Shown: in pieces, positions 1 through 64,000 of the stretch
Position numbering within the stretch: position 1 is the stretch's first letter
Layout of the letters: each line of letters starts with the position of its first letter
Assembly: GCA_964389655.1 (NCBI GenBank)
Contig: CAYMED010000014.1
Location: 1-64,000, forward strand
Length of the DNA: 64,000 bases
Source: an uncultured Candidatus Poseidoniales archaeon
GTDB lineage: Archaea; Thermoplasmatota; Poseidoniia; Poseidoniales; CAYMED01
Direction: 5' to 3'
The notes under the pieces: model-generated
Databases searched by the model: none
Told to the model about the DNA's origin: nothing
The model's input: only the letters and a program-made list of their open reading frames with translations
Made by a program: the position numbers and the translations under genes

Positions 1-36
1 AGGGGGGGGTGGGGGTGGGGGAGGAGAAGCCATCAT
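1..36 (-). CDS. 5' end of a gene running off the window; N-terminus MMASPPPPPPPP
   Basis: Reverse complement of 1-36 reads ATG ATG GCT TCT followed by eight Pro codons with no stop before the edge; same strand as and downstream of the MMPL gene. Confidence 0.5.
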   Translation of the reverse strand, partial: MMASPPPPPPPP

Positions 37-146
37 CGTAGTGAACAAAAGTTCGAGGGCATTCGAGGCTGGTCGGGGGGGCATAGACAATGTCAACACG
101 GGGGAACAGATAACCATAGCGCCGATATTGGATCCAATAATTTGCG

Positions 147-3100
147 CTATTCATCTTCTTTCAGGCCATTAGAGGCAATCAACTGGCCACTCATCCCTAA
201 TGCCGCAGTTGTAACAATCATCGAAGCAATCAGCGAAAAACTGATCATAAGGGCAGAAAGGAGACCAAAAGTCGAAAAGAATCCCATTGAAGATAAACTG
301 ATGATTAAAAATCCTAGAATATCTGAGGCCGCCGAGCCTACAAGTGCAAGCCCGCACGCTGAACCTAAAGTCGAAATTCCCGAATCAACGCTTTCTCCCT
401 TACTTCTCTCTTCCCGGAAGCGCTCAGTAACATGAATACAATAGTCAATTCCAACACCCAATGAAATGGCAGATATTGCAACAGTAACTGCATTCAAGGA
501 TAAACCAAGCAAGTGTATCATCCCATACAACCAAATAACTGCCATTAATGTTGGACCGGTTGTGATAATCGCTTGGATAAATGAGCGAAAGCCAACCATT
601 AGCACAAGGAAACAGAATAGACTTCCCCAAAGCAATGCACTCTGTAATTCATTTTGCATTGAATCTGCTGCAACAAATCGAGTAACTGGTTTGTCTGTCG
701 GAATCACCCACGTCACGGGATAAAAATCACTAAATGAATGGGGATCTGCTCTCTGATGAGGATCTCCAGAGGACAAGTTGTGGAGGGGGGAAAGGTCAAT
801 TTCAAGTTCTGAAAGTGCTTTAGAAGTACCCGGAAAGTCTTCTGGCTGACGAAGCCCAAAACGCATTGCTGTACGGAGATATGTAGGTGTCTTTCCATCC
901 ATTGTTTGCTGTGGTTTTGATGGATTAAGAGGCTCTTCTGGTGCAATATATTCTCGAGCAATATCGGGCGTTATTTCGGGATAAATTGTTGTTCGTGGGA
1001 TTCCATACATATTTGCAACCCCATAAATGAAAGAAAGGCATCCTGAATCTTCAAGGTCAAGTGAATCATAGGTCAAAAAACCACCAATCCGGTTCGTTCG
1101 GCAACCCACACCATTGTCTGGAAGAGTTGGGTTCCAGCCATACGGCTCAAACATCGATTGATTCTCAAAATGGGCTGTTCGCATTGCAAGTGTAAGGAGA
1201 TAAATCGATCGAACATCTGCGAGACCATTTGGCAGCCGGGTCAATTTGTTGGGATCATTCGGGCTCTGATGATTCATATTTATCGTAACTTCCTCAATCG
1301 CAGATACAAGAGCAGGGTCAGTGATGTTTCCTTCGATTAGAATTGCTGCGGGTTCACCCTCTTCTGGAAAACGTTGATTGACAATCTGAACGGCGTATCC
1401 AAAATCAGATTCACCATCCATGAAATCCTCTATTCTAAAATCTCCTTCAAGACGAGACATCGCAATGGCCGAAGGAATCGTGATAATTAGCGCAACTAGA
1501 ATAACAACATAGCGGTGGCGAAAAGATCGAAGGGCTACATTAGATAGAACTGATACAGGGATGAGATGTATGATTTCCCCCTCAGGGTATTCAATACCCT
1601 GCTTTTCGAGATGCAAGTCATGGCTTAATCTAAGCAAAGGGACCCATACGCCAGTCATTAGCCAAGCAGATAATACACCAATTGCCGCCTCGATCCCAAA
1701 CGACCGAAGGGCGGGTATACTAGACCATAAATTGGCGCTAAATGCTGCCATTGTGGTGAGTGAGGTGAGCATGATTGCACGTCCAACACGATGTATTGAA
1801 GTCTGTGCAGCATCCTTGCTAGATGCACCAGAACGGCGTTCCTCTTTGTAGCGATGCAGGGCGTGTAAAGAGTCGTCAATCCCTAATGCAAGAATAAGTA
1901 TGGGAAGAAGATATGAAAACTGAGATCTATGAATTAATTGAATGCCTGCAGACCTTGAAATTAGATCAACTAGGCTGATTAAACCCTGCATCCAAATCAG
2001 GGAAAAGAAGAGTGATAAGCCAACTAAAGCTACATCAGAGATTCTGCGTAAAGAAAACCACAATAATACTGAAATGCCAACGATCATCAAAAATATCAGC
2101 GCGATTGATGATTGCAATTCACGATTAACTTCAACCTGAAGGGCCGTGTTGATTGTGAGGGTAACTACACGTGAATCTGTTGTTCGTAACTGCTGTTCCA
2201 AGGAGGCCATTGCCCATTCCCAGGAACAAGGTGCTTCACCTAATTCTGCTGCTTTTGAGCATGATTCATTTGAAATCCATTCTGGTGGGTCGACTACAAG
2301 GCCGCTTGAAGTTAGCCTGTAGCCCCCAATATGTAATCCAAGTTCGGACCAATATATTCGTGATGGTTGGCGTGCATCTGACCATTGAAATGTCCAACCC
2401 GAATCTTCAATTTTCTTCCGATCAAATTGAATTAATAGCCACGATGAAGATGCACTCCAGCGCCCTGGCGCCCAAGTTGCGTTGATGAACGTACCCTGCT
2501 CATCCTGATATCCGCCTACTGGGCCAATCACAGGACTTAGAGGATCATGAACAAAAGTTCGATCAGAAGATAGCATCCGAAGAAAAGTGCTTGGTGTAGC
2601 ATTTACAATTCGGTGAACTGCGAGGTCAATGTGTGATTGTGTAAGATTTTCATCATTAAATTTGAGGCAGGAAAGTGCGCCACAATCGGTCCAATTTGTT
2701 GGGGGTTTCGTGGTTCTTCCTAAAAAGTCAGTACCTGGCTTAGTCAAATAAGAGGAATTTGACATAAAAATATCTAAAATATCTGATAAACTTGTTACTC
2801 CATCTGTTACTGTACCAGTTACTGTGGATGAAAATGAAGAGCGAAGGCCTTCTACATCAGATGAACGAAGAAGAGATGTTTTGCGGGATATTTCCCTCAA
2901 TGTGGATATATTAAGAACACCACCCGGTATTATCTCGGCGCCTTTTCCATCACCGAAATAATTGGCGATACTATCGGCAGGGGGTAAACGCTCACCCAAT
3001 ACAGATCCTTGGGGGGAGGTCCGGTCTGATTCTAGAAAGTCACTTGAAAGGGAAGATGGTTCTCTTACTGTTGTCAAAAAACCAACAAACAAATTTGATG

Positions 3101-3290
3101 CTTGGAAATCATCACGTAATACTTCTTCTGCAAGGAGTTCTGGGGATTCAAAACTGTAATTTTCAATGTCAAATGGCTGTAGGGCCCTCAGTGCTCCTGG
3201 AATTAAAAGGATCGTAAGGATAATTACGGCTAGGTGAATTTTCCGACGATGGTTGATTAGGGCCATTGGCAGTCGGTTGATTTCCACCAT
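147..3290 (-). CDS. MMPL/RND-superfamily membrane transporter
   Basis: 1047 aa; two repeats of (TM + large external loop + 5 TM); TM4/TM10-type motifs LGIDDSLH and GVGIDYCIH, each followed by RY/RF-x-EE. Confidence 0.9.
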   Translation of the reverse strand: MVEINRLPMALINHRRKIHLAVIILTILLIPGALRALQPFDIENYSFESPELLAEEVLRDDFQASNLFVGFLTTVREPSSLSSDFLESDRTSPQGSVLGERLPPADSIANYFGDGKGAEIIPGGVLNISTLREISRKTSLLRSSDVEGLRSSFSSTVTGTVTDGVTSLSDILDIFMSNSSYLTKPGTDFLGRTTKPPTNWTDCGALSCLKFNDENLTQSHIDLAVHRIVNATPSTFLRMLSSDRTFVHDPLSPVIGPVGGYQDEQGTFINATWAPGRWSASSSWLLIQFDRKKIEDSGWTFQWSDARQPSRIYWSELGLHIGGYRLTSSGLVVDPPEWISNESCSKAAELGEAPCSWEWAMASLEQQLRTTDSRVVTLTINTALQVEVNRELQSSIALIFLMIVGISVLLWFSLRRISDVALVGLSLFFSLIWMQGLISLVDLISRSAGIQLIHRSQFSYLLPILILALGIDDSLHALHRYKEERRSGASSKDAAQTSIHRVGRAIMLTSLTTMAAFSANLWSSIPALRSFGIEAAIGVLSAWLMTGVWVPLLRLSHDLHLEKQGIEYPEGEIIHLIPVSVLSNVALRSFRHRYVVILVALIITIPSAIAMSRLEGDFRIEDFMDGESDFGYAVQIVNQRFPEEGEPAAILIEGNITDPALVSAIEEVTINMNHQSPNDPNKLTRLPNGLADVRSIYLLTLAMRTAHFENQSMFEPYGWNPTLPDNGVGCRTNRIGGFLTYDSLDLEDSGCLSFIYGVANMYGIPRTTIYPEITPDIAREYIAPEEPLNPSKPQQTMDGKTPTYLRTAMRFGLRQPEDFPGTSKALSELEIDLSPLHNLSSGDPHQRADPHSFSDFYPVTWVIPTDKPVTRFVAADSMQNELQSALLWGSLFCFLVLMVGFRSFIQAIITTGPTLMAVIWLYGMIHLLGLSLNAVTVAISAISLGVGIDYCIHVTERFREERSKGESVDSGISTLGSACGLALVGSAASDILGFLIISLSSMGFFSTFGLLSALMISFSLIASMIVTTAALGMSGQLIASNGLKEDE

Positions 3291-3397
3291 AGGGGCTCAC
3301 ACTAGGGAGAGGGACGCCCCTTGATCAAGCAGACGTCAAGATGCAATATGACGGAAGGATGCATAGATATCAAGTCAGATCTTGTCGTCGGAAATGC

Positions 3398-4516
3398 ATG
3401 GAGGATAGTGATGCACCACCAAGCATTGCAATTTCACTAGAAAATAAGCCGGATAAAGCCGAAACGGTTCACCCAATGCTTACAGGTGATACCACAAATT
3501 TGGGGCCGGGAATTTTTGTTGGAGAAGGAATGAGTTCGGAAGAGGGGTTTGCTTGGAATTCGTTCATCAAAGGATTTGTTGGGGCGCTTCTCTTTAGTGG
3601 GGTTTGGATCGGGTTGGCTATGGGTGTTGAGAGTATTCGTCCCGATTGGGGTGGTGATATTGAAGAAACATACATGCTTAATGATGTATATGAAGGAGGA
3701 ATCGTATCATTCAATACAACAGTAAAACCGGATTTATGTGATTTTAGTATTCACATCTACAATAATACATCATGGGATCAACTAAACCGCATCTCCACAA
3801 ATTGTTATGATGGAGACGAGAGTGATGAAAACAAACTCCGTGATTATTCAGAAAAAAGTGAAGTATTGGGTATTGGAGATGGGGTTAACAAGAATTTTAG
3901 TACCACAATTAACCACCCATTGAGCCATCTTGACCTTTGTAGTTTCTCCATCGAATTTGACACAAATTCAGGAAATTGGGAACGGTATAGGCAATTTGAA
4001 GGACGTGTTGACGATGAAACTGGAAGTTGTGAAAATCGTGAGAAGAGTTCATATGAGTTGGTACACCGGGATTGGTCAAAAAACCCCCCTGAAATAACCA
4101 AAATCGGAACTGTTGCTGCTAATGGTGAAACAGCAACTGTTGAAATCACATATGGAAATGATGCACCTCCTGATAATCTGGAATTACGGATTAAGTGGGT
4201 ATTAAATGAAGACCACAATGTTGTTGGAAGTGTTATTGAAAAGGAAGTTAGTTTCTCTTTTGAGAATTCGGGATCAAGTGATATTCGAATTGATGTTAGA
4301 TATCAAGAATATGATTCGGAGAAGGATATGAGGCATGATACTGCTGACCTTTTCCAAGTGGGGTTGGCCTTATGCAATCCCTGTTTTGTTTTCCCAGGCG
4401 TCATGATTGTTTTGGCTCTAAAGAAAAATGGGGCAGCCGTATTGGGGACCCTTTCTGGGGGGTTGATGTCCATTGGCGGGCTTTGTGCAGCATTGATCAT
4501 TGGAATTGGGCTCTGA
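3398..4516 (+). CDS. Hypothetical membrane protein with an internally duplicated extracellular region
   Basis: One N-terminal TM and two C-terminal TMs; repeats DLCDFSI/DLCSFSI; start moved to ATG 3398 (MEDSDAPP). Confidence 0.75.
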   Translation: MEDSDAPPSIAISLENKPDKAETVHPMLTGDTTNLGPGIFVGEGMSSEEGFAWNSFIKGFVGALLFSGVWIGLAMGVESIRPDWGGDIEETYMLNDVYEGGIVSFNTTVKPDLCDFSIHIYNNTSWDQLNRISTNCYDGDESDENKLRDYSEKSEVLGIGDGVNKNFSTTINHPLSHLDLCSFSIEFDTNSGNWERYRQFEGRVDDETGSCENREKSSYELVHRDWSKNPPEITKIGTVAANGETATVEITYGNDAPPDNLELRIKWVLNEDHNVVGSVIEKEVSFSFENSGSSDIRIDVRYQEYDSEKDMRHDTADLFQVGLALCNPCFVFPGVMIVLALKKNGAAVLGTLSGGLMSIGGLCAALIIGIGL

Positions 4517-4553
4517 CCGGTAGGGTCAATGAGGCACCCCACTTTCGGAAGAT

Positions 4554-5660
4554 ATGGACCGCAGAGAAGCGGGTGCGCTTGAGATTGCAGGCGCTAAAGT
4601 TGAACCAGGGACAAGAAAACGGACTTGGATTGAACTTGGTGAGGACCCTCTTGGAGAGGCTTTTCGAATTCCAGTACACCTGATCAATGGTCGGTTTGAG
4701 GGGCCAAAATTGGCAATTGTTGCTGCGATCCATGGAGACGAGCTCAATGGAATTGCAATTGTTCATCAATTATTGATGGGTCATGATTTAATTGAAGGAA
4801 ATAAGGATGATCCTTTTGATATTGAAGAATTGGCTGGATCGCTAATCGTTGTGCCGGTTGCAAACGTTGAAGGTGTGCGAAGAAGAACGCGTCAGGCTAG
4901 TGATGGAAGAGATTTGAATCGATTATTTCCTGGACGCTCAAAAGGAACGTCAAGTGCTCGTATTGCTCACGCTATTTTTGAATCACTTATTGCTCCAGCA
5001 GACGCACTTGTTGATTTACATACAGCGCCAATGACTCGCACGAATGTATCTCATGTTAGAACAAATTTAGATGATGGACCATCCACCCGCCTTGCAAGGT
5101 CATTTGGTACACAAATGATTCTGCATTCAAAGGGTGCTAAGGGTACATTGCGGAGGGCTGCGGCTGAAAATGGAACCCCTTCCATCTTATTTGAGGGAGG
5201 AACAAGCCATCGATTTGAACCTGAAGTTGTGCGTATCGGCGTTCGTGGTTTACTGGGGGTTATGGCATCATTAGATATGATTGAAGAAAGAAGTTCAATC
5301 GCTTGGCCACGTATTCTAGTTCGAAGATCAAGGTGGGTGCGGGCAGAAAATGGCGGGCTCATACACCTGCGCGTGGATGCAGGGTCTGTGATAGAAGCAG
5401 GGGCATTGATTGCAACAATTACAAATCCATTTGGGGGTGATCAACGGGCGGTTTATTCGCCAATTGATGGGATGGTCATAGGACTAGCAACCGCCCCTCT
5501 TGTCCATCCTGGTGACCCCGTCGCCAATATAGTCATGCTTGATGACACACAACGCAACACATTGCAAGCGATTGGAGTAGAAGGAAGTGTCGAAACAAAT
5601 TTAGGCACCGAATTTGAAGTAATTGATAATGATGGGATTGGATTAGATGATGAAAATTGA
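4554..5660 (+). CDS. Succinylglutamate desuccinylase/aspartoacylase family (M14-like) hydrolase
   Basis: HGDE, DLNRLFPG, VDLHT and E-G motifs; C-terminal biotinyl/lipoyl-like barrel. Confidence 0.9.
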   Translation: MDRREAGALEIAGAKVEPGTRKRTWIELGEDPLGEAFRIPVHLINGRFEGPKLAIVAAIHGDELNGIAIVHQLLMGHDLIEGNKDDPFDIEELAGSLIVVPVANVEGVRRRTRQASDGRDLNRLFPGRSKGTSSARIAHAIFESLIAPADALVDLHTAPMTRTNVSHVRTNLDDGPSTRLARSFGTQMILHSKGAKGTLRRAAAENGTPSILFEGGTSHRFEPEVVRIGVRGLLGVMASLDMIEERSSIAWPRILVRRSRWVRAENGGLIHLRVDAGSVIEAGALIATITNPFGGDQRAVYSPIDGMVIGLATAPLVHPGDPVANIVMLDDTQRNTLQAIGVEGSVETNLGTEFEVIDNDGIGLDDEN

Positions 5661-5662
5661 TA

Positions 5663-6292
5663 CTAGAAAATAGTCGTAATTGATATCCAAATTCCAAAGG
5701 TTATCAGTACAACACCAAGCATTCTTGAGAGAGTTTTTTCGTGGCGCTTGAGGAGTTCAAATGCCGTTGTCCCAGTGAGGATAGAAGCGACGATGACATA
5801 CCATCCCGCATCGATAAAACATGCGACTGTTGAAAACAAGATTCTATTGTTCCAGGTTGTGTCTGCCCCTATGAGGGGTGCAAATAGGGCTGTAAAAAAA
5901 ACAATTATTTTTGGATTGGTCCACGCGACCGCCATGCCTTCTAAAAAAGGGCCTCGGTCAATAATTCCCTCATGGGGAAAAGTGTGTTCATTGTCCTGTT
6001 TTGCTTGCAGGGAAATCATGCCCAAAAAAATTAGAAAAAATGAACCTATAATGCGTATAATCTCTATCGCTGTGGGCATTGCAATAAGTGCGATACCTAT
6101 GCTTGAAATAGCCAAGAGTGCAAGAAGGCCAACACCAATTCCATGCCCTATTGAACACGCAATCCCAGCGGCACGCCCATCACCTAATGTTCTTCGAATG
6201 ACGACTGCAAGTGATGGGCCAGGGGACATTGCGCCCAATAAAAGAACAAGAGATACTTGAACAAGGCCAATTGACTCAGGGGAGGGCAACAA
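5663..6292 (-). CDS. LysE/RhtB family amino-acid exporter
   Basis: SPGP and NPK motifs; six hydrophobic segments; 209 aa. Confidence 0.92.
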   Translation of the reverse strand: MLPSPESIGLVQVSLVLLLGAMSPGPSLAVVIRRTLGDGRAAGIACSIGHGIGVGLLALLAISSIGIALIAMPTAIEIIRIIGSFFLIFLGMISLQAKQDNEHTFPHEGIIDRGPFLEGMAVAWTNPKIIVFFTALFAPLIGADTTWNNRILFSTVACFIDAGWYVIVASILTGTTAFELLKRHEKTLSRMLGVVLITFGIWISITTIF

Positions 6293-6320
6293 TGTTCACC
6301 TATCCACTCTTAGAATAAAT

Positions 6321-6680
6321 ATGGCGATGGGGCAGACCGCCGTCAAAGTGATATTGACGTGCGCAATAATTCTCGGAGTGAATGAGGTTTCAAAAAAGGA
6401 TGTTCTTTTCTCCGCAATTCTTGTTTCCATTCCACTTATTTCAGTACTCTCAATGATGTGGATGCATCATGATGGAACTGAAACAAAAAAAATCGCTCAA
6501 TTCGGGAGGGATGTGTTTTGGCTTGTCTTACCATCACTCCTTCTATTCATCGTAATGCCATTAATGATTGATCGGGGGATCGGGTTTTGGACTAGCTTGG
6601 GAACGGGGATATTCATTACTGCATGTGCCTATTTAGTCATAATTTACATGTTAGGAGAGACTGGGATAAGTAATCAATAG
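6321..6680 (+). CDS. DUF3147-like small membrane protein
   Basis: 119 aa, four TMs, S-I-P-L-x-S and FWLVLPSL patterns. Confidence 0.75.
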   Translation: MAMGQTAVKVILTCAIILGVNEVSKKDVLFSAILVSIPLISVLSMMWMHHDGTETKKIAQFGRDVFWLVLPSLLLFIVMPLMIDRGIGFWTSLGTGIFITACAYLVIIYMLGETGISNQ

Positions 6681-6734
6681 GGGCGGCAGCATCAAACGGG
6701 CCTGCCTAATCGGGCGGCTGGATAGGGTTGCATT

Positions 6735-7946
6735 ATGGATGAATGGAATTCCGTAGACTTGGGAAATCCTACTGAAGAACACACGATGTTGAGGGAATTA
6801 GTTAGGGAATGGGCAAAAGATCAACTAGAACACGATGCACTTGAGTATGATCGAAAGGAAATTTGGAACATAGATGCATTTCGAGAACTAGGAGAGATGG
6901 GATTACTAGGGCTAACTGCGCCAACCCAATACGGAGGAACGGGTCTTGATGCAACTGCTGCTGCAATCGTTCATGAAGAATTGGCAGCAATAGACCCTGG
7001 ATTTGCACTTGCTTATCTTGCACATTCAATGCTTTTTGTGAATAACCTTGCCCAAAATGGAAATAAAGAGCAGAAGGAAAGAATCCTTCCAAAAGTCTGT
7101 TCTGGAGAATGGGTGGGTTGTATGGCAATGTCTGAACCGGATTATGGAACAGATGTGCTCGGGATGGAAACGCGGGCACATCAGAATGAAAATGGAGATT
7201 GGGTCATAAATGGGCGGAAGATGTGGATTACAAATGGGGCCATAGATGATGACAAAACTCCCGCCGATATTGTCTGGATTTACGCGTGCACCGGAATTGA
7301 TTCGAATGGAAGAAAACAATTGTCTACATTTTTAGTTGAAGTGAAAGATCCCGGATATTATGTGGGCCAAAAAATCTATGATAAAACGGGGATGAGGGCG
7401 TCAAATACCGCTGAATTAGTATTTGATAATTGTATTGTTCCCTCCACATCATTAGTTGGAAAGATTGGAGAAAGCATGCACCACATGATGAGAAATTTAG
7501 AAATTGAAAGATTATCCTTGGCTGCGATGGGGGTTGGAATTTCACGCAAGTCTCTTGAAATCATGAACAAATATGCGAGTGAGCGTGTCGCATTTGGGAA
7601 AAATATTCGAGAATTTGGACAAATTCAACGACACATTGCAGAGTCTTGGGCCGAATATCGTGCTGCAAGGGCCTACTTATACGATACGGCTCGAGCACTC
7701 GATCTCAATTCAGCCGGACAACGACTTGATTCAGATGGAGTAAAATTATTCATCACTACACGTGCAAAAGAAATCGCTGATCGAGCGATACAAGTACTAG
7801 GTGGGTATGGATATGTTGGAGAATATGTCGTTGAACGTTTATGGAGGGATGCAAAGTTACTCGAGATCGGAGGAGGAACATTAGAGAGCCATCATCGAAA
7901 TGTTGTGAGAGATTTGCTAAAAGACCCCGAGGCAATATTGCGATAA
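6735..7946 (+). CDS. Acyl-CoA dehydrogenase (isovaleryl-CoA dehydrogenase-like)
   Basis: MAMSEPDYGTD, NGRKMWITN, KTGMRAS, R-x-AFG and GGYGY...WRDAKLLEIGGGT motifs. Confidence 0.95.
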   Translation: MDEWNSVDLGNPTEEHTMLRELVREWAKDQLEHDALEYDRKEIWNIDAFRELGEMGLLGLTAPTQYGGTGLDATAAAIVHEELAAIDPGFALAYLAHSMLFVNNLAQNGNKEQKERILPKVCSGEWVGCMAMSEPDYGTDVLGMETRAHQNENGDWVINGRKMWITNGAIDDDKTPADIVWIYACTGIDSNGRKQLSTFLVEVKDPGYYVGQKIYDKTGMRASNTAELVFDNCIVPSTSLVGKIGESMHHMMRNLEIERLSLAAMGVGISRKSLEIMNKYASERVAFGKNIREFGQIQRHIAESWAEYRAARAYLYDTARALDLNSAGQRLDSDGVKLFITTRAKEIADRAIQVLGGYGYVGEYVVERLWRDAKLLEIGGGTLESHHRNVVRDLLKDPEAILR

Positions 7947-7959
7947 TCGATGCAACGAA

Positions 7960-8709
7960 GTGCCGCATCAACTAGCCAACATCATGGTGGACTATTGGAC
8001 CAGTGTCGACTGGATCCAAGAATGGAGAAACCCGTTACTTAATTTTGTATTCATGATCATCACACAGTTTGGTCACGGAGCCATATTGGCGGCCATTGGG
8101 ATCCTTTTGTGGAAATATGTAGATCGTGATTTAGGGGGTCGATTTTTACTGATCCTGATCACTGTTGCAATTATGAGTGGATGGTTAAAATCAAGTTTTT
8201 CAGACCCTCGACCGCCATCAGAATTGTGGCTTAACCCTTGGGCAACCACACTAAGTAAAAGCGATTCTGGATGGGGGTTGCCATCTGGCCATTCAATGGC
8301 TGCTGTTGCGTGTTGGGGATTAGTTGCTATTTATACAAAAAAAACGTGGATGAAAAGATGCTCCCTTAGTCTATGCCTGTTAGTGCCGGTTTCACGCATT
8401 TGGTTGGGCGTTCATGACCCACAAGACGTGGTGGTTGGATCGATGGTTGGGGGAGGGATATTATTTGGATGGATTGGATTTTCTGAAACAACACTCGGGA
8501 AGGAAATATCTGTGGGGTCGTGGAAGTTGCATGGTTTGTTGGCAATTGCCGCAATTGGTGACATGGGAATTGTATGGTGGCTGACAGCTGAATGGAATGG
8601 TGTAAAACAGTTATTATTATGGGGGCCAGTATTAGTTTTCGTATCCATATTGCTTGCATATAACAAGGAGTTTGAACAACAAAACAGTAGTCACTTGGAT
8701 GAAGAATAA
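7960..8709 (+). CDS. PAP2-family membrane lipid phosphatase
   Basis: C1 K-x6-RP (KSSFSDPRP), C2 PSGH, C3 SRIWLGVH-x3-D. Confidence 0.93.
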   Translation: MPHQLANIMVDYWTSVDWIQEWRNPLLNFVFMIITQFGHGAILAAIGILLWKYVDRDLGGRFLLILITVAIMSGWLKSSFSDPRPPSELWLNPWATTLSKSDSGWGLPSGHSMAAVACWGLVAIYTKKTWMKRCSLSLCLLVPVSRIWLGVHDPQDVVVGSMVGGGILFGWIGFSETTLGKEISVGSWKLHGLLAIAAIGDMGIVWWLTAEWNGVKQLLLWGPVLVFVSILLAYNKEFEQQNSSHLDEE

Positions 8710-8810
8710 AGGAAATTTGTTATTGTTCATTTAATCCATTACGGTTTCAACTTAGTTCTAATACTCACACTGATTCGCGCTATTTAGCAAGTATCTGAAA
8801 GTAGGGGATA

Positions 8811-9680
8811 ATGATGATCAAAATCAAGCAAATGACCTACGAAGAGATGGATGAGAAATTAATCGCATCTTGTAAAATAAGCGGTTGGGAGGCAATTGTT
8901 GATTCAAAGGGTCTACACCTTGATGGTGATGGTGGGCGGATATTTCCAATTGAGGAGTTATTGCAATTGCGTTCTGTAGCAATGGGTGGGTGGGGGTCAA
9001 ACACCCGTATTTTAGTGGAGACTGAAAGAGATTCCGATGACCTTGGGGTCATAGGTAAAGAGGCAGTCCTATTAGAAGTCATGGAGAAACTCGCATCCCG
9101 CTTAGAAATCAGGCTTCAGGAGCATACTGGGCGATCTGTAGAAGCGGATGAGCATGGGTTGAATGTTTTAGAACAAGTTCAAACATATCCGGAACGGTGG
9201 CCGCAAATCGAGAGGAAAAACACAGGAATTGTTCAATTTAGGAGAATTGGTCGTCTTGTCAATTTTGATATCCCAAGTCGGGCCCCTGCCGCCTCACAAG
9301 CCTTTTTTTGGATATTAGTTGGGTTATCTTCAGTCATAGGGCTATCTACAATTGAATCCATGATCTATTGGCTGATCCCACCTTTTGTTGCCCTAGTTAT
9401 TTTGATCGGGGTAGATTTTGCCACAGGATGGTTCCGCGGTGTTCATCGTGTAACTCTTCGAAAAGATGGAGTATCTATTGCACCCCGATTTATGAGCCTC
9501 TTTTGGCTGCCCGCAAAAACTTGGTTAATGACAGAATTCAGAGATCTAGATGTTACAGAGGAAGGCCGCTTGACATTATTGTTGGGAGACAGGAGATTAT
9601 TCTGTGATATGAGTGATGCTGAAAGCCGGTGGGTTATGGCTGAAATCGTCAACACGTTGCAAGATCTGAGTGCAGAATAA
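8811..9680 (+). CDS. Hypothetical membrane protein
   Basis: 289 aa ORF with a central two-TM hairpin; no recognised motif. Confidence 0.65.
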   Translation: MMIKIKQMTYEEMDEKLIASCKISGWEAIVDSKGLHLDGDGGRIFPIEELLQLRSVAMGGWGSNTRILVETERDSDDLGVIGKEAVLLEVMEKLASRLEIRLQEHTGRSVEADEHGLNVLEQVQTYPERWPQIERKNTGIVQFRRIGRLVNFDIPSRAPAASQAFFWILVGLSSVIGLSTIESMIYWLIPPFVALVILIGVDFATGWFRGVHRVTLRKDGVSIAPRFMSLFWLPAKTWLMTEFRDLDVTEEGRLTLLLGDRRLFCDMSDAESRWVMAEIVNTLQDLSAE

Positions 9681-9933
9681 GCATCATCGCAATGAGCATA
9701 GACCGAAAGCCTCTGTTTCGGATGAAGGAAGTGTTGAATATTGGTTCACGGATGCTGTTTTGCCAGAGGGTGAGGGTTTTGGACCACATACACACATGGT
9801 AAGTATGCTTGTCGAAACAAAGCAATATGAAGAACGAATGGTTGGATTTTTTGATGAGGCATCTGATGTTAACAGAAATACCTCGTCAAAAGAACAAACA
9901 ACATGGGTGTTATCGCATAAAATGTGGCAATAA
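9670..9933 (+). pseudogene. Small ORF, possibly a C-terminal remnant of an alpha/beta hydrolase
   Basis: Fills a 243-nt gap; VEYW...H...Y-EERMVGFFDEA resembles the end of a hydrolase; no nucleophile motif upstream. Confidence 0.3.
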
Positions 9934-10652
9934 GTGCGAGCGCATTAAAGCGCGGTTATGGGAAAGTTCGCGTTCTTGAAGACCTTGATATGTCGGTTGA
10001 ATCGGGAATTATTTACGGTTTACTTGGCCCATCCGGCTGCGGGAAGACGACATTGCTCAACGTCATTCTAGGTTTCCTCATTCCAGAATCCGGAAAAATG
10101 CTGGTTTTGGGTGATCCACCTGGGACGCCGACTTCGAAAGTACCTGGATCTGCAGTGGGTTATTCTCCTCAAGAATTGGCACTTTATCTTGACCTTAGTA
10201 TCCATGAGACTTTGCTGTTCCATGGCCGTTTACATGGAATGGAAAATGAAGACATACTGAAGCGAGAAAAATGGTTGATTGACTTTCTTGATTTACCAGA
10301 ACCTGAAAGACAAGTGGGTAAATTATCTGGAGGACAAAAACGGAGGGTTTCTCTTTCAGTAGCACTTCTTCATGAACCCGAATTGTTACTTCTTGATGAA
10401 CCAACAGTTGGAGTAGATCCTGAGTTAAGAGCAAGGATATGGGGTCATTTGAAGGAAGTCGCATCCAATGGTACGACTATTGTTTTGACAACCCACTACA
10501 TCGATGAGGCAAGTAAGGCAGATATGGTTGGTCTGATGCGAGATGGCCGCCTCTTAGCTGAAGCCCCACCAAAGGAACTGATGAAAGAACATCAGACCAC
10601 ATCTTTGGAAGAGGTTTTTTTGTCATTGTGCAAGCGGGAGGTGAAAGCATGA
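9924..10652 (+). CDS. ABC-2 type transporter ATP-binding subunit
   Basis: Walker A GPSGCGKT, signature LSGGQ, Walker B LLLLDEPT, H-loop TTH. Confidence 0.96.
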   Translation: MAISASALKRGYGKVRVLEDLDMSVESGIIYGLLGPSGCGKTTLLNVILGFLIPESGKMLVLGDPPGTPTSKVPGSAVGYSPQELALYLDLSIHETLLFHGRLHGMENEDILKREKWLIDFLDLPEPERQVGKLSGGQKRRVSLSVALLHEPELLLLDEPTVGVDPELRARIWGHLKEVASNGTTIVLTTHYIDEASKADMVGLMRDGRLLAEAPPKELMKEHQTTSLEEVFLSLCKREVKA

Positions 10653-11683
10653 ATTGGGGGCGTGTCAAAGCAATAGCATCCCGGAAATTCTCATCTATTC
10701 GGCGGGATCACAGGATGTTTGGTTTCATTGTCATAATGCCAGCGATACAGATACTGTTATTCGGTTTCGCAATCGGTGCCAGTCCAACTGGGCTGGAAGT
10801 CATCAGTGTTGGTGAACATCCAGTTATCGATCTGTTGGAGGATTCAGATAACCTCGTCATATCTCAATCAAGCGACCTTAAAGATGCTCGGACCAAGGTA
10901 GAATCTGGTGAAGCATGGGCAGTGATTGAAGCAGAAAACAATTCTTTAATTATCCATCTTGATGCATCAAATCAGCAGATTATGCAGACCATCATGGGTG
11001 AGGTTAGGTCCGCACTTGAAGATACTGCTCCGGCATTACCTCTAGAGATGGCAGACCCGATTCATGGTGAAAATAATTCAGAGTTCATTGATTTCCTTGC
11101 TCCTGGAATCATGGTTCTAGTTTGTTTTATGTTCTCGATAATATTGACGACCATGGCCTTCGTTGGTGAGCGGAATGATGGAACTTTAGATCGATTATTC
11201 GCTGCGGGAGTCAGACCATCTGAAGTGTTGCTGGGCCACCTTGGTGCCTTTTCCATCATATTAGTAGGACAAGTCAGTGTTGTAATTGCAATTGCGGTGG
11301 GGGTATTCGATATCCCGGTGAAGGGTTCTTTCTCTCTTTTGTTCATTCTTGGATTGTTGTTAGGTTGGGCAGCAATGTGTTTGGGATTGTTTCTTTCAAC
11401 CAAGGCTAAGAGCGAGTTCCAAGCCATGCAGTTAGTAATGCCAATTTTGTTCCCTGTATTGCTGCTCTCAGGTATCCTTTGGCCGGTTGAGGCACTCCCA
11501 ATCGTTCTTAGAGAAATCAGCATGGTATTGCCTACGACTTGGGCTTCTGAGGCATTCCGTTCCATCATGATGCGTGGGTGGGGGCTCTCATCTCCCGTGA
11601 TATGGCAAGCATTCCTTGTAGTGTTCGTGTTCGGGGCATTGATGTTGGTGGCTGCGATCAAGTCCCTCAAAATTCGATCATGA
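10649..11683 (+). CDS. ABC-2 type transporter permease
   Basis: TM1 + loop + 5 TM; ERNDGTLDRL and LLSG-x-LWP motifs; ATGA overlap with the ATPase stop codon. Confidence 0.93.
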   Translation: MNWGRVKAIASRKFSSIRRDHRMFGFIVIMPAIQILLFGFAIGASPTGLEVISVGEHPVIDLLEDSDNLVISQSSDLKDARTKVESGEAWAVIEAENNSLIIHLDASNQQIMQTIMGEVRSALEDTAPALPLEMADPIHGENNSEFIDFLAPGIMVLVCFMFSIILTTMAFVGERNDGTLDRLFAAGVRPSEVLLGHLGAFSIILVGQVSVVIAIAVGVFDIPVKGSFSLLFILGLLLGWAAMCLGLFLSTKAKSEFQAMQLVMPILFPVLLLSGILWPVEALPIVLREISMVLPTTWASEAFRSIMMRGWGLSSPVIWQAFLVVFVFGALMLVAAIKSLKIRS

Positions 11684-11741
11684 CTCACCAATCTAGTGAC
11701 TGATTAAAATCAATACGTTAGATCTAATTTCTAAAGGATCT

Positions 11742-12884
11742 TTACGCGGGTGTGGTATTGCTAAAAGAACGCACTTCAGCAAATAGACTTTTGAGCTGCC
11801 CGAGAACTTCTGAAATTCTCTTTTTGGCTTCTTGTAAATCTGAGGCCCTATTCTTTTTCACTTCAGTGAGATGGTCGAATGCACTTCTCATTTTGCTTCG
11901 CAATTCTTTGTAACGCTTCTCAAATTTATCGTGTGCATTTGCTGACAAATTACTCGATTTAGCAAGAGTTTTACGCCACTTTTCGTCCGATTTTGCAGTA
12001 TTGATTGCACGATCAGACGTCCTCTTTAAACCATGAGTTAATCCAAATATGTTCCAAAAACGAATCCACCATTTTGTTGGATCAAACTGCCACCAGCGAA
12101 TTCCATTTCTATAATCTGCAACGAATGCGTGATGGAAATTATGGTATCCTTCTCCAAGGGTAAGGAATGCTAAGATGTCATTATCCTTGGACGTGTTTGA
12201 TGAATCATATGGCTGCCTTCCAGTCCAGTGTGCTGCACTATTAATCAGAAATGTAGTATGATGAATCACAACGACTTTGATAAGACCACCCCAAACAAAC
12301 CCTCCAATTGCTCGGGCGAGCCACCCACCTGTTGATGGATAAATCAGCCCAATCACCCCTCCAACAATTGCTGGAAGAAAAAGTCCTACAAAAATTGCTA
12401 TTGGCCATAGCCATTTTTCCTGCCACCTAACGATCGGGTCTGCTTTGAGATCATCAACTCCTTCAACTGGGCGCTGTTCCCCAACATGAACGAATATCCA
12501 ACCCATATGTGACCAAAAAAAACCCTTTTTGGAGCTGTATGGGTCTGATGGATGATTGTCCACATATTTATGGTGAGATCGATGATCAGATGACCAACGT
12601 ACTATTGAATCTTGGAATGCGGACGCACCAAAAACCGCATAGAAAAGGCGCAAAGGCCAGCGCGCTTCATGGCTTCTATGTGAGAAACAGCGATGGTAAC
12701 CTCCCGTCACAGACATTCCTGTCATGAGATAAAATGCCAAAAGAATAGCAGGATCTGTCCAATATACACCAAAAGAGGTTGAATGCCACGCAACCCCTAC
12801 AATTGCCGCAATTGGGGTCATAATTAGGAATATACTTGAAACCCACTTGATTTTGTAGTTAGTAGAATCAACGGCTGTTTCCAT
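11742..12884 (-). CDS. Delta9-type membrane acyl-CoA (fatty acid) desaturase
   Basis: His boxes HRCFSH, HRSHH, HNFHH; INSAAH, GEGYHN and DPTKW motifs; basic helical C-terminal tail. Confidence 0.93.
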   Translation of the reverse strand: METAVDSTNYKIKWVSSIFLIMTPIAAIVGVAWHSTSFGVYWTDPAILLAFYLMTGMSVTGGYHRCFSHRSHEARWPLRLFYAVFGASAFQDSIVRWSSDHRSHHKYVDNHPSDPYSSKKGFFWSHMGWIFVHVGEQRPVEGVDDLKADPIVRWQEKWLWPIAIFVGLFLPAIVGGVIGLIYPSTGGWLARAIGGFVWGGLIKVVVIHHTTFLINSAAHWTGRQPYDSSNTSKDNDILAFLTLGEGYHNFHHAFVADYRNGIRWWQFDPTKWWIRFWNIFGLTHGLKRTSDRAINTAKSDEKWRKTLAKSSNLSANAHDKFEKRYKELRSKMRSAFDHLTEVKKNRASDLQEAKKRISEVLGQLKSLFAEVRSFSNTTPA

Positions 12885-13001
12885 ATTACGCCGAAACATG
12901 GGGGACCTATGAACACTGCACCTCATATTTTCAAAAAAATGTTCAAAGGTTTGAATATATTATTCCGGCAAGAATTTGAGGCGGAGGGCTGTCGGCGCGT
13001 C

Positions 13002-13565
13002 ATGACTGATGTAGTGATGACCACGACACAAGGAAAAATAAAGATTGAATTATTCACTAAAGAATTACCAATCACCACTGGCAGCTTCCTTTCTTTAGTC
13101 GATGAAGGCTACTTTACCGGATTACATTTTCATCGCGTGATTGAAGGCTTCATGATTCAAGGTGGCTGTCCTCATAGCAAAGATGCTAAAAGCAACCGAG
13201 CGGGGACAGGAGGACCCGATCCTGGCTCATCATTCACAACCGCAGATGGTCGACAGATGAATCGTTCCAAAGGTGGTCGTGGAGGAAACATTCCCGATGA
13301 GCACACTTCTCAGCATAGTAACGAGCCAGGGACCCTGTCTATGGCAAATACTGGTTCTCCAGACAGCGGAGGATCGCAATTTTTCCTGAACACCAAGCAC
13401 AATAATTTCCTCGATTGGTTCGACAAATCTAGCCCATCAAAACATCCTGTATTTGGGAGAGTGACCGAAGGAATGGATATTGTCCGGAAAATCGAGACCA
13501 CGCCAACAGATCGACAAGATAGGCCAAAGACACCACAACAGATTATTTCGGTGAAACGTGCTTAA
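13002..13565 (+). CDS. Cyclophilin-type peptidyl-prolyl isomerase
   Basis: FHRVIEGFMIQGG, LSMANTG, GSQFF and HPVFGRV motifs. Confidence 0.96.
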   Translation: MTDVVMTTTQGKIKIELFTKELPITTGSFLSLVDEGYFTGLHFHRVIEGFMIQGGCPHSKDAKSNRAGTGGPDPGSSFTTADGRQMNRSKGGRGGNIPDEHTSQHSNEPGTLSMANTGSPDSGGSQFFLNTKHNNFLDWFDKSSPSKHPVFGRVTEGMDIVRKIETTPTDRQDRPKTPQQIISVKRA

Positions 13566-13566
13566 T

Positions 13567-14133
13567 TTACGATTTACACGGCAATGGTAGATCACCAAAT
13601 TTTTCAACCATTAGGCGTGTCCTTAAATGGGCATAAATTCTCTTAAATGGAGGCCCATGAGGACGTAACCAATCTTGAAGATGATGATCATCGATTTTGG
13701 TTTGTTGAAATTTATCAGCACTTATCTTAGTACCTGGCTCAAAGCCTTCTTCGGCAAGGCGGGCCCAAACAATATGGTGAGAAAGTTCGTGGGCACATAC
13801 TGCCGCTACATGTCGCCTCCAATCTGAAGACTTAAATGATGAAATTTGGGGATCCTTTTCAAATCGCTTATATTCGGAAAAAATACCTTTTGAGGGACCT
13901 CTAACCGCACAAGCATGGAGATTTAGAGATATGCGAGGTGGGTGCCACCTCGCTTCTGAGCGCGCATATTTCCCGTCACCCCATTTCATTAGTAGGCGTA
14001 ATTGATCAATATCAAAGGGCGAACTAAGAAAAGTTAGAGACGCTGATGCTGCATCTTCCAGGCAGGATCGAGCCCAAGCCTCTACATCCTCAGTTTGGGG
14101 TGGCACAATATGTTTGAGGGGCTCTTCTTTCAT
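13567..14133 (-). CDS. SprT-like zincin metalloprotease
   Basis: HELSH (HExxH) plus downstream HGPPFK-x-I (SprT-type third ligand). Confidence 0.65.
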   Translation of the reverse strand: MKEEPLKHIVPPQTEDVEAWARSCLEDAASASLTFLSSPFDIDQLRLLMKWGDGKYARSEARWHPPRISLNLHACAVRGPSKGIFSEYKRFEKDPQISSFKSSDWRRHVAAVCAHELSHHIVWARLAEEGFEPGTKISADKFQQTKIDDHHLQDWLRPHGPPFKRIYAHLRTRLMVEKFGDLPLPCKS

Positions 14134-14147
14134 CGTTTTTTCCACAA

Positions 14148-14165
14148 CATAATTAATAAGTTATG
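14148..14165. promoter_or_regulatory. TATA box (TTAATAAG) flanked by inverted repeat CATAA-N8-TTATG in the divergent sprT-like/fumC promoter
   Basis: Read directly; the TATA lies 22-29 nt upstream of the fumC ATG. Confidence 0.5.
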
Positions 14166-14181
14166 ATTTGTTGGCGGAGGT

Positions 14182-15771
14182 ATGGTAAAACATCGGGCAG
14201 GGGACCGAAGAATTGTCAGCATTAGTTTGCCCGAGGATTTGGCACAAATGCTCGACAAAAAAGTCGGAAGAGGGCGGAAGGGTGGGCGCTCTGCAACGAT
14301 TGCGCAATTGATCCGAAAGGGGATTGAGGGGGCTGCTGTAATGCCAATCCCCACCATATCAAGGAAGGAATTTGTAACGTCTGCTGAAACTGTTCGTGTT
14401 GAAAAAGACAGCATGGGTGAACTTGATGTCCCTGGCGACCGTTATTGGGGGTGTCAAACTGCAAGATCCATGATTAATTTTGATATCGGTGAAGATTTAA
14501 TGCCGGGTGGGGTAATTCGAGGATTTGGTATTCTGAAGCAAGCAGCCGCCTCCACAAACAAAAAATTAGGGGAAATTGGGGAGGAAATCGCCGACTTGGT
14601 GGTTGCTGCTGCGAAAGAAGTTGCAGTGGGTGAGTTAAACGGCCACTTCCCCCTGAAAATTTGGCAGACGGGGTCTGGAACTCAAACGAATATGAATGTA
14701 AATGAAGTTATTGCGAACCGAGCAATTGAACTGTCGGGGGGGAAATTAGGAACAAAAAATCCGGTGCACCCAAATGACCACGTTAATAGGGGGCAATCAT
14801 CCAATGATACATTTCCCACGGCGATGCATATTGCCGCAGCTGAAACATTTACGCATCATTTATTGCCAGAGGTGCGGTTTCTCAGAAGTTGTTTATCAGA
14901 AAAAGCCAATGCATTTCACAAAATAACAAAACTTGGGAGGACCCATTTGATGGATGCGGTGCCCCTAACGTTGGGGCAAGAATTTAGCGGGTATATCTCC
15001 CAGTTGGATGCAAATATCACGCGTATTGAATCCACGTTAGATGATTTATTTGATTTGGCGTTGGGGGGAACTGCTGTTGGCACGGGGCTCAATGCACACC
15101 CACATTTTGCTGAAGATGTTGCTGCAAAGATTGCTGAATACACCGGCCTCCCATTTCGTTCTGCAGATAATAAATTCGCGCAGCTCGCAGCACACGATGC
15201 TGTAGTCGCCGCCTCAGGATCACTCAATACTTTGGCGGCTAGTTTGATGAAAATTGCAAATGACATCAGGTGGTTGGGGTCCGGGCCACGATGTGGCTTG
15301 GGTGAATTGACATTGCCTGAAAATGAGCCCGGTTCATCCATTATGCCTGGAAAAGTCAACCCAACACAGGCTGAAGCAATGACAATGGTGTGCTGCCAGG
15401 TAATGGGGAATCATGTCGCAATAACGATCGGAGGGAGTATGGGGAATTTTGAGTTAAATGTGTTCAAGCCCATGATTATTCACAACTTGTTACATTCTTG
15501 TCGGATTTTAGCAGATACTTGTCGTGCTTTTGGGGAGCGATGCGTGAAAGGGATTGAACCTATTGAGAAAAACATCAAGTCACATCTGGAAAATTCACTG
15601 ATGCTAGTTACTGCACTCAACCCACATATCGGTTATGACAACGCTGCAAAGATTGCGAAGTATGCTCACGAAAATGGGGTGACATTGAAAGAAAGCGCTA
15701 TTGAATCTGGTTTGCTGACAAGCGCTCAATTTGATGAATGGGTTGACCCATTGGTTATGACTAATTCGTGA
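14182..15771 (+). CDS. fumC: Class II fumarate hydratase with N-terminal ribbon-helix-helix domain
   Basis: [20 protein letters not shown] and signature [15 protein letters not shown]; N-terminal [15 protein letters not shown]...[10 protein letters not shown]. Confidence 0.95.
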
Positions 15772-15772
15772 T

Positions 15773-16891
15773 TCAATTGCTTTTTTCTCGAAGGGAGCGA
15801 AGCTTGGCGCGCATCATTTCTCTGCGCTGCACATCCCCGTCGGGTTGCCTAGCCTCCTTGTTAGAGGATATTCGGCGCTCAAGCATTGTTGATTCAATTA
15901 TCAAAACGGCCCCATGAGAGCCGCCCACCACCATTCTTTTTCCCGAGGAAAAAAGTGATTCAATATCTTCACTACACGAAAGGAAGGATATAATCTCCCC
16001 AACCTCATTGACGATGGTGATCTTACCACCTGGGTGGGAAAGCACAATTGTATTTTTTGAATATATACGCGGGCCAAGCATGGCACCATGAGTTGGGAGT
16101 TCCAAGGAAGTCATCATTTCGCCATTTATTGAATATAATGAACCGTGTTCATCAACTGCAATTATGTGCCCACTTATTTGAACAAGGGATATGATCATCG
16201 AATCCACCAATTCAACTTCTTCATTGGTGGGCAAAAGGTGTAATTTTCCGCCAGACGTGCCGAGATACATTGTCGCAGCCGATGGGCACAAAGTTGTGCC
16301 AGGGGAATTGCCCGCCTCGATGTGGTTGAATCCAGCGGAGGAAATGTCCCCCATCCCTCCTTCCCACACAAGCACGCCACATCTCGGGCGTGCAAGGCTA
16401 AAGAACACGTCATCCCCGAGGGTAGACACGTCCCACATTCTTTCGCTAATTGTGTGGACCTCTAGAACCTCACCCGCAGGGGATATGTGCCAGATTCCTG
16501 CTTCCATATAATCCCCATACTCAATATCCCACACCGCTGATGTGGCAATAACTGAACCATCAGGTCGGGGAACAATGTGGTCCGACAAGCCTTCTAATTC
16601 AACCATCCAAAGCAGTTCGCCTGATTGGGATTCCAAACATGCAATGGACAAACCAAGTGCTAAAAACACATGAGTGTTTGATGGGACTATTCGATTGATA
16701 CGATCGATGAATGTAATCGACCATAATTCATCACCATCACCATTCCACCGAGTTACAAGCCCCTCATGGGATCCAGCAATCGTATGATCGCCATCTAAAA
16801 CAACAGCTGATACCGAAGAGCCAATATTGCGAACCGCCCATGCTGCATTGTCAATCTTAATCTCGGGCGCGGACAGGTTTACCCACTCCAA
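15773..16891 (-). CDS. WD40/PQQ-like beta-propeller protein
   Basis: Repeated G-x-x-LW and GxxxG-x-V/L blade patterns; charged C-terminal helix. Confidence 0.7.
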   Translation of the reverse strand: MEWVNLSAPEIKIDNAAWAVRNIGSSVSAVVLDGDHTIAGSHEGLVTRWNGDGDELWSITFIDRINRIVPSNTHVFLALGLSIACLESQSGELLWMVELEGLSDHIVPRPDGSVIATSAVWDIEYGDYMEAGIWHISPAGEVLEVHTISERMWDVSTLGDDVFFSLARPRCGVLVWEGGMGDISSAGFNHIEAGNSPGTTLCPSAATMYLGTSGGKLHLLPTNEEVELVDSMIISLVQISGHIIAVDEHGSLYSINGEMMTSLELPTHGAMLGPRIYSKNTIVLSHPGGKITIVNEVGEIISFLSCSEDIESLFSSGKRMVVGGSHGAVLIIESTMLERRISSNKEARQPDGDVQRREMMRAKLRSLREKSN

Positions 16892-16893
16892 GA

Positions 16894-17250
16894 TCAGACC
16901 GAAACGCGACGTATGTCAAGGAACCGGCCTTTTTGCTTCGCTAGCTCAATTGTTCTTAGTGTCCATTTAGATTTCACACCAGGCAATGCCAATACGTGAG
17001 TACACTCATTCACAATTCGCTCCATTAAATCAGGTTCTGCCTCGTCACCTCGCCAAATTGCTTCAATTACCTGCACGGGGATGTTATGATTGTCGGCATA
17101 TCGCCTTGCCATTTCATCCACCCCAGATGCGCCACCACAAATAATGCGAACAGGATGGCCGTGTGCTGTTATCCATGCATCAATTACGGCTTCGACATAG
17201 CCAAAATCGTAAAATTTTCGCGAGCCGATGATGGCAAGTCGGACATCCAT
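16894..17250 (-). CDS. SLOG superfamily protein (DUF2493/YspA-like)
   Basis: IIGSR-x-F-x-D, GGASGVD and T-x2-TIELA pattern; about 118 aa. Confidence 0.8.
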   Translation of the reverse strand: MDVRLAIIGSRKFYDFGYVEAVIDAWITAHGHPVRIICGGASGVDEMARRYADNHNIPVQVIEAIWRGDEAEPDLMERIVNECTHVLALPGVKSKWTLRTIELAKQKGRFLDIRRVSV

Positions 17251-17307
17251 GTACTCCACCAAGCAATATGGGCATATGCGCGGGTACGTATGAAGGCAAC
17301 GATGAAT

Positions 17308-18330
17308 TTATTCTCGCGAGGGAAGCCAAATTGTGGCCAAACCAGTCAGTAGTCCGAGCAAACACCCAACACCATAGTACCCCATCGTAAAAAATGCAAA
17401 AACCGAAGATAAACGCAGCATACTTGGGTCGCCAGATCGTCCCGCTATAGCTGCAATTACAATTCCAATCAATGACAAGAAAATAAATGCAAACCCCGCC
17501 ATAACGTAATAATTCGCCGCAGAAGGGTCATAGTGCGGGTTTGGATATTCTTCAGCCTCAGGGTTGTAAACATTTACGCCGGGCTCAGCATCAAGGCTTG
17601 CATTCCAAGCCGAAGATGGGTCCAAGATTAATTCGAGGTGCGTAACGCCGGGCTCAAAACCAACAGGACCTGACAAGAGAATGTGCCACCGCCGGGCATG
17701 CGTGCCATTGTGTGCTTGAACCCACATCCTTCCAGGGTCAAGCGCCTGAAATCTAAATTCACCATTTTGGCCTGTGTGAAGTGGATCCTTTGACAAATCA
17801 GATAGCGAGACTGACCAATTCACCGCAGGTGTGCCATCGTGCTGTAAAATCCGACCACTAAATATTGCTGAGTCTTGTGGGGCATCTTTGGCAAAATTCC
17901 AAATGATATCTCGGTGCTTGTATAGGCCACTATCTGGGACTGTAAAGTCAGCACCATTTAGCACGCCGAAAGCACAAGTAAAAACCACAATAATTGCGAT
18001 TATACGGGCCCTCATCGAAACGGGTTGGTTCGATGGGAGAAGGAGGGTGGTCCCTGTCGAGGCAAAAGTAGCGGTATCCACTTCGGGGAGGCTGAGTGAA
18101 GGTTTCCGCACATCCTCAACGGTTGACTCATAAACTAAAGGCCCAACAACATCATCCACTACTGTTTGTTTACCCCCTGTTGAACCTACATCGATGGTTA
18201 TATTTTGATGAGCGCCCCCCATTGCAACTGAGGCGGGAATTTCCAAATTTGATGGTGCATCTGATTTTGAAGATGCGTTTTCAAAAGCATTGGAAGGGGA
18301 CGGGACCGCCCCCCCATCCACCTCACCCAC
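17308..18330 (-). CDS. Membrane protein with carboxypeptidase-regulatory-like (Ig-like) domain
   Basis: FSGRILQHDGTP...TGQNGEFRF-x2-L-x-PG; one N-terminal and two to three C-terminal TMs; start uncertain (GTG 18330 or 18321). Confidence 0.7.
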   Translation of the reverse strand: MGEVDGGAVPSPSNAFENASSKSDAPSNLEIPASVAMGGAHQNITIDVGSTGGKQTVVDDVVGPLVYESTVEDVRKPSLSLPEVDTATFASTGTTLLLPSNQPVSMRARIIAIIVVFTCAFGVLNGADFTVPDSGLYKHRDIIWNFAKDAPQDSAIFSGRILQHDGTPAVNWSVSLSDLSKDPLHTGQNGEFRFQALDPGRMWVQAHNGTHARRWHILLSGPVGFEPGVTHLELILDPSSAWNASLDAEPGVNVYNPEAEEYPNPHYDPSAANYYVMAGFAFIFLSLIGIVIAAIAGRSGDPSMLRLSSVFAFFTMGYYGVGCLLGLLTGLATIWLPSRE

Positions 18331-19741
18331 CGGGGCACCCCTGAAATTGATTTTTAGGTAAGAGCGAAATGTGGGGTTTCTTTTTTGACAATAAACGGCC
18401 AAGAGTCGGTGAATCAATCCACAATTCAGTCACGAGTGAATTATTGTCGTTCTCATCGGGGTATTCTTGAATCACTAGGCCCATGTCATGGACGGTAGAT
18501 TGAAGGGCAGCTAAAGGAATTTCATGATCGCCTTTGAGTTGAAGATGCACGGGCGCTTCAAAAAGTATTGACAAAAATTCGTGGACAAGGGGTTTGAGCG
18601 ATGATTGGTCAAAAGCGGATATCGAAATAGGTGATGGGAGACCAAGACTTGTAACAACGTCCCTAGCAGACGCAATTTCTAGGGGTGAGGCTAAATCAGA
18701 TTTGGTAAGAGCGACCACAACCTCATTTTCTATTTTTTGAGACCGCACAGATATTTCACGCAGACTTGTTTCTATCTTCCTTTTAATTTCCGAAGGGGAG
18801 TTTGAGGCATCTACAACGAGGAGAGTTAGGTCTGCATCAAGACCCTCCGCTAGGGTGGATCGGAAGGCATCCAAGGCCTCTGAAGGAAGGCGGTCCATGA
18901 AACCAATCGTATCCACAATGAGGAGACGGGGCGAGGGAAGGAGGCGCCCAACTGTGGTATCAAGTGTGGCGAATAAGCGATCTGCCGCGTCAGCATATTT
19001 TCCGGTCAAAGCGGTAAATAACGTGGATTTCCCCGCATTTGTGTACCCAACAAGGCCAATTGTAAATGCACCACTGCGGCGTCTATGCCTTCGATGTTGA
19101 TTGTGCCCCGACTCATGTTTATTCCTTCGTCGGCGAAGGGTTGCTAATTCCTTATCGATGGCATCTAGTGATTCTGAAATGGCTGTTCTACCAGCTGAGC
19201 CATACCCCATGTGCTCACCCTTCACCTCAAGTTCAAGCACTTCACGGATTACTGCGCGATCTGCTTGGAGTTGGGCAATTCGAATTTGTGTGCGCGCCTC
19301 AATACTAGATGCGCGAGACGTAAACAGATGTAGTATTGCGCGTAACCGGTCCCAAACTTCAAGCCCGAGTGATTGCTGAATATTGACTATTTGGCGCGCA
19401 CTTGCGTGATCATCTATAACTGCCAAGTTCACACGCCCCCCATATTTCAGAGACAAAGAGGAAAACAATTCTTTGAGGCGCCCACTGCCAAGAAAAGTAG
19501 TTGGGTTTGGAACCCCACGTTGCTTCACAACATCGACAATATTGATCCCAATATTGCGTAAAATAGAGATGAATTCATCTTGTGAATCAGAACGTGATAA
19601 CAAGATTGCATCTCTTCCAAAATGGGGGGGGGGATAACCCCCTTCTTTCTCTAACGAGGGGGAAAATAGATGCTTGGCGACCTCGGTCAAACTACCCCTC
19701 ACACTCAATGACACGGGGAGGACAACAATAAGCACACTCAT
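18323..19741 (-). CDS. hflX: GTPase HflX
   Basis: GYTNAGKST, LFATLDTT, DTIGF, TKSD; N-terminal HflX domain (LGSGR, WDR). Confidence 0.95.
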   Translation of the reverse strand: MSVLIVVLPVSLSVRGSLTEVAKHLFSPSLEKEGGYPPPHFGRDAILLSRSDSQDEFISILRNIGINIVDVVKQRGVPNPTTFLGSGRLKELFSSLSLKYGGRVNLAVIDDHASARQIVNIQQSLGLEVWDRLRAILHLFTSRASSIEARTQIRIAQLQADRAVIREVLELEVKGEHMGYGSAGRTAISESLDAIDKELATLRRRRNKHESGHNQHRRHRRRSGAFTIGLVGYTNAGKSTLFTALTGKYADAADRLFATLDTTVGRLLPSPRLLIVDTIGFMDRLPSEALDAFRSTLAEGLDADLTLLVVDASNSPSEIKRKIETSLREISVRSQKIENEVVVALTKSDLASPLEIASARDVVTSLGLPSPISISAFDQSSLKPLVHEFLSILFEAPVHLQLKGDHEIPLAALQSTVHDMGLVIQEYPDENDNNSLVTELWIDSPTLGRLLSKKKPHISLLPKNQFQGCPGG

Positions 19742-20778
19742 TCATGCGGCCCTAATGCAAGATTGATTATCCGGCGGTCGAGGTTTGAAAGAGGCTTTTC
19801 ATTTGGAAGGACGTATTTACCAAGGACTAAGGGGATGGCTGTGGTATTGAGTGAATACACTTCAATTTCCCAGTGTTGATGGGAAAGACGGTGAGATATT
19901 ATCCCATGAAATTTACTATCTCCTAATTCCAACACGATCAATTCTGCCAAATTATGCAATGGAGCTTTTTCAAATGATATTGGGGGGGACCACATCCCCT
20001 CGAGTAGGCCTGATGGGCGGGGGTTTAACCAGATCCGACCATTATTATTGAGAATAATTGCGGCGCCATAGTGTTGAGTTACTGGACGCTTGCGCGGAGA
20101 TGGATATTGGGTTGGGTTGCTTTTTCCAAGGCAAATTTCAGTTAATGGACATGATTCGCAATTTGGGTTGCGAGGAGTACATATTAGCGACCCTAAATCC
20201 ATCATGGCTTGATTCCAATCCCCTGGTCGTGATTGATCGAGTAATTCATCGGCACACGTTTTTATTGCTTGTGGGCGAGCTTCCTCCCAACCTAAAAGGC
20301 GCGAGATAACCCTCCTTACATTTCCATCTACACATGCTGCGGGCTCACCAAAGGCAATCGAGGATACAGCGGCAGAGGTATACGGGCCCACCCCCGGTAA
20401 GTCAAGTAGCCGTTCTCTAGATTGAGGGAAGCCTGTTTCAACAATCTGTATTGCTGCTAAACGGAGATATCTGGCGCGGCGATAATAACCACACCCTTGC
20501 CATGCTTTCAGGACTTGTTCCTCGGAGGATGTGGCCATGGATTTGGGAGAGGGGAAGCGTTCAACCATTGCGCCCCAGAGTTGACTTATTGTCCCTACTC
20601 TGGTTTGTTGTAGAAGGACCTCAGAAAGAAGAATTAGCCAGGGATCCTCAATCCCCCTCCAGGGCATTTCTCTTCCATTAGAGCCATACCATTTGAGTAA
20701 GCGCTGGCGAGAAGAGGAAATGGCCGATATGTCAAAGCAGGCAAGATGCTTCCCCTCACCTGTGAATTCTTCGGACAT
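19738..20778 (-). CDS. mutY: A/G-specific adenine DNA glycosylase
   Basis: PWR, SEVLLQQT, HhH LPGVGPYT, VDGNVRRV, Fe-S loop C-x6-C-x2-C-x5-C. Confidence 0.95.
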   Translation of the reverse strand: MSEEFTGEGKHLACFDISAISSSRQRLLKWYGSNGREMPWRGIEDPWLILLSEVLLQQTRVGTISQLWGAMVERFPSPKSMATSSEEQVLKAWQGCGYYRRARYLRLAAIQIVETGFPQSRERLLDLPGVGPYTSAAVSSIAFGEPAACVDGNVRRVISRLLGWEEARPQAIKTCADELLDQSRPGDWNQAMMDLGSLICTPRNPNCESCPLTEICLGKSNPTQYPSPRKRPVTQHYGAAIILNNNGRIWLNPRPSGLLEGMWSPPISFEKAPLHNLAELIVLELGDSKFHGIISHRLSHQHWEIEVYSLNTTAIPLVLGKYVLPNEKPLSNLDRRIINLALGPHE

Positions 20779-20977
20779 GCATTCCGCCGAATTAAGAATC
20801 CCTCATAATTCAATTGAATATGGGGGGTTGCTTGTCGGCATTGAAAATACCATTCAGGAGCATATGGGGGAGATCGTGCAATTAGATAATAAAATCATCA
20901 TTTCTCATCAAAACCTATCTGGTTTAAGGAAGTGTGTGGATTTGGTTCTTGATCTGATTTCAAATAAAAAAAGATGA
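20777..20977 (+). CDS. Small protein, Pcc1 (KEOPS subunit)-like
   Basis: 66 aa ORF filling the gap between mutY and the oxidoreductase; KIIISHQNLSGLRKCVDLVLDLI resembles the Pcc1 C-terminal strand-helix. Confidence 0.4.
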   Translation: MHSAELRIPHNSIEYGGLLVGIENTIQEHMGEIVQLDNKIIISHQNLSGLRKCVDLVLDLISNKKR

Positions 20978-22195
20978 TGATAAACGCTGTGCTGCAAATA
21001 AAGCACGTGCTGCTGCTGCATCGGAAAGGAGTTCGCCTGGCGCATCTTCAAAGGCTGTCGCTGCAAAATGTCTGAATGGTGGATGATCTCCTTCAATTGT
21101 CCCAGAATCAATGGTTAGGGCTTTTGATGATAATTCCATCTGAGGGTTATGACCCTGTATTTTATTGAGAAAATGGTCGATTCTTCGCTGTCCCTCATCT
21201 TCACTTTCATTTGGGTTTAAACACACCACAATCTCAACTAAACTCGACTCATCTTTAGGTATGCGAGATTTGTCAATGGCACCAAGTTCTGCGGCAATCA
21301 AATTTAAGCCAATGTCAATTCGAATCGATGAAGAACCTAGCAATCGTGTTTTCCCACCAATTGAGCGAATTACAACGCGGCGCGAATTTGAGGGGTGGGA
21401 GAGATTTGAAGCATAACCTGAATTTTTGAGAAGGCGCATTGTTGAAGATGAAGGGAGAGAAAGAAGAATACCATCAAAGTTGAGAGATTGACCATTCTTG
21501 AAGTGGACTAGCCAAGCCATTCCTTTTTGCTCAATACGTAACACCCGCAGTGATGATTGCCGGGACACGTTGAGGAGGTTAGTTGCAATCGCCAGCCGAG
21601 ATAAAATTGCATTTGTCCCCCCAACTGGAATCCACAACCGGTTTAGCATACAACCTCTCCTTACGCGTGTTGAAATTGCCAAGGGGTCCAACGACAACGC
21701 CGGAGAATAATTTGTCAATAAGGAAAGGGCACTGACCCAATCACCACAAATATTGTCATTCCCATGACAAAGGGAGGGGTGGATTTGACCCGCTTTTTGT
21801 GTTCGCTTCCATCCAACGAACCATGCTGCCGCTTGAATTCGGTTCAAACCCGCATCAACTGCTGTTGAAAGGCGGCGGGGTATTGCAGTGATGCGTTTCC
21901 CATTGATTACTTCTGTAGATTCGATATCGATTGGAACGAACGGTAGGTGTGATTTATTGGCGCGTAGTAATGAGCGGGAAAGGGGTCCTTTTCCATGAAT
22001 CAGATGCAACCCTGGTTCAGGCAACCAGGCACCAGAATTCGGAGAATACCAACGACCACCCATTCTATCATTTCCATCGACTAGAGTCACTTGTGCTCCC
22101 CTCCCTGCAAGTTCAATTGCTGCAATGTGTCCTGATATTCCCCCCCCAATTACGAGGATTTGAGGGGACCCTGATAAGTGTCGCTTGCGCCCCAT
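20960..22195 (-). CDS. FAD-dependent oxidoreductase (phytoene desaturase/amine oxidase-like)
   Basis: VIGGGISG...VTLVD...GGR dinucleotide-binding fold; PVGG and FDGILL; start set at MGRKRH. Confidence 0.75.
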   Translation of the reverse strand: MGRKRHLSGSPQILVIGGGISGHIAAIELAGRGAQVTLVDGNDRMGGRWYSPNSGAWLPEPGLHLIHGKGPLSRSLLRANKSHLPFVPIDIESTEVINGKRITAIPRRLSTAVDAGLNRIQAAAWFVGWKRTQKAGQIHPSLCHGNDNICGDWVSALSLLTNYSPALSLDPLAISTRVRRGCMLNRLWIPVGGTNAILSRLAIATNLLNVSRQSSLRVLRIEQKGMAWLVHFKNGQSLNFDGILLSLPSSSTMRLLKNSGYASNLSHPSNSRRVVIRSIGGKTRLLGSSSIRIDIGLNLIAAELGAIDKSRIPKDESSLVEIVVCLNPNESEDEGQRRIDHFLNKIQGHNPQMELSSKALTIDSGTIEGDHPPFRHFAATAFEDAPGELLSDAAAARALFAAQRLSSSFFI

Positions 22196-22249
22196 GTATG
22201 TGGCAGAACATGGGATGGCATTGAAAGGCGCGGAACTTACCGGCGAAAT

Positions 22250-23272
22250 GTGCGGCATAATTTGAGCCTGCCCCACGACGGGGGCCACCTTCTATGGGAA
22301 AATGGGTCCCCCACTAAGCGCCTACTAGAATCCATTGAATTATGGGGACACTCTATCCTGTTTGATGATGGGATTACTGGGCCGATAATCCCGGAGCATG
22401 ATGTCGCACTAATGGCTAGAACAGACGGAGCCGAACCATTGGGGCGGGTTATTGCACGAGAATCCGGACGAATTGTTGGGATTGCTGCAATCTCACATTG
22501 GATAGAATTGTGGTTTCCTGAACTCATAATATATCCCGCCATTGAAGATGGAGACGAGGTGATGGTGGGGGATGTGGTTTTAGCAATGAGTGGAGCTCAA
22601 AATCAGATGATTGCATTGGAAAGAGGGATGTTGAATCTGATTGCAAGATTGTCAGGTATTGCAACAAATACGCACGCTTTAATTTCTAAATCTAAAGTTT
22701 CACTTGCTTGTACAAGAAAATCTGCATGGGGGGTGTTGGATAAATGGGCAGTGCACCTAGGTGGGGGAATGACCCATAGAATTGATCGGAAAGATGCGCG
22801 CATGATTAAGGAGAATGATCGCGCTAACGCCGCCCCCGGGGGTGCCGATGACCCTTTGGAAATTATGCTTAATTCACTCAAATTTGAGGCATTGTTGTCA
22901 ATAGGAGGAGAGGAGTGTGAGGATTTATTGAGAGCTGCGCCGAACGTATGGGGGAGGTTTCTTACAATTGAAGTAAGAAACGCCGATGAGGCATTGGTGG
23001 CTGCAAATTGGGTTTCAATACACGCAACTGATTGGTCAAAGCCAGTGGTGATCATGTTGGACAACACAAAATCGGAAGAAGCGGGGGGAATTATCTCACT
23101 ATTGAGGGGGAAGGGGTTAATGAATAATATCGTTATCGAATGCAGTGGCGGCATTGACCCAATTGATTCAGACCAATGGGGGGACCTTGGTGCAGATGTA
23201 ATCTCATCGAGTAAACTAAACTGTGGTGTGAAACACCTTGATTTTTCATTCTTAATTGATGAAATAGGGTGA
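22250..23272 (+). CDS. nadC: Quinolinate phosphoribosyltransferase
   Basis: ER-x2-LN...LSGIAT, TRK, GG-x2-HR, IKEN, IEV, IMLDN, IECSGGI; start uncertain. Confidence 0.88.
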   Translation: MRHNLSLPHDGGHLLWENGSPTKRLLESIELWGHSILFDDGITGPIIPEHDVALMARTDGAEPLGRVIARESGRIVGIAAISHWIELWFPELIIYPAIEDGDEVMVGDVVLAMSGAQNQMIALERGMLNLIARLSGIATNTHALISKSKVSLACTRKSAWGVLDKWAVHLGGGMTHRIDRKDARMIKENDRANAAPGGADDPLEIMLNSLKFEALLSIGGEECEDLLRAAPNVWGRFLTIEVRNADEALVAANWVSIHATDWSKPVVIMLDNTKSEEAGGIISLLRGKGLMNNIVIECSGGIDPIDSDQWGDLGADVISSSKLNCGVKHLDFSFLIDEIG

Positions 23273-23284
23273 CTTGGTGAAATT

Positions 23285-24073
23285 ATGGTTGACATCACAA
23301 GTGACCATCCCAGGAGGGCGTCCCTTGAGGCGAGGAAAAAAATTGCCGACGCTTCAAAAGCCGGCTTACTTGCGGATTCTGCGATGATTGCCCATGGGAG
23401 GGGGGAAGCATTCGATTATTTATTGGGAGAAAAAACATCAAACCCTGCTAAACGTGCAATTCGGGAAGCTGCTGCTCTGTTAAATGGTGCTAAAAACCCA
23501 ATTATTTCTGTAAATGGAAATGTTGTTGCCCTAGCTTCTTTGGAGATATTAAGGGTCGCTGCTGCGATAAACTGTAATATTGAAGTAAACCTGTATTATC
23601 GAACTGAAAGTCGAATAAATGGGCTATGCGGCATATTATCAGATAAAAAAGAAGCATTGCTCTGTGAAGATGTACCAGCCATTTGGTCTGGGTCAAATAA
23701 AGAGTGGTTTTCCGCTGTGAAAAATATACGCATCCTTGGAAAAGATGCTGATGAAAAAATTCCGAACCTGAATGGTCCCCGGGCAATGGTTTGTTCAGAT
23801 GGTATTCTAAATGCAGATGTTGTACTTGTTCCTTTAGAAGATGGAGATCGATGTGAGGCTTTAGAAACATACGGGGTTCGTGTGTTAAATATAGACCTAA
23901 ACCCCCTCTCCAGGTCTGCTCGTTATGCAACGATTACAGTCGTTGATGAGATTACGAGGGCGCTTCCCCTCTTATTTGAAGAGATCCAAAAAAGACCGAG
24001 AAAAGATCAAAAATGGTCAAATGAGAAAAATTTAACTCAATCATTATCTGTGATGTTAGATATGTTGAAATGA
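23285..24073 (+). CDS. Archaeal phosphopantothenate synthetase (4-phosphopantoate-beta-alanine ligase)
   Basis: HPR, AHGRGEAFDYLLGE, SVNGN, EVNL, VPLEDGDR, IDLNPLSR. Confidence 0.95.
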   Translation: MVDITSDHPRRASLEARKKIADASKAGLLADSAMIAHGRGEAFDYLLGEKTSNPAKRAIREAAALLNGAKNPIISVNGNVVALASLEILRVAAAINCNIEVNLYYRTESRINGLCGILSDKKEALLCEDVPAIWSGSNKEWFSAVKNIRILGKDADEKIPNLNGPRAMVCSDGILNADVVLVPLEDGDRCEALETYGVRVLNIDLNPLSRSARYATITVVDEITRALPLLFEEIQKRPRKDQKWSNEKNLTQSLSVMLDMLK

Positions 24074-24079
24074 ATTAAA

Positions 24080-25261
24080 TTATAATTCCCGAAGAGAAGA
24101 GGAGACTTTCTCCGAAATTTCAATCCCAACGGCACTCGTTGAGGAATGGCCTCCAAGATCATATGTGCGCTTTTTACCATCATTAAGGGTTGAAATTACA
24201 GCATTTTCAATGGCTGAAGCCGCCGATGATGCCGTGGGATCTGAATGTGTTGATGAGAGCCAATCAAGCATCATTTTCGCTGAAAGAATGGCCGCCATTG
24301 GGTTAACAGTCCCCTTTCCTGCATGTTTGGGGGCAGAACCGTGAACGGGTTCAAACAGAGCATGTTCCAATCCAATATTTCCCGAAGGCGCCATACCCAT
24401 GCCCCCCTGCAATACACTCGCAAGGTCTGTTGCAATATCACCAAACATGTTTGGCATTACGGCAACATCAAACCACTCGGGTTGGCGGACGACCCACATT
24501 GTAAATGCATCAATATATGCCTCATCAGTGGCAATATGCGGATATTTTTTGGAAACTTCAATGTATGTTTTGCGGAATAATTGGCAACCCCTAGTAACAT
24601 TTGATTTATCAACGCAAGTCACTCTTTTTGTACCATCTTCAGGGCACCCATTTCGATTATCACTGAGTTTGAATGCCATGTCAATGACGCGCCGAGATCC
24701 TGATGCAGAAATGGGCCTTGGATCCCAAGCAACCTCTCCATCAAGTCCTGGAAAGTCCATATTTTTAGGTTCCCATGGATCTTTTCCTATTGCCTTGTCA
24801 GCAGACCGGCGAAGAAGGCTGTGATAAAGGCCCTCTGTATTTTCCCTGAGAAGGAGCATATCTACACAGTGAGGGTCCCAAACCTGCTGAAAAGATCCAT
24901 GGACTTTGTGCTGAACCCCGTCATAGAGCCGCACTGGCCGGACGTTGGCATAAAGGTCAAGGCCGGCGCGTAGACCAAGAATTACTTGCCCTCCTGCGAG
25001 GTCTCCGTTTGGCGTTCGAGCACCTGGCCAGCCAATAGCGCCGAGTAAGATTGCGTCGCTTTCATCCCTGCATATCTCGTAGGATCCTTCTGGCCATTCC
25101 TCACCTGTTGACAAGTAGTGTTTGCCCCCACATGGAATCTCGGTAAAATCAAAATCCAAAGAAGAATGGTCAGCCACTGTATCTAGAACACGCTGAGCTT
25201 CCCGTATGACTTCCACACCAGTTCCATCGCCGGGTAATATGCTAATTCGGTATGTCGGCAC
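24080..25261 (-). CDS. Isocitrate/isopropylmalate (beta-decarboxylating) dehydrogenase
   Basis: PGDG-x-G-x-EV, YANVRP, RENTEG, VDKSNV, NMFGDI, EPVHGSAP; GGAGG before the GTG. Confidence 0.93.
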   Translation of the reverse strand: MPTYRISILPGDGTGVEVIREAQRVLDTVADHSSLDFDFTEIPCGGKHYLSTGEEWPEGSYEICRDESDAILLGAIGWPGARTPNGDLAGGQVILGLRAGLDLYANVRPVRLYDGVQHKVHGSFQQVWDPHCVDMLLLRENTEGLYHSLLRRSADKAIGKDPWEPKNMDFPGLDGEVAWDPRPISASGSRRVIDMAFKLSDNRNGCPEDGTKRVTCVDKSNVTRGCQLFRKTYIEVSKKYPHIATDEAYIDAFTMWVVRQPEWFDVAVMPNMFGDIATDLASVLQGGMGMAPSGNIGLEHALFEPVHGSAPKHAGKGTVNPMAAILSAKMMLDWLSSTHSDPTASSAASAIENAVISTLNDGKKRTYDLGGHSSTSAVGIEISEKVSSSLREL

Positions 25262-25362
25262 AACTCCTCCCAAACGGGCTTACTTCATGAACGCGTTTGA
25301 ATGAGTGTTCCGGTGGAAATGGAAAGAGCAAGTTCAAGGCCCGCCTAGCATGGTGGGCACTC

Positions 25363-25986
25363 ATGGGGCTAGACCCTAGTGAATCAGGCCGAAAAGCGGA
25401 TCGGGCGTTTTCAGTATTGCCTGATGAACTTCATGAATTGACACATTTGAGACAGGCGATTGATCCAAATTGGGATCCTTTGCAATGGATACGGGAAAGG
25501 GCAGATGAGGAAATGCGTATGTTAGAAGCAGACCTTGATAGAGAACTACTTCAACTTGATATGAAAAAAATACGGCTGGAAAAAGTTTCAACAAAACTTG
25601 GGATGAAGTGGTCGGGGTCAGATAAAAATAATGACCCCCTCCAAACGAATTTATTCGACGATTTTTTGATAAAAATAAATGTTAAAGATGGTTTTTTTCT
25701 CGAAAGGGCGATTCATATTCAAGAATCTGAACATGACATCGAGTTCGGCGAAGACGACCCATTTGATACTCTTTCTAGACGCTGTATCATTCAATCCATG
25801 ATTGAGGCTGAAGCAAATGGAAATTCAATGACGGATGCGAAAATTGTCGAAGTATGTACTAATGGTGGACTAACACTTGTGGAAATTCGTTCGGCCATAG
25901 AACACCTACTTGCTTCTGGCGAAATTATTGAAGTTAATTGTGAAGAATATATTATGGGAGATGAGGAATATAATGGTAGTGAATAA
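25363..25986 (+). CDS. Hypothetical protein with coiled coil and possible C-terminal winged helix
   Basis: Acidic helical ORF; ...AIEHLLASGEIIEV...Y is typical of winged-helix ends. Confidence 0.6.
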   Translation: MGLDPSESGRKADRAFSVLPDELHELTHLRQAIDPNWDPLQWIRERADEEMRMLEADLDRELLQLDMKKIRLEKVSTKLGMKWSGSDKNNDPLQTNLFDDFLIKINVKDGFFLERAIHIQESEHDIEFGEDDPFDTLSRRCIIQSMIEAEANGNSMTDAKIVEVCTNGGLTLVEIRSAIEHLLASGEIIEVNCEEYIMGDEEYNGSE

Positions 25987-26083
25987 AAAAAAGTTGACCT
26001 AGGGTCGTTTCTCCTTTCAAGCATTTAACCCTGGTACTCCATTGAAAAAATTATACACAAATGGGATGGCGTCTCTGAGATAT

Positions 26084-26860
26084 ATGGCGAGTCCCCCGCC
26101 CTTGAAGGCAATTCTTGTTGCGGGAGGGTTGGGGACGAGATTATTGCCATTTACGCGATACACGCACAAGACACTTTTGCCACTCCATCGGCACCCCGTA
26201 TTGGATTATGCACTAGCATTTATTCGGAGGGCTGGCATATCGGACATTACAATCATTGCCAATCAATTTATCGGCCAAATTGCAAAACATGTTGGAACCG
26301 GACTGGATGGTGAAAACATACATTATGTTATTGAGGATATACCAAAAGGAGTTGGGAATGCTCTACAACTAGCACGCCCCCATACAATTGATTGCAGACT
26401 ATTAATTTATTTTTCTGATAACATCACAACTGCTGACTTCGGAGACGATGCGGTGCGCTTTGCAAATTCTGTTGAATCACCTGGTTGCGTGCTGTTAGGA
26501 AGAAAAGTACCAGACCCAACTAGATTCGGCGTGGCGGTTATGGATGAAAATGAGGGACTTTCGGGGATCGTTGAAAAACCATCAGTCCCACCAACGAACA
26601 TTGCAATTGGTGGTATTTACCTTTATGATGAAAATTTCTGGGACATGTTAGACAAATTCATGTTACAATGCGGGGACGAATTTACAATTTCAGACATTAA
26701 TAATCAATATATTGCCGACGGAAAGGCTGTTCTCAGGCACATTGACGATTCAGAATGGTTAGATTGTGGAACGCCTGATGCGTTGCTTGAAGCAGCACAA
26801 TTGGCTGCAAAGGGAATCTTGTCCCCCGAGCCATACCACCATAGGTCTGTAAATTCATGA
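26084..26860 (+). CDS. Sugar-1-phosphate nucleotidyltransferase (RmlA-like)
   Basis: AGGLGTRL-x-P-x-T, K-x-LLP, DN, FGV, VEKP, WLDCGT. Confidence 0.9.
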   Translation: MASPPPLKAILVAGGLGTRLLPFTRYTHKTLLPLHRHPVLDYALAFIRRAGISDITIIANQFIGQIAKHVGTGLDGENIHYVIEDIPKGVGNALQLARPHTIDCRLLIYFSDNITTADFGDDAVRFANSVESPGCVLLGRKVPDPTRFGVAVMDENEGLSGIVEKPSVPPTNIAIGGIYLYDENFWDMLDKFMLQCGDEFTISDINNQYIADGKAVLRHIDDSEWLDCGTPDALLEAAQLAAKGILSPEPYHHRSVNS

Positions 26861-26880
26861 TAACAAATGGAGGGTATGGA

Positions 26881-27705
26881 ATGGATGTAGGAATTATTGG
26901 AGCAGGTATTGTCGGAGGCGCAATTGAACACTGGTTTGGAAAAAAGCATAGACTATTCATCCATGACCCGGTCAGAGGAACGCAGATCACTGATGTAATT
27001 GAACACGTAAACATGGCATATATCGCCGTTCCAACTCCAATGAGTGAAGTGGATGGGTCATGCGATACAAGCATTGTCGAATCTGTTTTGGAAGAATTGC
27101 CAGATGGCTTTGGGGCGGTGATAAAAAGCACAATTGTTCCCGGTACTGCGAAAAATTTTCAACTACAATATCCAAACCTCAGGATTGCATATAGCCCTGA
27201 ATTTTTAGTTGAGAGAAGGCATTTGGAAGATTTTGGGAATCAAGACATTCTTGTAGTGGGCACAGAACACCAAACCCTTGCAGAAGAAGTATTTGAGCAA
27301 CATAGAATGGCTGGCGTTTTAAGATCAAACCAATGCTTTCATGTTTCTCCAACTGTTGCTGAATTAGTCAAATATAGCAAAAACACATTCTACGCTGTAA
27401 AAGTAATTTTTGCAAATCAGATGCATGATTTGTGCGATTCAATGGGGGTCGATTGGGAAGATATTCGAACAATAATAACAGCACCCCAAGCACAGCAAAT
27501 TGGTGAAAGCCACCTACAACCAATGATGGGTCTGAGGCGAGGTTTTGGTGGCAAGTGTTTGCCAAAGGATAGCATGGCATTGAAAGTGTTAGCTGATAGG
27601 AATGGGGTGTGTTATGACCTCTTTCAAGCAATTCAGTCCGATAACAAGCGCCTGCGAGAAATCATTACTGGGTTGGAATCTGATGTAGATACACTAGATG
27701 ATTGA
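26881..27705 (+). CDS. UDP-glucose/GDP-mannose dehydrogenase family protein (short form)
   Basis: GAGIVG, VPTP, IKSTIVPG, SPEFL, AELVKY and catalytic GFGGKCLPKD; ends without the usual C-terminal domain. Confidence 0.88.
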   Translation: MDVGIIGAGIVGGAIEHWFGKKHRLFIHDPVRGTQITDVIEHVNMAYIAVPTPMSEVDGSCDTSIVESVLEELPDGFGAVIKSTIVPGTAKNFQLQYPNLRIAYSPEFLVERRHLEDFGNQDILVVGTEHQTLAEEVFEQHRMAGVLRSNQCFHVSPTVAELVKYSKNTFYAVKVIFANQMHDLCDSMGVDWEDIRTIITAPQAQQIGESHLQPMMGLRRGFGGKCLPKDSMALKVLADRNGVCYDLFQAIQSDNKRLREIITGLESDVDTLDD

Positions 27706-27707
27706 AT

Positions 27708-30700
27708 CTACCACCGGCCCCCATAATCATCCCATGATTCGCCAGGATATTGTTGAATATTGCCTGGCCCATGTCCATGTTGTGGAGATTCTTGATTGGC
27801 CCAGGGATCTGATGAATCAGACGATAATATTTGGTCTACATCTTCAATCGCTTCCCATACTCTTCGGTCCAACAGGCGAAATTGCCCTTCAGTTAGTTTA
27901 TCACGGGCAGATAACTCCTCTATTTTTCTAGAATAAGCCCGCAAGGAACGCCGTTGAAATTGGAGGTCGTCTTGGTGATTGATTATTCGATCTAGATCTC
28001 GCTGAAGATTACCAAAGACGCCTTTTCGGCGACTAGAGGCGAATATTCCTCCAAAAACCACTAACATTGCCAATAAAAGGCCAGTTAAGTCGAGAATTGA
28101 GAGGTCATAGCCCAAAACCCGCACAACTGCTTCAGAAGATTCGCTCGAAAGATTCGCCGTGGCGTCTCCACTTCTGAGAACATCTTCCTCGACTTCCGAA
28201 ACTGGCACAATGGGCCCAATCACAGTTGCTGAGTTAAAGTCCCCGTTCCCCGCAGTATCAATTGCAATTATCATCAAGTAATATACTCCTTTAGACGAGA
28301 TATTTGATGAGCCATTTTCGTCAGCCACAGTTGCGAGCCAACTTGCTTGAGAACGTAATGAAAGCGTAACTGTTGGGGATGCATTCAACTGTATGGGATG
28401 TGAATAGAGATAAATCGCATAATGTGAAAAGTCATCTGCAAAAGAAACATTCCACTCGGCAAGAAGGCGGGTTCCATCATCGTTTGGCCAATTTGTAAGA
28501 CGAACATTCTGAACAGGAGAGGGGGGGGTGAGATCATTTCGATTATCCACTGAACTCCCATATCCAACATTGTATGCTGTACGGTCTACCCGACCCTGTG
28601 CATCAATTGCAAGGACTACGGCATAGAACACCACATCCGGAACCACGGGAGAGCCATCATCTGTTTCTTCAACAAGAATTTCGCGGACACCAGCAGCATT
28701 TGCAGCAACAACAAATGTTGATGGGGGGATTTGACCTGAAAATGGGGTGGAAGAGATATGGATTTCATAACTGACAACATCAGGCTCCTCACTTGAAGTG
28801 AAACGAACCAATAGTCCATCGCCTAAATCATCAGGGGCATCCAATACTTCTACGCCTTCCACTAAAGGGGGGGGGTTTTGGTCAAGGTTGGGGCTAAGTA
28901 AAAGAGTGGAAAATGTGCGATTAGATTCCCCACCATAATCTTCCGCCTCGAGGACACATTCAACCAATATTTCACTCACTAATTCACTGATTCCAAATTT
29001 ATTAAGAGAAATTCGTTGCCAGCCACTAGAGCCACCTTCCTGTGTCCAAATATCATCCAACCTCTCTTCAGAAATTCCACATTGAAGAGACACGCGGGAT
29101 ATGTCCGATTCACCAAACTCCGGCCACATTGCGATGAATGCTTCAACTGCCTGGCCTTCAGCATAAATCATTGACATCCGAGGCATTTGAGGGGGTACAT
29201 CATTGGAGAGAGAAATTGCAGCTGTTTGAAGATATTCTGGGCGGGATTGTTGGCCACTAGAGTCTATTGAAGTAATGTAAACCTCATGGGGGTCATTGCT
29301 CTCAAAGTTGATGATTGTGTTACGCACATTCTTTGGTATGATTTTGAAATTTGATTCCGTATCACCACCCACTAATCCCCAACTAATTAGAAACTCCTTA
29401 AAGTCTGTTGTTGTATTTGGCATGTTCCAAGTAAAGTTGATGGAAGTGTCGTCGGTTGGGAGATCACGTGCTTGGATTGAGATTGGTGGTTCGGGAGGCT
29501 CATCAATTAGAATATGCTCAACTTCATCAAAATAGACCTCCGCATTCTTCTCATCCATGCCAGATACACTAACCAAAATCATATCACCAGGTAATGATTC
29601 TGTACCAAGGGATACTTCAACATTGGTCACTGATGATTCCCAAGGTATAGTATCACTCCAAAGTGCGTTGCCCTCATCATCTAATACCTCAACATCTAGG
29701 TGATGGGGTTGAGGAGACACTGAAGTTGGTTCAATCCACACAGAGAATTCAGTTCCATCGTCTCCAAATTTGTCTACTGTCCATAGTTCATATGCCGCGG
29801 GGCGTGAAGTTTCTAAGCGCCAACCAATAGATGAAAGGAGCGGGGCTCCAGCATCCATTTCACTCGTGTCGAAGTTGATTGATAGGTTCTCAATTTGAGA
29901 TTCGGGGCCCAACTCAAGTACGCCTGTGCAATTAAGAGGGTTGGATACTTCTTTTCCATTGACGAAGCCTATAACTTCTATTTGAATATCTAATTCGGTA
30001 AAATCACCATTTTTATCGACAGGTGGAGCACAAGCAACTTGAGATATCCATTGTTCATTATTCATAGGAGGAATCAATTCTAGGGATTCTTCTTTCTTTG
30101 AAAGAATCCAATTTAGGCCATCTCCCTGGGCTCCTTCAAATGTTGAAAATGAACTATGTGATCCAAATAAAGCATCCAGTCGTACCCCACCATCAGGGGT
30201 TCCAACCACCCCAAACAACTTAATTTCGGGGGGGTTTTGGCCACAGAACTTAACCTTCAGGCGGACTTCACCCACTGGCGTGTCAATACGAAGGGGCTTC
30301 ATTCCTGAAGCCTCCATAGTAAATTGAAACATGTCACCCACATCTGGTGTAATTTCTATTTCTAAGCGCGAATTACTAGACTCACCAACTGATGGAGGAA
30401 AGTTACCATCAATGATTAACCAAGCTTGGAGAGTATCTTCTTCAATCTCAATAGGGTTTTTTGTCTGCATCCAGCCAACACACCCACTTTGAGAACCCTT
30501 TCCTATGCCTTTCCCTTGGTTTGATGGGGGGCGTGAATTATCAGTGGGATGTATGGTTCCATTTGCTTCATCAAGTTCAACACCCGTATGAGAAAAGCGA
30601 TCTGAGAAACGTGTTGAGTCAGTAAATGTCTCAGTCAGCCGCCAACCAGGCACACCACCTTCGTTATCATCGGCGGCCCCGAATGGCGTCGGTGATGAGG

Positions 30701-30779
30701 AAGATATCTGAAACAATGGACCACACGGGAGGAAAAAAAGCAGAATAGCGCCGAAGGCGGCGCATCTTCGCCGACTCAT
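27708..30779 (-). CDS. Large secreted, C-terminally anchored protein with about four fibronectin type III repeats
   Basis: Signal peptide; repeats D-x2-PP-x-V...W...D-x3-Y-x-I...AID-x2-G; C-terminal TM plus cytoplasmic helical tail. Confidence 0.85.
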   Translation of the reverse strand: MSRRRCAAFGAILLFFLPCGPLFQISSSSPTPFGAADDNEGGVPGWRLTETFTDSTRFSDRFSHTGVELDEANGTIHPTDNSRPPSNQGKGIGKGSQSGCVGWMQTKNPIEIEEDTLQAWLIIDGNFPPSVGESSNSRLEIEITPDVGDMFQFTMEASGMKPLRIDTPVGEVRLKVKFCGQNPPEIKLFGVVGTPDGGVRLDALFGSHSSFSTFEGAQGDGLNWILSKKEESLELIPPMNNEQWISQVACAPPVDKNGDFTELDIQIEVIGFVNGKEVSNPLNCTGVLELGPESQIENLSINFDTSEMDAGAPLLSSIGWRLETSRPAAYELWTVDKFGDDGTEFSVWIEPTSVSPQPHHLDVEVLDDEGNALWSDTIPWESSVTNVEVSLGTESLPGDMILVSVSGMDEKNAEVYFDEVEHILIDEPPEPPISIQARDLPTDDTSINFTWNMPNTTTDFKEFLISWGLVGGDTESNFKIIPKNVRNTIINFESNDPHEVYITSIDSSGQQSRPEYLQTAAISLSNDVPPQMPRMSMIYAEGQAVEAFIAMWPEFGESDISRVSLQCGISEERLDDIWTQEGGSSGWQRISLNKFGISELVSEILVECVLEAEDYGGESNRTFSTLLLSPNLDQNPPPLVEGVEVLDAPDDLGDGLLVRFTSSEEPDVVSYEIHISSTPFSGQIPPSTFVVAANAAGVREILVEETDDGSPVVPDVVFYAVVLAIDAQGRVDRTAYNVGYGSSVDNRNDLTPPSPVQNVRLTNWPNDDGTRLLAEWNVSFADDFSHYAIYLYSHPIQLNASPTVTLSLRSQASWLATVADENGSSNISSKGVYYLMIIAIDTAGNGDFNSATVIGPIVPVSEVEEDVLRSGDATANLSSESSEAVVRVLGYDLSILDLTGLLLAMLVVFGGIFASSRRKGVFGNLQRDLDRIINHQDDLQFQRRSLRAYSRKIEELSARDKLTEGQFRLLDRRVWEAIEDVDQILSSDSSDPWANQESPQHGHGPGNIQQYPGESWDDYGGRW

Positions 30780-30869
30780 TGGAAGACCTGTACCCCTGCT
30801 GATACTTCAATCCAACCCGGCTCAATGAAGCGGCAAGGTCATCATGCCACGCCCTTCCTCGCTTACACG

Positions 30870-31295
30870 ATGCTAAAGGATACACTCCACACGCTGCCCC
30901 TCGAAGAGAGGGTTTCTTATGCCAAATTATTGGCATTTACTTCACGGATTGATGGTGAATTATCGAATGATGAAATGGCATTTTTTGAGGCGAGAATGGG
31001 AACTGCATTGATCCCCCCTGGTGTTAGAAAGGACTTGAGGCAGTATCTCAAAGACCCACCTTCACTCAAAGAGACCATGAAAGGATTGGGCCGGGATGCT
31101 GCACTCTTGGGTTTGAGGGATATTGTGCTGATGAGTGCTGCTGACGGTAATGTTGATGAAAATGAAAGAGAATTGCTAGATCGTGTTGCTGAAGAAATTG
31201 GGGTTGATGAAGAGATTATTGAGGACTTACTTGATTGGGTTATTAGTGGGTACAAATGGATGAGGATTGGATATAAAATACTCAAACAAGCTTGA
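30870..31295 (+). CDS. TerB-family protein
   Basis: Two DG-x4-E motifs (IDGELSNDE, ADGNVDENE); all-helical. Confidence 0.85.
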   Translation: MLKDTLHTLPLEERVSYAKLLAFTSRIDGELSNDEMAFFEARMGTALIPPGVRKDLRQYLKDPPSLKETMKGLGRDAALLGLRDIVLMSAADGNVDENERELLDRVAEEIGVDEEIIEDLLDWVISGYKWMRIGYKILKQA

Positions 31296-31298
31296 GGG

Positions 31299-31784
31299 GT
31301 GGAAATGTTACCAGATACCCTAGATGAATTCAGCGCAGATGAACGAACTGATTTTATCATGATCCTTACGTTGATGGCCAGTTGTGATGGGCGCCTCGTG
31401 CGCGAAGAAATGGCTGCGATAGAGGACCGAATGGGGAGGTTACTTCTTCACCCAGAGGAAAGAGCGAAATTACGTCGTTTGTTATCCGAACCACCCGACC
31501 TTGAAGAGGTCATGGATAGAGCCAGTGAGAGAGTTCTTCGTCTTGCACTTCGAGATGGAATGTTACTTTGTGCAAGTGATGGACAATATCACTCCGATGA
31601 AATTGAATTTATCGAAGAACTTGCAGAACGTGGGGGAATTGATGAAGAGGGTCTCGCAGACCTATATGATTGGATTACGGAAGGGTGGCATTGGATGGCT
31701 AGGGGAAGATGTATCCTCGATGTACCAATTTCAGGAGACGTTGAATTGCTTGCTGAAATCGAGGAATCCGCCAACAAAAAATAA
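31299..31784 (+). CDS. TerB-family protein (tandem paralogue)
   Basis: CDGRLVREE and SDGQYHSDE; collinear with the upstream ORF. Confidence 0.85.
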   Translation: MEMLPDTLDEFSADERTDFIMILTLMASCDGRLVREEMAAIEDRMGRLLLHPEERAKLRRLLSEPPDLEEVMDRASERVLRLALRDGMLLCASDGQYHSDEIEFIEELAERGGIDEEGLADLYDWITEGWHWMARGRCILDVPISGDVELLAEIEESANKK

Positions 31785-31893
31785 TATTGCAAGGACTTTG
31801 GAGACATATAATTCGCCGGCACCATCATAGGTCAACGACCATCCATTGAACGAGTAGTCGAAAATCAAGTGAAGGCGGGAGAGGGGATATTAG

Positions 31894-32478
31894 ATGGGCG
31901 TACATCCAAAAATAGGTATTACTGGTTTGCCAAGAAGTGGCAAATCCGCTGTCCTCCAAAAAGTGATTGAAATGCTTGTTGAGGAAAGAAAAAGTGAAAT
32001 TAGAATGAGGGGTGAAAACCCAGATGAGGTGCCAATAATAGGTGGATTGTTAACAAAAGAAATTATGGAAAATAATGAGCGAATTGGGTATAAGATCCTC
32101 AATTATCGAACAAAAGAAGAAGCAATTATCGCCCATAGGGATATTGATTCAAGAGCAAGAGTTCTTGGCCATGGAATCGACCCAAAGGCACTTGATGAAA
32201 TATCTGTGCCTGCAATTGAATATGCAAGTGAGAATTGCGAGGTTATTGTGATTGATGAAATTGGTAAACATCAAGTTGAAGGGGAGGGTTTTATTGCTGC
32301 AGTGCGGGCATCATTAGAAGTTGATAAACCGGCATTGCTAACTCTTCACAAAAAAAGTAGGCACCCTTTACTTCAGGACATACGAAGAAGAGATGATGCT
32401 AGAATCCTAGAAGTTACTCCCGTGAATCGCGCCCTTCTCCCTTACAAAATCCTCAAACTTATCAGGGAAACATACTAG
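31894..32478 (+). CDS. THEP1/NTPase_1 family nucleoside triphosphatase
   Basis: ITGLPRSGKS, GG-x2-T-x-E, VIVIDEIGK, NR-x2-L. Confidence 0.92.
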   Translation: MGVHPKIGITGLPRSGKSAVLQKVIEMLVEERKSEIRMRGENPDEVPIIGGLLTKEIMENNERIGYKILNYRTKEEAIIAHRDIDSRARVLGHGIDPKALDEISVPAIEYASENCEVIVIDEIGKHQVEGEGFIAAVRASLEVDKPALLTLHKKSRHPLLQDIRRRDDARILEVTPVNRALLPYKILKLIRETY

Positions 32479-32494
32479 GTGCTCAAAAATCACT

Positions 32495-32869
32495 ATGCTA
32501 GGGTCGATAATGAACACACCCGAACAGTCTGCCCGGCGCATTTTACTTGGAGCTGGGCTTGGACTAAGTTTAGCAAGTGGGATTGCATTATTAGATGGAC
32601 GCATCCAAAAAGGTGGAATAATTAATTGGATTATTCCAAGTGCTGCTATAATCACGATTTTATTATGGGCGTGGACCGAAATAAGTATCTCTAAAGGGAA
32701 AAAAACTCCATTCAGGAAGTGGTTTGGCACGTTGAATGATAATAACGCGAAGGACACCATGATTGATGAAATATCAGATGTTGATGTTGGAGCTGCGTGG
32801 GCCCGCCTTGAAGAAGCAATGCGTGTTGAAGATATGGCATCTATCGAAAAACACTCTGAATCCGAGTGA
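32495..32869 (+). CDS. Hypothetical two-TM membrane protein
   Basis: Two hydrophobic segments and an acidic tail (VGAAWARLE). Confidence 0.65.
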   Translation: MLGSIMNTPEQSARRILLGAGLGLSLASGIALLDGRIQKGGIINWIIPSAAIITILLWAWTEISISKGKKTPFRKWFGTLNDNNAKDTMIDEISDVDVGAAWARLEEAMRVEDMASIEKHSESE

Positions 32870-32906
32870 GGAGAGAATTCAACAGGGAGGTGCATTTGCG
32901 AGAAGC

Positions 32907-33290
32907 ATGAGCCTAATCCCAAATGATCTGAAGTATACCGCTGACCATGAATGGATACGGATTGATGGAGACGAAGCAGTCGTCGGAATCACAGATCACG
33001 CTCAAGATGCACTAACAGACATTGTTTACGTTGAATTTCCAGAAATCAATACTAACCATCTAGCGGGAGATGAATTTGCAACAGTAGATTCTGTAAAATC
33101 ATCATCACCAATTTACTCTCCATTATCAGGCACCGTAACTGCAGTTAATGAATTATTGATTGATGCGCCTGAAATCGTCAACCAAGATCCTTATGGAGAG
33201 GGTTGGATGATTCGTATAAAAATAAAAGATCATTCTCAAATTAATGCGTTAATGGCAGCAGATAGTTATCAAAATATGATTGAGACATAG
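32907..33290 (+). CDS. gcvH: Glycine cleavage system H protein
   Basis: Y-x3-HEW, VGITDHAQ, lipoyl-Lys in DSVKS, N-x-DPYGEGW. Confidence 0.96.
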   Translation: MSLIPNDLKYTADHEWIRIDGDEAVVGITDHAQDALTDIVYVEFPEINTNHLAGDEFATVDSVKSSSPIYSPLSGTVTAVNELLIDAPEIVNQDPYGEGWMIRIKIKDHSQINALMAADSYQNMIET

Positions 33291-33309
33291 AAGCAGGGGT
33301 GATGTCAAT

Positions 33310-33828
33310 TTGTCCCCTGCACGTTATATCTACACCGATGGATCATGTTTGGATCAAACGGAGGTTGGCCCAAACGCGATTGCAGGGTGGGGGTGGGTTT
33401 TGGTAGCAGGGGATGATGGGTTGGGAAGAGGTTCTGGTTACATTGAAATTGAGAAATTCGGAATGGTTGAAACAAAAAAGACACATCCCGAATGGGTCGG
33501 AGCAGAGGTTGGGTCAAACAACACTGCCGAATTAAGTGCATTAGTCCATGCAATTGATTATGTCATATCGTCACCATCTGCTGAAGATGTTGTAGTCCGA
33601 AGTGATTCAAAATACGCGATTGAGGTTAGTGAAGGGAGATGGAAGGCAAAGGCGAATGTTAAGTTGGTGGATTCAGTTCGCGCTAGACTAATTGAAGCGC
33701 GTCGTATTGTAGATCTCAAACTAGAGCATATCCATGCCCATCGCGGGCATCGTTGGAATGAGCGAGCAGACCACCTTGCCCGTGCCGCTGCCCACGGAAC
33801 ACCCCCAAAAGATATCTCTTTTTGGTGA
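33310..33828 (+). CDS. rnhA: Ribonuclease HI
   Basis: YTDGSC, NNTAEL, SDSKY, HAH-x-G-x3-NERAD-x-LA; GGGGTGA before the TTG. Confidence 0.92.
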   Translation: MSPARYIYTDGSCLDQTEVGPNAIAGWGWVLVAGDDGLGRGSGYIEIEKFGMVETKKTHPEWVGAEVGSNNTAELSALVHAIDYVISSPSAEDVVVRSDSKYAIEVSEGRWKAKANVKLVDSVRARLIEARRIVDLKLEHIHAHRGHRWNERADHLARAAAHGTPPKDISFW

Positions 33829-33829
33829 A

Positions 33830-34276
33830 TTAATCAGATAATGGACCCAATGATAAGAACACATAAGCCGCTTGAACATACATTAAAAGTGAGATTAAGA
33901 AGAGCACTAAGCCAGAGGATCCGGGTAATATATTGCTTCCACCATAGATTATTGAAAATATGCAAATTAGTGTTGCGCATGATAGCGTATATTTGATTGA
34001 ATGAAGGGGATTTCTGATTTCATTAACACGGGGAACTAAGCCGTTACGCCTAAATTTATATCTAAACCAAGCGAGATATAAACATCCAAGACCAAATATT
34101 CCCAATAACCCGTCAGTAAATGCCCCATCATTCCAAGGGCCAGGGTACCCTGGGTGCGCATAAAATAAAGCAATCAGCAACACACCAAGAGCACCGATTC
34201 GCCCGCTGTTCAAGTCCGTCCCCATTAAGCCTAAGAAGAAGCGGGGTGATTTCAAAGGAGAACCCTTGCCGGCCAT
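33830..34276 (-). CDS. Hypothetical four-TM membrane protein
   Basis: 148 aa with four hydrophobic segments; start uncertain. Confidence 0.65.
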   Translation of the reverse strand: MAGKGSPLKSPRFFLGLMGTDLNSGRIGALGVLLIALFYAHPGYPGPWNDGAFTDGLLGIFGLGCLYLAWFRYKFRRNGLVPRVNEIRNPLHSIKYTLSCATLICIFSIIYGGSNILPGSSGLVLFLISLLMYVQAAYVFLSLGPLSD

Positions 34277-35575
34277 GTGAATGGTCCAAAGGAGGCAATC
34301 CTGCTAGCAGGGGGAATTGGCAGCCGCATGCTTCCAGCAAGCATGGTTACTCCAAAAGAGGCCCTTCCTTTGGTAGATATGCCTCAAATATTCTTACTTG
34401 CTGCTGAAGCAAAGTTGGCAGGAGTGAAAACATTTCATGTTGTGTTTTCACCTGAAAAAATGTATCTTGCCAACTTGCTAAAATTCGATGAAGGGAAAGT
34501 TAACCATATTAATCATTTAAGGAAAGATATTGACCAAAGGTGGACTCGGATCTTTGATAAGAATTTCAGACTCATCATTCATACCCAACAAGAAGCAAAA
34601 GGCGTAGGTGATGCATTAATGCAGGCACTGCCATCAATAGAAGGAGAAGTTCTGGTGATGTTTGGAGACAATATCATCCTAGATCAGCACACATCGCCCT
34701 CTGATTGGACACCATCCACTGCGTCGTTGAGGTTAGTAGAAGAATACCGAAAAACAAAGAGACCAATTGTAGGGTTAATTAAGGTGCCAATAAATGAGAT
34801 TGACAAATATGGCATCGTAGAGTTGGATGGGAAAAGAATAGCAAAAATTGTGGAAAAGCCAAAACAAAACAATGCACCATCAAACCTCGCAATATGCGGT
34901 CGATATATTATGGGAAAAGATACTAGACATTTTTTAGAGACGAAAACTGAAAATTGGGACATGCAGTCCATTGACCTCCTTAAGTCATGGATCGCCCAAG
35001 AAGGGGGCCTCATTGGAATTGAACTCATCAATATGCAATGGTATGATTCAGGAGACCCCGTCCTCTGGTTGAAAGCGCAAGTGGATCATGTTCTTAGAAG
35101 GGTAGACCTTCAAGAGGAATTCCTTAAATGGATCAATCACCGAATTAGTGGGGGACCAAAGGGAACGATCCAAGTAGTCGCTCCTGTAGATCTAGTCCCC
35201 CTTATAGAATTACGACCCCATGAAGATATACGTGCAAGCCATTTAGAAAAAATGATTTCTACATTTACAAAAACAAATCTAATTCATCGCCCCATCTTAA
35301 TAGATAAAGGAACTGGTGCCATACTTGATGGGCATCACCGTTTCCATGCAGCGCAAGAAATGGGACTGAATTATATTCCTTCTATCATGGTTCATTATTT
35401 AGAAGACCCCCGAGTTTCTGTCGAAGCATGGCCTAATTCAGGATATTCTAGCATTTCTAAGCAAGAAGTAATAGAAATGGCCCTTTCAGCCAATTTATAC
35501 CCCCCAAAATCAACCCGTCACCATATCGACATGCCAATCCCTGGAATCGCGATCTCACTTGAAGAACTTGTATAA
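34277..35575 (+). CDS. GalU-like nucleotidyltransferase fused to a C-terminal ParB/Srx (SerK/SbnI-like) domain
   Basis: N-terminal: AGGIGSRMLPA...PKEALPLVD, KYGIV, VEKP, APSNLA-x2-GRY, WYDSG. C-terminal: LRPHE, PILID, ILDGHHR, YPPKSTRH. Confidence 0.88.
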   Translation: MNGPKEAILLAGGIGSRMLPASMVTPKEALPLVDMPQIFLLAAEAKLAGVKTFHVVFSPEKMYLANLLKFDEGKVNHINHLRKDIDQRWTRIFDKNFRLIIHTQQEAKGVGDALMQALPSIEGEVLVMFGDNIILDQHTSPSDWTPSTASLRLVEEYRKTKRPIVGLIKVPINEIDKYGIVELDGKRIAKIVEKPKQNNAPSNLAICGRYIMGKDTRHFLETKTENWDMQSIDLLKSWIAQEGGLIGIELINMQWYDSGDPVLWLKAQVDHVLRRVDLQEEFLKWINHRISGGPKGTIQVVAPVDLVPLIELRPHEDIRASHLEKMISTFTKTNLIHRPILIDKGTGAILDGHHRFHAAQEMGLNYIPSIMVHYLEDPRVSVEAWPNSGYSSISKQEVIEMALSANLYPPKSTRHHIDMPIPGIAISLEELV

Positions 35576-35593
35576 TATATTTGAGGGATATAT

Positions 35594-38500
35594 TTGAAAG
35601 AGGGCGTAGAAAAGAAATTACGCGATCTTTTAAAAGAAAAAATTGTTATCCTAGATGGGGCAATGGGCACAATGATTCAGACATTTAACCTGAATGAAGA
35701 GGACTTTCGGGGAGAACTGTTTGAAGGACACAATATTGACCTCAAAGGAAATAATGAAACTTTAAATCTCACAAATCCAGAGATTATTCTAGATATTCAC
35801 AGGGCATATCTTTCAGCCGGTTGTGACATTATTGAAACAAATACATTTGGCGCTACTTCAATTACTCAAGAAGAATATGGCCTAGACAATCATGCACGTG
35901 AAATGAATTTAAAGGCCGCAAAAATTGCAAGAAAGGCAGTTGATGAAGAAAATAATGAACATGGGGAGGTAAAGAAATTCGTCGCCGGGGCAGTTGGACC
36001 AACGAACCGGACACTTTCTTCATCTGAAAGTGTTGATGACCCATCTGCCAGAACAATTACTTTTGACCAAATCTATGATGCATATTTTGATCAAATCACC
36101 GCACTGATTGAAGGAGGAGTTGACATAATCCTCATTGAAACAATTTTCGATGTATTAAATGCAAAGGCCGCTATTTCAGCGGCGCTTGACGCGTTTGAAA
36201 CAATGGATATTCACTTACCAATAATTATCTCTGTGACGTTCATACAAGAAGGAAGTAATCGAACTGTTTTTGGGCAGACTGTTGATGCTTTTTGGGCAAC
36301 AGTTGCACATGCAAAGCCCCTTTCTGTTGGAATAAATTGCGGCTTAGGGGCACGTGCTATTGTTGGAAATATGAAGGAATTAGCACGGATTTCGAATACA
36401 TACACGCATTGTTATCCAAACGCTGGCCTCCCAAATCCCCTAAGTGATACTGGTTTTGATGAAACCCCCGAGGTTACGGCTTTTGAGATCAAAGAAATGG
36501 CCACACGGGGTTTGCTCAACATAGTTGGAGGGTGTTGTGGTACAACACCCAGCCATATACTGGAAATTGTAAGCGCAACAAAGGGGATCCCACCGCGGTT
36601 GATCAAACAAGAGGGGGAGGTGTCAAAACTTGGAATCCCGAATCTAGAAATAATGGATGGTCATATACACAGCAAAGATTGCCACAATAAATGGCCCCAC
36701 GACCATACCACTTTTGCCGGGTTGGAAACATACGAAATGCCCCCATCATCAACATTTACTGTCATAGGTGAAAGGACAAATGTTACTGGTTCTGCGGCCT
36801 TTCGCCGCCTTATTGAAAGAAATGATTTTGAGAGTGCATTGGCTATTGCGCGGCAACAAGTCTCATCGGGGGCAAACATCATTGATATCAATATGGATGA
36901 AGGGATGTTAGACTCGAAATCTTGCATGGTTAAATTTCTTAACCTTATATCAACTGAACCAGAAATATCTAAGATACCAATTATGATTGATAGTTCCGAT
37001 TGGGAAGTGATCAAGGCAGGAATAAAATGCGTACAAGGCAAGCCAATCATAAATTCAATCAGCCTTAAAGAAGGAAGTGAAGATTTTCTAGAGAAAGCAA
37101 AATTCATCAAACAGTATGGTGCTGCGGTCGTTGTAATGGCATTTGATGAAGATGGGCAAGCAGAATCTATCGAGAGAAAAGTCGAAATTTGTAAGCGATC
37201 ATACAAATTGTTGGTGCATGATGTTGGAATGAATCCCTTAGACATTATTTTTGACCCGAACATCTTAGCTATTGGAACGGGCATAAAGGAACATGACAAT
37301 TTTGCTGTCAATTTCATAGAATCAATAAAGAGGATAAAGGAGCAATGCCCTGGTGTGAAAATATCAGGGGGCGTTAGCAATTTATCATTCTCATTCAGGG
37401 GGAATGATGTACTAAGAGAAGCAATGCACTCTGCATTCTTATATCATGCAATTCAATCTGGAATGGACATGGGTATAGTAAATGCCAGTCAATTATCTAT
37501 CTATGAGCAAATCCCGGAAGACCTCCTTAAAGTCGTTGAAGATGTTCTCTTCAATAGAAGTGATGGGGCAACAGAGGCAATGGTTGATTTTTCTCGCACG
37601 TTATCATCAAAACATGTAGTGGATGAAAAAAAATTGGAATGGAGAAATAACGATTTGAATGAACGATTGAGATATGCATTAATTCACGGCATCAATGATT
37701 TTATTGAAGAAGATATTGATGAGGCAAGAAAGCAATATGCTACACCATTAGAAGTTATAGAAGGTCCACTGATGAAAGGAATGTCTGTTGTGGGAGATTT
37801 ATTTGGAGAGGGGCAGATGTTTCTCCCTCAAGTCGTAAAGTCTGCGAGGACGATGAAAAGGGCCGTCAGTTATCTTGAACCATATATGCTTGGAGATGAA
37901 GGTGAAAGCATTTCGAGAGGCGTGATCATTCTTGCCACTGTGAAAGGAGATGTACATGATATCGGGAAAAATATTGTGGGTGTGGTGCTTAGTTGTAATA
38001 ACTACACAATAATTGACCTTGGGGTGATGGTTTCGTGTGATGAGATATTGTCTGCTGCAATAAAGCATAATGCCGATTTAATTGGGCTATCTGGATTGAT
38101 TACACCATCACTAAAAGAAATGGGAAATGTCGCAAAGGAGATGAATTTGAGAGGGATGAACATACCATTGCTCATTGGAGGGGCAACTACAAGCCGCCAG
38201 CATACTGCTGTGAAAATCGCTCCCGAATATAAATCACCGGTGGTTTATGTAAGAGATGCGTCAAGAGTATCTGCAATAGCAAGCCAACTCATAGACTTAG
38301 AGAAAAAGGAACTCTTTGTTAAAGAAAACGGCATTAGTCAAAAAGAAATAAGGGAAAAGTACAGTGAGATCAATAGGAGAAAAACACGACCGATGAAGGA
38401 AATACGTGAAAACAAAATGGATATCAAATGGAATAGAAATGACATACCAACGGTCCCATTTATTGGATTGAAATTACTGAAAGATATATCATTAGAAGTT

Positions 38501-39361
38501 CTTCGACCATTCATCGATTGGACTTTTTTCTTTACATCCTGGGACATACCAAAACGGTATCCAGCAGTGCTTGATGATAAAAAATATGGGTCTGCTGCCA
38601 ATGAATTATTCGATGATGCAAATGTAATCATCGATCAAATGATTGAAGAAAAGTGGACGGTCGCAAGTGCTGCATATGGATTTTGGCCTGCTTCTAGTTC
38701 TGAAGACGACATTATCATTTTCGATGAAAAAAGGAAAAGTGAGCTATTGCGCTTCAATATGCTTAGGCAACAACAAGATAGGGGGGGCTCTATTTACCAT
38801 TGTTTAGCTGATTTCATAGCTCCTGAAAATGAAGACTTTAATGATCACTTAGGGTTATTTGCAGTCACTTCAGGTACGGGTATGGAAGAGCGAGCATTGG
38901 CTTATGAACAGGAAAAAGATGATTACAATGGGATTATGGTGCGATTGATTGCTGACCGGTTTGCTGAAGCATGTGCTGAATGGTTACATGCCGAAGTTAG
39001 AAGCGAATGGGGATTTGCTGATGATAAGTCAAGCAATATTGATGATTTGTTGAAAGAAAATTATCGAAGTATCAGGCCGGCATTTGGATATCCTGCTTGT
39101 CCAGATCATTCAGAATTAGTCAAGGTATTTCATCTATTAAACGCAAATAAAATTGGGATGGAGTTAACCGAAACATGCGCAATTATGCCCGCCGCTAGTG
39201 TTAGTGGGTTATATTTTTCACACCCAAAAGCACAGTATTTTTCGATCGGAAAAATTGATCAGATGCAAGTAGAAGATTATGCAAAAAGGAAGGGAGAAAC
39301 GTTGGAATTCATTGAAGAGGCACTGTATATGAATCTTGGATATTTTCCAAAAGATGATTAA
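35594..39361 (+). CDS. metH: Cobalamin-dependent methionine synthase, full-length four-module form
   Basis: LDGAMGT, Zn ligands INC and GGCCGT, IGERTN, B12 motif DVHDIG, reactivation domain [12 protein letters not shown]; 1255 aa. Confidence 0.97.
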
Positions 39362-39422
39362 TGCTTAAATCATACCTAAATGGGTAAATAAATAGTAAAT
39401 TCGTTGTCTAGATCGGGAAATT

Positions 39423-39430
39423 AAAAAAAA
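39423..39430 (-). terminator. Oligo-T terminator candidate
   Basis: T8 on the minus strand immediately after the TAG of 39431-40828. Confidence 0.55.
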
Positions 39431-40828
39431 CTATTCTTCTGAAAAATCAGAATCTAAGATACTTAGAGGGATTTCCCCTTGTGACCTCAAATGGTCTTCC
39501 CATGCCCGGGCGCGTGATTTGTTTCGAATGGAGAGGACTGAAAAAATAGATTCTAGGCCATGCTCATCTAATTCGAGAATTTTTTGAGCAATTTGAGAAA
39601 ACACCTCCGGTTGTATTTCTTGGAGGCGAAGCAGCAGTTCCCTCAGGCGAACGCGCACAACCTCATCGTTTTGCATCCAAGAACGCAGCAAAATACCTCT
39701 CTCATCGTTTGGAAAGTGCTCAAGATAATCTCGCATTGCTATGGCGGCATTCCTTTGAACTGGAATATGGGAGTGATCAACTAATGTCGATAATCGATCT
39801 GCAAACCCGTCCACATCAAAATATTTCAAATCTCGAATGGTGGCTGACGCTGCTGCAAGAACATCATGATCATCATCATATAATTGGAGGTCAAATATCG
39901 GAAGTACTTCATCTCCTAAACGGCGAAATAAACGCGTTTGTATATCTGCAAGACTCCTGCGAACATCTACTTCGGAGCGACTGCTTAGATAAAAAATAAC
40001 GCGGATTGCTATGTCTTTATCCAATTCAATAAGACGCGGTAAGGTAATTGTTATTTTCGATGCAACTTCTGAAGTCGAATGGCTCAAGCGATCGATCCGG
40101 TTAGGGACCCCAAGTGCTGAAGCGATAGTTGGGCGTTCTAGAAGAAGGCGAATCCATTCAATGAGTAACAATTGCTCCTCAATACCTCCGTTTTCTAACC
40201 GATTTAGCAGCCATTGTGCCGCAGTTGTCCCGGACATATTGACCTCTAATTCTGCTTTTGGGGGTGACGACTTGGGGTCCCATTCTAGCTGATGGGGGCC
40301 TTTACTTAGTTCACCATGCCAACGACCTGGGGGGAGAGCAACTGCAATACTCTCTAGAAGGTGATATCCTTGATGGATTGGAGCGCCTGTCGGGCGGTTA
40401 CATAGTCCAGTAACTAATGAAAGAGCAAGATACCATCGATCACTGTCTGGTGCTTCTGGGTCAAGAGCTTGCCACATCCATTCGGAACAAAGAGCAAACA
40501 TGATTCTTTCAGAAAAATCATCAAACCTTCTAAACACGTGATGAAAGTGATCTTCTATTCTATCATCTAAAACGCCAATGCGGTGAGGGATCATGTGTTC
40601 AACTGTTGAGCGGACATGTCTTTCAAGACCCGCCCGATCAATTTCAAAGAGAGCCCTCCCTTTTTCGATTAATGAAGAAGGGTTTTTGGGGGGACGCAAA
40701 GGGAAGTCAGGATCTTGAATTGGTGGGGGGGGTAAGGGCCAATCGGTTGTCCCTCGTTCCATCGCAATAGTAAGGGACGTCAATATTCGATCTTTGACGT
40801 CACTTGTAAGTTGGTGTATAGAATTCAT
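39431..40828 (-). CDS. Hypothetical protein with C-terminal HEAT/ARM-like repeats
   Basis: Repeated D/E-x2-VR-type helices (EVDVRRSLA, DHDVLAAA, HIPVQRNAA, DEVVRVRL). Confidence 0.7.
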   Translation of the reverse strand: MNSIHQLTSDVKDRILTSLTIAMERGTTDWPLPPPPIQDPDFPLRPPKNPSSLIEKGRALFEIDRAGLERHVRSTVEHMIPHRIGVLDDRIEDHFHHVFRRFDDFSERIMFALCSEWMWQALDPEAPDSDRWYLALSLVTGLCNRPTGAPIHQGYHLLESIAVALPPGRWHGELSKGPHQLEWDPKSSPPKAELEVNMSGTTAAQWLLNRLENGGIEEQLLLIEWIRLLLERPTIASALGVPNRIDRLSHSTSEVASKITITLPRLIELDKDIAIRVIFYLSSRSEVDVRRSLADIQTRLFRRLGDEVLPIFDLQLYDDDHDVLAAASATIRDLKYFDVDGFADRLSTLVDHSHIPVQRNAAIAMRDYLEHFPNDERGILLRSWMQNDEVVRVRLRELLLRLQEIQPEVFSQIAQKILELDEHGLESIFSVLSIRNKSRARAWEDHLRSQGEIPLSILDSDFSEE

Positions 40829-40868
40829 TCAAAACCGCCCACTAGCACGATGGGAAAATGATCTCCAT

Positions 40869-41801
40869 TCATATTTCAAGTTCAATATTGAGGTTTTGAA
40901 TAAGTTCCTTGTATCGGTTTCTAATCGTAACTTCAGTGACTCCCGCAACTTCTGCAACTTCTCGTTGTGTCCTTCGTTTTCCACAAAGGACACTTGCAAT
41001 GTAAATAATAGAGGCTGCAATCCCAGTAGGGCCACGGCCACTTGTCAATTCTTTTTCCTGGGCAAGTGCAATTAATTCTCGTGCTTTTGCACCAACTTCT
41101 GCATCTAGCCCCAAACCAGAACAGAATCGATCAATATAATCTTCAGGACCAGTGGGCATGATGCGCATTTTTAGTTCACGTACCATAAATCGGTATGTGC
41201 GACCTATTTCTTTGCGCCCAGTGCGGCTTGCTGCCCCAATTTCATCAAGAGTTCTGGGAACGTTACATTGGCGACAAGCAGCATATAGGCTTGCAGCGGC
41301 AACCCCCTCTATTGATCGGCCACGGATAAGTCGTTTCTCAACCGCCTTTTTGTAATTCATTGCTGCTGCTTCTCGAACCGATTTTGGCAATTCAAGCCGA
41401 CTTGCCATGCGATCAAGTTCCGCTAGAGCCATAGCCAAATTTCGTTCTGTTGCATTACTAACACGACTTCTTTTTTGCCATTTCCTCATCCGGTAAAATT
41501 GACTTCTATACTTGCTAGAAATGGTTTTTCCCGAGTAATCTTTGTTTTGCCAATCAATATCTGTAGAAAGGCCCTTATCATGTAACATAACTGTCATTGG
41601 AGCGCCCGTTCGTGCGCGCTGATCGCCCTGCTCTGGGCTGAAAACACGCCATTCAGCGCCATGGTCAATCACGTTATCTTCCAACACGAGACCGCAAGCT
41701 TGGCAAACCACTTCGCCCCTTGTTTCGTCTCGCTCAAGGTCACGGCTTCCGCATTCATTACACCGCACAATTTCTTCAATATCTGAGTCGTCTCCAATCA
41801 T
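40869..41801 (-). CDS. tfb: Transcription initiation factor IIB
   Basis: Zn ribbon CNEC...CQAC, B-reader EWRVF, two cyclin repeats, C-terminal TQREVA...[13 protein letters not shown]. Confidence 0.98.
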
Positions 41802-41805
41802 GATG

Positions 41806-41859
41806 CCACCTCTCTGAGATTCAGAGGAATCGACAGATCGCAGGGCCGATGTTATTTAA
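41806..41859 (-). promoter_or_regulatory. tfb promoter/leader: TATA TTAAATAA (41852-41859), leader hairpin (41812-41826), SD GAGGTGG
   Basis: All three elements read directly on the minus strand upstream of the tfb ATG. Confidence 0.55.
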
Positions 41860-41949
41860 CGATTGCGTGAAGTTGATATGTTAGGTTTCCGGCCGCGGGG
41901 TACTTTCTTTTCCCGAACTCGTGAAATAATTCTTCGTTTTCCGAGAGTT

Positions 41950-43944
41950 ATGGGGAATGAAAATAGAGAGTGGCCACCCCGTACAATTCGGCTTGATCCA
42001 AAGAAGAGAATTCTATTCTTGACAAAGGATTTAAACCTAATTCGGCAACAAATTGATGGGGATTTAAATCTCAAAATGGATGATTTAAATGTCAGCGAGT
42101 TACTGGATGATATCAATACTGACGTCATGACTCCTGCATGGGTTTGTTTCGATCATGACCCTGTTGCCATTGCGGAAAATGCCTATGCTGGTTTATTGCA
42201 TGGTGGAAAACGAGTCGTTCCCCCTCGCGGATTAATTGAGGGAAATTTTGAAGTGATTGTTTCGGGAATGAGAAAAGGCACTGGCTCGAGTCGGGAAACT
42301 GCAGCTCAGTGCGAGCGGTGGTCAGGTATTCGAATCATCATTGCATCATCATTTGCCCCTATTCATGAACGAAACAATATCAATTTGGGGCAATTAATGG
42401 GAGATCACGAGATGTTGCGCAGACTACAGGGGGGTGAGGAAATAAATATCGATGAATTTGCCGAAAATTATGACCCACTCACACGATTAATCATTACAAG
42501 TGGGGGATTATTCTCCTTTGCTGAAAAGTTAGAGCGCGGGGTCATACAAGTTCCTTCGGAAAGTCACCCGCCTAGGCCAATGACAATGGTAGAAAAAATA
42601 TTATCAAAAAAGCGAATTGATGGGAGGGGAAAACCAACACGCTCGGGTGATGTGGTTATTGCTCAAGTTGATGGAGGATATAGCCACGAATTTACTACCG
42701 CCCAAGTACATTCTTTTCTCCAAGAACGGTATGGAAATGATTACAAGATTGTGAATCCAAACAAGTTTGCGGTTTTTGAAGACCACTTGCTCTATGCAAT
42801 GTCAAACCCAAAATTCCGACCATTTGAGGATAAAATATCTACCCTGCGCAGCCTCCAGAATGAATTCCAAAGACACACAGGGGTCAGGGATTATTCAGCA
42901 AAAAATGGAGTATCACCTGGTATTTGCCATCAAGTTGCACGAGAAGAATTTATCGACATCGGCGATCTTATTTTGGCAACAGATAGCCATACTTGCATGG
43001 GAGGAGGAGGGAATGCCCTGGCTTACGGAGTTGGGGCAACAGAATACGCAGCACTCATTCATTCGGGGTTTACATTTGTCCGTGTCCCAGAATCAATTCG
43101 TTTTGAGTTAATTGGCGCCTTGGCTGATAATTGTACTGCAAAAGATGTGATGTTGCATATTCTGCTTCATTATGCACTTCATGAGCATACATTGGATCGA
43201 GTCATTGAATTTGGGGGAGAGGGAATGAATTCTCTTTCTATGGATGAACGTGCTACATTGTGCAATATGGCAACTGAATGTAGTGCAAAAAGTGGTATTT
43301 GTGAAGCGGATCAGAAAACATATGACTGGTTAAATCAGCGCCGAGAGGGGCTCGAAAAAGGTTCAAGAAGGATTTCGCCAGACCCTGAAGCAATCTATGA
43401 TGGGGGGAAATACACAATCGATTTATCCACCATACGCCCAATGGTTGCGCACCCAGGAAAACCAGACAAAGGAATACCTTCAGACCCCACAAACGGGGCG
43501 TTTGTTGATGATATTGGCCATGTTCCCATTGATATTGCATATGGGGGCTCCTGTACGGCGGGAAAAGAGAAGGATTTATTGGACTACGCGCGTGTCTGTA
43601 AAGAGGCAAAGAAAAATGGACGAGAAGTTGCTGATCATGTTTCATTTATCATCCAATTTGGTTCAATTATTGTCGCGGAGATGGCTAGGAGAGAAGGGTT
43701 GGTTGAATTGTTCGATTCAGTCGGAGTTCAGCTAATTGAACCGGGATGTGGCGCGTGTATTGGGGCCGGACCTGGTGTTTCAACAAATCGTGAACAAATC
43801 ACAGTATCTGCAATTAATCGCAATTTCCAAGGTCGATCTGGGCCTGGGAAATTGTATCTGGCTAGTCCCTTGACCGTTGCTGCAAGTGCATTTGCAGGTT
43901 ACATTACTGCATATGACGTAGGGATGTTCGACAGTCATAATTGA
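41950..43944 (+). CDS. Aconitase-family dehydratase with the swivel (LeuD-like) domain N-terminal to the LeuC-like domains
   Basis: DDINTD and GTGSSRE come first; then DSHT, CNM-x2-E, GSCT, PGCGAC, NRNFQGR, LASP. Confidence 0.9.
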   Translation: MGNENREWPPRTIRLDPKKRILFLTKDLNLIRQQIDGDLNLKMDDLNVSELLDDINTDVMTPAWVCFDHDPVAIAENAYAGLLHGGKRVVPPRGLIEGNFEVIVSGMRKGTGSSRETAAQCERWSGIRIIIASSFAPIHERNNINLGQLMGDHEMLRRLQGGEEINIDEFAENYDPLTRLIITSGGLFSFAEKLERGVIQVPSESHPPRPMTMVEKILSKKRIDGRGKPTRSGDVVIAQVDGGYSHEFTTAQVHSFLQERYGNDYKIVNPNKFAVFEDHLLYAMSNPKFRPFEDKISTLRSLQNEFQRHTGVRDYSAKNGVSPGICHQVAREEFIDIGDLILATDSHTCMGGGGNALAYGVGATEYAALIHSGFTFVRVPESIRFELIGALADNCTAKDVMLHILLHYALHEHTLDRVIEFGGEGMNSLSMDERATLCNMATECSAKSGICEADQKTYDWLNQRREGLEKGSRRISPDPEAIYDGGKYTIDLSTIRPMVAHPGKPDKGIPSDPTNGAFVDDIGHVPIDIAYGGSCTAGKEKDLLDYARVCKEAKKNGREVADHVSFIIQFGSIIVAEMARREGLVELFDSVGVQLIEPGCGACIGAGPGVSTNREQITVSAINRNFQGRSGPGKLYLASPLTVAASAFAGYITAYDVGMFDSHN

Positions 43945-44152
43945 AGAAGAGTATGGATCATTTTAGTTACCTTTCAGCACTTGTCTCTGAAATTTCCACT
44001 GGATGTTGAGGGGAAATATTGAATGTCGCCAAATACTCCCTTCCTCATTATCAAGCCATCACTACCCATTACTTTGATGAATGCTCATGAACCTCCTGCT
44101 GCGCCTATGATAGAGCGACTATGGCCTGATGACCTAATGGAGAAGGGATTTT

Positions 44153-46156
44153 ATGGAGGGAATAAAAGGAAAAAATCGAGCTTTTAGTGCCAAAGATTTG
44201 GCCGCAAAACAAAAACAAATTTCCATTGGTGAGTTTTTCGAGAAAAATAAACACTTCTTAGGGTTTGATACGCCACAACGATCCCTTATAACTGCAGTAA
44301 AGGAGGGAGTTGATAATAGTCTCGACGCGTGCGAAGAAGCGAGGATCTTACCTAAAATTAGTGTGAAAATCGAGAAATGTGAAGAGGATAAAGAAAATAT
44401 ATTACTCACAATCAGAGATAATGGGCCAGGAATACCAAAATCTGCAATCGAAAACGTATTTGGCAAATTGTTATTCGGTTCGAGGTTCCATGCTGTTCGG
44501 CAAAGCAGAGGACAACAAGGAATTGGAATCACAGGGGTTGTTATGTACTCCCAATTAACGACTGGAAAGCCCGTATTAATTACGACGAAGATCGCAAGTG
44601 AAGCAACTGCAATGCGCACTGAAATTAGTTTGGATACAAAACGAAACAAGGCGATTACGCATGGGTTTGACCGCATTATATGGGTGGATGAAGATGGAAC
44701 TCAAATTGATCACGGTGTTGAAATCATTGCTCAAATGAAGGGGAAGTACATACGTGGAAAACAATCAGTACAAGCTTATCTTAAGGGGACGGCAATCGTC
44801 AACCCTCATGCTGATATCACATTCATTGAACCAAATAAAAACATGTTTCGATGGCCTTCAGTCACTGACCATTTACCGCGACAAGTCATCGAAATCCGCC
44901 CGCACCCACATGGCCTTGAATTAGGTCAAATGATGAGAATGGCAGAGGAAACTAGTGAAAAGGCGATGAAAGGATTTCTTCGAAGGGAGTTTAGCGGCGT
45001 ATCTACGCGTGCGGCTGAACGTGTTTGTGATGCGGCTGGAATAAAACGCACAACGACGCCAAAAAGAATTGACATGAAGGGAATTGGAAAGTTACTTGAT
45101 GCTTTGAAAATGGAAAAATTATCACCGCCTGCTGTAAATTGCCTCTCCCCAATTGAAGGGCTTCTAATCAAAAAAGGACTTGCTAAAGCAATTGATTCGA
45201 GGTTTTCTGCGACTCTAACACGGCCACCCCAAGTTAGCAATGGGAATCCATTTCAAATTGAAGTGGGACTTGTCTTTGGTGGGGACCTTCCCAGGGATGG
45301 ACAAGTGCAAATACTCCGGTTTGCGAATCGTGTTCCGCTGCTTTACCAGCAAGGAGGATGTCTTTTGACACAAATTGTTGAATCAGTAGACTGGAGGCAA
45401 TATGGTTTAGAACAAAGAGGAGGGAAAGGGATTCCCCATGGGCCCGCTGCTGTTCTAGTTCATTTAGCTTCTACAAATGTTCAATTTACGTCTGAAGCAA
45501 AAGAAGCCGTAGCAGATAGCGGCGAAGTGCGTGCAGAAGGGAGAAAGGCACTACTAGAATTAGGCAGAGGATTGCGCACACACCTCAAGCGTAAAGCGAG
45601 AATGGCAAAAAGTAGGGAAAAATTTGAATTGGTGAATGAAATTTTGCCATTGATTGCTGAAAAAACTGAGAACATCTTAGGACGGGAAAAATTGGATTTA
45701 GGGCCAGTAATTACACGAATTATGAATGCTGTGTTCTGTGAATTAAATACTGATTTTGATTTGAATTCTGGAGAACTATCGATCTCAATCCTGGTGAAAA
45801 ATCATACTGAAAAGGTCCGTTCTCATTCATTTTTGTGTTCAATTCCATTTGGAAGTCCTGTTGAACTTGTCGAAGAGTCTAGGGTAGGGTATGATGAAGT
45901 CCCGGGGCTTCGGGCATGGGCATTACAAGATATTGGTGCTGGTGAGGACTATTGCTTAAACATGAGATTTAAAGGATGTGAAAAAGGTGATATGAGAGGG
46001 GTTGAAGTGCATCATAGGGGAAAGGGGGAAATTATTGGATCGGAATTGATTGATGAACAAATACTTGCATCCATGAAAATGGATCACGAACAGAGTTTAT
46101 TAGCGGATTCAGATGATGGTCAAAGTTCATTAATGGAATGGGGGGAAAATGAATGA
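44153..46156 (+). CDS. top6B: DNA topoisomerase VI subunit B
   Basis: EFFEKN, GHKL motifs (E-x-VDNSLDA, DNGPGI, SRGQQGIG), RFANRVPL, SEAKEA. Confidence 0.97.
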   Translation: MEGIKGKNRAFSAKDLAAKQKQISIGEFFEKNKHFLGFDTPQRSLITAVKEGVDNSLDACEEARILPKISVKIEKCEEDKENILLTIRDNGPGIPKSAIENVFGKLLFGSRFHAVRQSRGQQGIGITGVVMYSQLTTGKPVLITTKIASEATAMRTEISLDTKRNKAITHGFDRIIWVDEDGTQIDHGVEIIAQMKGKYIRGKQSVQAYLKGTAIVNPHADITFIEPNKNMFRWPSVTDHLPRQVIEIRPHPHGLELGQMMRMAEETSEKAMKGFLRREFSGVSTRAAERVCDAAGIKRTTTPKRIDMKGIGKLLDALKMEKLSPPAVNCLSPIEGLLIKKGLAKAIDSRFSATLTRPPQVSNGNPFQIEVGLVFGGDLPRDGQVQILRFANRVPLLYQQGGCLLTQIVESVDWRQYGLEQRGGKGIPHGPAAVLVHLASTNVQFTSEAKEAVADSGEVRAEGRKALLELGRGLRTHLKRKARMAKSREKFELVNEILPLIAEKTENILGREKLDLGPVITRIMNAVFCELNTDFDLNSGELSISILVKNHTEKVRSHSFLCSIPFGSPVELVEESRVGYDEVPGLRAWALQDIGAGEDYCLNMRFKGCEKGDMRGVEVHHRGKGEIIGSELIDEQILASMKMDHEQSLLADSDDGQSSLMEWGENE

Positions 46157-47250
46157 GAAAGATTGTGCTCCCTGAAGAGACAATTGAGGCCCTCGAAAAT
46201 GTAGCTGCTGAAATGTATGAGCGAATGAATGGGGGTGATGCTCCAACAATGACATTGCCAGTTCGTACAAAGGCGAATATACTATTTGACCCAAAAATCA
46301 GCGTTTATACATATGGTCCACGGCAGAGCATAAGAAATGGAGCGGAATTAGGATCGGCAAAGAGAATGTTGCGCGCTTTACATGTCATTGAATTCATTTC
46401 TGAAATGATTCATGCAAGCAAAAGTTCGACCCTTCGTGAGATGTACTATATTTCAGAAGGGTGGGGGTATGGAAAATTTCCCTCCCAAGCAGAAAGCAAT
46501 GGTTTGTGTGAAGATCTAGAAATAGTTACTCGTTTGATGAGGGAGGACTTCCGTCTAAGGCCAGAAGAAGATGGAAGTCGCATGATTGGAAATATTACGA
46601 TTGAGGAATTAAATCGGAAAGGAGATTGGATGAGAATCAATTGTCGTGATGATGTTGGAGATTCAGGCTATGGTATTCCTCATAATGTAGAAGAAGGAAA
46701 AATTAGATTGATTAATTCGGGAGTTTCTTTTGTGATCGCAGTGGAAACGGGGGGGATGTTTGACCGGCTTGTTGAGAATGGATTTGATGAAGATCACAAT
46801 TGTCTATTGATACATTTGAAAGGGCAACCAGCCAGATCTACTAGAAGAATGATAAAACGGATCAATGAAACATGGAATTTACCGGTGGTCGTATTCACTG
46901 ATGGAGATCCTTATTCATTCAGAATTTTTGCTTCTGTGGCATATGGCGCCATAAAAACGGCGCACATCTCGCACCACCTTGCAACACCATCTGCTCAATA
47001 TTTAGGCATCACCGCAGATGATATTCTTGCACATGAATTACCTGCTGATGATTTAACTCCTGAAGATATCAAGGCTTTGAAGTCAGAATTAACTGATCCA
47101 AGGTTTGAAGATGGGTGGTGGAAAGAACAAATTGAATTGATGTTAGATCTCGGAAAAAAGGCAGAACAACAGGCTTTAGCAAAATATGGACTGGATTATG
47201 TTACTGATACATACCTTCCAGAAAAACTTCAACAATTAGGTCTTAACTAA
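46153..47250 (+). CDS. top6A: DNA topoisomerase VI subunit A
   Basis: TLREMYY (catalytic Tyr), AVE-x-GG, KGQP, DGDP, KAEQQAL. Confidence 0.97.
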
Positions 47251-47263
47251 AGAAGGAAAATAT

Positions 47264-48172
47264 ATGGAAAAAGGGAGAAACAAAATAGGGCTATATCTGC
47301 TCATTGGCGGGTTACTATCGGCATTTATCGGTGTTGCGCTGCTTATTCCTCAAATTGAAGAGGTTGTAGGAACCCCTCCTCCAAACAAAAATTTAGCAGA
47401 ATTAAGCGGGGGAGTCGGATGGGTTGAATTAAAGGAAGGAATGAATATTGCAGTATATGGCGTATCAAGTGCAAATGGAAAAGAGGTTACTCTAACGGGT
47501 CCGAATGGAAATTTAATTGATCTTGAGCCGAGTTCACAGGCAATGGATGTATATTCCCTAGAAAATGGGGGGGGGTCATCTTGGGTTCCCTTGGGTGTGT
47601 GGATCACAACTGAAAATGGGACACATGAATTTCAATATGAGGGAAACTCCACGTTATGGGTGGTCAACCTAACTGAAATGAATGAAAATAGGTTTACCAC
47701 TCCAGTTACTATTGCCAGCTTGTTATGTAATGCATCATGTTGTTTAATACCTGTCGGAACGATTGTTATGGTGTTGAGTCGAAAAAAGAAGGTGCAGAGC
47801 CAACAAAGTCAAGTTTGGATTCAGGCACCTGATGGAACAATGACTCCGGCTCAGACATCTTTTCAGCAAATTGGACATGAACAACACGCATTAATGGGTG
47901 TGCCTACAACACAAGAGATATGGGAAAATATGGATGAAAACGAGATAATAAATGAAAATGTGAAAATCAACCAAATAAGAGATCCATTCATTGGAGAACC
48001 AAAAAAAGAGAACGTGGTTGAGATCGAAAAAGATGTTACGAACAAAATAACTGTAGGTGTCACAAGCAAGATTACAGTAAAGGATCATGTGGAAAATGAA
48101 GAAGTGGATTCTTTGAATGTTGAATTGGAAAATAATGAAAATGATGCATGGAAATCGTGGGATGAGGGTTAA
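47264..48172 (+). CDS. Hypothetical membrane protein
   Basis: N-terminal TM, second TM containing a CC pair, acidic low-complexity tail ending WKSWDEG. Confidence 0.7.
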   Translation: MEKGRNKIGLYLLIGGLLSAFIGVALLIPQIEEVVGTPPPNKNLAELSGGVGWVELKEGMNIAVYGVSSANGKEVTLTGPNGNLIDLEPSSQAMDVYSLENGGGSSWVPLGVWITTENGTHEFQYEGNSTLWVVNLTEMNENRFTTPVTIASLLCNASCCLIPVGTIVMVLSRKKKVQSQQSQVWIQAPDGTMTPAQTSFQQIGHEQHALMGVPTTQEIWENMDENEIINENVKINQIRDPFIGEPKKENVVEIEKDVTNKITVGVTSKITVKDHVENEEVDSLNVELENNENDAWKSWDEG

Positions 48173-48229
48173 AATCGAATGCGTCGCCTTCAAAGCCAAT
48201 GGGGAATACAGTAGATTGGACGAAATACC

Positions 48230-48967
48230 ATGGACCCGAGCGATGCCCTCACAATTCTCGTGAATGATGTCCGCAGAAATATCCTAAAACGCCTTGTCCG
48301 AGAACCACACTATCCTCTCCAACTTGCCCAATTAATAGGAGTTAGTCAACAGGCGATTATGAAGCACTTGAAAGTTCTAGAAGATGGGGGTTTTGTTGAA
48401 AATGAGAAGGTCCCATCTGAGAAAGGAGGTCCCCCAAAACGTATTTTCTTTGTGAAAAAATCAGTCAGTCTCCGCATAGATGTTGGCCCCGATCTCTTTC
48501 GATTGGAATCTAGACCATTACCAAACGGCTCACCTGCCTCATTGCGAGAAGATCTACCCGATGACATTAGTAACTTGATCTCAAGAATCCAAAGAAAAAG
48601 GAAAATGCCTGTTAGTGAGGCTGTTGAAGCCCTTGCTGAAATTGAGGATACATTAACAGTACTTGATCGAAAGCGAGATGCATTAATTGCCCTACAACAA
48701 CACGTGAGGGGGAGGGCAAATCGATCTGTTGATCAAATTGACACATATGTTGAACGAAGAATCATTCATGGATTTCTTGAGGAACCATCCATCCATTTTG
48801 ATTCAGATGAACTTTCTAAAAGATTGTCATTAGATATAAGCGAGGCTGAAGAAATGCTTGAAAGTGTGCGCTCAAGAATTTTAGTAGAAATGGCGCAAAG
48901 AAAAGGAAGTGTTCTTGCTGGAAGACCAACACCAAACTTACCGTGGTGGATGGTCAAAAAAGATTAA
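48230..48967 (+). CDS. ArsR-family winged-helix transcription regulator
   Basis: RRNILKRL...QLAQLIGVSQQAIMKHLKVLE-x-GG...GGPP; followed by a coiled coil. Confidence 0.88.
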   Translation: MDPSDALTILVNDVRRNILKRLVREPHYPLQLAQLIGVSQQAIMKHLKVLEDGGFVENEKVPSEKGGPPKRIFFVKKSVSLRIDVGPDLFRLESRPLPNGSPASLREDLPDDISNLISRIQRKRKMPVSEAVEALAEIEDTLTVLDRKRDALIALQQHVRGRANRSVDQIDTYVERRIIHGFLEEPSIHFDSDELSKRLSLDISEAEEMLESVRSRILVEMAQRKGSVLAGRPTPNLPWWMVKKD

Positions 48968-48969
48968 TT

Positions 48970-49587
48970 TCATGCCCAATGACTTGGGTCAAAATCTTCC
49001 CCAAATCCCACGTCTTCGTCTGGAATAAGAACTGTATCACTTGATGATGGGGGCCTAGATTTTTTGCCCCGCCGTTCCCAATCATCCACTGGACCTGGCT
49101 TACCCTCCCCGGGGCCATATGCGAATTTAATCTCATGTATTATGGCAAGTTTTGCCAGCCAAAGGCGGCGAAGACTAGACATTAAGCGATGTTTTGAGAG
49201 GCCATCTCGCCACGTTGGTTCGCTAATATGGAAAGCTTGTAGTGGACCATTCCCATCATTTGAATGGCCGACATGAAGCACCCAATCGACTTCGGCACGG
49301 GTGAGTTGTAAGCGAGTCTCATGTAGCCATTCATTCCAAGCAACGGGATCTTCTTTCGCCAATGTGCTCATCTGTTCTTGCTGCCCTACATCAACTTGTG
49401 TTAGCGACCCGATTACCACTAAGTCACGGCCAGTTGGGCATGCCAAATTGAACACATGGCCGTGTTTCGTTGATGGATATCTAACTAGTAAATGCCCTGT
49501 TGTGCGATCATCCTGCCGTTCTCGGACCTCGAGACCCTCGCTTTTTAGCCAATCACGCAAAGTCTGTGCGACATCGTCTGGAAGCAT
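48970..49587 (-). CDS. DUF2299-like archaeal protein
   Basis: DWL-x2-EG start and DGLSK-x-RLM-x3-RR near the end. Confidence 0.65.
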   Translation of the reverse strand: MLPDDVAQTLRDWLKSEGLEVRERQDDRTTGHLLVRYPSTKHGHVFNLACPTGRDLVVIGSLTQVDVGQQEQMSTLAKEDPVAWNEWLHETRLQLTRAEVDWVLHVGHSNDGNGPLQAFHISEPTWRDGLSKHRLMSSLRRLWLAKLAIIHEIKFAYGPGEGKPGPVDDWERRGKKSRPPSSSDTVLIPDEDVGFGEDFDPSHWA

Positions 49588-49627
49588 AGTACCCTGCCGG
49601 AGTTAGGGAGTAGTCTTGAACAAGTCG

Positions 49628-51265
49628 TTACAACACATCATCTAAGTTGTTAATCCAATTGATACTATCGGCCAAAATTTCAGAGTCATTATTCGCAAAG
49701 CGACGGCGCCAAACAGAGCGCCTTAGATCACACCATGCATCAAATCCAACGAAAACAAAGCGGGTCGCCACCCAACATATCACTATAAAAATCAGAAGAT
49801 GAAGAAATATGCTAAACACAAGAAAATGCACCCCACCATCGATTATGGGAGGAGGGGGCACCCCAAATAAAGTAAAAGACCACCAAGAAATTTCCACTAT
49901 AAGGGACATAATGGGCCAAATAAGGAGGGAGCCAATCATTCCAAAAAGAAATTGATACGTTGAACGAGCATCTTCTCCTTCATCGGTTTTATTCCCACCA
50001 ATAAAACCGAGAAAGGTTTGGATACCAGATGCAAGAAAGGCAAGTGGGAGGAGGGTTAATGCCAATAGTATCGCACATGGACGATAGATAATGGATTGAA
50101 ATATCGGTGTTTTTCTTACAACAAGGGACTCTCTATTTTTAGATAAGCGTAAATCTCTCCCATCTAGTCCGTGATGATGGAGGCTTTTTGCCAAGCGACG
50201 AGCACAACCAACAATTGTTGCTGCTGATCCACCCGCTTGTGTGTCATCTGCATCTAAATTTCGAAGAGATGATTGAACAACCCTTGTGCCCTCTACCTCT
50301 TCACGCCACGATTTGAGAGGTTTCTCAGACTTAAGAGCATGAATATGGGCTATAATTGACCAAGTTCGTGCAGTCGCCCAATCGGGAGCGTTGGGGGTAA
50401 AATCAACCAATGTGTTCTTCATTACATCCCGTAATTTATGCACTGTTTCTTGTTTTGGTTCTACCCACTCCCCATTCATCAACTTTGAATGAGATTGGAT
50501 CGAATAAGCTCCGTTTGGGACTTCAATTGGGGTTCCTAATTCAATCCAAACGTCGGTGCGGTAAAGGTGGCGGGCTCGATAATGAAGACCAACTGGCTGA
50601 ATAACAGGAGCCGGGGAATTCTTGCAGGTTGCTAATTCTGCTGCTGCCAAGATCACCCTAGATGGACCCGTTCTAAATCGGATTAGATGACTTTCGGAAT
50701 GGCTTGTCCCTTCAGGGAAAAGAGCGCAACCAAAACCATTCGAAATTCCATCCGCTAAACGATGCAAACTTCTGCCATTGATGAAACGTGCTTCAACTTC
50801 ACTGCAGCCCCCTCGTAAAAGTTCTGCTTGGCGGATGACTGGTTGAAGAGAAAAACGCCGCGCCCAAAAACGAATCCCTCGACGAAGGATGAGATCATGT
50901 CGCCCCCCAATTGTGAAGCGACCCTTTCTAGCATTCAGAATGTGAATGGGGTCAAGAAGCCCATTCGTATGCCAGCCAATGCACAAAGCACCTTTGCCAT
51001 GGTCAACTAATTCACGGCCACTGATTTCCATTGTTCGATATTGGAAGCGGAGAGTTCGACGAATTAGCCACATACCCACGTATACCCAAAATCTAGAACC
51101 GCCCATTTTCCATTCTGTAGTTTCTTCTACCAACCGATCATAATCAAGCCGTGCTGCTGATTTTGAAAGAATAGGGAGGAGTTCCCCTTGCTCATTCATT
51201 GCCCCATCTTCACCATCTACCAGAATCTTTGGGCCGGTGGAAGATCGAGCCGTTTTCTTGGCCAT
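49628..51265 (-). CDS. PlsC/GPAT-family (lyso)phospholipid acyltransferase with C-terminal TMs
   Basis: Block I HTNGLLD (H-x5-D variant), PVIR, block III FPEGTSH, F-x-TG-x2-R, PVGL-x-Y. Confidence 0.85.
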   Translation of the reverse strand: MAKKTARSSTGPKILVDGEDGAMNEQGELLPILSKSAARLDYDRLVEETTEWKMGGSRFWVYVGMWLIRRTLRFQYRTMEISGRELVDHGKGALCIGWHTNGLLDPIHILNARKGRFTIGGRHDLILRRGIRFWARRFSLQPVIRQAELLRGGCSEVEARFINGRSLHRLADGISNGFGCALFPEGTSHSESHLIRFRTGPSRVILAAAELATCKNSPAPVIQPVGLHYRARHLYRTDVWIELGTPIEVPNGAYSIQSHSKLMNGEWVEPKQETVHKLRDVMKNTLVDFTPNAPDWATARTWSIIAHIHALKSEKPLKSWREEVEGTRVVQSSLRNLDADDTQAGGSAATIVGCARRLAKSLHHHGLDGRDLRLSKNRESLVVRKTPIFQSIIYRPCAILLALTLLPLAFLASGIQTFLGFIGGNKTDEGEDARSTYQFLFGMIGSLLIWPIMSLIVEISWWSFTLFGVPPPPIIDGGVHFLVFSIFLHLLIFIVICWVATRFVFVGFDAWCDLRRSVWRRRFANNDSEILADSINWINNLDDVL

Positions 51266-51316
51266 TATATTGGCACAAGAGAGGCATGAAATGAATTTGC
51301 GGGTGAAGGGTTTACT

Positions 51317-51757
51317 CTAGCAAGATCGCAATTTATTTGACAAATTACTTAATTTGTCCGGGTGACTTTCACTAGAATCAAATGGGGGGGCACTTGGGAA
51401 CATGGAAAGAAGAGACGTCCCTCCGTCTCCTTCGAAGCGGGGAATAACATGGACGTGTACATGGGGTATTTCTTGCCCCGCCGCGGGTCCATCGTGTACA
51501 ACAACAGTGTAGTCATCCCCTCCAAAAACACGAGAAAGGCGCCCCTGAACGGCAACAACGCCCTGGATTAATTCAGATAACTCATGCAAATTCAATTCTG
51601 CCAAGTATTTGACGCCTCGACGTGGAATTACCAAAGTGTGCCCATCTGCTCGTGGATGGATGTCAAGAAAAGCAAACACGTGCTCTGAAGAATAAACTTC
51701 GTGTGAGGGTATATCTCCTTTCGCTATAAGTTCAAAAAGAGTCGTCCCAGTCTTCAT
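51317..51757 (-). CDS. HIT family nucleotide hydrolase
   Basis: AFLDIHP...GHTLVIP, AGQ-x-I-x-HVHVH. Confidence 0.95.
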   Translation of the reverse strand: MKTGTTLFELIAKGDIPSHEVYSSEHVFAFLDIHPRADGHTLVIPRRGVKYLAELNLHELSELIQGVVAVQGRLSRVFGGDDYTVVVHDGPAAGQEIPHVHVHVIPRFEGDGGTSLLSMFPSAPPFDSSESHPDKLSNLSNKLRSC

Positions 51758-52936
51758 TCATTCACCAACAACATATGCCTCTACTGTTTCGGATTTTTCT
51801 ACACCAGACCCTATTTTAGAGCCAACTACTGTAGCAACATTATTTTCTGATGCAATGTCAATAATTCGATTGTTAATTACTCCTTTATACACAATAGCGA
51901 TGATGTTCTCTGATTCATTACAGGCATCTGAAAGTTTTGAAGCGCCAATTGGTTCTGAAACAGAGTCATCCGCTCCAACAAGAACTGCTGACCGTGATGA
52001 CAGAGCAGCATAATGGACACCTAGGTTTTCCATCTCATCGGGGATTGGTATGCCCTTAGATTCTTTTTTGGCCTCTTTTTTGGCGCGCCTCTTTCCTTTG
52101 CCGCCGGATTTAGAATCAAATCGAGAAAGTACTTTTTCGACTGCTTCCTTTTGTGAAAGACATTTCGTAATCGTTTTCATCTGCAAATGCTCAACTTCTT
52201 GTCCTGTTGGAGCAATTGCAACATCATCTACTTTCAGGGCACCATGTAATTCACGGAGAACAAGTTCCCCACCCCGGTCGCCATCAACAAAAACTGTTAC
52301 TTTTGATTTGCTATTTGCCAATTCAACCAATTCATCCTTAACGCCAGCCCCCTCAACAGCTACTGCATTTTTTATTCCGCCTTTAAGGAGATTGATGACA
52401 TCATTTCGTCCCTCGACAATGATGAGGGCATCTGATGATTGGATGTTTGGGCCTGCTGTCATTCCATTCCAGGTCTTGGCCTCATCAACCGTAAGTACTG
52501 ATCGAACTTCTTCGATGACACTTCGGCTCATTTGAGTTGATGATGACATAAGGGCAACGAGTAAGTCTTTTGCGCGGTCAACAACTGCTGATCGCTTTGA
52601 TGCTCGAACGTCAAGAAGTTCTGAAACCCGAATTATGGCGCGGCAAGGCCCAATTCGATCTATTGTTTCTAGAGCTGAGCCAATAATTGCGGTTTCTACA
52701 TTATCCATGCTGCTTGGTATGCTAATCTCACCACTGACTTTTCCTTTATTTGATTCTAGACTGACGTCGACGTGTCCTAATCGTCCCGAGCGCTGTAATA
52801 CTCGAAGATTTAATTCATCACCAAGAAGGCCTTCTGTTTGGCCGAAAATTGCGCCAACCACATCCTTTCTTTGTATTGTTCCGTCCGCTTTTATTGTTGC
52901 CTTAATTAGATATTTCATTGAATTACTATCTGCCAT
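51758..52936 (-). CDS. dnaG: Archaeal DnaG (TOPRIM, exosome-associated type)
   Basis: DVVGAIFGQTEGLLG, ETIDRIGPC, VEGRNDV, DGDRGG; GGTGAG SD before MADSN. Confidence 0.96.
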   Translation of the reverse strand: MADSNSMKYLIKATIKADGTIQRKDVVGAIFGQTEGLLGDELNLRVLQRSGRLGHVDVSLESNKGKVSGEISIPSSMDNVETAIIGSALETIDRIGPCRAIIRVSELLDVRASKRSAVVDRAKDLLVALMSSSTQMSRSVIEEVRSVLTVDEAKTWNGMTAGPNIQSSDALIIVEGRNDVINLLKGGIKNAVAVEGAGVKDELVELANSKSKVTVFVDGDRGGELVLRELHGALKVDDVAIAPTGQEVEHLQMKTITKCLSQKEAVEKVLSRFDSKSGGKGKRRAKKEAKKESKGIPIPDEMENLGVHYAALSSRSAVLVGADDSVSEPIGASKLSDACNESENIIAIVYKGVINNRIIDIASENNVATVVGSKIGSGVEKSETVEAYVVGE

Positions 52937-53083
52937 GGTCTCACCACTTGTTGCTGAATGTCGAATGCGGAAACGAGCCCGATTCAACTGAGAGCGTTAT
53001 AATTTAGCCGAGAGGGGGGGGGTTATTGAACGATCGCTTCACAATATTAGTGGAATCCCTCTATTGATAAGCCACCCACCCAT

Positions 53084-53566
53084 GTGGATATTGTGTCTGC
53101 GCTTGGACGGCTTGAGTTGTTTAAGGGCGCCGTACAAGTTATGCTGAAAGATGGAATACTGAGTAATGATGAAAAGCGACTTATAATCACTTTAGCGGGC
53201 TTGCTAGGCTTGGAAGGGGATGAGCCATTAAAGGCCTACCAATCTATCGTTGAAGGAACGGGATTGGAGCAAGGGAAGGATATCATTGATCAAGATCCAA
53301 AACATGTGTATGAAAGTTTGATCCGAGCAGCATACTTTGATTCTGATCTTTCAAAAGATGAAGTTGCAGTTGTTGGATATCTATATCGGGCACTCAATAT
53401 TACTCAAACGACGCATGAAGAAATTTTTGCCAATTTAAAGGACAAAATTGAAGAAGAAGAAAAGAAAAATTATTCAGGGAAATTTTGGCCAAAAATCACC
53501 TTATCTGAATTTAGTCGAAGAATCACATCTCCTATTTTTGATGTTGTACGCCGGCGCGGAAAGTAA
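53084..53566 (+). CDS. TerB-like helical protein
   Basis: DGILSNDE and DSDLSKDE motifs with TerB-like spacing. Confidence 0.6.
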   Translation: MDIVSALGRLELFKGAVQVMLKDGILSNDEKRLIITLAGLLGLEGDEPLKAYQSIVEGTGLEQGKDIIDQDPKHVYESLIRAAYFDSDLSKDEVAVVGYLYRALNITQTTHEEIFANLKDKIEEEEKKNYSGKFWPKITLSEFSRRITSPIFDVVRRRGK

Positions 53567-53590
53567 AGTGCGCCTTTCGAGTGGAAATGA

Positions 53591-54235
53591 ATGATGGATG
53601 AGTTAGATGATTTTTTGAGAACGCTTCAGAATCGTGATTTAGTAACTACTAAGCGGTTATTGCATAATCTTAAGAGAGTGTACAAGGCCATTGGATCCCC
53701 TCTGATGACACAGCCCTTTAGAGACCAAACAACAATAGAAAAGGGTTGGACATTTAATTATGGGTGTTCCGATGCTGAGTTGAGGAGAGTGGCTAGTTTT
53801 CTATTCACGAAAGGAGAAAGTTTTCCAAAAATTCTGAATAAATTGCATATTAAATTGTGGGTGCGAGGGGGGAGGGAAGATAAAATTCTTGCAGCAATCA
53901 TTTTAGCAAACTCGAAAAGAGACGATGATGATGTTTGGGTTGAAGGAAAAAATCTGATTGGAGAATTGGAAGAAATGGAGACTCTGGCTTTTCTTGCCGA
54001 AGAATTAGTGCGTTCACGAGAGAATATAGTTGTGAGTTCAATATTATCTGACATGTCAGCATACAACAATGCTCAAATTGAATTTGTTATTCACGTAGTA
54101 CATTCTGCGTTTGTGCAAAAAAATGTTGTAATCGATCTGAAATTAGATTGCTCTTTGAGAAATATATCAGAGGTTAGCCGTCGCGCATATCAGCGAGTAC
54201 TGCATGCGTCAAGTAAGGTTGAAGAGAATGAATGA
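53591..54235 (+). CDS. Hypothetical helical protein, weakly AlkD (DNA alkylation repair)-like
   Basis: YG-x4-ELR and LW-x2-GGRE-x-K-x-LA resemble the AlkD-family N-terminus. Confidence 0.45.
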   Translation: MMDELDDFLRTLQNRDLVTTKRLLHNLKRVYKAIGSPLMTQPFRDQTTIEKGWTFNYGCSDAELRRVASFLFTKGESFPKILNKLHIKLWVRGGREDKILAAIILANSKRDDDDVWVEGKNLIGELEEMETLAFLAEELVRSRENIVVSSILSDMSAYNNAQIEFVIHVVHSAFVQKNVVIDLKLDCSLRNISEVSRRAYQRVLHASSKVEENE

Positions 54236-54437
54236 CCGATTTCTTCCAGCGAGCGACCCGGTTGCCGATGATGTTTTTAGTTGGACAATTAAGCGAGATG
54301 CGGAAGATATTCGAACTCTTCTAGAATGGGTTGGCGTTGCAAATACTGCTAGAGAAAGAGCCGCAATTCTATCTCGGGCGCAGGATTTGATGAATGAAAT
54401 TGGAGAAGTATTGAAACTTGCTGATGATGAGCGATGA
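54228..54437 (+). CDS. Small hypothetical helical protein
   Basis: 69 aa ORF overlapping both neighbours; protein-like composition. Confidence 0.6.
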   Translation: MNDRFLPASDPVADDVFSWTIKRDAEDIRTLLEWVGVANTARERAAILSRAQDLMNEIGEVLKLADDER

Positions 54438-55035
54438 TTGGATGAAAGGAACCCTAGCTCTGATCCTAGCGGGAGGAAAAGGGTTGAGGATGGGGCGACC
54501 GAAATACGACGTACAGGTTGCAGGGAAATCTCTTCTTGAATTGGCGATTTCAAAAGTTGAATTAATTGGTGTTAAAAAAATCATAATTCCCGGAGTTAGG
54601 ACAAAAAAACCTTTGCCAGCACATATTGTGACAATAGAAGAAGATGCAAATGAGAAATCAGGTCCTCTACGCGGTTTGATTGCCGCGTCCGCCCACAATT
54701 GGTTTAAAAATGCTGAATGGGTATGGGTTTTACCAGTAGATGCACCACTTGTCCTACAAAGCCAGATACATAGTTTGCTTGAATTAACAACTACAGATGA
54801 CTATGATGTCGTGGTCCCAAGTTGGAAAAATGATGGAGGAAAAATGGATCCAGTATGGATGTGTGTTCGCCCTAAAACACTTGTATCAATTATTGATGGG
54901 AAAGGTCCCTTACAAAATAGGATTTTGGAACATAGGTATGGGTGTGTAATGTGGAATATGCAGAGTGATGGGACATCCCAACTTAATTATCCATCCCAAC
55001 TCCTAAAAGTTCGGAAAGTTCTGCGAAATTCATGA
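54427..55035 (+). CDS. MobA-like NTP transferase
   Basis: ILAGGKG-x-RMG-x-PK, GPL-x-GL, LPVDAP. Confidence 0.85.
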   Translation: MSDDWMKGTLALILAGGKGLRMGRPKYDVQVAGKSLLELAISKVELIGVKKIIIPGVRTKKPLPAHIVTIEEDANEKSGPLRGLIAASAHNWFKNAEWVWVLPVDAPLVLQSQIHSLLELTTTDDYDVVVPSWKNDGGKMDPVWMCVRPKTLVSIIDGKGPLQNRILEHRYGCVMWNMQSDGTSQLNYPSQLLKVRKVLRNS

Positions 55036-55834
55036 TTTTAGGCACGCCCCGAATTGATAGTTGATGGCCATCATCTAAGATTAGATTATTTACAATGGAA
55101 TCTATAACAAATGGATAAAGAAGGTGTTCTAACTTTTTTATTCTAGTTTGTAGAGATTGTTCATTATCGGTTGGGTAAATATCTAGTTTGGCTTGGGCTA
55201 TAATTGGTCCTGTATCCATGCCATGATCCACAAGATGGACTGTACACCCGCTTTCTTTGCTTCCTGAGGCCAAAGCATCACGGTGGGCATGTGCCCCTGG
55301 GAATTTTGGTAACAAACTTGGGTGGATGTTGATTAGGCGCCCCAACCAGCGGTCTACAAAGACAGGAGTCAATAAGCGCATCCAACCTGAAAGCACAATC
55401 AAGTCGGCTCCACAAGATTGCAGAGATGATGTGATTGATAATTCATGATTTATTCTATTGGATATTCTTTGCCTCCAATCCATATCAGTGATCTTCTTTC
55501 CAGCAAAATGAGTGAAATTTGAGAGATTAATTGATTCAAAATCAACGATTTCTGAATTTTTTTCTAATTCTATTATTTTGATTGGAACGCCGAGATTCTT
55601 GGCGCGTTGAATCCCCATTGCATCCTTCCGATCGGAAATAACAAGGACGGTTTGATGTCTGCATCCAGTTTTTTTCTGATGATGCAAAAGGGATTCCATT
55701 CCGCTGCCTGATCCTGAAATCATTATTGCACAACGAAGGAGTTCTGCTGTGATTGGAGGGCGCTCCCCCGGCCAAAGGGAAAGGGGTTCGTTTTCCACAC
55801 GATAACGTAAGGGGGAGGGGATTATCAACGCCAA
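54983..55834 (-). CDS. purN: Phosphoribosylglycinamide formyltransferase
   Basis: ISGSGS, GWMRLL, NIHPSLLP, GCTVH-x-V-x3-MDTGPII. Confidence 0.96.
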   Translation of the reverse strand: MALIIPSPLRYRVENEPLSLWPGERPPITAELLRCAIMISGSGSGMESLLHHQKKTGCRHQTVLVISDRKDAMGIQRAKNLGVPIKIIELEKNSEIVDFESINLSNFTHFAGKKITDMDWRQRISNRINHELSITSSLQSCGADLIVLSGWMRLLTPVFVDRWLGRLINIHPSLLPKFPGAHAHRDALASGSKESGCTVHLVDHGMDTGPIIAQAKLDIYPTDNEQSLQTRIKKLEHLLYPFVIDSIVNNLILDDGHQLSIRGVPKIMNFAELSELLGVGMDN

Positions 55835-55863
55835 CTATCGCGAAGTGTTGTAGAAGGATCTGA

Positions 55864-56343
55864 ATGAACAAGAAGGTCGACGAAATTGTCGAAGAATATT
55901 TTACCGCCTCCAACACGGTTCTCAGAACCATCTATTTTTCTTTAGGTTCCTTATTCACGTGCTTTGCAGTAATTGGGATTTGGGTTCCTGGGTGGCCAAC
56001 TGTTTCATGGGCCGTTCCAGCAGCTTTTTTATTTTCATTTTCAAGTAGGCGCATGTTTGTTTGGACCCTAACAAACCGTTGGTTTGGGCATAAATTGTGT
56101 GATTATTATTCGTCAGGAAAAACATTACCAAAGCATGCCAAAAGTATGATTGCAGGAATGATTGCAATCATGTCTCTCGTCTCTGCCGCAGGGGTTCATG
56201 CCATTTCATACCCAAAAGACCCAGGATATGGCGCAGTATCAATTGTAATCGCCGGCATTATAGGGACCATCTATGTATTATGGCGTGTGCCAACACGTTC
56301 GCGGGAATATGAACATATCATTGCGAAAGTCGACAAGACTTGA
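55864..56343 (+). CDS. DUF454/YbaN family membrane protein
   Basis: IG-x2-VPG-x-PT...F-x2-SS...FG...AK pattern. Confidence 0.85.
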   Translation: MNKKVDEIVEEYFTASNTVLRTIYFSLGSLFTCFAVIGIWVPGWPTVSWAVPAAFLFSFSSRRMFVWTLTNRWFGHKLCDYYSSGKTLPKHAKSMIAGMIAIMSLVSAAGVHAISYPKDPGYGAVSIVIAGIIGTIYVLWRVPTRSREYEHIIAKVDKT

Positions 56344-56384
56344 ATCATATTAGCCGAATGTTGGTTTCTGAAAAAAATTGTGCA

Positions 56385-57977
56385 TCAATGCCTAAATGTC
56401 CGGCGCCCAGTCATTATCATTGCAATACCATGTTCATTTGCTGCTGCAATGACTTCTGCATCTCGGATGGATCCGCCTGGTTGAATGATTGTTGACACGC
56501 CGGATTCTGCGACAGCATCAATTCCATCCCTAAATGGGAAAAACGCATCTGACCACAAAATACCGCCTTTCCCACGTTCCCCTGCCCTTCTTGTAGCAAT
56601 ACGTACGGCCTCGACACGGCTTGTTTGGCCAGGTCCTATTCCCACAGTTGCTGTTCCTTGCGTAATTAATATCGAATTTGATGATACTGCTTGGCTCACG
56701 GCCAAACCAAATGGGATCAATTCCTCCCATCCATTATCGGGAAGAGATTTAGTAACTACTTTCGGAATCAATGGTTTTGGAGGGGGGGTGGTTTGAATGA
56801 GTAATTGCCCTGAAACAATTCGGTGTTCAACTGTGATATTGGGTGAAGATAACAGAGTAGGTGAATTAGGAAAGTCTAGAATCCGTCGTTTTGCTTTTTG
56901 GGATAGAAAGTTAATCGCGTCTCTATCAAAAGATGGGGCAATGATGCATTCAAGAAAATGAGAGCCAATTTCTATTGCGGTTGATATTGTTACTTGGTGG
57001 TTAAACGCAATAATACAACCAAAAGCAGATTCAGGGTCGCTTGCCAATGCGGCATTCCATGCTTCAACCTGTGTTTCAGCAAGAGCAACCCCACAGGGAT
57101 TGTTATGCTTGACAATTACACATGCGTGGGGTTTGCTGGAATTTATCGAAGATATTGAACGGGCAAGGCGCAAAGCCGATTCTAGGTCTAAGTGATTATT
57201 ATATGATAAGGGCGGACCTTGTAAGTGGCGAGAGGAGGCTAGAGATTGGGAATCAATATTTGGTCCATGAGATATGTGATGAACTACTGCTTCTTGATGA
57301 GGGTTTTCACCATATCGAAGAGTTGAGTGGTGCCTTGTAGATATGTGATTGGGACATTCCATAGGTTCTTTATCTGTGAAGGACCACGTTTTAGAAGAGA
57401 TCAATGCGTCATATTCACAAGTTAAATTAAAGGCTTCCGCGGCTAATTTGAGACGGGTTTGTTTAGAAATAGATATTTTTTCCACATCAGAGTTTTTTAA
57501 TTCAGAAAGAATCGTATCGTATTGAGATGGGTTTGTAATTACAATTACTGAATCCGAATTTTTTGCTGAAGCACGAATCATTGTTGGGCCGCCGATATCA
57601 ATCAAATCAGTAGCTGATTCCCAAGAATTACTCGACATCCCTTTTGATTTAAATGGGTAGAGATTGATCACAACCATGTCAATTGGGTCAATCCCTTGTT
57701 CTGCAATTTCCTTGAGGTCATTTGGATGATCGCGTCGGGCAAGAAGAGCTGCGTGGATTGAAGGGTGGAGGGTTTTTACACGCCCATCGAGAAGAGGAGG
57801 GTATCCTGTTATGTCTGATACATCAATCACGTTGATGTCATTTTCTCTCAATTTTTCAGCAGTACCGCCCGTTGAGAGAATACGCCATCCCAATTCAGTA
57901 ATTGTACGTGCAAATTCAACAATACCTGTTTTGTCACTGACGCTGATGAGGGCTATTGGATGGGAAGATGTTGGCAC
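56385..57977 (-). CDS. purH: Bifunctional AICAR formyltransferase/IMP cyclohydrolase
   Basis: ALISVSDK, GRVKTLHP, IDIGGP, LRYGENPHQ, KHNNPCG, SDAFFPF, QPGGS. Confidence 0.97.
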   Translation of the reverse strand: MPTSSHPIALISVSDKTGIVEFARTITELGWRILSTGGTAEKLRENDINVIDVSDITGYPPLLDGRVKTLHPSIHAALLARRDHPNDLKEIAEQGIDPIDMVVINLYPFKSKGMSSNSWESATDLIDIGGPTMIRASAKNSDSVIVITNPSQYDTILSELKNSDVEKISISKQTRLKLAAEAFNLTCEYDALISSKTWSFTDKEPMECPNHISTRHHSTLRYGENPHQEAVVHHISHGPNIDSQSLASSRHLQGPPLSYNNHLDLESALRLARSISSINSSKPHACVIVKHNNPCGVALAETQVEAWNAALASDPESAFGCIIAFNHQVTISTAIEIGSHFLECIIAPSFDRDAINFLSQKAKRRILDFPNSPTLLSSPNITVEHRIVSGQLLIQTTPPPKPLIPKVVTKSLPDNGWEELIPFGLAVSQAVSSNSILITQGTATVGIGPGQTSRVEAVRIATRRAGERGKGGILWSDAFFPFRDGIDAVAESGVSTIIQPGGSIRDAEVIAAANEHGIAMIMTGRRTFRH

Positions 57978-57978
57978 T

Positions 57979-59598
57979 TTAGCTCACCATCTCTTTGCGT
58001 GAACTAACCACCTGATCTACGCGAAGAAGGGTTGTGGAAAGATCAAGGGCGCATTCAAGTGCACATTCTATTGATGCTGCTGGAATCAATGCATTTTCAA
58101 TCAATTGGATTGTTCCGTCTCTACTCACCCCTGCCGAACCCGGAACCTCATGGTTTTTTTGACGAAGTTGTAGTAAACCATCAATCACGTTTGACCCGGC
58201 ATTTTGGAGCAAAATCCGGGGTATGCATTCCAAAGACCTAGCAAAACCCTCGTATAATTTGCTTTTTTCATGGTTAGAGGTACGTCCTACTTTTCGTACA
58301 GCAGATGCAGCTACGGACCATCCAGTTCCGCCGCCCGCCACAACACGCTGATCAGAGAGAGAAATTTCAAGCGCCCTAAGTGCATCGAAAATAGACCGAA
58401 TGGTTTCTTCAAGAGGGGCATTACCAAGTCCAGAAACTGCAATTGTAATGACTTTTGAGAAAGAACATTCTTCAATCCATATTCTCTCAAAAACATCGCC
58501 ATTATCCCTCTCAATTCTCTCTATCGATATTTTTCCAGCAAGACCAATGTCTTCTGTTGAGATATTTGATATTGATTCACAGGGGCGGGCTCCAGTAGCT
58601 TTCGAAGCATTCAGGATATCATTGGAACTTAAATCTGAATAAACAATGCATCCTTGGTCATACAAGCGATAGAGAAAATGGTTATCTACAGTTCCTGAAC
58701 ACAGAATGATATCCGATTCACAATTGATAATGAATTCCACAAGTGATTCTAAATGATCTTTTTCTGCCTCAATCATATTCTGCAATTCAGTTGCCGATTT
58801 AACTTCAATCTCGAGGTCGCGACTTCTTGTTGCTGCTGCTGTAAGGTCTGCAGTAATTAACAATACTTTAGCATCCTCAATCTCCAAAGGACCCCTAACC
58901 AATGGTCTCCTTTTTTCGATGGAACAGCCTTGAATTACCCGGGTTTGAGAAAGGTTAGATGACAACACCTTCGCCATTTGAATTTCTTCAGCTCGTTGAT
59001 ATCCGACTGGAAGTAAATCCATTGCTCGTACAGCAACTTCTGCTAAGGTTTCAATTGCCCCTTCTACTGAAGAACCACTGAGGGATGTTTGGGCGATATG
59101 AATTAAGTCCTGCTTTTTCAAAGGACGTGCAAGTTCTAGAATCGAAGACTTGGCAATTTCATATGCCTCTTTCCAAGCATCAATCAGGATTAGTGGATGA
59201 ATATGGTTCTCGAGTAATTCGTTTGCTTCAATAATATATGAACATGCAAGCAAGACTGCACTAGAAACTCCATCTCCAATTTCAGATTCTTGGGCGCGTG
59301 CGAGTTCTACTATCTGTTTCGCTGCTGGGTGTCGAACCATCATTTCAGTTGTTACTTTGGCCCCGTCTCTCGTAAGGGAAATATCTCCATTGGGGGAATA
59401 AAGTATCTTATCAAGGCCGTGTGGGCCAAATGTGGGATGAATAATCTCATGAAAAGAAACGGCAGCATTTAGAATTCTACGGCGAACCTCCTCAGAGGAT
59501 AATACAACTACAGAACTCCGATGAATGCTATTTGGAGGCTGTGGGCCTCCTTCAACCATGCCTCCCGCACGGGTAGGCGTTTCATGAAGGCTCTCCAT
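57979..59598 (-). CDS. Divergent group II chaperonin (thermosome-like) subunit
   Basis: TFGPHGLDK, HPAA, GDGVSS, RS-x2-DAL, AGGG, IP-x2-L-x2-NAG, LLRVD. Confidence 0.88.
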   Translation of the reverse strand: MESLHETPTRAGGMVEGGPQPPNSIHRSSVVVLSSEEVRRRILNAAVSFHEIIHPTFGPHGLDKILYSPNGDISLTRDGAKVTTEMMVRHPAAKQIVELARAQESEIGDGVSSAVLLACSYIIEANELLENHIHPLILIDAWKEAYEIAKSSILELARPLKKQDLIHIAQTSLSGSSVEGAIETLAEVAVRAMDLLPVGYQRAEEIQMAKVLSSNLSQTRVIQGCSIEKRRPLVRGPLEIEDAKVLLITADLTAAATRSRDLEIEVKSATELQNMIEAEKDHLESLVEFIINCESDIILCSGTVDNHFLYRLYDQGCIVYSDLSSNDILNASKATGARPCESISNISTEDIGLAGKISIERIERDNGDVFERIWIEECSFSKVITIAVSGLGNAPLEETIRSIFDALRALEISLSDQRVVAGGGTGWSVAASAVRKVGRTSNHEKSKLYEGFARSLECIPRILLQNAGSNVIDGLLQLRQKNHEVPGSAGVSRDGTIQLIENALIPAASIECALECALDLSTTLLRVDQVVSSRKEMVS

Positions 59599-59650
59599 TG
59601 AAGGGCTCTTGATTCCGGCCTATTTTTCAGTCGCACCCCTTTCATCTGCT

Positions 59651-60742
59651 ATGGCACAACGCGGGCGATCCACTTCAAAGAGGCGGGCGGGGCCTGCAAA
59701 GAGAGGAGGGGGGAAAAGACGGTTGGTTGATCCGACAATTGACGTTTTTGAAGATACTAAAATATCTTTTCTGACCAAGTTTAGGGCATTAATTGGCTTA
59801 TTCATTATTTCATTAGTGATATTGGGAATTATGGCTTCTTCAGTTATTTTATGGTCTAAACCGAGCATGGATGGGGTATTTACCAGCGCCAGTCTTGATG
59901 AGATTTGGTATATCGACCAGAGTGGAAATATAAGAGAAGGATTTGCTGTTGGGGAACATTACTGTGCCAGCATAAATGGGGCGATATGGGATGAAGATGA
60001 GGGGTGTAAAAGTACATTTGTCATCGGACATATCGAAGGTGAAGGATTTGTAACTGGGGCAAACTCAATTTGTCTTGAAGATATGTCAACTTGTTTACCT
60101 GCTCAATTTACTTCTGATGGTGGATTATATGTCCAGAAAAATGACGGAGTGTGTCTCTTTTTGGCGAGGAATATAGCATTACCTAGGGTAGTATATGGGG
60201 GGGATGCTGCATCGTTTGAGGCATCTATTGAAGGAGCCTACAAAACATCTTGGAACACAAGAGTAGAACCAAATTCCATCCCATCTTGGCTGGGAGGGCA
60301 CACAAGACCTGATTGGTGTTCAATTCCTGTTGAATCGGGGCAAATAGATGCCGCGAAGGGTGCTTGGGTCCGAATAGGGGATAATAACACACTCAACCAT
60401 GTTGCATTCGGGCGATTGACTATGAAAAATACAACTGGACAAAACTTTTCTGTTTGTTCAAAGCCACAATATATGGACCGAACCTGGTCGAATTTACACA
60501 AGGGATGTGTATTATCTGGGTTTGACAGCCAGCACATCGATGTTGCGAGAAAGATATATTGTGATCATATTGGTTGTTCTCAAATTATTGCTAATGCCGA
60601 AGCTTTTGTGATTGTCGGAATAAGCACGTGCGACGTTCTAGTTCGGCCCACCAGCATTGAAAGTATCTCAAATGAGTCATCAATAGAAAAAAGACGTAAT
60701 GAGATTATGGAAAATCAAGAGATCAAAAGCGCGTGTCAATGA
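59651..60742 (+). CDS. Membrane-anchored Cys-rich protein with two 6-Cys repeats
   Basis: Basic N-terminal tail, one TM, 12 Cys in two similarly spaced sets. Confidence 0.7.
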   Translation: MAQRGRSTSKRRAGPAKRGGGKRRLVDPTIDVFEDTKISFLTKFRALIGLFIISLVILGIMASSVILWSKPSMDGVFTSASLDEIWYIDQSGNIREGFAVGEHYCASINGAIWDEDEGCKSTFVIGHIEGEGFVTGANSICLEDMSTCLPAQFTSDGGLYVQKNDGVCLFLARNIALPRVVYGGDAASFEASIEGAYKTSWNTRVEPNSIPSWLGGHTRPDWCSIPVESGQIDAAKGAWVRIGDNNTLNHVAFGRLTMKNTTGQNFSVCSKPQYMDRTWSNLHKGCVLSGFDSQHIDVARKIYCDHIGCSQIIANAEAFVIVGISTCDVLVRPTSIESISNESSIEKRRNEIMENQEIKSACQ

Positions 60743-61117
60743 CTACGCTGTCCTTAAACCGCTTCCCCGGTTGGGTTCAAGACTGGAGTGAAGGGAATAA
60801 ATCACGTACGTTGAAAGTACCGAAATCATGATCGATATTGGAAATGGCCAGTTCATGAACAATGAATAAATTGGGACTTGAACAATAATTAAAAGACCAA
60901 AAAATAGCATGGAAATGATATTTCCAGTAGATGTGTCAAGGGCATCTACAAGCCTAAACCGGTAAGTTACAATAATTAACCAACAAAGAAGAATGGATAA
61001 TGATGTTACAACTAACCAAGTAACTGATAGAAGGAAACTGGAGATTGTAATAACACATAAAATTGTAATACAGATAAAATGAATGAAACTCTCCCGATCA
61101 ACTGCCGGCTCAGACAC
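60743..61117 (-). CDS. Small four-TM membrane protein
   Basis: Hydrophobic 124 aa ORF from GTG 61117; the longer track ORF would overlap the glycosyltransferase. Confidence 0.6.
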   Translation of the reverse strand: MSEPAVDRESFIHFICITILCVITISSFLLSVTWLVVTSLSILLCWLIIVTYRFRLVDALDTSTGNIISMLFFGLLIIVQVPIYSLFMNWPFPISIMISVLSTYVIYSLHSSLEPNRGSGLRTA

Positions 61118-61201
61118 ATTACTAGCGACTGGCTTTTTCCTCTTCAATTCGATCCACAAAATCAAGACGATATGTGCTAGTGGCTGTTTAGAGGAAGAAC
61201 C

Positions 61202-62212
61202 GTGGAGACACCTTTCGTAGTCACTGCCATTCCATGTTTGAATGAAGAAAGAACCATTGAAAGATGCTTGAAATCGTTGATTAAGCAAGATTATCCAGCT
61301 GATAGCCATGCCATACACGTTATTGATGGTGGATCCACTGATTCGACATTGAATATTGTTGAGAATATGATGGCATATTCTGATGAAAATAATGGGCCAA
61401 AAATACACCTCTTAAATAATCCTGAAAAATATAGCCCCCAAGCAAGAAATTTGAGTTTGGAGGCTTGCCCCGAAAAATGTGAGTTTATCTTTGAGATGAG
61501 TGCCCATGCTTGGGTGGCAAAAGACCATTTAAGGTTGAGAATAAATGATTTGATAGAGATTGAAGATGAGATTGAAGGAAAAGTTGGGGGGGTGGGGTGC
61601 CGAGTATCTGCTGCTGAAGAAGAAATTAAATTTGCAGGAAGATCGATTGAAGCTGCACTGACAAATCGTTTGGGGGCCGGGGGGGGGCAATTTGCCCGTT
61701 TTGTTGGAAGAGCCCCCTCGAAAATACCACCTTTCACATTGTATCGAAAAGAGGCAGTGGAGAGCATTGGGGGGTGGGATCCCTATTTTCGTACCACTCA
61801 AGATTCTGATCTTAATTTACGCCTAAACCAAGCAGGTTGGCCAACTTGGAGGTCGGATGTTAGTTGCGTCCAACAAGTAAAAAGAAAGTCGGTTCGAAGT
61901 TGGATTCGATTTGGGCACCGATATGGGTTTTGGAGAATGCAGCATCTCAAACGAAGTCCATCTAGATTGAATATAGCTGAATTCGCCCCTTGGATTGGGG
62001 TGATCGCAACGATTATTCTCATATTATTAGGAATTGAATATTGGTGGATTCTTGCGGCACTATATGCAATTTCAATTATCAGTAGTGGCGTTATTGAAAC
62101 AATTCAAAGAAGAGATCTAACGTTGGTTATTGGGGTACCCATGATGCTCATGATATTGCACACTACATTCAGCATCGGGCTACTTGACGGCATTCTAAGA
62201 AAACCGAGATAA
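61202..62212 (+). CDS. Family 2 glycosyltransferase (ExoA-like)
   Basis: IPCLNEE, IDGGSTD, ARN, SAH (for DAH), GGWD, QD-x-DLN-x-R, C-terminal TMs. Confidence 0.92.
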   Translation: METPFVVTAIPCLNEERTIERCLKSLIKQDYPADSHAIHVIDGGSTDSTLNIVENMMAYSDENNGPKIHLLNNPEKYSPQARNLSLEACPEKCEFIFEMSAHAWVAKDHLRLRINDLIEIEDEIEGKVGGVGCRVSAAEEEIKFAGRSIEAALTNRLGAGGGQFARFVGRAPSKIPPFTLYRKEAVESIGGWDPYFRTTQDSDLNLRLNQAGWPTWRSDVSCVQQVKRKSVRSWIRFGHRYGFWRMQHLKRSPSRLNIAEFAPWIGVIATIILILLGIEYWWILAALYAISIISSGVIETIQRRDLTLVIGVPMMLMILHTTFSIGLLDGILRKPR

Positions 62213-62222
62213 TAATTCCAAA

Positions 62223-63233
62223 TTAGTTTAGAGATTGTAATGCCATTTCAACCATTTTCACACCTGAAATTCCCACTTCACCACCTGTAATTGGGTCTTG
62301 AGTGGCATTACAAGAAACTAAGCCTATGAAATGCCGTAATTCTGCAGTTAAAGCGGGTTCACCGAGGGGGAGGTTAATGCGTTCTCGGCGGGCAGCGCCA
62401 GGGCCTCCAAATTCACCACCCACTTCTTCGTTTGGATGATGGTGAATCCAAATCCCTGAATGGTCTAAATAGTCCACATCTATGCTTTTGTCCCGCCCAA
62501 TAATTCTCAAAGACCGTTGCTTACCACCAATTCTTCCACGCCATCCAACCGTAGATTGACAAAGAGCATGAGGTCCTTCTAAACCAGTGGGCTGGGGGAA
62601 TGAGAGCAGAGTTACTGCATGATCTTCAATTCCTTCAATCGTACTTGGTGTGGCACGTGAAATGAGGTTTGATGGAGGATTATCACCCATCAAATAACTG
62701 AATACATCATAATCATGAATTCCCAAGGCATGGATAGCACCCATATCTGGACGAGGATCTCTTACAGCCGTTCTTATCGATTCAAGAAGACGAACGGGGC
62801 CCAAATTACCATCTGCAATCATATTTCTGGCTTCCTTTACTCCCGCGTGGTGGCGGAATACATGTCCTACTGAGAGTAAAGTAGAATTTGATGTGGCTGT
62901 TTGAAACACGTTTTCTGCCTCATCTACGGTAAGGGCAAGAGGTTTTTCAACAAGAACTGAAACTCCTTTTTTGATCAATTGAATCGCTTGTTGGGCATGT
63001 AGGGGGCTGGGTGTTGCAATTGTTGCAGCATCAACATTCAATTCAGAAACAAGAGTATTCACATCTGTACTTGGAGTTGCTTGATGCTCATTGGCCAATT
63101 CAGTTGCCCGTGCCAAATCAATATCGCAGACGATCAACTCTAAGTCTGTACCTTGATCGCGTAGAGCTGCTAAAGTTCGAACATGGTTGCGGCCCCAATA
63201 TCCGGTCCCAACTACGGCCACCCGTATTGTCAT
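62223..63233 (-). CDS. Gfo/Idh/MocA family NAD-dependent (sugar-nucleotide) dehydrogenase
   Basis: GTGYWG, IATP...H, VEKP, VGH-x2-R, LGIHD. Confidence 0.92.
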   Translation of the reverse strand: MTIRVAVVGTGYWGRNHVRTLAALRDQGTDLELIVCDIDLARATELANEHQATPSTDVNTLVSELNVDAATIATPSPLHAQQAIQLIKKGVSVLVEKPLALTVDEAENVFQTATSNSTLLSVGHVFRHHAGVKEARNMIADGNLGPVRLLESIRTAVRDPRPDMGAIHALGIHDYDVFSYLMGDNPPSNLISRATPSTIEGIEDHAVTLLSFPQPTGLEGPHALCQSTVGWRGRIGGKQRSLRIIGRDKSIDVDYLDHSGIWIHHHPNEEVGGEFGGPGAARRERINLPLGEPALTAELRHFIGLVSCNATQDPITGGEVGISGVKMVEMALQSLN

Positions 63234-63330
63234 TGAAAGTAGGCGGAAGACGGAGATGCTTCATGATGACGGAAACATGTGGCTATTTTTTGCCGACAGC
63301 GTGATGAATGGAAGGCACCGGCGACCGGCT

Positions 63331-64000
63331 ATGGAACATGCAGTAAAAGTGCCCCTAGCACGAATGTTCATTGATGACGAAATGCGAAGTGCTGTGCTTG
63401 ATGTCTTAAATTCTGGAAATTGGATTAAGGGACAAAGGTCAAGAGATTTCGCAGCAGAATTCACAAGCCGTTGTCAAGCAAAGGGTGGCGTGACGTGTTC
63501 AAATGGTTCTGTTGCACTAATTGCTGCATTGCGACTTCTCGGAGTTGGACATGGGGATGAAGTGATTGTACCCTCCCACACATACATTGCATCCGCAACT
63601 GCTGCAAATCATGTCGGGGCCACCCCTATTTTTGTCGAAGTAAACAATGATCACACGGCAAATCAAGATTCAATAAAAAATGCAATCACAGAGAATACAA
63701 AAGCTGCAATTCTAGTCCATCTATATGGACAACCAGTGTCACAAGAGGCAATGGATGTTGTCCGAGATGCGGGCATACCTTTGATTGAAGATTGTGCTCA
63801 AGCACATGGTGCCACCCTTAATGGGGAACCAATTGGCTCATTTGGGGATTTCGCCACATTTTCTTTCTTTCCAAGTAAAAATATGGGGGTTGGGGGAGAT
63901 GGGGGGATGATTCTTACCAATCGAGATGACTTAATTGAAAATATGAAAATGATTGTTGATCATGGGCGCTCCTCAAAATATGAAAATATCATGTTAGGTA
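63331..64000 (+). CDS. DegT/DnrJ/EryC1/StrS aminotransferase (partial, runs off the window)
   Basis: Translated by hand (not in the ORF track): SNGSVAL, GDEVIVP, VHLYG, EDCAQAHGA, SFFPSKN (PLP Lys), GDGG. Confidence 0.95.
   Translation, partial: MEHAVKVPLARMFIDDEMRSAVLDVLNSGNWIKGQRSRDFAAEFTSRCQAKGGVTCSNGSVALIAALRLLGVGHGDEVIVPSHTYIASATAANHVGATPIFVEVNNDHTANQDSIKNAITENTKAAILVHLYGQPVSQEAMDVVRDAGIPLIEDCAQAHGATLNGEPIGSFGDFATFSFFPSKNMGVGGDGGMILTNRDDLIENMKMIVDHGRSSKYENIMLG

Follow-up and report, generated by a model that had tools for sequence, protein, structure and literature searches.

Results

Architecture of the fumarase locus

The window, by which we mean the whole 64,000-nucleotide stretch of Poseidoniales DNA analysed here, carries a fumarase frame whose product falls into three parts: a ribbon-helix-helix (RHH) domain (residues ~8-50), a variable linker predicted to be disordered (residues 51-70) and an intact class II fumarase (residues 71-529; Table 1). 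Position 14148 opens the inverted repeat CATAA-N8-TTATG; the frame itself starts at 14182 (Table 1). In public records that cover the N-terminus, the protein is named just "class II fumarate hydratase".

Pfam places Lyase_1 at residues 79-409 (E 2e-108, 362.7 bits) and FumaraseC_C at residues 475-528 (90.6 bits), both above their cut-offs, and the best solved-structure matches to the core are class II fumarases, which score 540-659 bits (659 bits to PDB 6n1m) against about 410 or less for aspartases. The signature loop GSSxMPxKxN is intact at residues 384-394. Residues 2-460 of E. coli FumC pair, over the full length, with residues 69-527, and residues 1-68 are therefore extra relative to ordinary fumarases. 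By these alignments the core is a class II fumarase (FumC), closer to fumarases than to aspartases, and by homology RHH-FumC would be a tetramer with fumarate hydratase activity.

The gene is flanked upstream by a cyclophilin-type peptidyl-prolyl isomerase (12909-13565, + strand; E 3e-47) and downstream by a 372-aa frame with weak PQQ/beta-propeller-like matches (15773-16891, - strand), neither of which has an evident link to fumC. The product of the divergent neighbouring frame gave no match in a Pfam search at E<=1; its HELSH motif is followed by PHGPPF, a pattern that recalls SprT-like metalloproteases. This neighbour starts 36 nt from the fumC ATG, and thus shares in this genome the dyad region described below.

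Table 1. Coordinates of the features at the fumarase locus, in positions of the window
Feature	Position	Strand	Remarks
Divergent neighbour ORF	13567-14145	-	192 aa; HELSH (HExxH) motif
Inverted repeat of the first-pass annotation: CATAA (14148-14152), N8, TTATG (14161-14165)	14148-14165	.	Present
Candidate operator, degenerate copy ATAATTAATAAGTTATGAT	14149-14167	.	Overlaps presumed TATA box
GGAGG	14176-14180	+	One base before ATG; absent in relatives
RHH-fumarase ORF	14182-15771	+	529 aa
RHH domain, residues 1-50	14182-14331	+	Pfam, alignment, AF2 models
Variable linker, residues 51-70, contains Met54	14332-14391	+	Column identity, pLDDT
Class II fumarase (FumC) core, residues 71-529, and stop codon	14392-15771	+	Pfam, solved-structure match

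An RHH domain at the fumarase N-terminus

The first-pass annotation had read the N-terminus as a CopG/NikR-type RHH domain fused in frame to an intact FumC, and profile matches, predicted folds and the FumC alignment together support this reading. From orthologues collected by protein search and in 40 related genomes we aligned 28 N-termini, every one of which matches RHH_1 at E<=1. Scored singly, five of ten orthologous N-termini reach the Pfam cut-off of 20.5 bits (20.6-22.5 bits), and the window copy matches over residues 12-48 at 17.7-17.9 bits (E 0.003), slightly below that mark. The domain is made up of a basic arm (KHRAGDRR), a beta-strand (RIVSISLP), helix 1 (residues 18-28), a GRGRKGG loop and helix 2 (residues 36-49). 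Across the 28 sequences R10, S13 and S15, the polar residues of the strand, vary little or not at all, its buried positions 12, 14 and 16 vary conservatively among I, V, L and M, and G35-R36-S37, which opens helix 2 with the G-x-S/T/N cap feature, is invariant.

AF2 models, whether of the isolated domain or of the full-length protein, contain the ~45-residue strand-helix-helix topology, with an extended segment at residues 9-17 and helices at 18-28 and 36-49/50, at pLDDT about 70-80; linker residues 50-67 fall below 50 and are predicted to be disordered. When the RHH model was compared with the PDB by Foldseek, about 40 of the best 50 chains were RHH proteins (NikR, MazE, CopG, Arc, ParD, AmrZ), with no match at E<=0.001 and none individually significant. 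Similarly, a PDB profile search with the RHH alignment gave nothing significant, its best match being an RHH antitoxin at E 0.76. A two-copy complex prediction scored 0.24 (mark 0.42) and counts neither way.

Among 27 full-length orthologues, column identity is 0.74 over residues 1-50, reaching 0.88 in the strand, 0.28 in linker residues 51-70 and 0.82 in the core. Because their conservation comes near that of the enzyme core, residues 1-50 must be both translated and constrained, one of the points on which the first reading had staked its claim. Taken together, profile, predicted fold and conservation indicate that the N-terminal extension is an RHH domain under purifying selection, and we consider it likely that this domain binds DNA. 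Very improbable, by comparison, is an extension that does not bind DNA at all, being either an oligomerisation or stability module or an untranslated stretch with the real start near residue 54-70. The sub-threshold RHH_1 score of the window copy and a G-rich stretch 8 nt upstream of Met54 would suit such a reading; against it, residues 1-50 are nearly as conserved as the core, the DNA-facing polar residues of the strand vary little or not at all, the GRS helix cap is the same throughout, no internal Met is conserved, and the fused forms lack the Met before VRIE that RHH-less orthologues use.

That G-rich stretch, GAGGGGG, had also led to the suggestion that the ATG at 14341-14343 (Met54) yields an RHH-less isoform. 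The stretch is present, but the comparison with relatives lends the isoform no support: Met54 is unique to this genome, and a linker Met of any kind occurs in 8 of the 27 orthologues, at positions that do not align. The RHH-less orthologues themselves begin at a Met 3-5 residues before VRIE-x-DTMG. The GGAGG ahead of the fumC start is unlikely to be a ribosome-binding (Shine-Dalgarno) site, since a single base separates it from the ATG, which is too close, and relatives lack it.

Two other RHH proteins are encoded in the window's genome, both without an enzyme fusion. One is a NikR-like protein of 148 aa (G000:C19:124-570, - strand), and the other, of 122 aa (G000:C9:28273-28641, + strand), has an N-terminal RHH_1 match and looks like two tandem RHH repeats.

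Distribution and loss of the fusion

Strong matches to the RHH-domain profile (E<=1e-25) are confined, among 301 genomes sampled across the phylum, to the Poseidoniales, which we take to be Marine Group II (MGII) with its families Poseidoniaceae and Thalassarchaeaceae. No strong match lies outside the order in this sample, where the weak ones are free-standing NikR-like proteins of about 135 aa. Within the order the domain was found in the window's own family and in 38 of the 63 genomes of the two large families (20 of 21 in one family; 18 of 42 in its counterpart, including one weak match). A search of 1.8 billion cluster representatives returned, as strong matches, just short fragments of such fusions, the weak matches being ordinary small RHH proteins.

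Ten of 38 orthologous fumC loci lack the RHH domain, and in genomes without the fusion the domain profile detects no separate RHH copy. On a tree of the enzyme core, whose root was not inferred, the RHH trait requires at least five changes, four of them on well-supported branches. The simplest reading of this pattern is an old fusion that would have been lost repeatedly, at least four to five times.

Some loci carry intermediate or misleading forms of the domain. At one (L025, G009:C1), a decayed in-frame RHH relic, RFVFTIPQSLRGLEGKG, lies upstream of the Met of an RHH-less fumarase, and in a genome of the same genus (G273, L049) the RHH, though divergent, can still be recognised and has a short loop and linker. 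An apparently lone 47-aa RHH frame in G005 was rejected as the contig-end piece of an RHH-fumC gene, and RHH matches in frames of 433-447 aa in two other Thermoplasmatota proved to be ordinary NikR-like genes within long high-GC open frames.

A conserved element at the fumC promoter

The first-pass annotation had seen a candidate operator in the repeat CATAA-N8-TTATG around the TATA box. By itself this repeat is weak and near chance: perfect 5+5 repeats with a spacer of 0-12 occur in 32% of the genome's upstream regions, and those with a spacer of exactly 8 in 3.9%. The repeat is nevertheless present, and its right arm and spacer lie inside a conserved element, of which the CATAA arm is not a conserved part. 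Comparison among relatives bore out the fusion, which is order-wide, and replaced the repeat by another conserved unit, the dyad TTAATAA-N-TWATTAA, imperfect except in one genus. This dyad is the core of an order-wide element, TTTATTAATAA-S-TAATTAA, that starts 29-33 nt before the ATG in the RHH-bearing loci of many genera; its consensus, written out, is TTTATTAATAACTAATTAA, with a candidate site of 19 bp. In the window the core dyad reads TTAATAA (14153-14159), G, TTATGAT (14161-14167), with arms that match at 5 of 7 positions.

The element is specific to fumC by several measures. The window site scores 13/15 against TTAATAANTWATTAA, and a score of 12 or more is reached in 3 of 1342 upstream regions of the genome, two of these three being the fumC site, once in each strand direction. 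With at most one mismatch, the 17-mer TTATTAATAANTAATTA occurs once per genome, always at fumC, in 13 relatives from 5 genera, and identity is 0.88 inside the motif versus 0.41-0.48 in its flanks. An exact scan of about 186,000 species' genomes found at least 16 matches 11-13 nt before an RHH-fumC start, all in MGII-type records, some of these genomes overlapping the 13 relatives of the 17-mer count; among the other 103 matches listed there is no MGII-type record. A candidate operator on the gene's own promoter, as first proposed, therefore stands in the form of a conserved, fumC-specific dyad at the TATA box.

The position of the element is suggestive as well, since it covers the presumed TATA box and the bases that directly follow it. 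The centre of this box is about 26 nt from the start codon, and by what is known of archaeal promoters such a distance suggests that the fumC mRNA is leaderless or nearly so. This reading is built on fumC loci alone, because a general promoter consensus derived from crude gene calls gave no usable TATA signal. If fumC is leaderless, the right half of the dyad would lie between TATA and the transcription start site, which is where archaeal repressors typically act. A shared bidirectional promoter was rejected as a general cause of the palindrome, the upstream gene being divergent here alone and co-directional in most relatives.

Additional copies of the element occur at some loci. At L035 (G034:C34), 90 nt upstream of fumC, a ~45-nt tandem duplication that includes the A/T element gives two candidate operators. 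In G010 and G022 the element is accompanied, 50-85 nt upstream of it, by a second A/T site that is weaker. The sole other near-match to the 17-mer in the window's genome (G000:C4:24112-24128, L054:613-629; one mismatch) lies in an A/T-rich spacer of ~270 nt, at ~95 nt from the ORF that follows, and probably reflects chance.

Is the element the operator of the RHH domain? None of the ten RHH-less orthologues has it, which speaks for such a role; a simple 5' deletion, however, would also give the joint loss of domain and motif, and a tree-aware test of RHH against motif reduces the comparison to 4-5 independent pairs, with p between 0.125 and 0.5. Moreover, in some lineages (part of g5, g12, g14) the RHH domain is near-identical yet the right half of the dyad is missing. 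These lineages carry instead TTTAWTAA-NN-GCCGATTNGGG, a bare TATA, or the TATA part followed by unrelated sequence. The first of these is a second conserved promoter type, located about 30 nt upstream of fumC at L006, L044 and L048 (part of g5) and at L020 and L033 (g12). At L033 and L038 (g12) an inverted second TTAATAA-like arm follows 11-12 nt downstream, and at L020 this arm runs in direct orientation.

A/T palindromes easily arise at TATA boxes, and one in that position might belong to the promoter itself or be recognised by a different factor. On this reading the element would serve as an atypical TATA/initiator region or be bound by some other protein, with the RHH domain acting elsewhere, and the near-identical domains with and without the right half-site (L006 vs L002) speak in its favour. 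We nonetheless judge it unlikely, given that the element occurs once per genome and at fumC only, both among the relatives and in the at least 16 MGII matches listed, that it is missing from all RHH-less orthologues, and that the locus shows no tie to any further dedicated DNA-binding protein. A looser form of the dyad (<=2 mismatches), sought in five good genomes, showed no excess over a reversed-pattern control, and with no excess of weaker sites in these five genomes no regulon beyond fumC is seen.

A different N-terminal module in a sister family

A sister family of the same class (f4) has a FumC homologue in seven of eight genomes, at 45-48% identity and in frames of 554-572 aa. These proteins (L072-L077; for example L076:267-1907, + strand) bear an N-terminal extension of ~95 aa (M..YTSIRVTKEV...GHVRFP.YG..CP) that is conserved within the family, shows no similarity when compared by hhalign with the RHH alignment of the Poseidoniales (probability 0.1) and found no Pfam match and no lead in an Atlas search. 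At their fumC promoters a pair of TATGCA-N3-TGCATA-type boxes stands immediately ahead of TATA (110 nt upstream examined at L076). A different module accompanied by different palindromes at its own promoter would fit the idea of autoregulation.

Discussion

Using a combination of profile searches, structure prediction and comparative analysis of promoters, our work suggests how a central metabolic enzyme might take part in the control of its own gene. With its own promoter bearing a dyad specific to the fumarase locus, the fumarase probably also switches off its own gene, and we propose that RHH-FumC is an autorepressing bifunctional enzyme akin to PutA and NikR, a reading to which we assign a probability of roughly 0.58. 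RHH proteins bind DNA as dimers, with an intertwined two-stranded sheet placed in the major groove, and FumC is a tetramer. We hypothesize that, once FumC has assembled into its tetramer, the flexible 20-residue linkers would allow its four RHH half-domains to pair, so that each tetramer would present two RHH dimers, by analogy with NikR. These dimers would bind the A/T dyad over TATA and the stretch from TATA to the transcription start of fumC, where they would hinder TBP, TFB or RNA polymerase, such that the amount of assembled fumarase would feed back on fumC transcription. In this model the pairing of the RHH domains, their binding to DNA, the site that they would recognise and the repressing effect are all inferred.

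A more elaborate version of the same architecture would be a trigger enzyme switched by its metabolites, in which fumarate or malate at the active or an allosteric site of FumC alters operator binding and so conveys TCA-cycle status to transcription. The analogy to PutA and NikR extends to this version, as does the support for DNA binding; the variable, predicted-disordered linker of 20 residues, however, offers no obvious allosteric path, and in five genomes no further sites rise above the control rate. We regard it as possible but doubtful. If true, abundant ocean archaea would read TCA status through the enzyme itself, and perhaps act at further sites or on damaged DNA.

Conversely, the RHH domain might serve location rather than transcription, tethering the fumarase to the chromosome for a local supply of fumarate or malate, for example in a DNA-damage response. 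In B. subtilis, DNA damage induces the class II fumarase, which co-localises with DNA and without which the damage response fails, and the same is true of yeast and human cells (PMC5711358); here a DNA-binding domain would be hard-wired into such an enzyme, and the lack of a wider regulon in the five genomes would agree with this. One conserved site, specific to fumC and placed over its own TATA box, nevertheless suits an autoregulator and not a general tether, and several lineages have lost the RHH domain while keeping the enzyme. A tether thus seems to us quite improbable, and autogenous repression remains the reading that we prefer.

Our literature search found no paper on an RHH-fumarase, nor on any TCA-cycle enzyme with a fused DNA-binding domain, and we know of no such TCA-cycle enzyme. 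Enzymes that double as transcription factors are, to our knowledge, few, with PutA the sole well-studied one based on an RHH domain. The order-wide fusion occurs in Poseidoniales, abundant uncultured archaea of the ocean. RHH-FumC and its candidate site of 19 bp are of a size that makes in vitro work possible without cultivation, and the repeated natural losses of the RHH domain provide ready-made controls. The fusion also has a bearing on the reason why bacterial and eukaryotic class II fumarases act at DNA.

Comparison with known systems places RHH-FumC among several better-studied proteins. The fumarases that act in the DNA-damage response of B. subtilis, yeast and human (PMC5711358) belong to the same enzyme class but lack a DNA-binding domain of their own, and the link to them is one of analogy. 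Ordinary FumC, such as that of E. coli (PDB 1FUO), matches end to end, including the signature loop, but is without the N-terminal domain, and the ten RHH-less orthologues in Poseidoniales are of this plain type. PutA, the classic RHH trigger enzyme, known from E. coli, Salmonella and Pseudomonas putida, joins an N-terminal RHH domain to an active metabolic enzyme and represses its own put promoter. The first-pass annotation invoked it as a precedent, and fairly so, since in RHH-FumC, too, one polypeptide combines an N-terminal RHH domain with an intact enzyme. The two differ in that PutA is a flavin-dependent proline dehydrogenase/P5C dehydrogenase acting on a bacterial sigma-70 promoter, whereas RHH-FumC is an enzyme of the fumarate-lyase fold at an archaeal TATA promoter, and the PutA switch, which works through FAD reduction and membrane binding, has no visible counterpart in RHH-FumC. 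NikR carries an N-terminal RHH domain on a tetramerising C-terminal domain, and the two RHH dimers of its tetramer bind a dyad with two half-sites. Its C-terminal part is a small metal-sensing domain and not an enzyme, and we know of no sensing function in FumC. By both profile and fold, proteins of the NikR type are the nearest free-standing relatives of the fumarase RHH domain.

Follow-up and report, generated by a model that had tools for sequence, protein, structure and literature searches.

A gene of an uncultured Candidatus Poseidoniales archaeon encodes a genuine two-domain fusion protein that is specific to one lineage, in which a GalU-like sugar-1-phosphate nucleotidylyltransferase is followed by a small domain with the ParB/Srx fold of the serine kinase SerK. 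The gene lies within a window of 64,000 nucleotides, which is the whole stretch of DNA that was analysed (contig CAYMED010000014.1 of assembly GCA_964389655.1). The second domain is without the approximately 100-residue middle domain of SerK, and we name it mini-SerK. We propose that the protein combines a UDP-hexose-type pyrophosphorylase with a SerK-type small-molecule phosphotransferase and arose by fusion of two core Poseidoniales genes, an interpretation for which we see the chances as evenly balanced. The minimal SerK/SbnI core is a near-universal, uncharacterised gene with two paralogues in the Poseidoniales (Marine Group II), a group that is dominant among the archaea of the surface ocean; in one lineage it has been joined to the only GalU-like enzyme of the cell, and this fusion offers a handle on the function of the mini-SerK family as a whole. 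New in this analysis are the near-universal occurrence of mini-SerK in two loci, the syntenic stand-alone gene for a GalU-like protein of 285 amino acids, the restriction of the fusion to one family, and the finding that the neighbouring metH gene is not a conserved neighbour. The features discussed below are as follows:

33830-34276, minus strand: divergent gene for a small membrane protein, 148 amino acids as listed, with the real start probably at the ATG at 34225
34277-35575, plus strand: whole fusion ORF, 432 amino acids, GTG start, TAA stop
34277-35146, plus strand: N-terminal GalU-like sugar-1-phosphate nucleotidylyltransferase domain, residues 1-290 (Pfam, NCBIfam and PDB matches)
34955-34975, plus strand: WDMQSID, residues 227-233, at the site of the GalU sugar motif GEIQLTD (alignments)
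35147-35188, plus strand: linker, residues 291-304, including GGPKG, a low-confidence stretch in the model
35189-35572, plus strand: C-terminal mini-SerK domain with ParB/Srx fold, residues 305-432 (phmmer, AlphaFold2, Foldseek)
35222-35224, plus strand: Glu316 of LRPHE, aligned with SerK Glu30 and invariant in the family
35327-35341, plus strand: DGHHR, residues 351-355, invariant or near-invariant in alignments A2, A5 and A6
35501-35521, plus strand: PPKSTRH, residues 409-415, equivalent to the C-terminal SPKTTRH of SerK, with K411 and H415 invariant
35594-39361, plus strand: metH, 1255 amino acids, TTG start, 18 nt downstream of the fusion ORF

An earlier note on this DNA had described the N-terminal half as GalU-like, and the Pfam, NCBIfam and PDB matches agree on this. 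Residues 7-262 match the Pfam family NTP_transferase (PF00483; 4.7e-18, 66.1 bits), residues 5-290 match the GalU structure 4d48 (2.5e-23), and the NCBIfam model GalU (TIGR01099) is matched with 1e-35 and 123.6 bits, below its equivalog cut-off of 326.8. The alignment with GalU (E. coli 2e3d, 4d48) covers the full length of about 285 residues, and both proteins share the glycine-rich loop, PKE, VEKPK, APSNLA..GRY and the C-terminal helices, but the similarity is weak (E about 1e-23, 86 bits, well under the NCBIfam cut-off), and the fusion protein differs by having W-D for the GE of the sugar motif and an extra C-terminal domain. The NTP_transferase fold with the GxGxR...PKE loop, the Mg-binding Asp and the VEKP lysine, as found in GalU, is present according to the Pfam match and the alignments, and all invariants of the domain's own family, namely GxGxR, PKE, Q104, GDN, VEKP and YDSG, are kept (alignment A3). 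The replacement of GEIQLTD by WDMQSID, to which the earlier note had drawn attention, is real as a substitution, but it does not characterize the fusion family: the GE-Q motif is present in 18 of 18 aligned relatives, fused and unfused relatives have GE[LMF]Q[ST][IV] at this position, and W-D occurs only in this protein. Among the relatives examined, the stand-alone Poseidoniales gene for 285 amino acids is the orthologue of the N-terminal domain and shares its synteny, and the domain is the sole orthologue of that gene in this 93%-complete genome.

The resemblance of the C-terminal half to SerK and SbnI, which had been proposed from motifs, is borne out by the sequence as well as by the predicted fold. 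The NCBIfam models SerK (1.7e-14, 53.5 bits, equivalog cut-off 380) and SbnI (1.1e-05, 24.9 bits, cut-off 350) are matched, and phmmer aligns the half with the SerK structure 5x0b (4.9e-13) and with SbnI (9e-05). The SerK match falls into two pieces, SerK 21-104 and 204-241, the latter being the PKTTRH tail, which aligns with residues 102-139 of the domain query. Pfam SerK_C (PF18231), the middle domain at about SerK 105-203, has no match in the C-terminal domain. The spacing from DGHHR to PPK is accordingly 58 residues in the fusion and about 155 in SerK-type proteins, and exactly at the SerK-type insertion site the mini-SerK proteins have a loop of 5-8 residues in the alignment. The AlphaFold2 model of the domain has a pLDDT of 95.8, and a Foldseek search with it gave SerK 5x0b as the top match (E 7e-10, query-normalised TM-score 0.85), followed by SbnI (E 1.4e-07) and then by ParB, Noc and Srx structures. 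Although the C-terminal domain of the fusion lies on a long branch, every family-invariant residue is kept, including D351, the aspartate of DGHHR. Glu316 aligns with SerK Glu30, and according to their PDB titles it is this residue that carries the E30A or E30Q mutation in the crystal entries of SerK with trapped substrate. From these titles, and from what is known of SerK and SbnI, we take Glu30 to have a catalytic role. The altered sugar motif (WD for GE) of the N-terminal domain and the long branch of the C-terminal domain could indicate that one half is drifting.

Two other functions of ParB/Srx-fold proteins were considered for the C-terminal domain and rejected. A ParB-type CTP-dependent DNA clamp does not fit, as the domain of about 130 residues ends the protein, ParB_N scores 19.5 bits and thus stays under its gathering threshold of 26.3, and the Pfam search found no HTH family in the fusion protein, as had been claimed for it before. 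Sulfiredoxin has its catalytic cysteine in an FGGCHR motif, and the DGHHR of the fusion does not contain a cysteine; sulfiredoxin structures are only distant fold matches (E about 1e-3 to 1e-2).

SerK (TK0378 of Thermococcus kodakarensis; PDB 5x0b, 5x0e, 5x0j), with its orthologue PF0380 (1vk1), is an ADP-dependent kinase of free L-serine and is both the best sequence match and the best fold match of the C-terminal domain. Both have the ParB/Srx fold, the PHE glutamate, DGHHR, a conserved Tyr and Trp and a C-terminal PK(T/S)TRH, whereas the inserted residues at about 105-203 are found only in SerK and the connection to a nucleotidyltransferase only in the fusion. SbnI of Staphylococcus (PDB 5ujd, 5uje, 6nr6), an ATP-dependent kinase of free serine in staphyloferrin B synthesis, has the same catalytic core (E 9e-05 by sequence, about 1e-07 by fold), but its records in PDB and NCBIfam call it a bifunctional transcriptional regulator, and it carries a helical domain at its C-terminus; neither of these applies to the C-terminal domain of the fusion. 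To our knowledge, SerK and SbnI are the only ParB/Srx-fold small-molecule kinases that have been characterised biochemically. Bifunctional proteins of kinase and nucleotidyltransferase with proven sequential action are FKP, the L-fucokinase/GDP-fucose pyrophosphorylase of Bacteroides, and HldE. These are functional analogues in that a pyrophosphorylase and a small-molecule kinase share one polypeptide, but their kinase domains have GHMP or PfkB folds and not the ParB/Srx fold. FtaB/FtaD of C. difficile demonstrate that NDP-activated phospho-amino acids exist and decorate glycans (bioRxiv 10.64898/2026.02.12.704994), but they use CTP and phosphothreonine, whereas the family matches of the N-terminal domain are GalU-type sugar-1-phosphate enzymes. 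DUF1015/SerBK (GapMind 2026, PMC13759103) is distantly related within the same serine-kinase-like superfamily, and four stand-alone mini-SerK proteins match DUF1015 weakly (best E 0.0011); it differs in its genetic link to serA/serC, which was not seen for mini-SerK, and the stand-alone mini-SerK proteins have only about 140 amino acids.

The reading frame is open throughout the fusion gene, and the motifs quoted earlier (ISGGPKG in the linker, LRPHE, PILID, ILDGHHR, VSVEAW, LYPPKSTRH) are all present. As had been stated, the junction does not contain an internal start, since no in-frame ATG, GTG or TTG occurs in 35147-35200. The read check that had been suggested for positions 35140-35170 speaks against a sequencing error: Logan contigs of runs X1, X2 and X3, which belong to one study and are possibly the source samples, and of run X5 from a second study cross this stretch without indels. 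The protein cluster P0002 on record is identical to the fusion protein. In the full-length AlphaFold2 model (pTM 0.72), the pLDDT falls below 50 at residues 295-299, and the geometry between the domains is predicted without confidence.

Of the 151 Poseidoniales genomes that were searched, 150 have a mini-SerK domain, nearly always as a stand-alone gene for about 140 amino acids, and the genes fall into two paralogous loci. The architecture is as rare as had been supposed: among the Poseidoniales searched, only one small family has the fusion, and neither part occurs there in a second copy; this applies also to the 93%-complete genome studied here. A sister species with about 40% identity carries the same fusion on contigs from four different sources and in the genome G001; two gaps in the alignment shorten its linker by about 11 residues. 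The N-terminal domain is 47-48% identical to unfused orthologues and 38% to the other fused form, and two independent fusions were therefore considered. This was set aside, and one ancestral, fast-evolving fusion is favoured, because the upstream synteny of the sister-species fused loci is identical and the identity between the two genomes is generally low.

The gene for the small membrane protein, which matched no Pfam or NCBIfam family, is the head-to-head partner of the GalU-like gene at every locus examined in three families. The situation is different on the downstream side. The TTG start of metH at 35594 follows after the gap of 18 nt that the earlier note had seen, but the note's suggestion that the fusion supplies phosphoserine beside MetH is not supported: the sister-species fused loci (L001-L004 and G001) have two thymidylate-kinase genes in the place of metH, so that the adjacency is specific to this genome, and we rejected a functional tie to metH. 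In three families (f1, f2, f3) the mini-SerK paralogue B is convergent to this Tmk pair, and the fusion probably originated when the GalU-like gene was placed directly upstream of the mini-SerK paralogue that adjoins the thymidylate-kinase pair. In the genera g5 and g17, paralogue B follows genes for an LpxH-like phosphoesterase and a glycosyltransferase of the MJ1255 family, with gene overlaps of 4 nt at one locus (L056). In an order-wide check, this glycosyltransferase was present in 22 genomes and adjacent to mini-SerK in only 3-5 of them.

The most likely reaction of the N-terminal domain is the formation of an NDP-hexose from a hexose-1-phosphate and UTP or another NTP; for the C-terminal domain it is the phosphorylation of a small hydroxyl substrate with a nucleotide as donor. 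To judge from the homologues of this domain, the first candidate for the acceptor would be L-serine or another small hydroxy compound of this kind. While the analysis establishes the domain identities, the fold, the conserved residues, the distribution among genomes and the synteny, both activities, the substrate and any coupling of the halves are what we infer. The glycosyltransferase operon of the paralogue in other genera hints at a role in nucleotide-sugar or glycoconjugate metabolism, and because the paralogue lies there with a glycosyltransferase and a metallophosphoesterase, we would place the protein in this metabolism and not in that of methionine or cysteine. As two species with about 40% identity have both retained the fusion and the paralogue seems to be co-transcribed with a glycosyltransferase elsewhere, a link to nucleotide-sugar metabolism is plausible.

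As alternative to two activities side by side, the C-terminal domain could make a phospho-compound that the N-terminal domain then joins to an NMP. The sequence could run from a sugar via sugar-1-phosphate to an NDP-sugar, as in FKP of Bacteroides, or from Ser/Thr via phospho-Ser/Thr to NDP-Ser/Thr, as in the Fta synthesis of CDP-threonine in C. difficile. Enzyme fusions often mark consecutive steps, and this one has been kept across a deep divergence; a mini-type domain that is elsewhere fused to a CysK/M-like enzyme suggests, moreover, that mini forms can make phosphoserine, and the formation of CDP-threonine from CTP and phosphothreonine is experimentally established (bioRxiv 10.64898/2026.02.12.704994). 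However, the GalU-like and mini-SerK genes are separate and unlinked in every Poseidoniales locus examined outside the fusion family, and the case for coupling that the earlier note had made is weakened by this. Further, the N-terminal domain is orthologous to a stand-alone enzyme with GalU-type hexose-1-phosphate motifs and not to a LicC- or FtaB-like cytidylyltransferase, and no TagF-type phosphotransferase that would use an NDP-phospho-adduct was found in the 93%-complete genome. Sugars are not known as substrates of any member of the SerK clade; two PGM/PMM genes could supply the sugar-1-phosphate, and as GHMP kinases are present besides PGM/PMM, a new anomeric kinase would not obviously be needed. 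We thus think that sequential action is unlikely. The same doubt applies to the wider proposal that mini-SerK represents an unrecognised class of minimal ParB/Srx-fold small-molecule kinases, whose phospho-product (phosphoserine-like or a sugar phosphate) the GalU-like enzyme would convert to an NDP-adduct for the decoration of glycans or glycolipids. If the halves did act in sequence, this would be a new route to NDP-activated building blocks, and the wider proposal would mean a new pathway for NDP-activated head groups in archaea that are among the most abundant of the plankton. If they do not, mini-SerK is likely a serine or hydroxy-acid kinase that is at present annotated as "ParB N-terminal domain protein" or not named.

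It is distinctly unlikely that the C-terminal domain is not a kinase but a nucleotide-binding switch, similar to the ParB CTPase, which senses NTP or NDP and tunes the pyrophosphorylase. Binding of CTP, and not of ATP, was reported for an archaeal protein that resembles SerK (PMC12704722), and because of this such a sensor role has to be considered; also the neighbours of paralogue B, namely the Tmk pair, a glycosyltransferase of UDP-sugar type and the LpxH-like phosphoesterase, are all enzymes of pyrimidine nucleotides. The glutamate aligned with SerK Glu30 and the PPK(S/T)TRH tail are invariant, though, which suits catalysis on an acceptor better than mere binding, and the domain is mostly a free-standing protein of 140 amino acids that has nothing to regulate in cis.

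Decidedly improbable, in our view, is a functionally neutral fusion. In this case a rearrangement in a compact genome, followed by the loss of a stop codon, would have joined two housekeeping enzymes that have nothing to do with each other, one a UDP-glucose pyrophosphorylase and the other a serine kinase acting in serine/cysteine metabolism, and each would have kept its former function. Both parts belong to the core genes and are present once, the synteny indicates a rearrangement that brought them side by side, and the characterised or genetically implicated relatives SerK, SbnI and DUF1015/SerBK all handle serine or phosphoserine (PMC5120207, PMC13759103). The genome contains two CysK/M-like genes and one SerA-like gene, with no CysE above the cut-off, which makes a phosphoserine-based cysteine route plausible. 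On the other hand, a neutral fusion leaves the glycosyltransferase operon of the paralogue in other genera unexplained, and there is no clear phosphoserine gap: the idea that mini-SerK substitutes for SerB was dropped, since none of 61 genomes has a SerB that reaches the cut-off but 60 of them contain a full-length SerB-like HAD protein (70-85 bits). That the fusion is a sequencing or assembly artefact or a pseudogene is next to untenable and effectively refuted, as nothing was found in its favour and it is contradicted by the junction-spanning contigs of two studies, by the open frame along the entire gene and by the identical architecture in independent assemblies of the sister species.

The text of the supplement to a ParB-fold survey, in the part available, has no entry for PF00483. 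Mini-SerK has relatives that carry diatom-type plastid-targeting signals and look like algal plastid-targeted proteins.

This is a genuine gene fusion, conserved and restricted to one lineage. The gene consists of a single open frame, all motifs quoted in the earlier note are present in it, and, as also stated there, its linker holds no in-frame start codon and metH starts 18 nt past its stop. The gene and its relevant neighbors in the window are:

34277-35575, + strand: fused gene, 432 residues, GTG start
35594-39361, + strand: metH, full-length, 1255 aa, in place of the thymidylate-kinase (Tmk) gene pair of the sister species
33830-34276, - strand: small membrane protein (135-148 aa), head-to-head neighbor of the GalU-like gene in each of the three Poseidoniales families examined; the same protein lies at L001 7520-7942, L005 7538-7948 and L007 3833-4240
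27708-30779, - strand: 1023-aa protein that has a signal-like N-terminus and is membrane-anchored at its C-terminus, between a UDP-sugar-dehydrogenase-like gene and TerB-like genes

Per-run assemblies from two studies, in which three of the four runs are possibly the source samples, show no indels across the junction, which is therefore no artefact. The same fusion is found in a sister species of about 40% identity, on contigs of four sources and in the same-genus genome G001, and a full-length model of the fused protein (pTM 0.72) consists of two confident domains with a low-confidence linker between them. One G001 contig (L015, G001:C30, 1-230) begins within the fused gene, and its 5' end carries a minus-strand frame unrelated to it, probably because the assembly broke there or the contig end is chimeric.

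The proposed GalU-like nature of the N-terminal half is borne out by Pfam, NCBIfam and solved structures alike. Its approximately 290 residues match Pfam NTP_transferase (4.7e-18) and NCBIfam GalU (1e-35, with 123.6 bits far under the 326.8 cut-off), GalU structures align with them over the full length (4d48, 2.5e-23), and every invariant position of the Poseidoniales GalU-like family is kept. The reported change in the sugar motif, W-D for G-E, is indeed present, but it is unique to the window's genome (G000), whereas GE[LMF]Q[ST] is found in the other fused and in all unfused proteins, and it is thus not a feature of the fusion. A full-length protein search yielded only four fused clusters; the other close relatives of this domain have 282-360 aa, mostly 285 aa, and cover about two-thirds of the query. 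The 285-aa stand-alone genes share the synteny of the fused gene, near RNase H and GcvH genes and head-to-head with the membrane protein of about 140 aa, and no ParB-like gene was found near them at the loci examined. The membrane protein matched no Pfam or NCBIfam family and may be a membrane partner in the pathway of the GalU-like enzyme.

The C-terminal domain of about 140 residues matches NCBIfam SerK (1.7e-14) and SbnI (1.1e-05), and on its own also SerK crystal entries (4.9e-13), while no HTH family was matched, all in line with the earlier note. In HMMER it aligns to SerK in two pieces, the ParB/Srx domain (residues 21-104) and the SPKTTRH-containing tail (204-241), omitting the middle 100 residues or so; alignment with SerK-type sequences places a loop of 5-8 residues at the insertion site, and the spacing from DGHHR to PPK is 58 residues compared with about 155 in SerK-type proteins. 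An AlphaFold2 model built from a 76-sequence alignment (pLDDT 95.8) retrieves SerK entries first in Foldseek (E 7e-10, query-normalised TM-score 0.85), followed by SbnI and, far behind, ParB/Noc and sulfiredoxin. Glu316 of the fused protein aligns with SerK Glu30, which according to the PDB entries was mutated to obtain the substrate-trapped crystals, and is (nearly) invariant across the family together with D351-G-H-H-R355, Y374, W385, K395, K411 and H415. Because of the two-piece match, the spacing, the fold and these residues we call the domain mini-SerK, that is, a predicted SerK/SbnI catalytic core lacking the inserted domain. As it scores 53.5 against 380 bits for the SerK equivalog and the SerK_C domain is absent, it is not filed as a serine kinase, and judging from sequence and model it is probably a variant that works like one.

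Of 151 sampled Poseidoniales genomes, 150 contain mini-SerK, which is present in all 22 of 22 genera and is nearly always a small separate ORF; the fused form is limited to the family of the window (G000 and its congener G001). G000 has no copy of either part other than the fused gene. A context analysis of about 100 loci revealed two paralogous loci. Paralogue A is almost always divergent from a bacterial-type (class II, PF01743) CCA/poly(A)-polymerase-family gene about 40 nt apart and convergent with an M61 peptidase, within a block of about 10 genes that is syntenic order-wide (L010 6619-8447; L124, L126, L130, L132, L134). Many genomes of family f2 have a SerB-like HAD gene (70-85 bits, under the SerB cut-off) at a distance of 4-5 kb from paralogue A (G026:C1 743852 and 749152; G022:C1 165504 and 160112), which may be conserved synteny only.

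Paralogue B lies convergent to a thymidylate-kinase gene pair, and the fused mini-SerK belongs to it. In the sister species the same Tmk pair follows the fusion, and in a quick tree, whose base is without resolution and in which the G000 domain sits on a long branch, the fused sequences group with the Tmk-adjacent ones outside an 81-sequence CCA-adjacent clade (SH-aLRT 97). In two genera, g5 of family f3 and g17 of family f2, an LpxH-like metallophosphoesterase and an MJ1255-family glycosyltransferase precede paralogue B on the same strand, with 4-nt overlaps between the genes at L056; this adjacency is seen in a minority of the 22 genomes having the glycosyltransferase.

The suggested connection to MetH did not hold. 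G000 has metH where the sister species has the Tmk pair, of which no homologue was found anywhere in the window, so that the adjacency is specific to G000 and carries no functional weight. Upstream, the synteny of G000 and the sister species is the same, and their proteins share 36-70% identity (98% for TFB). Neighboring genes, TFB and topoisomerase VI among them, and the names carried by homologues assign the window to the Poseidoniales (Marine Group II archaea). The product of 27708-30779 is an inserted surface protein, since the sister species (L001) has the flanking UDP-sugar-dehydrogenase-like and TerB-like genes side by side.

SerK itself is an ADP-dependent serine kinase that serves cysteine synthesis and serine use (PMC5120207), and all studied relatives of mini-SerK have been tied to serine or phosphoserine. 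G000 has two CysK/M-like genes and one SerA-like gene, and no CysE passes the cut-off, which makes a phosphoserine-based cysteine route conceivable from gene content, although the order carries a SerB-like HAD protein throughout. The genomic associations of paralogue B are of the nucleotide-sugar type only, namely the fusion with the GalU-like domain and the operon with glycosyltransferase and phosphoesterase. We regard the fused protein as most likely a bifunctional pyrophosphorylase and SerK-type phosphotransferase and assign it tentatively to nucleotide-sugar or glycoconjugate metabolism, a reading to which we give an even chance. The sequential catalysis proposed in the earlier note, in which one half phosphorylates a substrate that the other then activates, has a precedent in the NDP-activated phospho-amino acid CDP-threonine (bioRxiv 10.64898/2026.02.12.704994) and stays alive as an unlikely, minority reading. 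However, the N-domain belongs to the GalU-type sugar-1-phosphate enzymes and is orthologous to the stand-alone gene, PGM/PMM genes exist in G000 and a TagF-type transferase was not found in this 93%-complete genome, and both genes are apart and unlinked at all loci examined outside the window's family. A sensor role of mini-SerK stays conceivable, since in a ParB-fold survey a SerK-like protein is reported to bind CTP (PMC12704722).

What is new for the predicted bifunctional protein is its fusion architecture and the minimal form of the SerK core; a literature search found no published description of a GalU-like/mini-SerK fusion or of a Poseidoniales mini-SerK family. An exhaustive domain-only HMMER search (1.84 billion representatives, E <= 0.001) returned 1468 relatives, many of them stand-alone at 125-160 aa. 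The mini-type domain is joined to a CysK/M-like PLP enzyme in one cluster and to a SufS-like cysteine desulfurase in another (P0159, P0249), and further single-cluster fusions involve a flavin-reductase and a hexapeptide-repeat domain (P0241, P0203). Many relatives of 200-350 aa (P0138-P0218) have N-terminal extensions resembling diatom-type bipartite plastid signals, in which the signal peptide ends in ...(A/S)xAF, and this points to mini-SerK proteins of marine algae that are targeted to the plastid. Others (P0123-P0128) are duplicated in tandem and repeat a DPTSYFY motif.
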